Positions 1 to 40,511 of a stretch of DNA of 40,511 nucleotides are shown one piece after another; positions within the stretch are counted from its first letter, which is position 1; each line of letters opens with the position of its first letter. The notes below the pieces were generated by a model. The model was not told the DNA's origin. It did not search any database and worked only from the letters and a program-made list of their open reading frames with translations. The position numbers and the translations under genes were made by a program. The DNA is from Bdellovibrionales bacterium (GTDB lineage Bacteria > Bdellovibrionota > Bdellovibrionia > Bdellovibrionales > DASUEL01), in contig JBFWOZ010000026.1 in assembly GCA_050250255.1 (NCBI GenBank), positions 1 to 40,511 of the forward strand, in the 5' to 3' direction.

Positions 1-62
1 GCCAACCGAACGGCCTGACTTTTAAAGTCATCAGAATATTTCGAGTAAGACCTAAGTGCCAT
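1..62 (-). CDS. IS3-family transposase OrfA, N-terminal fragment (truncated by the window edge)
   Basis: Hand translation gives MALRSYSKYSDDFKSQAVRL, matching the 'YSxEFKxxAVxL' HTH_Tnp_1 start. Not in the ORF track because it is truncated. Confidence 0.85.
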   Translation of the reverse strand, partial: MALRSYSKYSDDFKSQAVRL

Positions 63-126
63 AAAATTCTCCCTTTTCTTGGCTAGTTTTTCTTAAAAAC
101 GTGTCCATCCAAAGGGGGGAAGATCA
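1..126 (-). mobile_element. Left end of an IS3-family insertion sequence (continues beyond the window start)
   Basis: Minus strand from 126 reads TGATCTTCCCCCCTTTGGATGGACAC, matching the IS3-type terminal IR pattern (TGATCTT...GGACAC). It is followed by a GGGAG SD and an OrfA-like start. Confidence 0.85.
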
Positions 127-536
127 AATGAAAAATAAAACCTATTTAAAGAAATTTAAAAGGCCATGAATAAACACAAAATAATATTTTACTTTTTCAA
201 ACTTTATTATCAATTGTGCTTGTCGAACGTAAGATTAAGCAGAAGAATAATCGGTCAAATTATTTTAATAATTAATGCAGCGAATTCTCCATAGAACTTT
301 TGAAAGCTTGTCCCAAAGGAACTTAAAAAAAGTGAGACTCATAACTATACACATCCACTCCGTAGCGGAGGCAGTCATGCATCAAATTTATTCGTACATA
401 AAACCTGACGCAAAGCTGGACAAAAAGTCGACGGGCACCTTTTAAAAGGTTAGCGCATTCATGGCCAAGGACGTGATCTCATCACCAGTGTATTAAACTG
501 CGCCCCTGAAGGGATAATCATTGCTACTCTCGACGT

Positions 537-1691
537 TTATGGCATACCTTTTCGCGGGAGCCCTATAAAGCCGGATTGAGAAAGCACGTCACCAGTCTTG
601 GCGTCGATTACTAAATTTCGGCTAAACATGATGGATTGGACTCTATCCCAGCCGCTGACCAAGATATTCAGTTTTCCGTCCTTGAGCAAGGGACAATATT
701 CCCGAAGCACCATGCTCATGTTTACGCAGTTATCTGAGATTGCACCACCTTTAAACTGATACTTCCAAAAAGGTTTTCCAGACTGAGAGGATATTGCAGT
801 TACCCAGCTTTCATTTTCACCAGGAAGAAAAAGAACATCTCCACTGACTATGAACATTGTATTGAGCCAATTGGGCTTTTCCCACAGCACGACTCCTGTA
901 TTTATATTTAATGCGCGTATCCCCCCTTCATGTCCACTACTCCATCCTAAAATAAGAGTATCTTTGATTCGGGCTGCTCGAACTATCCACGTAGATATGA
1001 CTTCGCGATCACGCTCGAGGCCATTATATTCTGTACGCCAAAGTGCCTTTCCTGTATTGACGTCAACCGAAGAAATAAAAGCAGATGTCTTTTCTCTTTC
1101 GGGTAAATTTGAATATGCGCCAGGGGCTTCCTTTGAAATTTCAAAATGGATAAGCCGGTCACCAAAGCGGATAGGAAAATAGGCTCGATTATTATTCAAA
1201 TGGACTAATTCAGCATAATAGTTTTTATTAGTGATCAAGGCTTCTTCGTTAGTGGCGTTGAAAAATTTTGGATCCTCGAAATCGACTTCGGCCCTTTCAC
1301 ACTTTGGAAGATTCTTTAAGATAAAAGATCTAGCATAGCCTCCACAAGCAATATAATCCGAACTCATTGCATTCACGCAACCAACATTTGAATAGGAGCC
1401 ACTAGCAAGCATTTTTTTTGATTCAGAAAGAAGTTGGGCATCTACGCTACAAGAAATGCGTTGTCCGATCTGCGCGCCATCACATTTGCCACCAAGAAGT
1501 TTAGTTTCATATTTTAATATAACAGTGTTGTTTTGATTCACTGGACTGATGTCATAACCGTGATGAAACAAAGCCATTTGAACATCAGAACTTTCGGGCA
1601 TAGAAGCATTGGAATCTATATTGACTGTGCAAATTGCCAACACGTTTGAACTATAAATAATGATCAATGCAATTAAAGACAATAGCTTCAT
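537..1691 (-). CDS. Secreted protein: Cys-rich N-terminal domain plus PQQ-like (BamB-type) beta-propeller repeats
   Basis: Signal peptide MKLLSLIALIIIYSSNVLA; repeats VDVNTGKALW, ALNINTGVVLW, AISSQSGKPFW, IDAKTGDVL; GGAG SD. Confidence 0.7.
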   Translation of the reverse strand: MKLLSLIALIIIYSSNVLAICTVNIDSNASMPESSDVQMALFHHGYDISPVNQNNTVILKYETKLLGGKCDGAQIGQRISCSVDAQLLSESKKMLASGSYSNVGCVNAMSSDYIACGGYARSFILKNLPKCERAEVDFEDPKFFNATNEEALITNKNYYAELVHLNNNRAYFPIRFGDRLIHFEISKEAPGAYSNLPEREKTSAFISSVDVNTGKALWRTEYNGLERDREVISTWIVRAARIKDTLILGWSSGHEGGIRALNINTGVVLWEKPNWLNTMFIVSGDVLFLPGENESWVTAISSQSGKPFWKYQFKGGAISDNCVNMSMVLREYCPLLKDGKLNILVSGWDRVQSIMFSRNLVIDAKTGDVLSQSGFIGLPRKGMP

Positions 1692-2036
1692 TTGATCTCC
1701 TAAGCGTTCAGTGGAACTTACATTTATTAATCGGCGTTGAGTAACGTTACAATCTCTTACACTTATGTTGTTAAAAGTAATCCATACAGACTCGTTTTAT
1801 TTCGATTTGACGGGTACTTCGCTGGCGATATCGGAAGTCGGTACTGATTACGATGTCATCAAGACAGCTGCCTTGAAAGGGTTGTTGGCGCCCCAAACCC
1901 GATCACATGATCGGAAAGGCAACACCCCGACCAGCGAGTTACTTTAGGCTAATGTTTTGTTCAAAAAGAAAAAATGCCCGGGATACGAGCGTTCTTTGTT
2001 AGAAACTTCGAATCGAATCTTAGTGTGATGATCACT

Positions 2037-2981
2037 TCAGTGTGACACTGATATTTCAACACCTAAATTGAATCGTTTTTGCTCACCTACTTCAAGTGAC
2101 TGAGTAGGGATAAAACGCAAATTAACATGGTTAATAGTTTTAGTAATAAGGCCATGGAAGTTGGGCATTTGAGAGTAGTCTTTTCTTTCATACTTCGTTG
2201 TATCTTGATCTATAGAATTTAAAAGAACCGTCTTTTGGATGCCAAGTACAGAATCTGATGAATTGAAGCCGTCTTCAAGAATCCTGTCTCTATAAGAGGT
2301 GTAACTATCTCTCATTTCTGCTCGCCGCTTTCGTTCAGAGTACTCTGCTTCGCTTTCATAAGCTTTTCTTACATGATCTCCAAGTGGCATATTCATCGAA
2401 ATATACAAATTACGTGATTTTAAAACGGAATTATTGAATGTTTGAATTTCGAGTTCGACATATTCAAGTCCTATGGCATGGACATGATATCTTGTCTTAA
2501 CACCCACGATTTCTTCGTTCGCAGATGACTTAATTAAGCTGATGATTTCATCAGCTATTCTGAGGCCTGAAATAGCTTTTAAAATTTCAATTGTATCTTG
2601 ACGATCAGGAGCGGGGTTCATTAAAGCCTTCTCGGCCCCCGCTACAATTTTTGAATACGATGAGAAATCTCGATCATAATGTTGATGAACTGTTTTGATA
2701 CAATTCGTGTCTGTCCCACACTCATTAATATGTCTGTTTTTCCAATTTGAAAGTTCGCTTAGTTTATTCTGAAACTCTTTAATTTCCTTAGTTTTTTCAA
2801 GTACAAATTCTCTCATTACGATTGCGTCTATTTCTTTTACCTTGCTCTGCGCTTCGCCCAAGTTCAATGGTTGAAATTTGGGGAGAATAAACATCCATTT
2901 TTGGAAACTCGTATCTCCATGTTTTAAAGCTAAAGCCGGTAATGAAGTACAAATCAAAAGCAATATTACTAATATACGCAT
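2037..2981 (-). CDS. Secreted hypothetical protein
   Basis: The ORF track starts at 3032, but ATG 2981 has a GAGG SD and a clean signal peptide (MRILVILLLICTSLPALA). AT-rich. Confidence 0.7.
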   Translation of the reverse strand: MRILVILLLICTSLPALALKHGDTSFQKWMFILPKFQPLNLGEAQSKVKEIDAIVMREFVLEKTKEIKEFQNKLSELSNWKNRHINECGTDTNCIKTVHQHYDRDFSSYSKIVAGAEKALMNPAPDRQDTIEILKAISGLRIADEIISLIKSSANEEIVGVKTRYHVHAIGLEYVELEIQTFNNSVLKSRNLYISMNMPLGDHVRKAYESEAEYSERKRRAEMRDSYTSYRDRILEDGFNSSDSVLGIQKTVLLNSIDQDTTKYERKDYSQMPNFHGLITKTINHVNLRFIPTQSLEVGEQKRFNLGVEISVSH

Positions 2982-3171
2982 AATAACCTCGTTTATGTGT
3001 GGTACAAAAAGCAAACCGAAAGCCATCCTCACCTCGAATATAACGTTGAAACTTGTAAAGACTGTGTAGTTTTATCAAATTGGGTGACCAAAATGGGAAT
3101 GTTATAGGTGCACCGAAACGATCGGAAAGGCGCTAAATATCGGAGCTCCGGCAAAGAGTAGACAACCAGAA

Positions 3172-4971
3172 TTATTCTGAAATTCTTAAGCCATGATCCC
3201 AAGCAGATTCATCAAAGTGCACGACATCTGGATGATTAAAAAGAAGCCCCTCAACCACTCCCAGACTCATCCAGCGGTGCGCGAATTCAAGCAACATCTG
3301 AAGCATGCGTCCCTTATCGCTCATGCCACCTTCTTTATGCTGAATCATCAACTCATTCACTTTCATGAAAGAGTGGCGTTCTTCAAAAAAGCGGTAAGCT
3401 TTTGCTTCGGCTCGACTGATCATCAAATGATGAATCTGATCTTCATTACGATAAAGTAGAAAATATTTTTTTTCTTGTTTTCCTAACGGCGAAGGTTTTC
3501 CCTTCGCAAAGCCCTTCCAGAGCTTTCCGATATCAAATTCCACTTCGACGATGCGAGAGTGACCATTAAAGTTCACTCCCACTTTTTCCAAAAGTGCGTC
3601 ATTGATTTCAGAAAGAGCCGAGGGTTCAACACTTCCGCGAAGTGGCGTGGTCTCAAGTTCAAGCCTCGCCCATTCAAACTTTGCCACATCAGCAAGAACT
3701 TCCATAGGTACGGGCAACCCTTGCAGTGATTGCGCCTCTCTTAAAAAGTCTTCTAAATGTTCACCCACACAAAGTGGATTTGCATTTTCTGGTGGGAACT
3801 CACTCAAATACTGTACAAGTAATCGATCAAATCCGGCTCCCGCACTGGTCACAAGAAGTGGAAACTGTTTTCTTAGGCAATTTCTTAACTGCACAAAGTA
3901 TTGTGTGTTGTAAATGGCAAGACCAACATCGGCAGTGAGGGGAGCTTGATCCACAAAATGTTTTAAAAGCTCTGGTGTCGCCGAACTCATCCGACTGACT
4001 CGATCTAACAATCGATCTTGATAATTTTCGTAGTCGATTTGATCTTGCGTTTTTTCAAGTTCCTTCATCGGCACAAAGTGAGGTCGCTGATAGTCTTCGT
4101 GAGAAGAGGCCATCATTGACGGCATGGATGGCAAAGGTGGCAACTGAAAACTCTTGAGCGATTGCTTTAGCTCTTGCACCACGGCCCATCTGGAAGTGAC
4201 ATCTAAAATCACATCCGCTCCGTTACGGAGTAACACTTGATCCGCAAATGCCGCAAACTCAGGCGCTACCGCATGTTCGCTAGAAGGAAGAAAAAATTCC
4301 CCCTGTTGCTGCTGGCCCTGCACCCGGATCAACCGAGGTTGAAGTTTTAAATAATGATTTGCGATCCCTTGAGGATCTTGGCTTAAATTTTTTGCTTTTG
4401 ACCAAATCGCCGTTAAATTGAGCGAGAACTCACAGCCGGTCACTCTCATGATTTCCGAGAAGAAATCCCACTCTTCAATCACACTCTGCCGAGACGCTAC
4501 CAAACTCATCGCATTTTCAATTGCAACACTGCGACCTAATAATTCCTGAAGCCTGAAAACGCGCTCGATGACATGCTCTAACACTTCTTCGTTAAATATA
4601 GGTGGAAGAGAAAGATAGGTTTCGTGATTTTTATGTTTCGACCAACTAACCTGCTCGACAAAATAGAGAGGATTGTAAGTTTTCAAAACCCCACGCAGAG
4701 ATTTTAAACTTACAAAATCAAGTTCATCCGTGCCCGCAAGATTCATCGTTTGGCTGCGAACAGCGAGGAACGTCGCCTTCTGAAGTTGCGCTAACCGCTC
4801 ACTCTCCTGCCAATGAGGCGCGAGTAACGAGCGAGCCGATAATTCCATCCAATGTGCTTTTGTTGCTTGGGCCATTTCAAGCGCTGGAGTCAGACTCTCA
4901 AGACCTATCGTGGTCAAGACGTCTGGTGACCAGGCTATTCCATGCCTTCGCGACACACTCCCTCTATCCAT
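3172..4971 (-). CDS. Fusion of a degenerate DUF692 (MNIO) domain and a DUF2063 (HvfC/BufC-type partner) domain
   Basis: N-half follows the MNIO scaffold (GTDELDF, LPPIFNEEVLEHVIERVFRLQELLGRSVAIEN, EWDFFSEIMRVTGC). C-half has the DUF2063 pattern (GLAIYNTQY..LRKQFP..F..L..YL..FPP...G..L.DFL...LADVAKFEWA). GGAGG SD. Confidence 0.85.
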   Translation of the reverse strand: MDRGSVSRRHGIAWSPDVLTTIGLESLTPALEMAQATKAHWMELSARSLLAPHWQESERLAQLQKATFLAVRSQTMNLAGTDELDFVSLKSLRGVLKTYNPLYFVEQVSWSKHKNHETYLSLPPIFNEEVLEHVIERVFRLQELLGRSVAIENAMSLVASRQSVIEEWDFFSEIMRVTGCEFSLNLTAIWSKAKNLSQDPQGIANHYLKLQPRLIRVQGQQQQGEFFLPSSEHAVAPEFAAFADQVLLRNGADVILDVTSRWAVVQELKQSLKSFQLPPLPSMPSMMASSHEDYQRPHFVPMKELEKTQDQIDYENYQDRLLDRVSRMSSATPELLKHFVDQAPLTADVGLAIYNTQYFVQLRNCLRKQFPLLVTSAGAGFDRLLVQYLSEFPPENANPLCVGEHLEDFLREAQSLQGLPVPMEVLADVAKFEWARLELETTPLRGSVEPSALSEINDALLEKVGVNFNGHSRIVEVEFDIGKLWKGFAKGKPSPLGKQEKKYFLLYRNEDQIHHLMISRAEAKAYRFFEERHSFMKVNELMIQHKEGGMSDKGRMLQMLLEFAHRWMSLGVVEGLLFNHPDVVHFDESAWDHGLRISE

Positions 4972-4993
4972 GGAAGTTGTCCCTCCTACAGTG

Positions 4994-5023
4994 ATCTTAG
5001 TAAGAGAAAGTTTTATATTTCAA
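4994..5023 (-). promoter_or_regulatory. Putative sigma70 promoter of the DUF692-DUF2063 gene
   Basis: TTGAAA-N18-TAAGAT on the minus strand. A GCCGC-AAT-GCGGC hairpin (5035-5047) separates it from the upstream gene. Confidence 0.4.
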
Positions 5024-5060
5024 ATTTTAAATGAGCCGCAATGCGGCGAGAGCCACTTGA

Positions 5061-5801
5061 TTAAAACTCGTCGTCAGAGCCTGAACCGCCGCCTTCACTA
5101 CTCGTCACTCCACGAACTTCGTCGATGTAGCTACGAGCATCGTCTTCAAATTCACCCTCTTCACTGCTACCATCAATTTCTAATTCTTGAATTGCCGTGA
5201 TGAAGTCTTTCTCTGAATTGAGGTCTTTGCGAATCATTTCAAGGTACTTATCAGGATAACGAGCGGTTAACTCTTCGATGTAACGATCGAGTTTATCACC
5301 CGCCAAAATTTTCTTACGAAGTTGAATGCGTTTCCAGTGAGCCAAGTAGTGGTAACGACAATACCCGTCGCTTGTTGAAACTTCATCACACTCGGAAACT
5401 TTGCAATAGCGCATGCCATCGGCGTTCGTCAAAATGACTTCTTTTTCCACCACTTCCAAAACTGGTAAAGCTGGGGCTTTTGCTGCTTTCGGTGACGCCG
5501 TTTCCGCTTTGACTTTTTTCTCTACGACCTTCTTTTCGGGAGCCGCCACCTTAGGAGCTTTTGCAACCTTCGCGGCGGCTGGTGCCACCTTCGTAGACAG
5601 AGGCTTCGCGGCCTTAGGAGCTGGTTTTTTTGCGGCCGCTTTCGCAGGCATGAGCTTCTTCACAAGCTTTGCGGCTGCTTTAGCGACAACTTTAGCCGCT
5701 TTTTTTACGGGTTTAGGCGCAGCTACTTTTTTAGCCGGCTTTGCTTTAGGAGCTGGTTTCGAAGCCTTCGATTTGACTTTGGACTTTGCGTTTTTTGCCA
5801 T
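5061..5801 (-). CDS. Histone H1-like K/A/P-rich protein with C-terminal Cys3-His Zn motif and acidic tail
   Basis: Likely start MAKNAKSK at 5801; about 100 aa of KPAKKVAAPK-type low complexity; YCKVSECDEVSTSDGYCRYHY; D/E-rich end. Confidence 0.85.
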   Translation of the reverse strand: MAKNAKSKVKSKASKPAPKAKPAKKVAAPKPVKKAAKVVAKAAAKLVKKLMPAKAAAKKPAPKAAKPLSTKVAPAAAKVAKAPKVAAPEKKVVEKKVKAETASPKAAKAPALPVLEVVEKEVILTNADGMRYCKVSECDEVSTSDGYCRYHYLAHWKRIQLRKKILAGDKLDRYIEELTARYPDKYLEMIRKDLNSEKDFITAIQELEIDGSSEEGEFEDDARSYIDEVRGVTSSEGGGSGSDDEF

Positions 5802-5807
5802 GGGCTG

Positions 5808-5837
5808 ACTATAGAACTCATCCCAAAAAATAGTCAA
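5808..5837 (-). promoter_or_regulatory. Sigma70 promoter for a probably leaderless transcript
   Basis: TTGACT-N18-TATAGT-N6-ATG(5801), no SD. Confidence 0.6.
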
Positions 5838-5841
5838 CCAA

Positions 5842-6816
5842 TTACAGTGGACGTAATCGCAGCTCTCCCTCTTGAGAACGCACAAAAATAGAACTGACCT
5901 TGGACCCTGGAATCTGACCCTTCATAACTCGGTAATTTTCTTCACGCTCTACTTTCAAGGCAAAAGACGAGGCCACTTGCCCCTTCGCGCTTGCCACATC
6001 AACCCGAGCCCCCACGCCCTTTTGGAGGGCTAAATTGACTCTCGCATCTTCACTCCGGATACGCACATCAACAGCACCTTTCAATCGGCCTTCAATCACT
6101 CCAGCCGCCGTTTTTCCATGCACGGCCCCACCACTTAAGCTGAAATTGATTTCGCCTTTTTGATTTTCAAACTCGAAGTTCCCTTGAAGGTTATCCACAA
6201 AGTTTTTTCCCGAAACCGACTTCAAATTTAAATCTCCGACACAGTCGAGAACTTGCAAACGCCCTTCAAAATTTTCTACGCGAATGGGGCCCTCTACCTT
6301 TTTTAAATTCAAACGAGCCGTGTAGTTATCAACATCAATACGTCCTGCATGTCTTTGCACTTCAATATCACCGTCGTGAACATTTAAAGTCAGTCGCTCG
6401 CGACCGTCTTCAACCTTCACCTTTCCCTGTTGATGAGAAAGCTGCACCGTTTGTGTCCACCCCTTTACGGTCACATCGCCCTCTCCCCAAGCAATCACGA
6501 GCGGGAGGGATTGAGAGCGAATTTCAAAATCTTGACGAGGAATAGTGGCCGTGCGCCAATCTTGTTTGTTGCTAGGACCAACCACTCGAATCTCGAGCCA
6601 CCCATCAGTCACCGTCACTTGCGGCGCCCATATACCTTCTGCTGACTTTGCGAGATTTTTAAAACGCACCCGATCAGCTTTCGGGTCGGCAAACACCGTT
6701 AACCGGCCTTTATAACCTACGATTCTTAGCCCTTTGAGCTCAGAAACTAAAGGTTCCGTCTGAGCTTTGGATTGAAAGGAAAATAAAAACGCGAGCGTAA
6801 TAAGTGTGATTTTCAT
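5842..6816 (-). CDS. Secreted DUF4097-family beta-strand-repeat (adhesin-like) protein
   Basis: Signal peptide followed by many 'G.V.V....G.L.L....G' repeats. Confidence 0.75.
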   Translation of the reverse strand: MKITLITLAFLFSFQSKAQTEPLVSELKGLRIVGYKGRLTVFADPKADRVRFKNLAKSAEGIWAPQVTVTDGWLEIRVVGPSNKQDWRTATIPRQDFEIRSQSLPLVIAWGEGDVTVKGWTQTVQLSHQQGKVKVEDGRERLTLNVHDGDIEVQRHAGRIDVDNYTARLNLKKVEGPIRVENFEGRLQVLDCVGDLNLKSVSGKNFVDNLQGNFEFENQKGEINFSLSGGAVHGKTAAGVIEGRLKGAVDVRIRSEDARVNLALQKGVGARVDVASAKGQVASSFALKVEREENYRVMKGQIPGSKVSSIFVRSQEGELRLRPL

Positions 6817-6837
6817 GTTCTTTAGAATGGTACGAAA

Positions 6838-7236
6838 CTAGGCTCTACGCAAATGTTTTGAAGACGTAGAACGTAATTGACGGCGGTAGTCTGCAATACG
6901 CAACATCGCGATACGTAGGCATTGGTAAACGAGTGGACTGCTAGAAGAAGCTCCGTTTTCTTTTAAGTCTTGAAGAACGTCGTCGACCACAATGACATAA
7001 CCCGCTGTGTTTTTACCCAGCTCGGATTTCGACACGATACAAAAACCCGACGGATTTTCGGCAGAGCCGTGACGCAGATCAAAATAAGGTTTGTGTAATA
7101 CTTTTGCGAGCATGGGTCCTAAAACGAAATTGGGCCCTGAAGACTCCACCACGATCACACGGTGCATTTGAGAAACTTCCATATGAGGTCGGATCCAACG
7201 GGTAACGGCTTCAATCATCGCGTGAACCATGTTCAC
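6838..7236 (-). CDS. Hypothetical protein (weak resemblance to a P-loop kinase N-terminus, without Walker A)
   Basis: 132-aa ORF with GGAGG upstream of ATG 7230; segment LGPMLAKVLHKPYFDL. Confidence 0.6.
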   Translation of the reverse strand: MNMVHAMIEAVTRWIRPHMEVSQMHRVIVVESSGPNFVLGPMLAKVLHKPYFDLRHGSAENPSGFCIVSKSELGKNTAGYVIVVDDVLQDLKENGASSSSPLVYQCLRIAMLRIADYRRQLRSTSSKHLRRA

Positions 7237-7325
7237 CTCCTCACTCTTAAAAGCTACCAGAAAATGAGTGACGATAAAATTCTCATTCGCTAGTCTTCAA
7301 AGTTCTAAACTTTTGGAGGTATCTT

Positions 7326-8495
7326 ATGGTCGTCATCGTTTCTGCAACACGCACCCCGGTTGGAAGTTTTCAAGGCGCGTTTTCTCAAGCTCCTGCCCCC
7401 GAACTCGGTGCTCACGCCATAAAAAATGCGCTCAAAAAAATAGAGCTCGATCCTAAGCAAGTTGAAGCCTGTCTCATGGGACAAGTACTAACGGCAGGTG
7501 TTGGACAAGCTCCCGCACGACAAGCCGCTCTCAAAGCAGGTCTACTGAATTCCACAGATTGTCTCACAATCAACAAAGTGTGTAGCTCCGGACTTAAGGC
7601 GGTCATGATGGGGGCCGATCTCATCCAACTCGGTCGTCATCAAGTAGTTGTTGCTGGCGGTCAAGAGAACATGACGCTCGCTCCACATTTGATGGAAAAT
7701 TCTCGTTCAGGCTATCGCCTTGGCCCCGTGCAGATGGCTGACAGCGTGGTGAAGGATGGTCTCTGGGATCCTTACCATAATTTCCATATGGGAAAAGCCG
7801 GAGAACTCTGCGCAAAAGAATATCAAGTTACTCGAGAAGCCCAAGATGCCTTTGCAATCGACAGTTACAAAAAGGCGCAAAAAGCCATTGTCGACGGAAA
7901 TTTTAAAAATGAAATTTCGCCGATCGAATTAAAGGCTGGCAAAGAGGCTGTGACTGTCAGCACAGATGAAGAACCGGGCAAGGCCCGTTTTGATAAAATG
8001 GGTTCCTTAAAGCCGGTCTTTGATGCTGCAGGAACCATTACGGCGGCGAACGCGAGTAAATTGAATGATGGTGCAGCAGCACTCGTATTGATGAGTGAGG
8101 AGAAAGCCAAATCTCTTGGTCTTAAACCTCTTGCCCGCATCGTTTCGCAAGGTACTTTCTCTCACGCTCCTGAATGGTTTACGACAGCTCCTGTCGGTGC
8201 GGTAAAAAAGGCTCTTGATTCTGCGGGACTTAAATCTTCTCAGATGGACCTTTGCGAAATCAATGAAGCGTTCAGCGTGGTCACGATGGTCGCGATGAAA
8301 GAATTAGGATTGAGCGCCGACCGTGTGAACGTGAATGGCGGAGCTGTTGCGATTGGACATCCCATTGGCGCAAGTGGAGCTCGTATTTTGACAACTTTGA
8401 TTCATGCCCTACATGCAAGAAACGGCCGTTACGGATTAGCGTCTCTTTGCAACGGTGGCGGTGAAGCAACCGCGCTCATTATCGAAAAACTTTAG
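7326..8495 (+). CDS. atoB: Acetyl-CoA C-acetyltransferase (thiolase)
   Basis: TINKVCSSG (catalytic Cys), NEAF, GHPIGASG and LCNGGG motifs. Confidence 0.95.
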   Translation: MVVIVSATRTPVGSFQGAFSQAPAPELGAHAIKNALKKIELDPKQVEACLMGQVLTAGVGQAPARQAALKAGLLNSTDCLTINKVCSSGLKAVMMGADLIQLGRHQVVVAGGQENMTLAPHLMENSRSGYRLGPVQMADSVVKDGLWDPYHNFHMGKAGELCAKEYQVTREAQDAFAIDSYKKAQKAIVDGNFKNEISPIELKAGKEAVTVSTDEEPGKARFDKMGSLKPVFDAAGTITAANASKLNDGAAALVLMSEEKAKSLGLKPLARIVSQGTFSHAPEWFTTAPVGAVKKALDSAGLKSSQMDLCEINEAFSVVTMVAMKELGLSADRVNVNGGAVAIGHPIGASGARILTTLIHALHARNGRYGLASLCNGGGEATALIIEKL

Positions 8496-8505
8496 AGGAT
8501 TTTTT

Positions 8506-9198
8506 ATGAATAAGATTGTTCCAAACGCCGAAGCCGCAATTCAAGGAGTCAAAGATGGAATGACCATGCTCTTTGGTGGCTTTGGGCTCTGCGGAATTCC
8601 CGAAAATTCTATCGCCGCTCTTTCCAAAACTGGCGTGAAAAATCTTACTTGTGTTTCGAACAACGCCGGTATCGATGGTTTTGGTCTTGGGCTTCTACTC
8701 AAAAACGGTCAGATTCGAAAAATGATTTCGAGCTATGTGGGCGAAAACGAACTTTTTGAACGATTGTATTTAGAAAAAAAATTGGAAGTGGAATTTACTC
8801 CGCAAGGAACTCTCGCCGAACGTTTACGTTCCGGTGGTGCGGGGATCCCTGCTTTTTTCACTCCTACAGGTGTGGGAACGCTCATCGCCGAAGGAAAAGA
8901 AATTAAGAACTTCGATGGACGTGACTACGTGCTTGAACGTGCGATTAAAGGTGATTTTGCATTTGTTAAAGCCTGGAAGGGCGATCGCTACGGAAATCTG
9001 ATGTACCGAATGACGACTCGCAACTTTAATCCCGTGACCGCAACCGCGGGGAAAATCACCATCGCCGAAGTCGAAGAGATTGTGGAAGTGGGTGAATTAG
9101 ACCCCGACCAAGTTCACACTCCAGGTATTTATGTTCAGCGAATTTTCAAAGGTCAGTTTGAAAAACGTATTGAAAATCGCACCGTAAGGAAGGGGTAA
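8506..9198 (+). CDS. scoA: 3-oxoacid CoA-transferase subunit A
   Basis: GGFGLCGIPEN, PQGTLAERLRSGGAGIPAFF; start MNKIV at 8506 with a GAGG SD. Confidence 0.93.
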   Translation: MNKIVPNAEAAIQGVKDGMTMLFGGFGLCGIPENSIAALSKTGVKNLTCVSNNAGIDGFGLGLLLKNGQIRKMISSYVGENELFERLYLEKKLEVEFTPQGTLAERLRSGGAGIPAFFTPTGVGTLIAEGKEIKNFDGRDYVLERAIKGDFAFVKAWKGDRYGNLMYRMTTRNFNPVTATAGKITIAEVEEIVEVGELDPDQVHTPGIYVQRIFKGQFEKRIENRTVRKG

Positions 9199-9201
9199 TA
9201 C

Positions 9202-9858
9202 ATGCCACTTAGTCGAGAACAATTAGCCTCACGGATCGCTCAAGAAATTGAAGATGGCTTCGTAGTGAATTTAGGGATTGGAATCCCTACCCTTGTCGCT
9301 AATTACGTTGGAAAAGATAAAACCGTTCTGTTTCAGAGCGAAAACGGACTTTTGGGAATGGGCCCATTCCCTCTTGAAAGCGAAATTGATGCGGATCTCA
9401 TCAACGCCGGCAAACAAACCGTGACTGCGGTACCAGGTGCAAGTTTTTTTAGTTCTGCTGATAGTTTCGCGATGATTCGTGGAGGCCACGTAGATCTCAC
9501 TGTTCTCGGAGCTATGCAAGTGGATGTAAGCGGAAGCATCGCGAACTGGATGATTCCTGGAAAAATGGTGAAAGGCATGGGAGGCGCGATGGATCTTGTC
9601 GCTGGCGCTCGCCGCGTGATCGTGGCCATGCAACACACGGATAAAAGCGGTACTCCGAAGATTGTAAAAAAATGTGATCTCCCTTTAACGGGAATGAACT
9701 GCGTACAGATGATCGTTTCGGATTACGGAGTGATCAAAGTTGAGAAAGGCGAATTTGTACTCTTAGAGCACGCGCCGGACCTTTCACCCGAGGCCGTTCA
9801 GAAAGCGACGGGAGCTCCGTTAAAATTGTCGCCTACCTTAAAACCAATGAAGGTTTAG
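9202..9858 (+). CDS. scoB: 3-oxoacid CoA-transferase subunit B
   Basis: VNLGIGIPTLVAN, QSENG (catalytic Glu), KGMGGAMDLV. Confidence 0.93.
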   Translation: MPLSREQLASRIAQEIEDGFVVNLGIGIPTLVANYVGKDKTVLFQSENGLLGMGPFPLESEIDADLINAGKQTVTAVPGASFFSSADSFAMIRGGHVDLTVLGAMQVDVSGSIANWMIPGKMVKGMGGAMDLVAGARRVIVAMQHTDKSGTPKIVKKCDLPLTGMNCVQMIVSDYGVIKVEKGEFVLLEHAPDLSPEAVQKATGAPLKLSPTLKPMKV

Positions 9859-10015
9859 TGGCACCTAAAGTAAAACCTTCTCTCTACTTTTGTAAGTACA
9901 TCTATATCCTTATGTTCACTTAAGCCGTGAATTTAAGACAGAACCGTCAAAACAACATGATTTCTCCTTTAACTCATAAGGAGAGTTACTGAAATAAATA
10001 ATATAGCTGAAAGTA

Positions 10016-10044
10016 TTGACTTTTACTGGACCTAAACCTATAAA
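10016..10044 (+). promoter_or_regulatory. Sigma70 promoter for a probably leaderless RAYT transcript
   Basis: TTGACT-N17-TATAAA-N6-ATG(10051), no SD. Confidence 0.6.
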
Positions 10045-10050
10045 TGCTCC

Positions 10051-10578
10051 ATGAGCCGGCTCCAACTTAAACTTTTTAGGCAAGATTCGACCTCTTTTGG
10101 TGGAAGTCTTTTTACGGGGAATGCTCGCGAGAAACGGCCCTTCTCACGTACATGTTTAACTCACGTAGTGATGCGGTCTCGTCATGCTGTTGGTAGCTGG
10201 TCGATGCTTCAGCCTAAAAATAAAAAGTATATTGATTCCAAAGTTCGATACTTTGCAAAGAAGTTTTATGTGAATCTCAAGCGTTTTGAGAATGTGGGAA
10301 ATCATCTCCACATCGTAATTCAAGCTCCTACGAGAGAAGCACAGGCGAATTTTCTTCGAACTATCAGTGCTCTTATTAGTCGACAAGTGATGGGAGCCCA
10401 TAAAGGTCGTCCTACAAAGATTCAAAAATTTTGGGATGCAAAGCCTTTTACGAAACTTGTGAAATGGGCGGTTCAGTATCCTAGGCTCATGAAGTACATG
10501 GCTTATAATTCTCTTGAAGCGATTGGGTTTTCTAAACAAGGTGCGAAAGAATATCTTGCGTTGTTCTCGACTTCCTAG
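10051..10578 (+). CDS. Y1 HUH transposase, REP-associated tyrosine transposase (RAYT)-like
   Basis: HVVMR, ENVGNHLHIVI (HUH), FW motif and catalytic Tyr helix KYMAYN; no tnpB beside it. Confidence 0.8.
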   Translation: MSRLQLKLFRQDSTSFGGSLFTGNAREKRPFSRTCLTHVVMRSRHAVGSWSMLQPKNKKYIDSKVRYFAKKFYVNLKRFENVGNHLHIVIQAPTREAQANFLRTISALISRQVMGAHKGRPTKIQKFWDAKPFTKLVKWAVQYPRLMKYMAYNSLEAIGFSKQGAKEYLALFSTS

Positions 10579-10596
10579 CTGTCTTATCCAGAATAG

Positions 10597-10803
10597 CTAA
10601 TCGTACGCGCGACCTTTAGTGAACGACACTAGCTCCCCATTTTGCACTTCATAGACGAGACTGATCGCACGACAACACACTTCACAATCTTCAACGTAAG
10701 TTTGCATTCCGTCGACCGAAAGATCGAGGAGCATACTGATCTTTTGCAAACAAAATGGACATTTAAAAAACTTCTCTTGTTCCACTCCCCTTTTTAGCAT
10801 CAT
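10597..10803 (-). CDS. CPXCG-motif cysteine-rich small protein
   Basis: CPFC...DLSVDGMQTYVEDCEVCCRAI. The real start may be the internal GTG (VEQEK). Confidence 0.85.
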   Translation of the reverse strand: MMLKRGVEQEKFFKCPFCLQKISMLLDLSVDGMQTYVEDCEVCCRAISLVYEVQNGELVSFTKGRAYD

Positions 10804-10818
10804 TTCGACCCCACCGCA

Positions 10819-10975
10819 AAAAGGCGCGCCGCTCCTTTTGGTAGCGAGCGTGCGTCAAAAGTCACTTAAAACACTCTGCCGAAACAAAGAAAACAGAGGA
10901 ACATAAGAAGTCTGCGAGATGGCAGGCCGTCGGACATAACGCAATATTGCTACCAAAAGGAGCGGCGCACCTTTT
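10819..10975. repeat. REPIN/MITE-like inverted-repeat element
   Basis: 27-bp arms AAAAGGCGCGCCGCTCCTTTTGGTAGC (10819-10845) and GCTACCAAAAGGAGCGGCGCACCTTTT (10949-10975), 1 mismatch, 103-bp spacer. Each arm holds its own AAAAGG..CCTTTT hairpin. Confidence 0.85.
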
Positions 10976-11028
10976 AAGTGGATTGTCTTCCAAAAGCCGC
11001 TTAATTTTGGAACTACCTAGGAGTTAAC

Positions 11029-12237
11029 ATGAAAAACTCATTGAAAATTGTAGGTCTCATTTTAGCGATGACTTTTGGAGCTCAAGCTTTTTCTCCGACA
11101 TGGATCGCCGAAGTGCGAGAGATTTATAACCCTCCAGGCGCTGCTTCCTCCAACACTCAAGGACTCGCTTATTCTCAAGCGGAGAAAGCTCTCTACACGA
11201 GTATCACGACAAGCTTTCCAAATCGCAAAGAGTGGAGCATTCGCAAAAGTTTGGATTTTGGAAATACGTGGCAGACCGTTCACTCGGTGGAAGTGAACGT
11301 CACAATTTGGTCTGCGGGAGGACGAGATATCGCTTTTTCTCCGACAGGATCTATTTTCGCGATTGGGCGCACCGAAGATCCTGACAAACGCAGTCGTTGG
11401 CTTGTCCTTCGCGGGAATCAAACTCCAGGAAGCTGGGAGATCGTCGACAACTATACTCTTTTCCCTGCACCTGGTGATCACTATGCGTATCACATTGCCA
11501 TTTCACGTAAAGGCTACGTGTGCGTGACTGGAAAAGTTGCCAACAATACTGACAGCACCCAAGTGACAGAACGACGTTGGATTGTTCGTTGTTCAAAAGA
11601 TGATGGTGAAACCTGGCAGACAATCGACGACGAACCAGAGGGCCTTTCGAGTTCACTCGCTTTTGATTCAAAAGGAAATCTCTATGCTGCGGGAGTAAAA
11701 TATGCGGCGAATATGCCAAGCGTCCTTCAGGTCAAAAAATTAGCTCGTGGCACTTCCACATGGAAAGTGATCGATCGCTTCCAATATGCCGGCCGACACA
11801 CGGGAGCTATCAATGCGTTTGTCGATTCCAAAGATCGCGTCTACGCCATGGGTTCCGGTTGGGAAAATCAGGAGGCTCAACTCCGACGTTGGCTCATAAG
11901 ACGCAGCAATGATGGGGGCCAAACCTGGAAGCTAGTCGATCGTTATACTTTACAAGAAGGGGCTTACGCAGAAGCCTACCAAATGGTCGAAGACCATAAA
12001 GGACGTCTCTTCACTGTGGGCTACGCTATGGATTTGGAAAAACGCTACCATGCGATCATTAGAATGTCCGTAAATGGTGGGAAAACATGGTCTACCGTTT
12101 CCGATTACATGGGTCCCGATAACTTAGGATTGTATGGTCACAATTTGACTTCGACACCCAAGAGAATTTTCTTTAGCGGCGGCTGGTACGCTCAAGAAGG
12201 TCGCAAGGCTATTCTCGCAGAGCTACTTCAGGAATAA
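11029..12237 (+). CDS. Secreted BNR/Asp-box beta-propeller protein (sialidase-like fold)
   Basis: Signal peptide; Asp boxes SLDFGNTW, SKDDGETW, SNDGGQTW, SVNGGKTW. Confidence 0.8.
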   Translation: MKNSLKIVGLILAMTFGAQAFSPTWIAEVREIYNPPGAASSNTQGLAYSQAEKALYTSITTSFPNRKEWSIRKSLDFGNTWQTVHSVEVNVTIWSAGGRDIAFSPTGSIFAIGRTEDPDKRSRWLVLRGNQTPGSWEIVDNYTLFPAPGDHYAYHIAISRKGYVCVTGKVANNTDSTQVTERRWIVRCSKDDGETWQTIDDEPEGLSSSLAFDSKGNLYAAGVKYAANMPSVLQVKKLARGTSTWKVIDRFQYAGRHTGAINAFVDSKDRVYAMGSGWENQEAQLRRWLIRRSNDGGQTWKLVDRYTLQEGAYAEAYQMVEDHKGRLFTVGYAMDLEKRYHAIIRMSVNGGKTWSTVSDYMGPDNLGLYGHNLTSTPKRIFFSGGWYAQEGRKAILAELLQE

Positions 12238-12414
12238 CTCTCATAATTTGTATTGATCCCTATTAAATGTTCTTCCAAGACTTACGAGCTAGACTTTAGC
12301 ATTTAATCTTACTCGACCAACATCCTAGTCTTTTCCAAACCTCGAAATCTCTTCAATTTTTCTCCACATACTGCCGATTTTTAATAAGAGAAACTTTGTT
12401 TAGGAGGCCCTCGC

Positions 12415-13395
12415 TTGGGTGCAGCAGCTAAGAAACTCGCAGTGAATGAAATTCTCTTTCGCGAAGGTGACGATTCTGATGCTATGTACGTCGTTAAATC
12501 TGGCCGCCTCACTATTTTTAAAACAAAGGGTAAAGGCGAAATAGAATTAGCTTCTGTCGGACCAGGACAGATGTTCGGAGAAATGGCCTTCTTTGATCAA
12601 CGACCACGCTCCGCCAGCGTAAAAGCCACACAAGATGCAGAAATCATCGTGCTTCCCTTCTCCGCTCTCCAAGCCCAATTTAAAACTTTTCCCGAGTGGC
12701 TAAAATCAATGATCAAAACGATCAACGATCATCTTCGCGATGCCAACGCACGTATAAAAAATCTCGAACAAGCCAACACCGACACGAAAGCTTTCCCCCC
12801 TCATACCGTCACTAAACTCTGTAGCATTCTATCTTTGATTGCGCATAAATTTGGCGAATCCACTCCTGATGGAGTGATCATCCCCGGAGGAACGCTCCGA
12901 AAATATACGATTCAGATCTTTCAAGAGCCCACGAATAAAATGCAAAAGCTGATTGAACAACTCTCAGCGCTCGGACTTATGAAAAGTGAAGATTTAGGAG
13001 AGGGTAAGCAGCGCCTAACACTTCTTAAACCGGAGATCCTTGCCGATTTCGTAGAATTTTATAACGAGTATCTATTTGCAGAGCCCGCAAAGCGTGTGAC
13101 TGTTGAGGAAGCTGAACTGAAAATTCTTCGTGGACTCATTTTCTTTGGAAAACAAGTCACTCCAAATGAAAAAGGCCAAGTAAGAGTTTCTCTGAACGTC
13201 ATGCAAAATGAATCAATGAAAACTTTAGGTCACGTCCTTACCACCAACGATGCCAATAGTCTCATCCAAAAAGGACTCATCAGCGAGAAAGAATCTGCTA
13301 AAAATGAGCTCTTCACTTCTTTTGATTTAAAAAATCTAGAGAGAATTCTTCCCTTTTGGGAAATCATCTATACTTTAGATAAAGTAGCCCGTTAA
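12415..13395 (+). CDS. Cyclic-nucleotide-binding (Crp/Fnr-like) protein
   Basis: LFREGD..AMYVVKSG and an intact phosphate-binding cassette FGEMAFFDQRPRSASV; TTG start with AGGAGG SD. Confidence 0.85.
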   Translation: MGAAAKKLAVNEILFREGDDSDAMYVVKSGRLTIFKTKGKGEIELASVGPGQMFGEMAFFDQRPRSASVKATQDAEIIVLPFSALQAQFKTFPEWLKSMIKTINDHLRDANARIKNLEQANTDTKAFPPHTVTKLCSILSLIAHKFGESTPDGVIIPGGTLRKYTIQIFQEPTNKMQKLIEQLSALGLMKSEDLGEGKQRLTLLKPEILADFVEFYNEYLFAEPAKRVTVEEAELKILRGLIFFGKQVTPNEKGQVRVSLNVMQNESMKTLGHVLTTNDANSLIQKGLISEKESAKNELFTSFDLKNLERILPFWEIIYTLDKVAR

Positions 13396-14861
13396 CGAAA
13401 ACGTAAGGGTCGCTGAGATACCGGCAACATCTTCTTTGTGTCACCTTTGACAGTATAGACTCGCACAGAGTTGGTCGTTCCACGTTCCATGACCGGCATG
13501 CCCATCGTTAAAATCATTTTGTCGCCAGCTTTTACAACGCCATACTTGAGAAGCATATCCTCAATCTGAAAGATGGCAGAATCCGTTGAATCATAGGGGT
13601 TAATGGCAATCGTATGAATTCCCCAAACAAGTTCTAAACGGTTCAACGTCGGCATTAAATGTGTTACAGCAATGATACGGGCTTTTGGGCGGCTCTTAGA
13701 AATCAGAGTCGCAGTTTTTCCTGAAGTTGTAAGGCAAACTATGACTGCGGCATTAAGTTTTTTTGCACACAAACAGGCGCTCGCGGCAATCGCTTCCGCC
13801 ACGCTCAGAAACTCGTCTTCCAAGCTCATCTTGTAATAATACTTACCTGTGCGTTCCACTTCGCGAATCACTTCACCCATGGTTTGAACACATTTAAACG
13901 GAAATTGACCAGAAGCTGTTTCTGCAGAGAGCATCAAGGCATCAGATCCATCTAAAACAGCATTTGCGATATCTGTCACTTCTGCTCGAGTAGGCGTTGG
14001 ATTTTGAATCATACTCTCAAGCATTTGGGTCGCCGTAATGACCGGTCTTCCCAACTGATTACAGAGGCTGATAATCTCTTTTTGAATTCCGGGAAGTAGG
14101 CTCGCACCGACTTCAGTCGCAAGATCGCCACGCGCGACCATCACCGCATCACTCAATCGCACAATGTCTTCAAGATTATCTAATGCCTCTAACATTTCAA
14201 TTTTTGCAATAATTCGTGTCGCCGGATTTTTTGCATCCACAAGACTACGAAGTTTACGCATATCTTCACCGCGTCGAACGAAACTAAGTGCTACGTAATC
14301 CACTTTTTGGGAAAGACCAAATTCCAAATCTTGGAGATCTTTAGGTGTAAGGCAATCCACACTCAAGTTTGCCCCGGGAATATTCATTCCCTTTCGATCC
14401 TTTAACGGTCCACCATAGATAACGGTACAATGAACTTCTTCGCCTTGAACTTTTTCTACTTTTAATTCAATGAGTCCATCATCGAGCAAAATTTTTGTTC
14501 CTGTCTTACAATCTTGAGGAAGAGTTTTGAAATCCGTGGGGATAACGCCATTTTCACCAAGAGTGGCTTGGGTAGATATGATCACCGACTCTCCAGGCTT
14601 TAACTGCATCACACCATCTTTCATCTTGCCTACGCGAATCTTTGGACCCTGCAGATCTTGAAGAATGGCAACAGAAGCGTTTAACTCTGTACTCACCTTA
14701 CGAATATTTTGAATGACCGAATGATGATCTTCATGAGTACCGTGACTAAAATTAAGTCTCGCCACGTCCATGCCAGAAATAATGAGCTCCCTCACACCCT
14801 GCTCACTTTTCGTAGCAGGGCCGATGGTCGCCACAATTTTTACTCTTTTATCGGCAAGCAT
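13392..14861 (-). CDS. pyk: Pyruvate kinase
   Basis: KIVATIGPA, RLNFSHG, DLQGPKIR, MVARGDL, TATQMLESM, PTRAE. Confidence 0.97.
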   Translation of the reverse strand: MLADKRVKIVATIGPATKSEQGVRELIISGMDVARLNFSHGTHEDHHSVIQNIRKVSTELNASVAILQDLQGPKIRVGKMKDGVMQLKPGESVIISTQATLGENGVIPTDFKTLPQDCKTGTKILLDDGLIELKVEKVQGEEVHCTVIYGGPLKDRKGMNIPGANLSVDCLTPKDLQDLEFGLSQKVDYVALSFVRRGEDMRKLRSLVDAKNPATRIIAKIEMLEALDNLEDIVRLSDAVMVARGDLATEVGASLLPGIQKEIISLCNQLGRPVITATQMLESMIQNPTPTRAEVTDIANAVLDGSDALMLSAETASGQFPFKCVQTMGEVIREVERTGKYYYKMSLEDEFLSVAEAIAASACLCAKKLNAAVIVCLTTSGKTATLISKSRPKARIIAVTHLMPTLNRLELVWGIHTIAINPYDSTDSAIFQIEDMLLKYGVVKAGDKMILTMGMPVMERGTTNSVRVYTVKGDTKKMLPVSQRPLRFR

Positions 14862-14867
14862 TGATGA

Positions 14868-16547
14868 TTACGACTTTCCTTTAACCGAAGGTGCGCTACC
14901 ACTACGAGCTAAATCAGCCTGCAATCTTTCTATTTTCTTCTGCTGCATTTCGTGCTGATGATCTGATTTTTCTTTTAATTGTGAAATTTGATTTTCAAAC
15001 TGTAACTCTTGAGCCTTTAGCTTCAAATCCCAATGATGTTCGGCCATTTTTAGTCTTTCATGAGCCGTCTCACGCTCTTTCACAATGTCGGCCTTCCCTC
15101 GCAACGTCAGTTCGGCAATTTGGTTTTCATAACGCTGACTCGTCTCCGCAAGCTTCTTTCCATTCTTAACATCGGCTTCCTTCATGACCTTTTCCATGTT
15201 GGATATAGCCTCACCCTGTTCTCTAAGTCCTTTATTCTTTACGTTAGAGACTTGTTCACTATAATTACGCTTCATCTGCTGAACAAGGCTTTTGAAGCGC
15301 TCTTCCATTTCGCGTTTTTCCATTTGAAAACGACTTTTAAGCTTTTCTGCATGCAACTTACCCTGATTGTCTAATTGAGCCGTCCGGGAATCAAAGTCCA
15401 CTTGCAATTGACGAGACTGTTCATCTTTGACCATTTCGAGACTGTTGATTTTACCTCGATAAAATGCTGCTTGATCACCCATAAGATCGGAATTCTTCTT
15501 GGACATAGTTCCAACAGCTTCTTGATTCCTCTCGTTGGAATCAGCAACAGCTTTCAATCGCTGCTCTTCCATCACCTGCTGTCGATTTTTCACCGCTTCC
15601 ATCAGCGCTTCGCGCTCTCGCTTCGCGATATTTCTTATCGCAACCGTATCTTCAATATTTGAACCCTTAGCTTTTGCGAGATCACCCTCAAGACGCTGAA
15701 TTTGATTTAAAGTGCGCCGATCTGAAATCTGTTTCAGATTTGCCAAAGACTTAGCACTTTTCTCTTCGTTTTTCGCAAAGTTCTCGTGCATTTCTTCTCT
15801 CATATCTGTCATTGAGGAATCAAAGCCTTCTTTTTGCGCTTTTGTACGATTGGCGTAGGTCTCCTGAAGAGTTTTTAAATTTGTGTCAAAGCGATCCGTA
15901 AGACTTCGTCTTTGCATTTCTTTCTGCTCTTTGAGCTCACTAATTTGCGCGTCTTTTTGTCTTCGCTGAAGCTCTTTTGCTCGCTGAATCTCCGTGAGCT
16001 CTTTTCTACGCTCCGACTCAGCGTGCGTTCTTTCATTTGAATTTTTCTCAACCAGCTGATTTTTTTCCCTGACAAGATCTGTTTCAACTTTATCTCTCAG
16101 ACGGTGTGTCTCATTTGAAAAATCACTTTCAAGTTCCTTAATATAACCGTCATAGTTGTCACGCAGGGTGCGCATCTGTTCTTCCTTCGAGCCTTCTACG
16201 TGAGTGATCTGTTCTTTTGTACCTTTTCTATGTTCCGCAAGCGCCCGGTCATGCTCTGCCGCCGATTTGCGCGACTGCGAACGATGAACACGACCTACTT
16301 CATCAATTTCTTTTTGATAGTCGCGATCTTTTTTCGTCAAGATGCGATTTGATTCGTTGCGAACTGCAGCCAGAGAATCTGAGTGTTTTTTGCTTTGTGC
16401 TTTTAATTTTTCTTCATTCTCTTTTTGGAGACGCTTCAGCTGGGCTTCATTAGCCCTTTTCTGCTCTGTTTCGCGATTACGATACTCTTCCGCTTGACGC
16501 TGAACTGTATCGCCATTCGAATTATTCTTAACACCATCGACCGCCAT
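14868..16547 (-). CDS. Long coiled-coil hypothetical protein
   Basis: 559 aa, E/K/Q/R-rich and almost Pro-free; AGGAGG SD. Confidence 0.8.
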   Translation of the reverse strand: MAVDGVKNNSNGDTVQRQAEEYRNRETEQKRANEAQLKRLQKENEEKLKAQSKKHSDSLAAVRNESNRILTKKDRDYQKEIDEVGRVHRSQSRKSAAEHDRALAEHRKGTKEQITHVEGSKEEQMRTLRDNYDGYIKELESDFSNETHRLRDKVETDLVREKNQLVEKNSNERTHAESERRKELTEIQRAKELQRRQKDAQISELKEQKEMQRRSLTDRFDTNLKTLQETYANRTKAQKEGFDSSMTDMREEMHENFAKNEEKSAKSLANLKQISDRRTLNQIQRLEGDLAKAKGSNIEDTVAIRNIAKREREALMEAVKNRQQVMEEQRLKAVADSNERNQEAVGTMSKKNSDLMGDQAAFYRGKINSLEMVKDEQSRQLQVDFDSRTAQLDNQGKLHAEKLKSRFQMEKREMEERFKSLVQQMKRNYSEQVSNVKNKGLREQGEAISNMEKVMKEADVKNGKKLAETSQRYENQIAELTLRGKADIVKERETAHERLKMAEHHWDLKLKAQELQFENQISQLKEKSDHQHEMQQKKIERLQADLARSGSAPSVKGKS

Positions 16548-16708
16548 CTCTCTCCTCCTTGAGAAAGTTCACGAGAAAAAATGACTTTTCCTTAATTATT
16601 ACATTATCATGAACGCCTATTCCTTCTGAGTATTAATCGCAAAAGCCAAGACATTAGGCTGCATTCGATAATTTCTAATGATTTTTGTTTCAGGTCACTG
16701 GACGAGAC

Positions 16709-16746
16709 GGGATCAAAGTCTATGCGAAACATAAGACTATGGTCCC
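16709..16746 (-). terminator. Imperfect hairpin just after the large lipoprotein gene
   Basis: GGGATCA..AGTCTATG-CGAAA-CATAAGACT..TGGTCCC, a few nt past the stop; no clear U tract. Confidence 0.35.
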
Positions 16747-16752
16747 CAAAGA

Positions 16753-19404
16753 TTATTGAATTTGGCCTAAAAAAGTTCGTAATAAAAACGAAATTTGACC
16801 ATCACTATAATCCCTACCCGGCAAGGCTTTCAGATCAGAAAGAGCGCGTAACGATAAAATAAAAAGCCGTGGATCAGGTTTTTTAAAGCTGCTCGCGTAG
16901 TCATCGCTCATGACCGCAGAATAAAATCCTTGTTGCTCATCCCAAAAATGCTGACTCAAGGAGAAATAGATTTCATAGGCTCGAGCTTTAAACTCTGACA
17001 TTTTTAAATTCTTTTCAATGGCCGTAAAGGCACGGATCGTCTCTAATTGATCTTCGAGATGTAGGCTTTTCGTAATAATTTTGTTTTCTTTGAGAGAATA
17101 TACCGACGACATAGAGCCATCAGGGCGTTGCATTTGACGAACAAGGAAATTCCCCATCATGAACGTCAATAGTTTCACTTGACTTCGTGCTTCGATAATT
17201 TTCGACATTTTATCTTTAACAACCAGCGATCGACTCTTCTCAATCCCCTCAGTCGCTTCTAAAAATTTTGTCATGGCTAATATAAACCGACTGATATCAG
17301 CACTCTTCATCTCATCGCCTAAGCCATTTTGAGTACGATCAACGTAACCAGCCATGAGAGCTTGTTCTTTTTTTGCTTCATCAAGAGATTCTGAAGAAAT
17401 CCATTTTAAATCTTTTGTGAGAAAGAAGACTCCTGAGCGAGGTCTTTTCAAATTTTCTAAAATGATGCTCGAAACCCCTAAACAGTATTCAAAGATCTTT
17501 TCTTTAGGGAAGAGCGGCTCAAACTCGAGATGAGGAGGCAGATCCGGGATGAGGTGTCCAAGAACAAACTGTCCCATCTTGATGTCGAAAGTGCTACCTG
17601 TCCAATCTCGAAAAAACTCCATAAGTCCTGAAAAGCCTGAGAGAAGTTCGGCCTGTCCTCTTACACTAACAAAGAAAGGATCGTCCCGATTGTCGCTTCG
17701 ACTCATTTCATTAACACTCTTAAGAGAAATATAATCTGGCACAACGAAATATTCATTACTTCCAAATTGGGTTTTGATGTCCATGATTTTGGAATATGGA
17801 GAAGGCTCATTGATAGCCACATGGAATGAAGGAAAAAGGTTGTCGTCGATACGTTTAAACCCCCCAACCGCCGGCATTTTATTTAACACTTCGAGAACCA
17901 ACCGATAATAGGCGTCGGAAGAATAACTAACTGACTCATACTCCGCCACTTTTTGGAGACGCTTTGAAGCCAAAGCCATACTTGAACCGATGGAAGAGCT
18001 ACTTGTAAGGTGTGGTGAAACTCGTGAATCTGGAATCAATAAATAATTTCCGCCTTCTTTCACGCCAAAAACATAACGGTCCTTTTCAAAACCATTGATT
18101 GTTTTTTTCTCACCATAGATTTCTTTTTTACCCCAATTCACAGATAGGTCAGCAAAAAAGTCTCGATAAGTTTTCTCTCGAATAGTCTGCACATTCAACT
18201 CTTTGGCCTTTACCGTTTGGATAAAGCGGGATTCCATCATTTGAGGCAAACGTACCAATTGAGCTTTCAATTGTTTTTCAAAAGATTGAAGAACAAAGGA
18301 GTTAATCATCGGCAAGAGCTCGTCACGAAGTTTAGCCACACCATAGTCTTCGAGTTTTGAAGTGATTTTCCAATAAGGAATATATGTCCACAGGTTGGTC
18401 CAGGAACCGTTTTTTAAATCTACAATGTAGGCTTCATCCTTATCTTTTAGGTGTTCATAAAGATCAGGACTCACCTTTTGGAAGTACTGTTGTCGCTGCT
18501 CGGGCCTTAACATAAGCCAGAGATTAAGAATCACTGCCAAGCCCTGCTTGCCGTTCGACATTTGAGCTATATCTCTCTCAAGACGTGACGCCATCTCTAA
18601 ATCGGTACGAATTTGCGAAATAGTTTGTGTGTCGAGAGGAAGAGACTCAATTGACTTAATATATGTTAAATTCTTGCTCAAAGGTTGGCTGATAGAAACC
18701 TGCGAAATCTCCGCACCAAAACGGTCCACCATTGGAAAATATTTTTCATCGAGCTCCGCTTGAAATGCTTTTACAACCTCAATCGAAGCGCCTCTTAATT
18801 TTAGAAGAGAGGCGATTTGAGCAAGAAAAGATCTCAGTTGAGTTCCCACTCCTTGAAGACTTACACTCGCAAAAGCCTCACTGAGCAGCGCTGACTCTTT
18901 TAAAACTTGACTAATGATCGGATAGCTTTGTTGTAATCCCGCGATTTTTCCATCCAGGATGCCTAATAAAATTGGTTTTTTTTCTCCTAAAGCTACGTCG
19001 AGATACAAACTATACTCAGGTAGAACCTGCATGGAGTTGTCAGGATTTCCGTAAAGGGTTTGAACAAGGAAATGACCTAGCTTTCTCGCTGGTTCATGAC
19101 CTTCTCGATCTCCTAACTCCATCAATTCTGTGATGAGGTTAAAAACCTGGTGAGCATCAACGACTCTTCGATAATTCACTTGTAACCACATCGAAGAAGT
19201 AGCCTGCTGTTCAAGAATTTTATCTTGATTCAATTTTTTGTCTGACCCTTGTGGCTCAATCTCAATGTAAGTTTGTGGGACTGATGGTGACTGGGGTGAT
19301 TGGGAGCAACCCGCTAGAGCAAAAAGGCACGCAAGAAGAACAACGGCCATCGCTCCTCTTTTAATTCCCTTACTATAAAACTGAACGTGCAACATAACTT
19401 TCAA
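16753..19404 (-). CDS. Large hypothetical lipoprotein
   Basis: Lipobox LAGC. Alternative start at 19350 with a GAGGAG SD. C-terminal QRPDGS / HFWDEQQGFY segments recall alpha/alpha-toroid folds. Confidence 0.75.
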   Translation of the reverse strand: MKVMLHVQFYSKGIKRGAMAVVLLACLFALAGCSQSPQSPSVPQTYIEIEPQGSDKKLNQDKILEQQATSSMWLQVNYRRVVDAHQVFNLITELMELGDREGHEPARKLGHFLVQTLYGNPDNSMQVLPEYSLYLDVALGEKKPILLGILDGKIAGLQQSYPIISQVLKESALLSEAFASVSLQGVGTQLRSFLAQIASLLKLRGASIEVVKAFQAELDEKYFPMVDRFGAEISQVSISQPLSKNLTYIKSIESLPLDTQTISQIRTDLEMASRLERDIAQMSNGKQGLAVILNLWLMLRPEQRQQYFQKVSPDLYEHLKDKDEAYIVDLKNGSWTNLWTYIPYWKITSKLEDYGVAKLRDELLPMINSFVLQSFEKQLKAQLVRLPQMMESRFIQTVKAKELNVQTIREKTYRDFFADLSVNWGKKEIYGEKKTINGFEKDRYVFGVKEGGNYLLIPDSRVSPHLTSSSSIGSSMALASKRLQKVAEYESVSYSSDAYYRLVLEVLNKMPAVGGFKRIDDNLFPSFHVAINEPSPYSKIMDIKTQFGSNEYFVVPDYISLKSVNEMSRSDNRDDPFFVSVRGQAELLSGFSGLMEFFRDWTGSTFDIKMGQFVLGHLIPDLPPHLEFEPLFPKEKIFEYCLGVSSIILENLKRPRSGVFFLTKDLKWISSESLDEAKKEQALMAGYVDRTQNGLGDEMKSADISRFILAMTKFLEATEGIEKSRSLVVKDKMSKIIEARSQVKLLTFMMGNFLVRQMQRPDGSMSSVYSLKENKIITKSLHLEDQLETIRAFTAIEKNLKMSEFKARAYEIYFSLSQHFWDEQQGFYSAVMSDDYASSFKKPDPRLFILSLRALSDLKALPGRDYSDGQISFLLRTFLGQIQ

Positions 19405-19413
19405 TCCCCAGGA

Positions 19414-20730
19414 TTAAAAAAACATCTTCATTGAAACTTCATGGATCTGCGCTCTTTCAATATTTCGTCCAGACATGATTTCTGAAAACTCGTAGCCAAT
19501 ACCATAAGGAACCGCATCTCTTTTTTGGAGGTAACCTTTTGCGGTTGAATATTCAATTGTGGCCATCGCTTTTTGCCACTCTTGAGATGTGTTACGAGAA
19601 AGAAGGTAGTACTCATAATCTCTCGAACCTGAATACTTATCCTCTTGCTTTTGGCCCCACTCCCAACCTGCACCAAGCGCAATATAATCAGAAAAACTAT
19701 GACGAGCCGTTAAACCGCCCGTTATAGAATCACCAAGGTCACGATGAAGAGCTTCCTTGCGATCGGCGTCTGGCAGAATATCATCCGCACTTGCAGGAAC
19801 ACGTTTTTCGGCTTGATCAGGGAGTCGTGCAAAGTATCCTGCATTCACACCCATGGTTGTATAATCATTGAACTGATATTCTTGAATCACCGTACCGCCG
19901 AGACCTGTCTGATGTTGGCTCGTGATATCTGTTAAATCATCCGCATCATCCTTAGGACCTGTTGGCAAAACAACGCTGGTTTTAAATACAGAAGTCCAAC
20001 GTGAGTTTTTATAAAATTGGTAGAGACTCACAAGATGGATATCACCTAAAAATGTGTTCTTTCGGGATTCGACTCTCTTATACCCTTTTGCAGCGAACGT
20101 ATCTTGTGCCGCAAGCGCCAAATTCTGATTGAGTGTTTCTAAACCACTTTTTAATTCTGTCGACGCCTCGGCAACCGCTTGAAGTTCGTTTTGAATGAAC
20201 GGAATATTGGAGCTCACCTGTTGCATACGAATATCAAGAGCATATTGGATGATAGGAATCGCAAAACCTACTGTCCACTCATCAGTAATCCCACGTGCGA
20301 ATACAGGACACACATATTTAATATCGGGATGAATTTCTACCTTGAGTTGTCCAAGGTGAAGCTTGTTACCAAGCTCGGAACGACCTGCCTGATTGAGAGC
20401 ATGAACGAGCTTTTGCAATTCCTCTTTTTTCTCAGGTTTTAAAAACCTCATGAGCTGAGTGAGATCAATATCCTGAGTATAAAAATCGCCTTGATTAGCC
20501 AAGACACCATTGGGTCCAAATTTTTGTGAAGCTTGAGAAACTTGAGCTGTACGAAGAGTTGCGTAATTCACACCTTTCGGCAGGACTTGCGCACTTTCAA
20601 TAGCCATAGAAAATGGGGGTACAAGGATGTTAAGACAGAGAAATGCAATGATTGAACTTCTTAACAAATACGACACTTTTTTAGTCCCTCGAATGGCTGA
20701 ATTTTGCCACCGGGGCCTACATTTTCTCAA
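19414..20730 (-). CDS. Putative outer-membrane beta-barrel transporter (SphA/MetA-pathway-like)
   Basis: Signal peptide ending SMA-IES; LGDIHL...VVLPTG motif; amphipathic strands; C-terminal Phe. The true start is probably downstream of 20730. Confidence 0.65.
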   Translation of the reverse strand: MRKCRPRWQNSAIRGTKKVSYLLRSSIIAFLCLNILVPPFSMAIESAQVLPKGVNYATLRTAQVSQASQKFGPNGVLANQGDFYTQDIDLTQLMRFLKPEKKEELQKLVHALNQAGRSELGNKLHLGQLKVEIHPDIKYVCPVFARGITDEWTVGFAIPIIQYALDIRMQQVSSNIPFIQNELQAVAEASTELKSGLETLNQNLALAAQDTFAAKGYKRVESRKNTFLGDIHLVSLYQFYKNSRWTSVFKTSVVLPTGPKDDADDLTDITSQHQTGLGGTVIQEYQFNDYTTMGVNAGYFARLPDQAEKRVPASADDILPDADRKEALHRDLGDSITGGLTARHSFSDYIALGAGWEWGQKQEDKYSGSRDYEYYLLSRNTSQEWQKAMATIEYSTAKGYLQKRDAVPYGIGYEFSEIMSGRNIERAQIHEVSMKMFF

Positions 20731-20803
20731 TGGTTATATTTTCAAGCCACATAGCCTAAGCTTTAGAGTAGGAGCACAGAGAACTTTGAAAAAATTATAG
20801 AGC

Positions 20804-22102
20804 TTAAGAGCTGGCTTGAGCCTGCGGTTTGAGAAGTTCCGAAACCGATGCACGAGTGCTCCAGTATGCGGGAGCCCAAGAAGACAAAAATGCGATCGCG
20901 ATAGAGGCCACTAATAAACCCGAAAGAAGCACGGGATCCACCACTACAGGAATGCGAGTATCATAGTAAATATCTGGAAGTTTAATGATGGGAAATGTAT
21001 CGAGTAGCCAGCACACAAAAAGACCTACAGAGAAACCACCAAATAAACCAAATCCCGCAACCAAGCACCCAACGGCCGTAAAAGCATTTCGAGTTCTCCT
21101 TTGTGAGAGACCTAGGGTCATGAGAATCCCCATTTCGGTTCTCTTGTGGGTGACTAAAAGAACCAACACCGTCAAAATGGAAAAGCTCGCAATTAAAACC
21201 GTGAGCGCTAAGAAAAGACCCATCGCCAATTTTTCCATTTTTAATGAATGAAAAAGAGCGGCGTTGCGATCATGCCAACTCTCAACTTTAAAACCATGAC
21301 GGACTAAATTGTTTTTAAGGTCTTCAAAGCTATTGGGATGAGAAAGTCGAAGTTCAAATCCGCTCTCTTTGCCGCTTGTTCGAGTGAGGCGCCTTAATCC
21401 CGTTTGGCGGTTATAATAAATAAGTCCACCATCAATCTCCGCAATGTTTGTCCGTACAATCGTTTTGATCAACAAACTATCGTACCGAGGTATTTCCCCT
21501 GCCGGTAAAAGTAGGGATTCTGGAGCTACGACGGTTAAAAGATCTCCTTCAAAAAGACCTAGCGTCTGTGCTAAATCCACACCAATTGCGGCTTCATTGC
21601 CTTTAAACTCAATGCTTCCGTCTTCTCTCGCCTGTAGATCTGTCTTCGAAAACTTCGATTGAAGTTCCTCGTTTTTAATTTTCTGACTCTCTCTTAAAAT
21701 AAATTGGATGTTTGAATTTTCCATCCCCTTAGCAATGGCTCCCCCGTAAAGGCCATTGGCCGTTCGCAAAATCACGTCTTGCATTTCAAAAGGATCAACC
21801 GAAATTTTTTCCTGATGAGTTTTTTCATAATCCTGGAGTAGCGACTGTAGTTCAGTGAATCGTTGAGCGAGCGTCGTGGTGTCCTCTGCCGCGATTGTAA
21901 GATGGGGTTCGACAGAAAGAAGCCTTTTACGAATGGCTCCATCAAAACCGTTCATCACGCTTAAAACGATAATCATTGCCGCCACGGCAACACTGACTCC
22001 AACAATACAGAGCCAACCAATAATTCGGATTAACGCCGTAGAGCGCGATGATAAAAGATAATGACGAAAGAGGGTCCATCCAAGGGAATCGAAGATCTTC
22101 AT
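20804..22102 (-). CDS. LolC/E-family (FtsX-like) ABC permease
   Basis: RHYLL..GVSVAVAAMIIVLSVMNGF, EK..M, EMGILMTLG, LPDIYY. Confidence 0.88.
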   Translation of the reverse strand: MKIFDSLGWTLFRHYLLSSRSTALIRIIGWLCIVGVSVAVAAMIIVLSVMNGFDGAIRKRLLSVEPHLTIAAEDTTTLAQRFTELQSLLQDYEKTHQEKISVDPFEMQDVILRTANGLYGGAIAKGMENSNIQFILRESQKIKNEELQSKFSKTDLQAREDGSIEFKGNEAAIGVDLAQTLGLFEGDLLTVVAPESLLLPAGEIPRYDSLLIKTIVRTNIAEIDGGLIYYNRQTGLRRLTRTSGKESGFELRLSHPNSFEDLKNNLVRHGFKVESWHDRNAALFHSLKMEKLAMGLFLALTVLIASFSILTVLVLLVTHKRTEMGILMTLGLSQRRTRNAFTAVGCLVAGFGLFGGFSVGLFVCWLLDTFPIIKLPDIYYDTRIPVVVDPVLLSGLLVASIAIAFLSSWAPAYWSTRASVSELLKPQAQASS

Positions 22103-22120
22103 TGATCTTTATTTTATGTC

Positions 22121-22672
22121 CTAGGAGAACACTTTACGCAAGAATTTTTGGAGTTTTGCCCAGAATGACGTCCAATGAGAAGCCTCATGAGTCGGGATGC
22201 CAAAGCGACGAACGACTTCTTCTGCCGGCATGCGAGAAATGGAAGAGGGCGATTGAAAGTTGTGAATCAACTTTAGACGAACAGAGTCTTCTAACACTTT
22301 GACAAATGGCAAAAGGGTCATTGCTAAATGAACTGTAGCTTGTGAAGCCGTTTTATCCCAAATTACGCGTTCACTAGGTTTATCTTGAGCATCGGTCAGT
22401 TCTTCCTCTAAGACAATTCCGGTGCGTAAGCCGTCTAGAATATTCCACTCAATGGTGAGCCCCTGAAGAACCACCTGTTGTTTTACGATTTCTCCACGAG
22501 AATCTGTCCAAATGTAGAGATCGGAACCTTCCGCAGCGTGAAGCCAACGAGTCACTACTTTTTCTGTACCAGCGCCTTTGAAATTCATATCCACTTCACA
22601 AAAACTTTCGGCGACCTTCTGAGGACTAAAAAAAACCGGCTCCATCTTTTCGACTGCTGTTAAGCGACTCAT
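22121..22672 (-). CDS. Hypothetical protein
   Basis: 183-aa ORF tightly packed in the minus-strand run. Confidence 0.7.
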   Translation of the reverse strand: MSRLTAVEKMEPVFFSPQKVAESFCEVDMNFKGAGTEKVVTRWLHAAEGSDLYIWTDSRGEIVKQQVVLQGLTIEWNILDGLRTGIVLEEELTDAQDKPSERVIWDKTASQATVHLAMTLLPFVKVLEDSVRLKLIHNFQSPSSISRMPAEEVVRRFGIPTHEASHWTSFWAKLQKFLRKVFS

Positions 22673-22699
22673 GCGTTTTCTTTTCTACTCTTTGTTCTT

Positions 22700-23689
22700 T
22701 TATTTATTCTTTGTTGAACCGTCAGATCCTGCCGGCAAACGCTTCTTGGCGTCTTCCACTTTTCTTTTATCGTCTTCTTCCCGCACTTCCTTGACAGAAC
22801 TACGTAAAAGAAATGATTTCTGCATCGCTCTTAAAACCACCACCGCTTCATCCATCGCTTTCATCGCTTTGTCCGTAGCTGCGGGAATTTGTGGAGCGGC
22901 TTCTGCCATCGCTGGGAGCACCCGATTTAATTCACTCACAGCCTTGGAAGTCTGACGAATCATTTCAATCATTTCTTTACTCATGTTGGGCATTTCATGA
23001 ACCATTTTTGCGAGTTCCGTTGAAACCGCCGCAAAATTCTCCACCGCAATTTGCAAGTTCTTCTTTTTTGTCAACTGATCACTCACGCTGATAACAGAGC
23101 TCGCCGCTTGCGTCGCCGCCGTTAAAAACGGATTAATTTTATCAAAGATTTCTACAACCATGCGTGTGCGTTTAGGATCGGTGAACGCATCCGCAATGAC
23201 GACAAGGCTTTTTGTGAGTCTCGAAAATGTATCAATGAAGGGAGCAAGTTTTTGAGGATTTCCGAGTTCGAGAAGATCGATTCCCTCTTTCGATTTCAAT
23301 ACGCTCCATGGACGCACGTGTTTTGCACTCTCGGAACCCACACTTACTTCAAGAATTTTATCACCAATAATAAAAGGGCGACGTGACATCACAACGCTGT
23401 CTTTACGAATACGGTGAGCAAATTTACTTTGAACGGAAAATTCAATCACAACCTGATTTTCATTCTTCAATTCCACGTTTGTGACGGCTCCGGCACGCAA
23501 ACCCGCAATCTCTACAAGAGTTCCGGGAAAAATGCCGTTCGCTTTCTCAAAAACTGTGCGATAACTCGTCTTAGGAGTAAACCAACCCTTTTGGATCGCC
23601 ACGCCAATCACGCTCACAACTGAAAGGACGATGGCACTCGCAACAAAAATACCTGCCATACGTTCGTAACGATTAAACTTCACCTTCAT
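22700..23689 (-). CDS. mlaD: MCE/MlaD-family protein with long helical C-terminus
   Basis: N-terminal TM; F..ANGIFPGTLVEIAGLRAGAV; IIGDKILEVSVG. Confidence 0.88.
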   Translation of the reverse strand: MKVKFNRYERMAGIFVASAIVLSVVSVIGVAIQKGWFTPKTSYRTVFEKANGIFPGTLVEIAGLRAGAVTNVELKNENQVVIEFSVQSKFAHRIRKDSVVMSRRPFIIGDKILEVSVGSESAKHVRPWSVLKSKEGIDLLELGNPQKLAPFIDTFSRLTKSLVVIADAFTDPKRTRMVVEIFDKINPFLTAATQAASSVISVSDQLTKKKNLQIAVENFAAVSTELAKMVHEMPNMSKEMIEMIRQTSKAVSELNRVLPAMAEAAPQIPAATDKAMKAMDEAVVVLRAMQKSFLLRSSVKEVREEDDKRKVEDAKKRLPAGSDGSTKNK

Positions 23690-24408
23690 GCAGAAGCCTC
23701 CGAACCACTGAGTAAGATCTTCTGAGAAGATGCCACTTTCTGATTTTGAAAAGTATAAACGGTGTAATCTTCTTTATGAATAAGAAGCGGATCTTCAGAC
23801 GCCAAGATAACTATAGATTCAGGATTGCTTTTTCTAAAGTCACGCAGCCAATGATAAAGTATATCCACAGCATGTGCATTAATTCCGATGAGGGGCTCAT
23901 CAAGAAGTAGCACTTGAGGCTCCATAAGCATCACTCGTGAAACACAAGTGAGCTTTCTCACAAATCCAGGAACCTCCGAAGGACGATAGTTCGCAAAAGC
24001 CTCAAATTTTAAATCCTTCATCAGCTGATTCACTCGTCGCTCAGCAAGAGAGTAATTACAGTTGTGATAAAGAAATGGAAACAGCAAATTGTTTTGAATG
24101 GTCAGATTATTAATCAATCCACCAAAACCAAAAATGTATCCGATGTTTAAACGATAAGGATTAAATTCTTGAAAACTCATCTCTGAAACAGGTTCGTCAT
24201 TGATGAAAATATCTCCGCGCTCTGGCAATGTAAACCCACCAAGCATACGTAAAACTAAAGCACTTGCCTGCGTGTCCCCACACAGTTGAGCAACGTCCCC
24301 CGCTCGAAAAGAAAAGTGAATATCATCAAGCTTTGCTTCGAGCGGCAACATGTGAGAAATATTTTTCATTTCTAAAGATTCAAACGTTTTTCGTTGAAAG
24401 AGTGACAT
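23686..24408 (-). CDS. mlaF: MlaF-like ABC ATP-binding protein with degenerate catalytic motifs
   Basis: ABC fold cues (PERGDIFIN, LLLDEP) and position between mlaE and mlaD. Walker A, Q-loop, signature and H-switch are altered. Confidence 0.8.
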   Translation of the reverse strand: MSLFQRKTFESLEMKNISHMLPLEAKLDDIHFSFRAGDVAQLCGDTQASALVLRMLGGFTLPERGDIFINDEPVSEMSFQEFNPYRLNIGYIFGFGGLINNLTIQNNLLFPFLYHNCNYSLAERRVNQLMKDLKFEAFANYRPSEVPGFVRKLTCVSRVMLMEPQVLLLDEPLIGINAHAVDILYHWLRDFRKSNPESIVILASEDPLLIHKEDYTVYTFQNQKVASSQKILLSGSEASA

Positions 24409-25253
24409 TAGATCACTCCCAACATCTGGAGCTTTCCCAGATAACTAAAAAACGTGATCAACAAGTTGAACGACATCACATACAAAATGCTATTCACAAC
24501 CGCCTTCGTAGTTACTTGAGGCACCTCATGGGGACTATTACGAACCAGGAGCCCTTGATAACAGGCAATCACAAAAATAATGACGCCGCTAAAAGAGATT
24601 TTTATAAGAAACAAAATGACGTCTTCAAAAGTGATCGCTTGAGCCAAAGTGTCGTAGTAAAAACTAAAAGGCATACTCTGCGCCCCTAAGTTTACCACAA
24701 CGTACCCGCCCAAGAGAGCAATCAAAACAAAATAAATTCCAAGGCACACGACGCTGATGACTCCACCCGCCAGTCGCGGAAACACCACGTAACTGAGAGG
24801 ATCAACGCCCATGGCTTCAAGGGCTTCTGTCTCACGATTCACTTTCATATTTCCGAGCTCAGTTGCAACGGCAGTTCCTGATCGTGCGATGACAAAAAGT
24901 GCAGTGAGAAGTGGACCGATCTCACGAATAATTACAGCGACGAGAACTTGGCCCAAGAGCGCCACTCCCCCAAGCTTTGCAAGTTGTAATGAAGACTGCA
25001 TCACTACGATGCCACCAGAAGCAGCGGCCAAAATGGAAATCAAAGGAAGCGCCTGCCAACCGGTATAATAAATTTGTGCGGAGATCACAGAGAAAATCGC
25101 ACGAAAACCTTGTGAAGGGTCAAGCGCTACACTACGAATGGAGAAATACACCATCGCGAACACGCGAAAGGTATAAGAAAACAGCATCAAAGTGCGTTTT
25201 CCTAAATGATCGATTGGCTCCATGACCATTTGAAATGACATAGTTTTCCCCAT
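24408..25253 (-). CDS. mlaE: MlaE-family ABC permease
   Basis: IIREIGPLLTA..ARSGTAVATELGNMKV..E.EALEAMGVDP..VFPR; VPQVTTKAVV. Confidence 0.93.
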   Translation of the reverse strand: MGKTMSFQMVMEPIDHLGKRTLMLFSYTFRVFAMVYFSIRSVALDPSQGFRAIFSVISAQIYYTGWQALPLISILAAASGGIVVMQSSLQLAKLGGVALLGQVLVAVIIREIGPLLTALFVIARSGTAVATELGNMKVNRETEALEAMGVDPLSYVVFPRLAGGVISVVCLGIYFVLIALLGGYVVVNLGAQSMPFSFYYDTLAQAITFEDVILFLIKISFSGVIIFVIACYQGLLVRNSPHEVPQVTTKAVVNSILYVMSFNLLITFFSYLGKLQMLGVI

Positions 25254-25297
25254 ATTTCTGATCGGTTTTTTTGAGGAAAAACATTGGGGACGAAGGT

Positions 25298-25393
25298 CCT
25301 ATTAAAATGTCTCCGGGCCTTTTTTCTGGCTACATTGCTTCACGAAGTGGACGCGACGTAGCCAGAAAAAAGGCCCGGAGACGTTTTAATAGG
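25298..25393. repeat. Long inverted repeat (REP-doublet-like hairpin)
   Basis: 36-bp arms at 25298-25333 and 25358-25393 (GTAGCCAGAAAAAAGGCCCGGAGACRTTTTAATAGG), 1 mismatch, 24-nt loop. Confidence 0.9.
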
Positions 25394-25958
25394 CCCAGAG
25401 AGAATAGAAGAGAGACTTGAGCGCTTCTAGACCTACTTCGGTAAAACCCGATTCTCCTCGACCAGGAGCCACGGCCCTCTCGTAAATAGGAAAGTTTTGA
25501 GGAAAGCTCGCCTTGAAAGTTTGTAGTGCTCGGTGAATATGAATTTGTGAAGTGATGAGAACAATGTCACGGCACCGAAGAGCTTCCACAAGAGCGAGCG
25601 ACTGCTGAGCATTTCCAAAGGTTGTGAGCGAACGCTTTTCTAAAATGATGTCGTTTTCATTGATACTGCCATAGAACGATAACTGCGGAAAAATCTCTCG
25701 AAGTTGAGCTCGCGGATGCACGCCGGAAATGATCAATTTTAAAATCGCTCGTTGGTTGAGGAGATCAAGCCCCTCCTTTAAACGGTTCGCCCCACCCGTG
25801 AGCACCACTCCGCAATCAGCAGAAGAATCTTGCGTCCAAGAACTCATCGGAGAACTGCGAACAATTTGAAGTTCACGTATGAAGACCCAGATGAACAAAA
25901 CCAAGAGCAAAACAAAAAGCGCTTGGTAAAAATTTTTTTTAGGAATTTTTGATATCAT
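25386..25958 (-). CDS. YdcF/DUF218-family protein
   Basis: N-terminal TM; VVLTGG..R, LIISG, ILEKRSLTTFGNA, LITSQIH..RA. Confidence 0.88.
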   Translation of the reverse strand: MISKIPKKNFYQALFVLLLVLFIWVFIRELQIVRSSPMSSWTQDSSADCGVVLTGGANRLKEGLDLLNQRAILKLIISGVHPRAQLREIFPQLSFYGSINENDIILEKRSLTTFGNAQQSLALVEALRCRDIVLITSQIHIHRALQTFKASFPQNFPIYERAVAPGRGESGFTEVGLEALKSLFYSLWAY

Positions 25959-25965
25959 TTACGAA

Positions 25966-26349
25966 TTACGATCTTAAGGCTGTAACTTCAATCTCTACGC
26001 GCACACCTTTTGGTAAACCGCTCACGGCAATCGTCGATCGGGCTGGAAATTTTCGTTCAAAAAATCCGGCGTAAACCGTGTTCACGGTATTGAAGTCATT
26101 CATATCGACAAGAAAGATGGTTGTTTTGACGACATGGTCCATAGTTAAGCCTGCGGCCGTCAGTACAGCTTTAATATTTTCCATGGCTCGTTGAGCTTGA
26201 GACCCAACGTCCGCATTGAGAACTTCATTTGTCTGCGGATTGATGGCGATTTGTCCTGAACAAAAAAGAAAGTCACCGGCCTGAACAGCTTGAGAATAGG
26301 GCCCCACAGGCTTTGGTGCATTCATCGTTTCAATGATTCTCTTTTCCAT
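25966..26349 (-). CDS. ridA: RidA-family enamine/imine deaminase
   Basis: APKPVGPYSQA, SGQI, VKTTIFL, PARS, LPKG..VEIE. Confidence 0.95.
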   Translation of the reverse strand: MEKRIIETMNAPKPVGPYSQAVQAGDFLFCSGQIAINPQTNEVLNADVGSQAQRAMENIKAVLTAAGLTMDHVVKTTIFLVDMNDFNTVNTVYAGFFERKFPARSTIAVSGLPKGVRVEIEVTALRS

Positions 26350-26566
26350 GATTTGCGTCTCCCTTGAGAAGCATAGGCTGACCTACAAGTTTTCATCTGT
26401 CCATCACCAACAAAGGCTCTTGATGCAAAGCACACAGCCCCCTGGTACGGCGCATCTTTTCCTTTGACCTCCTCACTTAACACTTGATTGTAAGGGGTTT
26501 AAATCATTATAAAACATCGGATCAAAGAACAACTTAAAATGCATCCTCTAGCACGAGGTTCAACCT

Positions 26567-29014
26567 TTGAAAGGATTCCCGATGTTACAAACACGCTACA
26601 TCAATTGTTTGATGCTGACGCTCATGGGAGCACTTGGCTCTCTCTTCGCCCCCGCTCTTGCCTTTGCAAGTGAGGCGAATTTAAAAATTCCCGATCTCAA
26701 CATTTCATTTAATGTTGCGGGTTCGGTAGTTACCGGAAATGACATTCTCATAGTGGGCCTTGTGGTCTGTGTGTTGGGTCTTCTCTTTGGTATTGTGGAA
26801 TTCCTTAAAATTAAAAATTTGCCAGCTCATAAGTCGATGCTCGATATTTCGGCACTCATTTATGAAACTTGCAAAACCTATATGTTCCAACAAGGTCGCT
26901 TCTTGGTGATCCTCGAGATCTTCATCGGCGCTTGTATGATCTATTACTTCTACTTCCTTTCTGGATTTGATGCAGGCCGAGTGGCTCTCATTCTTTTCTG
27001 GTCAGTACTAGGAATTTTGGGATCTTACTCTGTGGCATGGTTCGGTATTCGTATTAATACTTACGCCAACAGCCGTACCGCTTTCGCCTCTCTTCGCGGA
27101 AAACCTTTCCCAGTTATGGACATCCCACTCAAAGCCGGTATGTCCATCGGAGTTCTCCTCATTTGCGTAGAACTTTTCATGATGATCGTGATTTTGATGT
27201 TTGTTCCTAAAGAAAGTGCGGGAGCTTGCTTCATCGGTTTCGCAATCGGTGAATCCCTTGGCGCCAGTGCCCTTCGTATCTGTGGCGGTATCTTTACAAA
27301 GATCGCTGACATCGGGTCCGATTTGATGAAGATCGTTTTCAATATTAAAGAAGACGATGCCCGTAACCCTGGTGTGATCGCCGACTGTGTGGGTGATAAT
27401 GCTGGTGACTCTGTTGGTCCTACCGCTGACGGTTTTGAAACTTACGGTGTAACAGGTGTTGCTCTTATCAGCTTTATCGTTCTCGCCATTGGCGTGACGA
27501 TGGGTGCAGATGGACATACAACTGCGGCGCCTGGTGGTGAATTGATTCAAGCGAAATTGATCGTTTGGATTTTTGCTATGCGTATTTTGATGGTCGTAAC
27601 TTCTGTTGTTTCATACTGGGTGAACGGATTTATCGCAAAAGCACGTTTCGGAAATGCCGATGCTTTTGACTTTGAAGGCCCTCTCACTTGGCTTGTATGG
27701 ATCACTTCTATCGTTTCTATCGCTGTGACTTTCATCGTGAGCAAAGTGTTGATTGAAGACATGGGCCCAACTCTTTGGTGGCGTCTCTCGATGATCATCA
27801 GCTGTGGTACTTTAGCGGCTGCGATCATTCCTGAACTCACAAAAGCTTTTACATCTTCTAAATCGAAGCACGTTGCCGAAGTGGTCAGTGCTTCTCGTCA
27901 AGGTGGAGCTTCTTTAACAATTCTTTCTGGTCTCGTAGCAGGTAACTTCTCTGCGTTCTGGAAAGGTATGGTCATGGTCGGCCTTATGTATGTGGCTTAC
28001 CACTTCTCTGACGGTCTTCCTGCAGAGATGTCGATCCTACACCCAGCTGTATTTGCCTTCGGTCTTGTGGCCTTCGGTATGCTCGGAATGGGCCCTGTCA
28101 CAATCGCGGTAGATAGCTACGGTCCAGTGACAGACAACGCTCAATCAGTATTTGAACTTTCACAGATCGAAGCTATTCCAAACATCAAAGCAGAAATCCA
28201 AAAAGATTTCGGTTTTGCTGCGGATTTTAAACATGGAAAACATCTTCTTGAAGAGAACGACTCTGCTGGTAACACGTTCAAAGCCACAGCTAAGCCTGTG
28301 TTGATCGGTACTGCGGTGATCGGTGCAACAACGATGATCTTCTCGATCATTCTTATGCTTGAACTGAAATTGGATCTTTTAGATCCACGCGTTCTTCTTG
28401 GACTTATCACTGGTGGAGCCGTGATTTACTGGTTCTCTGGTGCTTCGATCCAGGCCGTAACAACTGGTGCTTACCGTGCCGTTGAGTACATCAAAAAGAA
28501 CATTCGTTTGGACTCTGATGCAAAAGCATCTGTCGAGTCTTCAAAAGAAGTTGTGAAGATCTGTACTCAGTACGCACAAGCGGGAATGGTGAACATTTTC
28601 GGCGTGATCTTCTCTCTCACTCTTGCATTTGCATGTTTCGATGCGACCTTCTTCGCAAGCTACCTCATCAGCATCGCTGTGTTTGGTCTTTACCAAGCGA
28701 TGTTCATGGCGAATGCCGGTGGAGCTTGGGATAACGCGAAAAAAGTGGTTGAAGTTGATTTGAAAGAAAAAGGAACTGACCTCCATGCGGCCACAGTTGT
28801 GGGCGACACGGTCGGCGATCCGTTCAAAGATACTTCTTCCGTAGCTCTTAACCCAATCATTAAGTTCACAACTCTCTTCGGTCTTCTCGCGGTGGAAATC
28901 GCGGTGCAGTCGAAAGAAGTGTCCTTCTGGATTGGAATCGTAGCGTTTGTGATCGGTCTTGGATTTGTATGGCGCTCATTCTACGGAATGCGCACTTCTG
29001 CAATCAAGGGCTAA
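26567..29014 (+). CDS. hppA: Membrane-bound ion-translocating pyrophosphatase (divergent, K+-independent type)
   Basis: GGIFTKIADIGSDL, EDDARNPGVIADCVGDNAGD, DSYGPVTDNA, GNTFKATAK, GGAWDNAKK, GDTVGDPFKD. Confidence 0.95.
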   Translation: MKGFPMLQTRYINCLMLTLMGALGSLFAPALAFASEANLKIPDLNISFNVAGSVVTGNDILIVGLVVCVLGLLFGIVEFLKIKNLPAHKSMLDISALIYETCKTYMFQQGRFLVILEIFIGACMIYYFYFLSGFDAGRVALILFWSVLGILGSYSVAWFGIRINTYANSRTAFASLRGKPFPVMDIPLKAGMSIGVLLICVELFMMIVILMFVPKESAGACFIGFAIGESLGASALRICGGIFTKIADIGSDLMKIVFNIKEDDARNPGVIADCVGDNAGDSVGPTADGFETYGVTGVALISFIVLAIGVTMGADGHTTAAPGGELIQAKLIVWIFAMRILMVVTSVVSYWVNGFIAKARFGNADAFDFEGPLTWLVWITSIVSIAVTFIVSKVLIEDMGPTLWWRLSMIISCGTLAAAIIPELTKAFTSSKSKHVAEVVSASRQGGASLTILSGLVAGNFSAFWKGMVMVGLMYVAYHFSDGLPAEMSILHPAVFAFGLVAFGMLGMGPVTIAVDSYGPVTDNAQSVFELSQIEAIPNIKAEIQKDFGFAADFKHGKHLLEENDSAGNTFKATAKPVLIGTAVIGATTMIFSIILMLELKLDLLDPRVLLGLITGGAVIYWFSGASIQAVTTGAYRAVEYIKKNIRLDSDAKASVESSKEVVKICTQYAQAGMVNIFGVIFSLTLAFACFDATFFASYLISIAVFGLYQAMFMANAGGAWDNAKKVVEVDLKEKGTDLHAATVVGDTVGDPFKDTSSVALNPIIKFTTLFGLLAVEIAVQSKEVSFWIGIVAFVIGLGFVWRSFYGMRTSAIKG

Positions 29015-29045
29015 GAAATTCGGAGATCACAATCTCTTGAAACCG

Positions 29046-29074
29046 AAAAAGGCGATGGGAACATCGCCTTTTTT
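29046..29074 (+). terminator. Rho-independent terminator after hppA
   Basis: AAAAA-GGCGATG-GGAA-CATCGCC-TTTTTT. Confidence 0.9.
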
Positions 29075-29137
29075 ATTGATGAAATGTAATTCTTATCGCG
29101 ACTGTCAGTTTTTTATATAGTTCAAATTGATTTAAAG

Positions 29138-29214
29138 GCTCCATTACGGAGCACTTTCATTTTGCTCCACTTTGGAGCAAACCAACTTGTGGTTTCAAAA
29201 CTCCTTCGTATAAT
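29138..29214 (+). promoter_or_regulatory. Two GCTCC-N5-GGAGC palindromes followed by a sigma70 promoter (leaderless)
   Basis: GCTCCATTACGGAGC (29138-29152), GCTCCACTTTGGAGC (29164-29178), then TTGTGG-N16-TATAAT-N6-ATG(29221). Confidence 0.65.
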
Positions 29215-29220
29215 GCGCCC

Positions 29221-30021
29221 ATGCAATTAGATACGAATGACAAAAAACAGACGACCAATTTCAGAAAGTTCTTACAACAAGAATTGATGAAACGTTGCGA
29301 GCGTAACCCTAGCTACTCTTTAAGAGCCTTTGCAAAGAGCTTGCGTTTAAGTCATGCCACTTTGTCACACATTCTCGCTGGTCGTCGTCCACTCACAAAC
29401 AAAATGATTCAGCGAATTGGTTTAACATTAGGCCTAGGACCGCAAGAAGTCGCTCTCTTTCAATCCCCTACCCGTTCGCAAGCTCAAAACATGGCCCCCA
29501 ACAACTATCATGAGCTCACTATCGATACCTTTACGGCAATTTCGGAATGGTATCATGATGCCATTCTCGAACTCACTCACTTAAAAAACTTTAAAGCAGA
29601 TACTAAATGGATCGCAAAGAGTCTTGGTATCACCATCAACGAAGTCAATATGGCCGCGGAACGGCTCGCACGGCTCGAACTTTTAGAAATCAAAGGTAAG
29701 AAGTGGACTGATCTTTCTCAAAATAACTCCACATCTCTTGATCCTGATTTCACGAGCGTGGCTCTTCGTAAATATCAAAAGAAAATTCTCGAACTTTCGC
29801 TGAAGGCACTTGAAGAAGTTCCCAAAGTAAAGCGCGAGCATGCCTCCAATATGTTGGCGTTTCAAAAATCAGACCTCGAAGAGGTTCGCAAAAGAATCCA
29901 TCGTTTTAGATGGAGTCTTACAAAATTTATTCAAAGAAAAGAAGCCAAGCCGGATGAAGTTTACCAGCTTGCATTGTCCTTTTTCCCAATAACAAAAGAT
30001 AAAATCCAAGGAGGATTCTAA
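29221..30021 (+). CDS. TIGR02147/DUF4423-family HTH protein
   Basis: RNPSYSLRAFAKSL..S..TLS..L.GRR, ISEWYHDAILEL, WIAKSLGI, EVYQL..SFFP. Confidence 0.9.
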   Translation: MQLDTNDKKQTTNFRKFLQQELMKRCERNPSYSLRAFAKSLRLSHATLSHILAGRRPLTNKMIQRIGLTLGLGPQEVALFQSPTRSQAQNMAPNNYHELTIDTFTAISEWYHDAILELTHLKNFKADTKWIAKSLGITINEVNMAAERLARLELLEIKGKKWTDLSQNNSTSLDPDFTSVALRKYQKKILELSLKALEEVPKVKREHASNMLAFQKSDLEEVRKRIHRFRWSLTKFIQRKEAKPDEVYQLALSFFPITKDKIQGGF

Positions 30022-30596
30022 TGAAAACACTATTTACACTTATTTTATTAAGCATGGCGTTCAATGATGTTCAGGCTAACGACTACGCGATCAAAGCCAA
30101 AAATAAAACGGATCAAATATTTGCCGACAAAGCTCGCGGCGGAGAGTGCGAGGGTATCAGTTGTCCCAGAACAATCGGATACATGCAAAATGGTGCTGTT
30201 CAAACAGCCTACTTAAAATCTCTCGCCTGCACTGGTAGTCGCTATGATTCCAACACTGGATTACAGTCTGTAGTGAGTATCGCCCCACAATCAACCTCGG
30301 CTTTCGCGGGGAACTTACAGTATACAAAGAGTAAACGGAACCATTCTTCTGGTTATGGAGATTTTGGTGTTTATCAAAAAAATGTCTATTATCAAGCGAT
30401 AGTTGAGGACCTCCATTATGTGATCACTTTAGGATCAAAGCCAACGTTCGGAAACAGTTATCAACTATCAATTATTAAGGTCGCAAAAACCCCGTCTACA
30501 GAGACTCCTTCGTTCTTTATTTATCAACGTATAAAAGATGGCCAAACAGTAGCAATCGATCAAGTACCGCTTCATTGTGTTGCTTTAAGCATTTAA
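30021..30596 (+). CDS. Secreted hypothetical protein, translationally coupled to the TIGR02147 gene
   Basis: TAATG stop/start overlap, GGAGG SD, signal peptide, 4 Cys. Confidence 0.8.
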   Translation: MKTLFTLILLSMAFNDVQANDYAIKAKNKTDQIFADKARGGECEGISCPRTIGYMQNGAVQTAYLKSLACTGSRYDSNTGLQSVVSIAPQSTSAFAGNLQYTKSKRNHSSGYGDFGVYQKNVYYQAIVEDLHYVITLGSKPTFGNSYQLSIIKVAKTPSTETPSFFIYQRIKDGQTVAIDQVPLHCVALSI

Positions 30597-30603
30597 TTCG
30601 TTT

Positions 30604-30632
30604 GGGCTCCTACGGAGCCCGCTGTTTCTTTT
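30604..30632 (+). terminator. Probable terminator
   Basis: GGGCTCC-TAC-GGAGCCC followed by a T-rich tract. Confidence 0.55.
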
Positions 30633-30832
30633 ATGTTCACGACATCACTTTGATTGGCGCAGATGAACAGTTGATCCGAGTCATAAATTAATCAATCCCC
30701 TTCATCACTCATATTTTGAAGTGCCCAGAATTGTCATTGCTGACGAGAACCAGCAGTAAAAACTGCTCTAAATCGTTGTAATCATGAGTGAAGCTTTATT
30801 TAAAGGAATGGTTTTTGCTCTTTCCTTCAGAC

Positions 30833-31465
30833 ATGAAGCTCTCTTCACTTCTCTTCACTTCTGTTTTTATCGCCTCAGGCGTTGCTCAAGCAACGAATTC
30901 GGCAAACCTTGTCCACGAGCTACGGCAAGCAAAAGATCGCACACGCATTGATCTCACACGATACGAAAAAGATATCGATGAACAAATCAAATCCGTTATG
31001 AACATCAATACTCGTGATGTCCTTGGAGGACAATCCGATCAAGTTCTCACACGTATTAAAGAGACCGTTGATAATAATTTAGCGCAAAAGAATGAAGCCA
31101 GGCTCCGCGGAGAATTCTGGGACCAACTGATTTACCGAGTGGCTTCGCATTATTCCTCTGGCTCCGCGAAGGATTTTTTTAATATTTCTTTTCTGGAATT
31201 AGCCCGTACCGAACTTGGCAGCGGTACGAATAAATCGGAAGTGACGAGCGAGTATTGGTTTTTTCTTTTAAATCTCCATGTCGCTTTAAAAACGATGTCA
31301 GAGAAAATCGAAGACCCTATTCGCTTTATTGAGTCCTATCTCAATTACTCAACAATCTCTAATCCAAAACCAGTTTCGGGATTTCGAAGCAACGATACCT
31401 CTTATTTAAACGAGACGTCTCAAGAATCTCTACGCGCTAAAAAAACCACCACCGACGAAGAATAA
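30833..31465 (+). CDS. Secreted hypothetical helical protein
   Basis: Signal peptide MKLSSLLFTSVFIASGVAQA from ATG 30833 (the ORF track start at 30788 is less likely). Confidence 0.7.
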   Translation: MKLSSLLFTSVFIASGVAQATNSANLVHELRQAKDRTRIDLTRYEKDIDEQIKSVMNINTRDVLGGQSDQVLTRIKETVDNNLAQKNEARLRGEFWDQLIYRVASHYSSGSAKDFFNISFLELARTELGSGTNKSEVTSEYWFFLLNLHVALKTMSEKIEDPIRFIESYLNYSTISNPKPVSGFRSNDTSYLNETSQESLRAKKTTTDEE

Positions 31466-31471
31466 TACCTA

Positions 31472-33688
31472 CTAATCGCCTCGAATGCGTTCGACATCAA
31501 TCACACCTTTAATTTTCATGAGTTCTTGGCGAACAGCGGAAAGGTGTTTGGTGTTTTTGATACTGACGTCGAAGTCACACACCGCTCGGTTGTCTTTAGA
31601 GGTACGAATACTTGCATTATGAATGTCCACTCCTTGAGCGCGGAAAACTTCGGTCATCTCATTGAGAAGTCCCATAATATTTTGGCTCGTAATACGCATT
31701 TTAATGGGTCTTGAGGCATCGGCCGCTTTTGTCCAACTCACATCTACCTGGCGACCCTGGTCGACTTCGTAGGCCTTTTTACATGTGGCGGAATGGATCG
31801 TAATTCCGCGACCACGAGAAATCGTCCCAACGATGGGATCTCCTGGAATCGGACTACAGCACTTTCCAAAACGCACGAGAACATCACTAATACCATCGAC
31901 CTCAATCAGAGAACTCGATTTTTTTGTACGCCCAATCGCCGCTTTGAAAGCTTTGCCGATAAAGGATTTTGGCTCTTCAGCCTCTTTCTCTTGAGGCTTC
32001 AAGTCTGGATTAAAAGTTCGAACTACGTCGAGAGGGTCAATCTTACCGTAACTTGCTTGCACAAAGAGTTCGTCCACATCGGCTAAGCGAAAATGTCTTA
32101 CGACTTTTTCAAACTCTTCCGTCTTAACCACTTTTTGAAGACTTACTCCAGCTTTACGGAACTCTCGTTCGAGCATTTCTTTTCCAAGCGCAATGCCCTT
32201 CACGCGCTCTTCTTGCCTAACAAAGTTACGAATCTTACTCTGAGCACGACTCGTAATACACATCTTCAGCCAATCCTTAGAAGGATGCTGAGTTGGAGAT
32301 GTCATAATCTCTATCGTGTCACCGCTTGTGAGTTTATGTTTTAACGGAACGATTCGCCCATTCACTTTTGCACCGACCGATTTATTTCCCACGTCGGTGT
32401 GAACACTGTAGGCAAAATCGAGTGGAGTGGCCCCGTCTGGTAGAGGCTTTACCTCTCCAGCTGGTGTAAATACATATATTTCAGATTCAAAAAGATCTGT
32501 TTTGATCGTTTCTAAAAATTCATTGGAATCATTTGTCTGCTGATGATGGGCTACAAGATCTCGAAGCCAATGAAAACGTTTTTCGGTCATCGCATCGATT
32601 TCGCGTTTTTCTTTATATTTCCAATGAGCCGCAATCCCACGTTCCGCCACCAGGTGCATATCGTTCGTGCGGATTTGAATTTCGATGCGTTCCCCTTCGG
32701 GACCAATCACCGTCGTGTGCAAACTCTGATAGTTATTCGCCTTCGGCATTGCAATGAAGTCTTTAAATCGACCTGGAATCGGTTTCCAGAGTGAATGCAC
32801 GTGGCCCAACACTTCGTAACACTGCGCGAGTGTTTCGGGAATTACGCGAAACGCGAGCACATCATGAACTTCATCGTAATCAATATTGTTAAGTTCCATT
32901 TTTTTATAAATGGAGTAGAGATGCTTTGGTCTTCCCTGCACTTCCGCTTTGACTTTTCCCTTGAGAAGTTCTTGAGTCAAAATACGCTTTACTTCTTCAA
33001 TATATCTTTCGCGCTCTTTCTTTTTCTTCGCCACTTTTTGCGCGAGACTGTAATACATGTCGGGCTTTAAATAACGAAAACTTAAATCTTCTAACTCGAT
33101 TTTGATAGAGCTAATCCCCAAACGATTTGCAAGTGGTGCATAGATATCAAGAGTTTCCTGAGCGATGAGAGCCTGTTTGTCGTAAGGCATGTGATTGAGA
33201 GTACGCATGTTATGCAGGCGATCTGCGAGCTTCACTAGAATTACCCGCACATCCTTACCCATAGCGATGATCATCTTGCGAATGTTTTCGCCCTGCTTTT
33301 CGTGCATATGACGAAACGTCATTCTCGAAATTTTTGTAACACCATCAACGAGTGCTGAAATTTCTGAACCAAAATTTTGGAGAACATCATCGAGAGTGAC
33401 GTGCGTGTCTTCTACGGTATCGTGAAGGAGGCCGGTGATGATTGTTGGGGCATCAAGTTTGAGATCTGCGAGAATCGCCGCAACTCCGAGTGGATGAGAA
33501 ATATAGGGTTCACCACTTCGGCGAATTTGTCCTAGATGAGCTTTTTCGGAAAAATCATAGGCTTTACGAATGAGTTCGATATCGGCGACGGGATTGTATT
33601 CAGAAATACGTGCCACAAGCTCATCGATGGTCTTTGGGACCTTATCGACGATCTTCTCAATGGCAAACGGTGCTGTGGTATCTGACAT
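31472..33688 (-). CDS. spoT: Bifunctional (p)ppGpp synthetase/hydrolase (long RSH)
   Basis: Intact HD motif LLHDTVED; RFKD, YQSLHT, EIQIRT; TGS, Cys (KCC..H..C) and ACT domains. Confidence 0.96.
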   Translation of the reverse strand: MSDTTAPFAIEKIVDKVPKTIDELVARISEYNPVADIELIRKAYDFSEKAHLGQIRRSGEPYISHPLGVAAILADLKLDAPTIITGLLHDTVEDTHVTLDDVLQNFGSEISALVDGVTKISRMTFRHMHEKQGENIRKMIIAMGKDVRVILVKLADRLHNMRTLNHMPYDKQALIAQETLDIYAPLANRLGISSIKIELEDLSFRYLKPDMYYSLAQKVAKKKKERERYIEEVKRILTQELLKGKVKAEVQGRPKHLYSIYKKMELNNIDYDEVHDVLAFRVIPETLAQCYEVLGHVHSLWKPIPGRFKDFIAMPKANNYQSLHTTVIGPEGERIEIQIRTNDMHLVAERGIAAHWKYKEKREIDAMTEKRFHWLRDLVAHHQQTNDSNEFLETIKTDLFESEIYVFTPAGEVKPLPDGATPLDFAYSVHTDVGNKSVGAKVNGRIVPLKHKLTSGDTIEIMTSPTQHPSKDWLKMCITSRAQSKIRNFVRQEERVKGIALGKEMLEREFRKAGVSLQKVVKTEEFEKVVRHFRLADVDELFVQASYGKIDPLDVVRTFNPDLKPQEKEAEEPKSFIGKAFKAAIGRTKKSSSLIEVDGISDVLVRFGKCCSPIPGDPIVGTISRGRGITIHSATCKKAYEVDQGRQVDVSWTKAADASRPIKMRITSQNIMGLLNEMTEVFRAQGVDIHNASIRTSKDNRAVCDFDVSIKNTKHLSAVRQELMKIKGVIDVERIRGD

Positions 33689-33757
33689 GCAAGCTCCGCA
33701 TAATTCATCGGGCAGAAGCTAGCAAAACTATACGAATTTATTGAAAAATCTTAAATT

Positions 33758-33997
33758 CTATCGGTTTAGATCCGCTTGAATTTGCTCTTCTTCTGTCCCC
33801 TCAGTAAGGTCCGCTTCGTAAGTCACTGAGCCATGGGCTACTTCTCTCAAAGATTGAACGATGTACTTGTTATCGGCCAAAGGGATCGTCGACTGGGAGC
33901 CTTTTAAAAGCTGCTTAGCTCTTTTCGCAACAAGCATGACTAATGCAAAGCGATTAGGAACCATCTCGAGACAATCTTCAACCGTAATACGTGCCAT
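33758..33997 (-). CDS. rpoZ: RNA polymerase omega subunit
   Basis: [23 protein letters not shown]. Confidence 0.96.
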
Positions 33998-34044
33998 GGG
34001 TTTACCTCAGAAATCTTTTATAGAAATGACCAAAACACTAGGAG

Positions 34045-34620
34045 TTACCGTGAATTGAATAATTCTTCAATAATTTTCTTAAACTGTGCGTAAGCACGAT
34101 CAAAATCATCATTCACAATTTGGTGCTGAAATTGAGGCGCAAGAGCGATTTCTCGGCCCGCAGCTTCAAGTCTCATTTGAAGATTGCTCGTCTTCCCTTT
34201 ATCCCGTTTTTCGAGTCTACGACGCAATTCGTCAATGTTCGGGGGCAGAATAAAGATAGTGGTCGCATCCGGGTAAATCTTGCGAAAGCTGTGAGCCCCC
34301 TGCACATCTACATCCGTAATCGCCCACTTCCCTTGAGCCCGTGCGCGATCGACCTGATTTTTAGGAGTGCCGTAAAAGTTTCCGTAAACTTCGGCCCACT
34401 CAATAAAGTGACCCTTATCTCGGAGCTGAAGAAATCGCTCTCGATCCATGAAGAAGTAAGGGTCCCCTTCGGCCTCTCCTGGGCGCATCGCACGAGTGGT
34501 ACAACTAATGAGTTCAACAAGTTGATCAAAATCCTCCACAGCCTTTCTACAAAAGCTGGATTTGCCGGCCCCACTGGGAGCGGACACGACAATTAAAGGG
34601 GTGATCTGCAGTTTACTCAT
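34045..34620 (-). CDS. gmk: Guanylate kinase
   Basis: SAPSGAGKSS, SCTTR..RPGE..G..Y.F, EWAEVYGNFYGT, DVQGA. Confidence 0.96.
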   Translation of the reverse strand: MSKLQITPLIVVSAPSGAGKSSFCRKAVEDFDQLVELISCTTRAMRPGEAEGDPYFFMDRERFLQLRDKGHFIEWAEVYGNFYGTPKNQVDRARAQGKWAITDVDVQGAHSFRKIYPDATTIFILPPNIDELRRRLEKRDKGKTSNLQMRLEAAGREIALAPQFQHQIVNDDFDRAYAQFKKIIEELFNSR

Positions 34621-35495
34621 TCGATGTTCTGAGCCTGTTCGCGTATTCGCTCAACGATGGCTTTTGCCTCCACTACACTCTGAGTTAATTTTGCCACCTG
34701 ACTCTTCGAACCGATAGTATTGATTTCTCGAAGAAGTTCTTGTGTATAAAAGTCGAGTTTCTTCCCCTGACTTTTAGTCGCGCCCACTAAATCTTTCATG
34801 GCCTTTACGTGCTCACCTAAACGGGAAATCTCTTCGGAAATATCCGACTTCTCTACCATCATCGCGACTTCTTGCATATAACGAGGCTCTTGCTCGAGTT
34901 TTTTAAGTCCTAAAGCTTCGATCTTGTCTTGCATGTTTTTTCGAATCTCTTTGTTGGCGGCTTCACGCAATTTTCCAAATACCATCACCTGAGCTTCTAG
35001 CTCTTCCAAAAGACTCAGCATAATCTTTTGCAGGCCACTTCCCTCGCGTTCTCGTTCTTTGTCACAAGCTTCGAGAGCACTTTTCAATGCTTCTAAGAGA
35101 ATCTTCTTTTCACTGGAGTCGATCTCCATGTTTTCTTCCATAGTGATCACATCAGGTAGGCGGGAGATCATATCAAGGGATGGTTCCGCTTTAAGTTTTA
35201 AATCTTCACCAAGTTTTTTATAACTTTCGATCCAGATCTTTGCTACTTCGGATCTCACCACACTTTTATGCGTGAGCGTTTTTGATCCGACTTTTCTTTT
35301 TAAAATGAGATCCACTCTTCCGCGCTCAAAATAATTTTGAACGAGAGATCTCATTTCGGATTCAAAAGGATTAAATTGAACGGGCATTAAAAAACGAACT
35401 TCAAGATATCGGCTATTCAGAGCACGAACAGTACTTTCAATTTGAAATTCGTCAGTACCAGATAAGTGAGATCCAAAGCCTGTCATGCTTTTCAT
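34617..35495 (-). CDS. yicC: YicC/YloC-family endoribonuclease
   Basis: MKSMTGFG, NSRYLE, DISEEISRL..H, GKKLDF..QE..RE.NTIGSK, REQAQNIE. Confidence 0.95.
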   Translation of the reverse strand: MKSMTGFGSHLSGTDEFQIESTVRALNSRYLEVRFLMPVQFNPFESEMRSLVQNYFERGRVDLILKRKVGSKTLTHKSVVRSEVAKIWIESYKKLGEDLKLKAEPSLDMISRLPDVITMEENMEIDSSEKKILLEALKSALEACDKEREREGSGLQKIMLSLLEELEAQVMVFGKLREAANKEIRKNMQDKIEALGLKKLEQEPRYMQEVAMMVEKSDISEEISRLGEHVKAMKDLVGATKSQGKKLDFYTQELLREINTIGSKSQVAKLTQSVVEAKAIVERIREQAQNIE

Positions 35496-35529
35496 GATTC
35501 ACTCTCCGAGATCCTCTCTCGCCAGTCAA

Positions 35530-36474
35530 CTAAAGAAGGATTTTTGCAAGCTCCTCAATTTTTTGGCAGGCCGCTTCTTGTTCTCGATCTGTGTCAAACC
35601 AGACCGTTTCGGCATCTCGACGAAACCAAGTCATTTGCCGCTTTGCAAGCTGCATAGAGCTCGTCACAATCGCCTCGATCAGTTGCTCTTCACTAGGTAT
35701 TTGGCCATCCAAAAACTCTAGAACTTCAGCATAACCTACACTTTGAAGCGGTGACCAATCGTGGTAGCCCTGCTCCACTAAACCCTTCACCTCATCGATA
35801 AATCCCTGCCGCAGCATGGTTTTTGTGCGAAGATCCAAAGCGCGTCGTAAAGATTCGCGAGTTTTAAAAGTACCGACACTTGCAAAAGAAAAAGGTGGCT
35901 TTCGCGAAGCTATTGTCTCTTCGATTTCGGAAAATGTTTGAAACTTCTCATGACGAAGAATTTCAAGAGCGCGGATAATTCGATGTCGATCCTGAGGGCC
36001 AATTTTTTTTGCATACTGAGAGTCTCGCGTCTCGAGCTCTTCAAAAAGTGTGGCGAGCCCCTTTAGCCGAGCCTCTTCTTCAAGCTCCGCTCGTTTTTTC
36101 GGGTCGCTTGCCGCCACGGGGTAAGTCCCCTTGATCAATGCTTGAGCGTAGAAACCACTACCACCGACAAGAAAAAATAACTTCTGACCTACATGAGAAC
36201 GTTTCTTCAGAATTTCCAGGGCATCCCTCGCAAATTGTCCAGCCGCATAGGCTTCACCTAGTGGTACATGACTAATCAGATGATGAGGAACCATCGCTAA
36301 TTCTTTTTTTGTGGGTTTTGCAGTACCTATATCTAAACCTTGATAAACTTGCAGGCTGTCGCAATTTACGATCTCGGCACCGAGTTTTTGAGCCATCGCC
36401 AGTGCCAGATGACTTTTTCCAGAAGATGTTGGGCCAAAAATTCCAATGACCGTCATATCAGACAATGCGGCCAA
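35530..36474 (-). CDS. miaA: tRNA dimethylallyltransferase
   Basis: GPTSSGKS, DSLQVYQGLDIGTAKP, VGGSGFY, AKRQMTWF. Confidence 0.96.
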   Translation of the reverse strand: MAALSDMTVIGIFGPTSSGKSHLALAMAQKLGAEIVNCDSLQVYQGLDIGTAKPTKKELAMVPHHLISHVPLGEAYAAGQFARDALEILKKRSHVGQKLFFLVGGSGFYAQALIKGTYPVAASDPKKRAELEEEARLKGLATLFEELETRDSQYAKKIGPQDRHRIIRALEILRHEKFQTFSEIEETIASRKPPFSFASVGTFKTRESLRRALDLRTKTMLRQGFIDEVKGLVEQGYHDWSPLQSVGYAEVLEFLDGQIPSEEQLIEAIVTSSMQLAKRQMTWFRRDAETVWFDTDREQEAACQKIEELAKILL

Positions 36475-38293
36475 AGCTTCGATCCAAATCGGAGAACGGA
36501 TATTCTAAATACACAGGACGACCGTGTGGACAGTAGCCAGAAAATGCAAACTGGTCCATTTGCTCAAGCAGACCCTTCATCTCTTCATGGCTTAACGCTT
36601 GTCCAGCGCGAATCACAGAGTGACAAGCCATCGTGGCAAATAAATCCGAAACAGTCTTTTCTACCGCAAAACTTCCGCCAGATTTTTTATGCTCCGTCAC
36701 CCATTTCAAAATCGCTTTTGTCAGAGAAGATTCATTTAACAAAGAAGGAGCCGAACGAATCGATACGACCGTGGGACTTAATTGATCCATTTCGATGCCA
36801 AGCTTGGCGAAAAAATCTTGTTCTTTTAAAAGCGCATCTACATCTTCAGCATCAAGCTCCACCGTCAAAGGGATCAGGTAAGCTTGGATTTCGAACTGTG
36901 AAGCTCGCCAGCCTGCCATTAAAGTTTCAAAAGCGATTCGCTCATGAGCCGCGTGTTGATCGATAAGAAAAAGCGATTGTCGCGACTGAGCGAGAATGTA
37001 AGTCAGGTTGGCTTGACCTAAAATTTGTAATTGTCCCCAAAAAGAACCAAACAGATTTTTCTTTGATGTGGTGGCAACAGCCGCTGTACGCTCACTCACA
37101 TAAGCCGAAATATTTTCTGAAACTACTGAAGGCACCGAAAATACTTCTCGATTTTGAGAATCCAAAGACTTTGTTTTAAACTGGACCGTATCATAATTTT
37201 CAGGGGAAAGTTCTACTTGAGCAGGAAGCACGCTTTGTGTTTCTTCAATAACATCTTCTTCAAATTTCAAAGGACCCGTTCCCGATTTCTCAAAAAAGCT
37301 ACGAAGAGTTCCGTGAACGGCTCTAAAAATTTCAGACGGCTTTAAAAACTTCACTTGAGTTTTTGTCGGATGAATATTGACGTCCAAATCCTGTGGATTC
37401 ATTTGAATCTGGACAACCGCAACGGGATATTCCCCATGCATAAGAAGAGTACGGTAGGCTTCAATCACCGCCGCTTGAATGGATTTGTCTTGAACCCAAC
37501 GACTTTGTACAAAAACCCAAATATTCTGAGTGGTTTTTTCGACTTCCGAGGCCGAGCCAAAGGCAATGCGTACTTGAATGTCGCCGGATTTTTTCTCTGT
37601 CACAGAAAGATTTTTATCTAAGACATGTTCTACGCGTGTTTTCCATGCTTCCGAATCTGTGGAAGGGACCGCTTGATAATACAAAAGAAGTTGTCCATTT
37701 TGACGGAATCGAAAAGAAACCTGCGGCCATGTGAGTGCAAAGGCTTTAAAAACACGCTTGATTTGATTGAGTTCGGCACTATCGGATCTTAAAAACTTCA
37801 AACGTGCCGGAACATTTTCAAAAAGGCCTTCGACCGTGACTGTGGTTCCTAGCGTGTGACTGGATTCTAAAATTTGTTCTACTTTTCCGTAATCGGATCG
37901 CAGCTGATAAGCTTTTTTTGAATTTTTTCTTTGTGATGTGATTGTGAGACGGCTCACCGCTGCGGTGCTAGCGAGCGCTTCTCCCCGAAATCCAAAACTA
38001 TGAAGCTTCCAAAGATCATCCGTCACTTCAATTTTGCTCGTACAAAAACGTTCTAAAGCGAGCGGTAAATCTTCTGCCGAAATGCCCACTCCGTTATCAG
38101 TTAACTTAACGTATTTACCACCGAAACTTACATCGAGATCAATTTCGGTGGCTTTGGCATCGAGGCTATTTTCGATAAGTTCTTTTACAAGATGCGCGGG
38201 ACGTTCCAGCACTTCACCAGCCGCTATTTGGCCCACGACATTTTCTGAAAGCTTACGAATAGGTGATAGCGTTGTTTCGGCGTCTAATTGCAT
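36458..38293 (-). CDS. mutL: DNA mismatch repair protein MutL (with endonuclease motif)
   Basis: QIAAGEV, KELIENSLDA, GFRGEALAS, DVNIHPTK, DQHAAHERI..E, ACH, CPHGRP. Confidence 0.97.
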   Translation of the reverse strand: MQLDAETTLSPIRKLSENVVGQIAAGEVLERPAHLVKELIENSLDAKATEIDLDVSFGGKYVKLTDNGVGISAEDLPLALERFCTSKIEVTDDLWKLHSFGFRGEALASTAAVSRLTITSQRKNSKKAYQLRSDYGKVEQILESSHTLGTTVTVEGLFENVPARLKFLRSDSAELNQIKRVFKAFALTWPQVSFRFRQNGQLLLYYQAVPSTDSEAWKTRVEHVLDKNLSVTEKKSGDIQVRIAFGSASEVEKTTQNIWVFVQSRWVQDKSIQAAVIEAYRTLLMHGEYPVAVVQIQMNPQDLDVNIHPTKTQVKFLKPSEIFRAVHGTLRSFFEKSGTGPLKFEEDVIEETQSVLPAQVELSPENYDTVQFKTKSLDSQNREVFSVPSVVSENISAYVSERTAAVATTSKKNLFGSFWGQLQILGQANLTYILAQSRQSLFLIDQHAAHERIAFETLMAGWRASQFEIQAYLIPLTVELDAEDVDALLKEQDFFAKLGIEMDQLSPTVVSIRSAPSLLNESSLTKAILKWVTEHKKSGGSFAVEKTVSDLFATMACHSVIRAGQALSHEEMKGLLEQMDQFAFSGYCPHGRPVYLEYPFSDLDRSFGRIV

Positions 38294-38331
38294 GATGCCC
38301 CATCTATAAAACTGGGCCCCCTATCAGGCAA

Positions 38332-39453
38332 CTAAAATAAGAATTTACGATAGGCCACACTGGAAACAAAACCCATGGCAACCATCGTCGTAATCATCCC
38401 AGATCCTCCATAAGAGAGAAGAGGCAGAGGAATCCCCACAATAGGCAAAACGCCCGTGACCATACCGATATTAATGAACATATGCCAGAATACGTAGCCC
38501 AAGGAGCCTATCACTAAAAGCGCACCAAACTTGTCGCGCGCTTGCGTCGCCGTCCCTATTCCTATGAACAGTAATATTGTGAAAAGACCAACCGTTAAAA
38601 TGCTTCCCACAAATCCATGTTCTTCGCTGAGAACACTAAAAATAAAGTCTGTGTGTCGTTCGGGAAGAAATTCGAGTTGCGACTGCGTTCCCTGACGAAA
38701 TCCTTTACCAAAAAACTTTCCGCTACCCACCGCAATTTTTGATTGAATGCTGTTGTAGCCTGCTCCGCGTGGATCTTTTCCAGGTTCTAAAAAGGTGATG
38801 ATCCTTTGTTTTTGGTAATCCTTCATCGCAAAGTTCCACGCGAGAGGAATGGCGATCGAAATGGCTACCGCACAAATAATAATAATTCTTCGATGCACTT
38901 TCATAAATAACACCATCGAAAGTGGAATCGAGAGAATCATAAGTGCTGTACCTAAATCAGGTTGCTTTGCCGTGAGAATAAAGGGAACCGCGATCAAAAT
39001 GAGTGGCAGCGCCAACTCTTTCAGACCCATTCCTTCTGGTTTGCTTTTGTTCACCAGGTTACGGGCGATGACAAGAACAAGAGCAATTTTCATGGTTTCT
39101 GAAGGTTGATAACTAAAAAATCCTAAGTCGAGCCAACGCCTGGCACCGTAAGAAATTTTTCCAATGAATGGAACAAGCGCCAACGCAAAAAGATTTAAAA
39201 AATAAATTACGTAAGACCAGCGATAAACAATTTGGTAATCGACGAAAGTGAGGAAAAAGAAAATACCCCAACCGAAGACAAGCCAGATGACCTGAGAAAT
39301 AAATAAACCACTCGTATCTGTCGCCTGAATTCCGTGAGTAGCACTGTAGAGATTGATCAGACCCACAAGATTGAGTGCAAGAACGACTAAAATAAAATTC
39401 ATATCAAGCCGGCGTAGAAACGTCCTCTGCTCAACCTGCATCGATAAATCCAT
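38332..39453 (-). CDS. rodA: Rod shape-determining protein RodA (SEDS glycosyltransferase)
   Basis: GARRW, QPSE..K, QPDLGT, FLPERHTDFIF, PLLSYGGS; directly downstream of PBP2. Confidence 0.95.
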   Translation of the reverse strand: MDLSMQVEQRTFLRRLDMNFILVVLALNLVGLINLYSATHGIQATDTSGLFISQVIWLVFGWGIFFFLTFVDYQIVYRWSYVIYFLNLFALALVPFIGKISYGARRWLDLGFFSYQPSETMKIALVLVIARNLVNKSKPEGMGLKELALPLILIAVPFILTAKQPDLGTALMILSIPLSMVLFMKVHRRIIIICAVAISIAIPLAWNFAMKDYQKQRIITFLEPGKDPRGAGYNSIQSKIAVGSGKFFGKGFRQGTQSQLEFLPERHTDFIFSVLSEEHGFVGSILTVGLFTILLFIGIGTATQARDKFGALLVIGSLGYVFWHMFINIGMVTGVLPIVGIPLPLLSYGGSGMITTMVAMGFVSSVAYRKFLF

Positions 39454-40511
39454 TACTCTCCTCCGTCTGTCACAGGAATCATCGCCGCCTTCGGTGCTTT
39501 TTTGTCATCCTTCAACATTTCTGGGTGATATTTTTGAAAGTAAGCACGAAAGATATCACGCGCAATCGGAGCAGCTCCCGTCGAACCGTGACAAGAATGT
39601 TCAGCGAGTACGGAAACTACAATTTGAGGTTTGTCCGCCGGCGCATAAGCGATATACCAACCATTATGCCTTTGACGCAGTGGACGGTTTTCACATTTGG
39701 CAAAAACTTGGTCTGCTGAAAGAGAAAAGAGTTGAACCGTACCGGTTTTTCCTGCTGCTTCGATTCCTGGAACCTTCCACCATTTGGCAGTTCCTTTTTC
39801 GCCGTTAACGACTAAGTGTAAACCTTTTTTAACAATCTCGAAATTTTTGAAATCAATTTGTGATCCGTCGGGTTGCGGTTGGCTGAGATCACGCAAAAGC
39901 TCTGGTGCAAATTCTTTGATCACACGATCTTCGGTATCCATAATTTTCTTAACCACGTGTGGGCGAAAAACTTTTCCATCTGTACCAATTGCCCCAAACG
40001 CTACGGCCATTTGCAAAGGCGAAGTCAGTACGAATCCTTGCCCGATGGCATTACTTAAGTTTTCTCCTGGTTGCCATTCTTCTCCGATGGCTTTCTTTTT
40101 CCATTCCGTCGTGGGCATAAGACCCGGAACTTCTCCAATGAGATTCACAAGAGTTTTACGTCCAATTCCAAGTGCACTCGAATACTTCGCAATTTTATCA
40201 ATTCCAAGTGCAATTCCTATACGGTAAAAGAACACGTCACACGATTGTTCAAGAGCTTGGTAAACGTTTACGTCCCCATGACCATACTTAATATGGCAGT
40301 GATAATTACGACGTCCAAACTTTAAGGCCCCACGACAGAAGAATGTCGTGCGTGGAGTGATCAACTTTTCCTGAAGAGCCGCCAGCGCGACCACCGCTTT
40401 AGATGTAGATCCTGGAGGCGTATGCGTTTGGATGACTTTGTTTCGCAGAATTTGGAAAGGATCACTGGCTAAATCAGACCAGAGCTTCGCGGTAATTCCC
40501 TTTGAAAACTC
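39453..40511 (-). CDS. mrdA: Penicillin-binding protein 2, C-terminal part (5' end beyond the window)
   Basis: The frame stays open to the window edge; PGSTSK (SxxK, hand-translated), SCD (SxD), AIGQG, GKTGT. Confidence 0.93.
   Translation of the reverse strand, partial: EFSKGITAKLWSDLASDPFQILRNKVIQTHTPPGSTSKAVVALAALQEKLITPRTTFFCRGALKFGRRNYHCHIKYGHGDVNVYQALEQSCDVFFYRIGIALGIDKIAKYSSALGIGRKTLVNLIGEVPGLMPTTEWKKKAIGEEWQPGENLSNAIGQGFVLTSPLQMAVAFGAIGTDGKVFRPHVVKKIMDTEDRVIKEFAPELLRDLSQPQPDGSQIDFKNFEIVKKGLHLVVNGEKGTAKWWKVPGIEAAGKTGTVQLFSLSADQVFAKCENRPLRQRHNGWYIAYAPADKPQIVVSVLAEHSCHGSTGAAPIARDIFRAYFQKYHPEMLKDDKKAPKAAMIPVTDGGE

Follow-up and report, generated by a model that had tools for sequence, protein, structure and literature searches.

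A fused MNIO-DUF2063 protein lacking nearly all iron-site residues, behind a core gene of a Bdellovibrionales bacterium

The locus and its genes

The window, i.e. the whole stretch of 40,511 nucleotides from a Bdellovibrionales bacterium that was analysed here, carries near its beginning a gene whose product, P0001, joins an MNIO-type barrel and a DUF2063-RRE partner in one chain. The gene and its surroundings show the following features:

5061..5885 (-): lysine/alanine-rich core gene, product with a cysteine-containing acidic C-terminal domain; upstream of P0001, locus marker, also precedes the relative P0057 in the metagenome locus L047
4982..4987 (-): Shine-Dalgarno sequence AGGAGG, 10 nt 5' of the P0001 ATG
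3172..4971 (-): pseudo-MNIO and DUF2063-RRE fusion, P0001; uninterrupted ORF of 599 aa
4138..4923 (-): MNIO-type TIM barrel, residues 17-278; 1/10 metal-site motif residues retained
4417..4767 (-): barrel core with high conservation, residues 69-185; contains loop 152-167, the equivalent of TglH L3
4324..4326 (-): Arg216 codon, replacing the Fe2 His ligand
3232..4032 (-): partner half (DUF2063 and RRE-type), residues 314-580; most strongly conserved part of the chain, bearing an FxHRW motif and a basic stretch specific to the clade

The first-pass annotation had described an intact frame with a Shine-Dalgarno sequence and a probable promoter of its own. The first two are both present. The promoter could not be upheld, as it consists of a single 9/12 match (5023-4994), nine sites being found against 8.3 ± 3.5 expected by chance, and as the syntenic relative in L047 has a gap of just 34 nt. 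In GC and GC3 content (0.453/0.425) the gene resembles core genes (relA 0.446/0.422), unlike the two AT-richer ORFs on its 3' side (537-1691 and 2037-3032, minus strand, GC 0.41 and 0.36). One of these two has a PQQ_2 repeat and the other no Pfam match; both are missing from this position in L047, and thus are probably later insertions. Elsewhere, the window contains a short IS200/Y1-transposase-like gene (10051-10578, plus strand) with a similar copy at C21:1340-1867, and three consecutive large ORFs without Pfam match (14868-20730, minus strand), encoding a charged, probably coiled-coil protein of 559 aa and proteins of 883 and 438 aa.

The core gene is unannotated and without Pfam match; its product ends in a Cys-x4-Cys ... 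Cys-x2-His arrangement and an acidic tail. It is present in 370 of the 390 genomes of the class, and the site behind it varies between genomes, with many different genes inserted there. As a general link, the core gene product as substrate or fixed partner of P0001 was rejected, since none of 49 other genomes examined from the 370 (two of them with less than 400 nt of downstream DNA) has an MNIO behind it. The absence of a precursor or DoxX gene, noted in the first pass, was confirmed: the gap on the upstream side measures 89 nt and that on the downstream side about 140 nt. A six-Cys BufA profile run over the genome matched solely the C43 and C77 loci, with none at the P0001 locus. A Cys-containing, Sec-exported precursor was found neither in the window nor upstream in L047, classes other than BufA being judged by eye. 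What had been put forward as a candidate for an undescribed system is a single gene at an insertion-prone site, and no multi-gene system.

In L047 the genes follow the same order as here (pyruvate kinase, cNMP protein, scoB, scoA, thiolase, DUF4097, core gene, pseudo-MNIO); a gap of 34 nt separates the core gene from P0057 behind it, and no precursor is present. P0001 and P0057 share 25% identity, whereas the neighbouring genes are 45-84% identical; the two are the most divergent pair of their clade, yet occupy the same locus. The deepest split of the clade (98/82) separates P0001 from P0057, which makes an ancestral locus probable. No orthologue of P0001 was detected among the 389 other genomes of the class, the best match (E 4.9e-23) being an intact enzyme, and a clade profile found none in a 401-genome sample of the phylum, where the best other match is an intact fusion. 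In G001, a genome of the same family that is 77% complete, the gene is apparently absent from the matching site, to which a weak anchor match points. A pattern scan gave no clade member in genome contigs and one, that of L047, in metagenome contigs. The pseudo-MNIO gene is thus rare and fast-evolving.

Loss of the metal site

Both domains were matched by Pfam profiles, in line with the first-pass assignment: PF05114 on residues 34-252 (E 2.5e-30, 106 bits against a cut-off of 25) and PF09836 on residues 334-410 (E 7.8e-9). The best NCBIfam matches are BufB, HvfB and HvfC, all sub-threshold. The BufB equivalog reaches 100.6 bits (cut-off 310), and the HvfC equivalog, covering residues 350-573, reaches 32.7 (cut-off 142). 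The sole match to the sequence of a solved structure is 3bww (E 1.8e-10). In bufferin clusters a DUF2063-RRE partner directly follows the MNIO; in P0001 it does so by in-frame fusion.

Ten positions were scored, nine being Fe ligands named for MbnB (PMC9060507) or for HvfB (bioRxiv 10.64898/2026.07.17.739211), and the tenth the conserved Asp of the EWD motif. In P0001 they read R72, Q107, E152, N185, A188, R216, P229, S231, D257 and T259. Aligned to intact MNIOs, all six motif substitutions listed in the first pass sit where they had been placed, and E152 is the sole identity (1/10). In a motif alignment, the Fe1 and Fe2 ligands of MbnB (H54, H90, E133, D163, H192, E239) correspond to R72, Q107, E152, N185, R216 and D257, with one of six identical; D257 still supplies a carboxylate at the position of the EWD Glu. 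The third-site residues of HvfB (N175, D242, H244) are replaced by A188, P229 and S231. No His is left at any of the ten positions, an alternative metal site being judged here from sequence alone. In MbnB, single substitutions of H54, H90, E133, H192 or E239 abolish the EPR signal of the active cluster (PMC9060507).

Contigs from a second sample of the same study are identical to the window over 4216-4579 and 4631-4809, with 0 differences and no variant inside the pseudo-MNIO gene. As this covers 8/10 motif codons, the substitutions are not assembly errors. Together with the ligand loss common to the clade described below, the match rules out both an assembly error and a recent pseudogene. By the ligand and precursor tests P0001 thus appears to lie outside the active MNIOs and the bufferin class.

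Relatives and descent

An exhaustive protein search returned 1553 representatives at E <= 0.001. The best 150 of these were aligned with P0001 and P0003 (152 proteins), and a length of at least 470 aa was taken as a proxy for fusion. Among the matches listed, 108 relatives were long: 101 keep 10/10 residues, two keep eight or nine, and five keep only one or two. P0154 and P0155, also with 1-2/10, came from a further search in which the C-terminal half of P0004 was the query. The resulting ligand-poor fused clade (P0001, P0002, P0003, P0004, P0057, P0154, P0155) has at least seven members, as a word-indexed protein search missed P0004 and P0057 even with both included in the alignment used as query.

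Trees of the partner half, which contains no ligand column, place five members on one branch in a quick tree of 101 rows (SH-aLRT 96), and all seven on one branch (100/98) in a tree of 42 rows made up of selected nearer intact fusions and paralogues from the same genome, in which the bootstrap is unsettled. Intact fusions surround the clade, and the BufC of the P0001 genome branches elsewhere, which rules out a recent duplicate of that genome's BufB/BufC. Ligand loss, whose sharing the first pass had asked to check, is therefore common to the clade members (1-2/10 in 7/7), and catalytic residues are lost across one orthologous clade (100/98), as is expected of a pseudoenzyme. Arg216 is found in 7/7 clade members against 0/96 intact fusions.

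The fusion itself, presented earlier as a special feature, turned out to be ordinary: 101 of the 108 long relatives among the matches listed are intact fusions, and such proteins also form ESM Atlas clusters, so that the fusion is ruled out as the novelty. Natural intact fusions (P0005, P0007, P0008; ESM Atlas clusters of 54-137 members) have the same domain layout and are, by the tree, direct ancestors of the P0001 clade. They differ in that no ligand is lost and in that Cys precursors adjoin the fused loci examined, lying upstream in 5/5. As a laboratory-made HvfBC fusion is active (bioRxiv 10.64898/2026.07.17.739211), fusion offers no explanation for the ligand loss. Searches of the open-access literature yielded neither ligand-less MNIOs nor natural MNIO-DUF2063 fusions, and neither appears in the main text of the family survey as far as this was covered (PMC12452194).

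The maturases BufB/BufC and HvfB/HvfC consist of an MNIO (PF05114) and a PME-type 1 DUF2063-RRE protein (PMC11626156, PMC12452194). P0001 has the same two-part architecture in the same order and is nested among the intact natural fusions of this kind. It differs from the maturases in its single chain, its eroding barrel ends, the 1/10 metal-site residues, scores far below the equivalog cut-offs, and a locus without precursor, DoxX or sigma factor.

Stand-alone MNIOs with partial loss were also seen: P0067 (5/10), P0085 (3/10), L022:1423-2292 (5/10) and L041:1440-2291 (7/10). These part-degenerate proteins suggest that iron-site decay may be recurrent in the MNIO family, and the fused clade is, judging from the sequences, a further independent loss.

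Mosaic conservation

Conservation within the clade is uneven along the chain. In three disjoint pairs, the core (residues 69-185) is identical at 81/117, 82/117 and 79/117 positions (68-70%) without any indel, and the partner half at 159/233, 158/229 and 161/228 (68-71%); the two do not differ. The barrel ends (17-68 and 186-262) reach 55/124, 28/70 and 24/64 (38-44%) in the same pairs and are lower in each of them (Fisher p about 1e-4, with segment borders chosen after viewing the alignment); in a fourth, overlapping pair they are 32% identical. Intact enzymes are nearly even over the same barrel segments (0.34, 0.47, 0.47, 0.43). Pairs of intact fusions vary mainly in the partner half (mean 0.14-0.25), their barrel being far more conserved, whereas in the clade core and partner are equal. 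In the subclade of P0003, P0004, P0154 and P0155 the final third of the barrel is shorter by 14-50 residues, P0154 keeping 39/89 residues of the stretch 186-274. A column-wise test comparing positions conserved and variable in intact enzymes was significant in 4/5 pairs for the partner half and in 1/5 for the barrel, which would fit a relaxed barrel.

Across the seven members 44 columns are invariant, including E43, E106, N153 and R216 in the barrel and K483, R520, E522, F563, H565, R566, W567 and D592 in the C-terminal part. In the 5/5 members tested the stretch 470-540 has a net charge of +4 to +7; the value for 96 intact fusions is -2.1 ± 3.6, eight of them reaching +4. P0001 as a whole is acidic. 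Selection was read from protein patterns, as DNA covers two members that share 25% identity; conservation at this level suggests purifying selection on part of the protein. The catalytic constraint is apparently gone, and a constraint on the core and the partner half apparently remains, a mosaic that would fit an old pseudoenzyme retained for binding.

The AlphaFold model of P0001, built on 101 aligned fusions, shows a complete barrel (pLDDT 87.4, pTM 0.87), but since 96 of the 101 rows are intact enzymes it may overstate barrel integrity; a single-sequence model reached pLDDT 34. The modelled barrel superposes on MbnB (7fc0, 7dz9, 7tcr; Z 23.8, rmsd 2.6, 251 aligned), TglH (8hi7; Z 23.1, rmsd 2.9, 262 aligned) and the H. 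somnus DUF692 protein (3bww; Z 20.6, rmsd 2.9, 235 aligned). P0001 differs from these three in its fused partner and in having Arg, Gln, Arg, Pro and Ser as the equivalents of His54, His90, His192, Asp208 and His210. Residues 351-578 superpose on NGO1945 (3dee), the PF09836 prototype (Z 14.6, rmsd 4.5, 194 aligned). Here the differences are the position behind an apparently dead barrel, the clade-specific basic C-terminal stretch, the FxHRW motif and a W-D tail. In the TglHI complex loop L3 of TglH inserts into TglI and docks the partner (PMC10880893); its equivalent in P0001 (152-167) falls inside the retained core, and that of the partner-docking loop L1 (about 47-56) in a poorly conserved segment.

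The model agrees with the earlier claim that the DUF692 fold is kept (pLDDT 87, Z 23.8 to MbnB). The further claim, that ligands were lost selectively while the fold stayed, holds in its second part; the loss is not confined to ligands, as both barrel ends are eroding and one subclade shows deletions that reach about 50 residues.

Bufferin clusters and a second ligand-less MNIO in the same genome

MNIO/precursor loci do occur elsewhere in the genome, as two similar six-Cys bufferin clusters that together have four precursors and are both divided between contig ends:

C43:22798-26459 with C37:27023-28018: bufferin cluster 1; its BufB has an in-frame TAG
C77:6086-7600 with C85:1-2134: bufferin cluster 2; ligands intact

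Each contains YceI, two tandem six-Cys precursors, BufB, BufC, a peroxiredoxin-like gene and an upstream ECF sigma/anti-sigma pair. The earlier suggestion of a decoy subunit for an active MNIO found no footing, as nothing ties P0001 to one, and the genome's BufC and the partner half of P0001 are only remotely related. Complex prediction for residues 15-585 of P0001 (7-row alignment) with the C43 BufA precursor (8-row) gave no usable answer (score 0.01, mark 0.32).

The same genome holds a second ligand-less MNIO (locus L005, C21:4593-6079, minus strand), of 253 aa and with 2/10 residues, which overlaps a DUF2063-like partner gene of 242 aa; no precursor was seen. It has no orthologue among the 389 other genomes of the class, where eight weak matches show 23-28% identity. 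Its partner falls outside the P0001 clade and has a very long branch, and thus the two proteins probably represent independent losses.

Possible functions

On the likeliest reading, P0001 would be a non-catalytic binding protein, in which the DUF2063-RRE half binds, the half-barrel holds the shape, and Arg216 fills the vacated site; we regard the chances of this reading as about evenly balanced. It would descend from an ordinary fused bufferin-type maturase (MNIO and DUF2063-RRE) whose iron ligands were lost once, in the clade ancestor. The DUF2063-RRE half would be the working part, gripping a peptide stretch or a protein. The central barrel segment (69-185) would be kept as a docking surface that stabilises the partner half, and Arg216, with the nearby carboxylates E43 and E106, would plug the empty metal site. 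As residues specific to the clade are fixed in the C-terminal domain, the client is probably not the ancestral bufferin precursor. Directly supported are the ligand loss, the origin from intact fusions, the lack of a linked precursor in two loci, and the mosaic conservation. The first-pass idea of a repurposed non-catalytic protein therefore stands as far as ligand loss, fold and sharing across the clade are concerned, and the proposed binding and client role are our inference. It is possible, though we find it rather doubtful, that MNIO-partner maturases have repeatedly been exapted as iron-free binders, and that here a half-barrel and a re-tuned RRE serve a new client, such as a protein tail or nucleic acid.

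The two bufferin clusters and their four precursors (C43+C37, C77+C85) raise the question of an accessory acting in trans, which would bind six-Cys BufA as holdase, decoy or spare partner and tune the output of the copper chelator. Many bufferin precursors are unlinked to an MNIO gene (PMC12452194), the five intact fused loci examined all adjoin Cys-containing precursor genes, and the signal peptide of BufA1 is dispensable for modification, so that recognition involves the core peptide (PMC11626156), which a dead maturase could in principle still hold. But a BufC is already present in each cluster, the pseudo-partner stands far from the C85 BufC in the tree, and the surroundings of P0001 are housekeeping genes without a sigma/anti-sigma pair; co-occurrence with a bufferin cluster was checked in one of the seven members. 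Such an accessory role seems unlikely to us. We would likewise be surprised by a dispensable relic in slow decay, whose precursor was lost, whose enzyme died, and whose frame is kept open by weak selection, such as that against misfolding. Patchy occurrence, fast divergence, the barrel-end deletions, the long P0057 branch and other part-degenerate MNIOs (P0067 5/10, P0085 3/10, L022 5/10, the C21 copy 2/10) would all be expected of a relic. Seven open full-length frames at 25-70% identity would not, nor would the 44 invariant columns and the same mosaic in three disjoint pairs, nor a partner half that is variable in intact pairs (mean 0.14-0.25) and here as conserved as the barrel core.

The positive charge of residues 470-540 in the 5/5 members tested (+4 to +7, against -2.1 ± 3.6 in the 96 intact fusions) and the invariant K483, R520, H565 and R566 could point to a nucleic-acid-binding regulator, with the winged-helix-like C-terminal domain re-tuned for DNA or RNA and the dead barrel as scaffold or ligand sensor. 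NGO1945, the DUF2063 prototype, was indeed first proposed to bind DNA (PMC2954202), but was later reassigned as a partner of an MNIO (PMC12452194). Moreover, P0001 is acidic overall, an acidic peptide could be bound by a basic patch just as well, and the five charge-tested members form one clade, so that the charge shift counts as a single event; we therefore deem a regulator improbable. A remodelled pocket built from E43, E106, N153 and R216, binding a single metal ion or a small anionic molecule and catalysing or sensing otherwise, is very improbable. These four invariant polar residues do lie on barrel strands, the barrel of P0001 is modelled complete, and epimerases and endonuclease IV share the fold. 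Yet His is left at none of the sites, other pocket positions vary freely among members (E152 to R or T), and the subclade of P0003, P0004, P0154 and P0155 has lost 14-50 residues from the last third of the barrel.

Implications

Genome mining uses MNIO genes as markers of new peptide chemistry. As a match to PF05114 and PF09836 can apparently be catalytically dead yet conserved, such matches need a check of the ligands. The impact of the finding is moderate, since the clade is small, patchy and without known function. The mosaic conservation also marks a part of the barrel (69-185) that matters apart from catalysis. If the reading of repeated exaptation is true, the exapted clade would be a RiPP-derived adaptor or regulator, a role undescribed for the family in the portion of the literature searched. 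If a new client is bound, this would be a case of RiPP recognition machinery moving into general cell biology.
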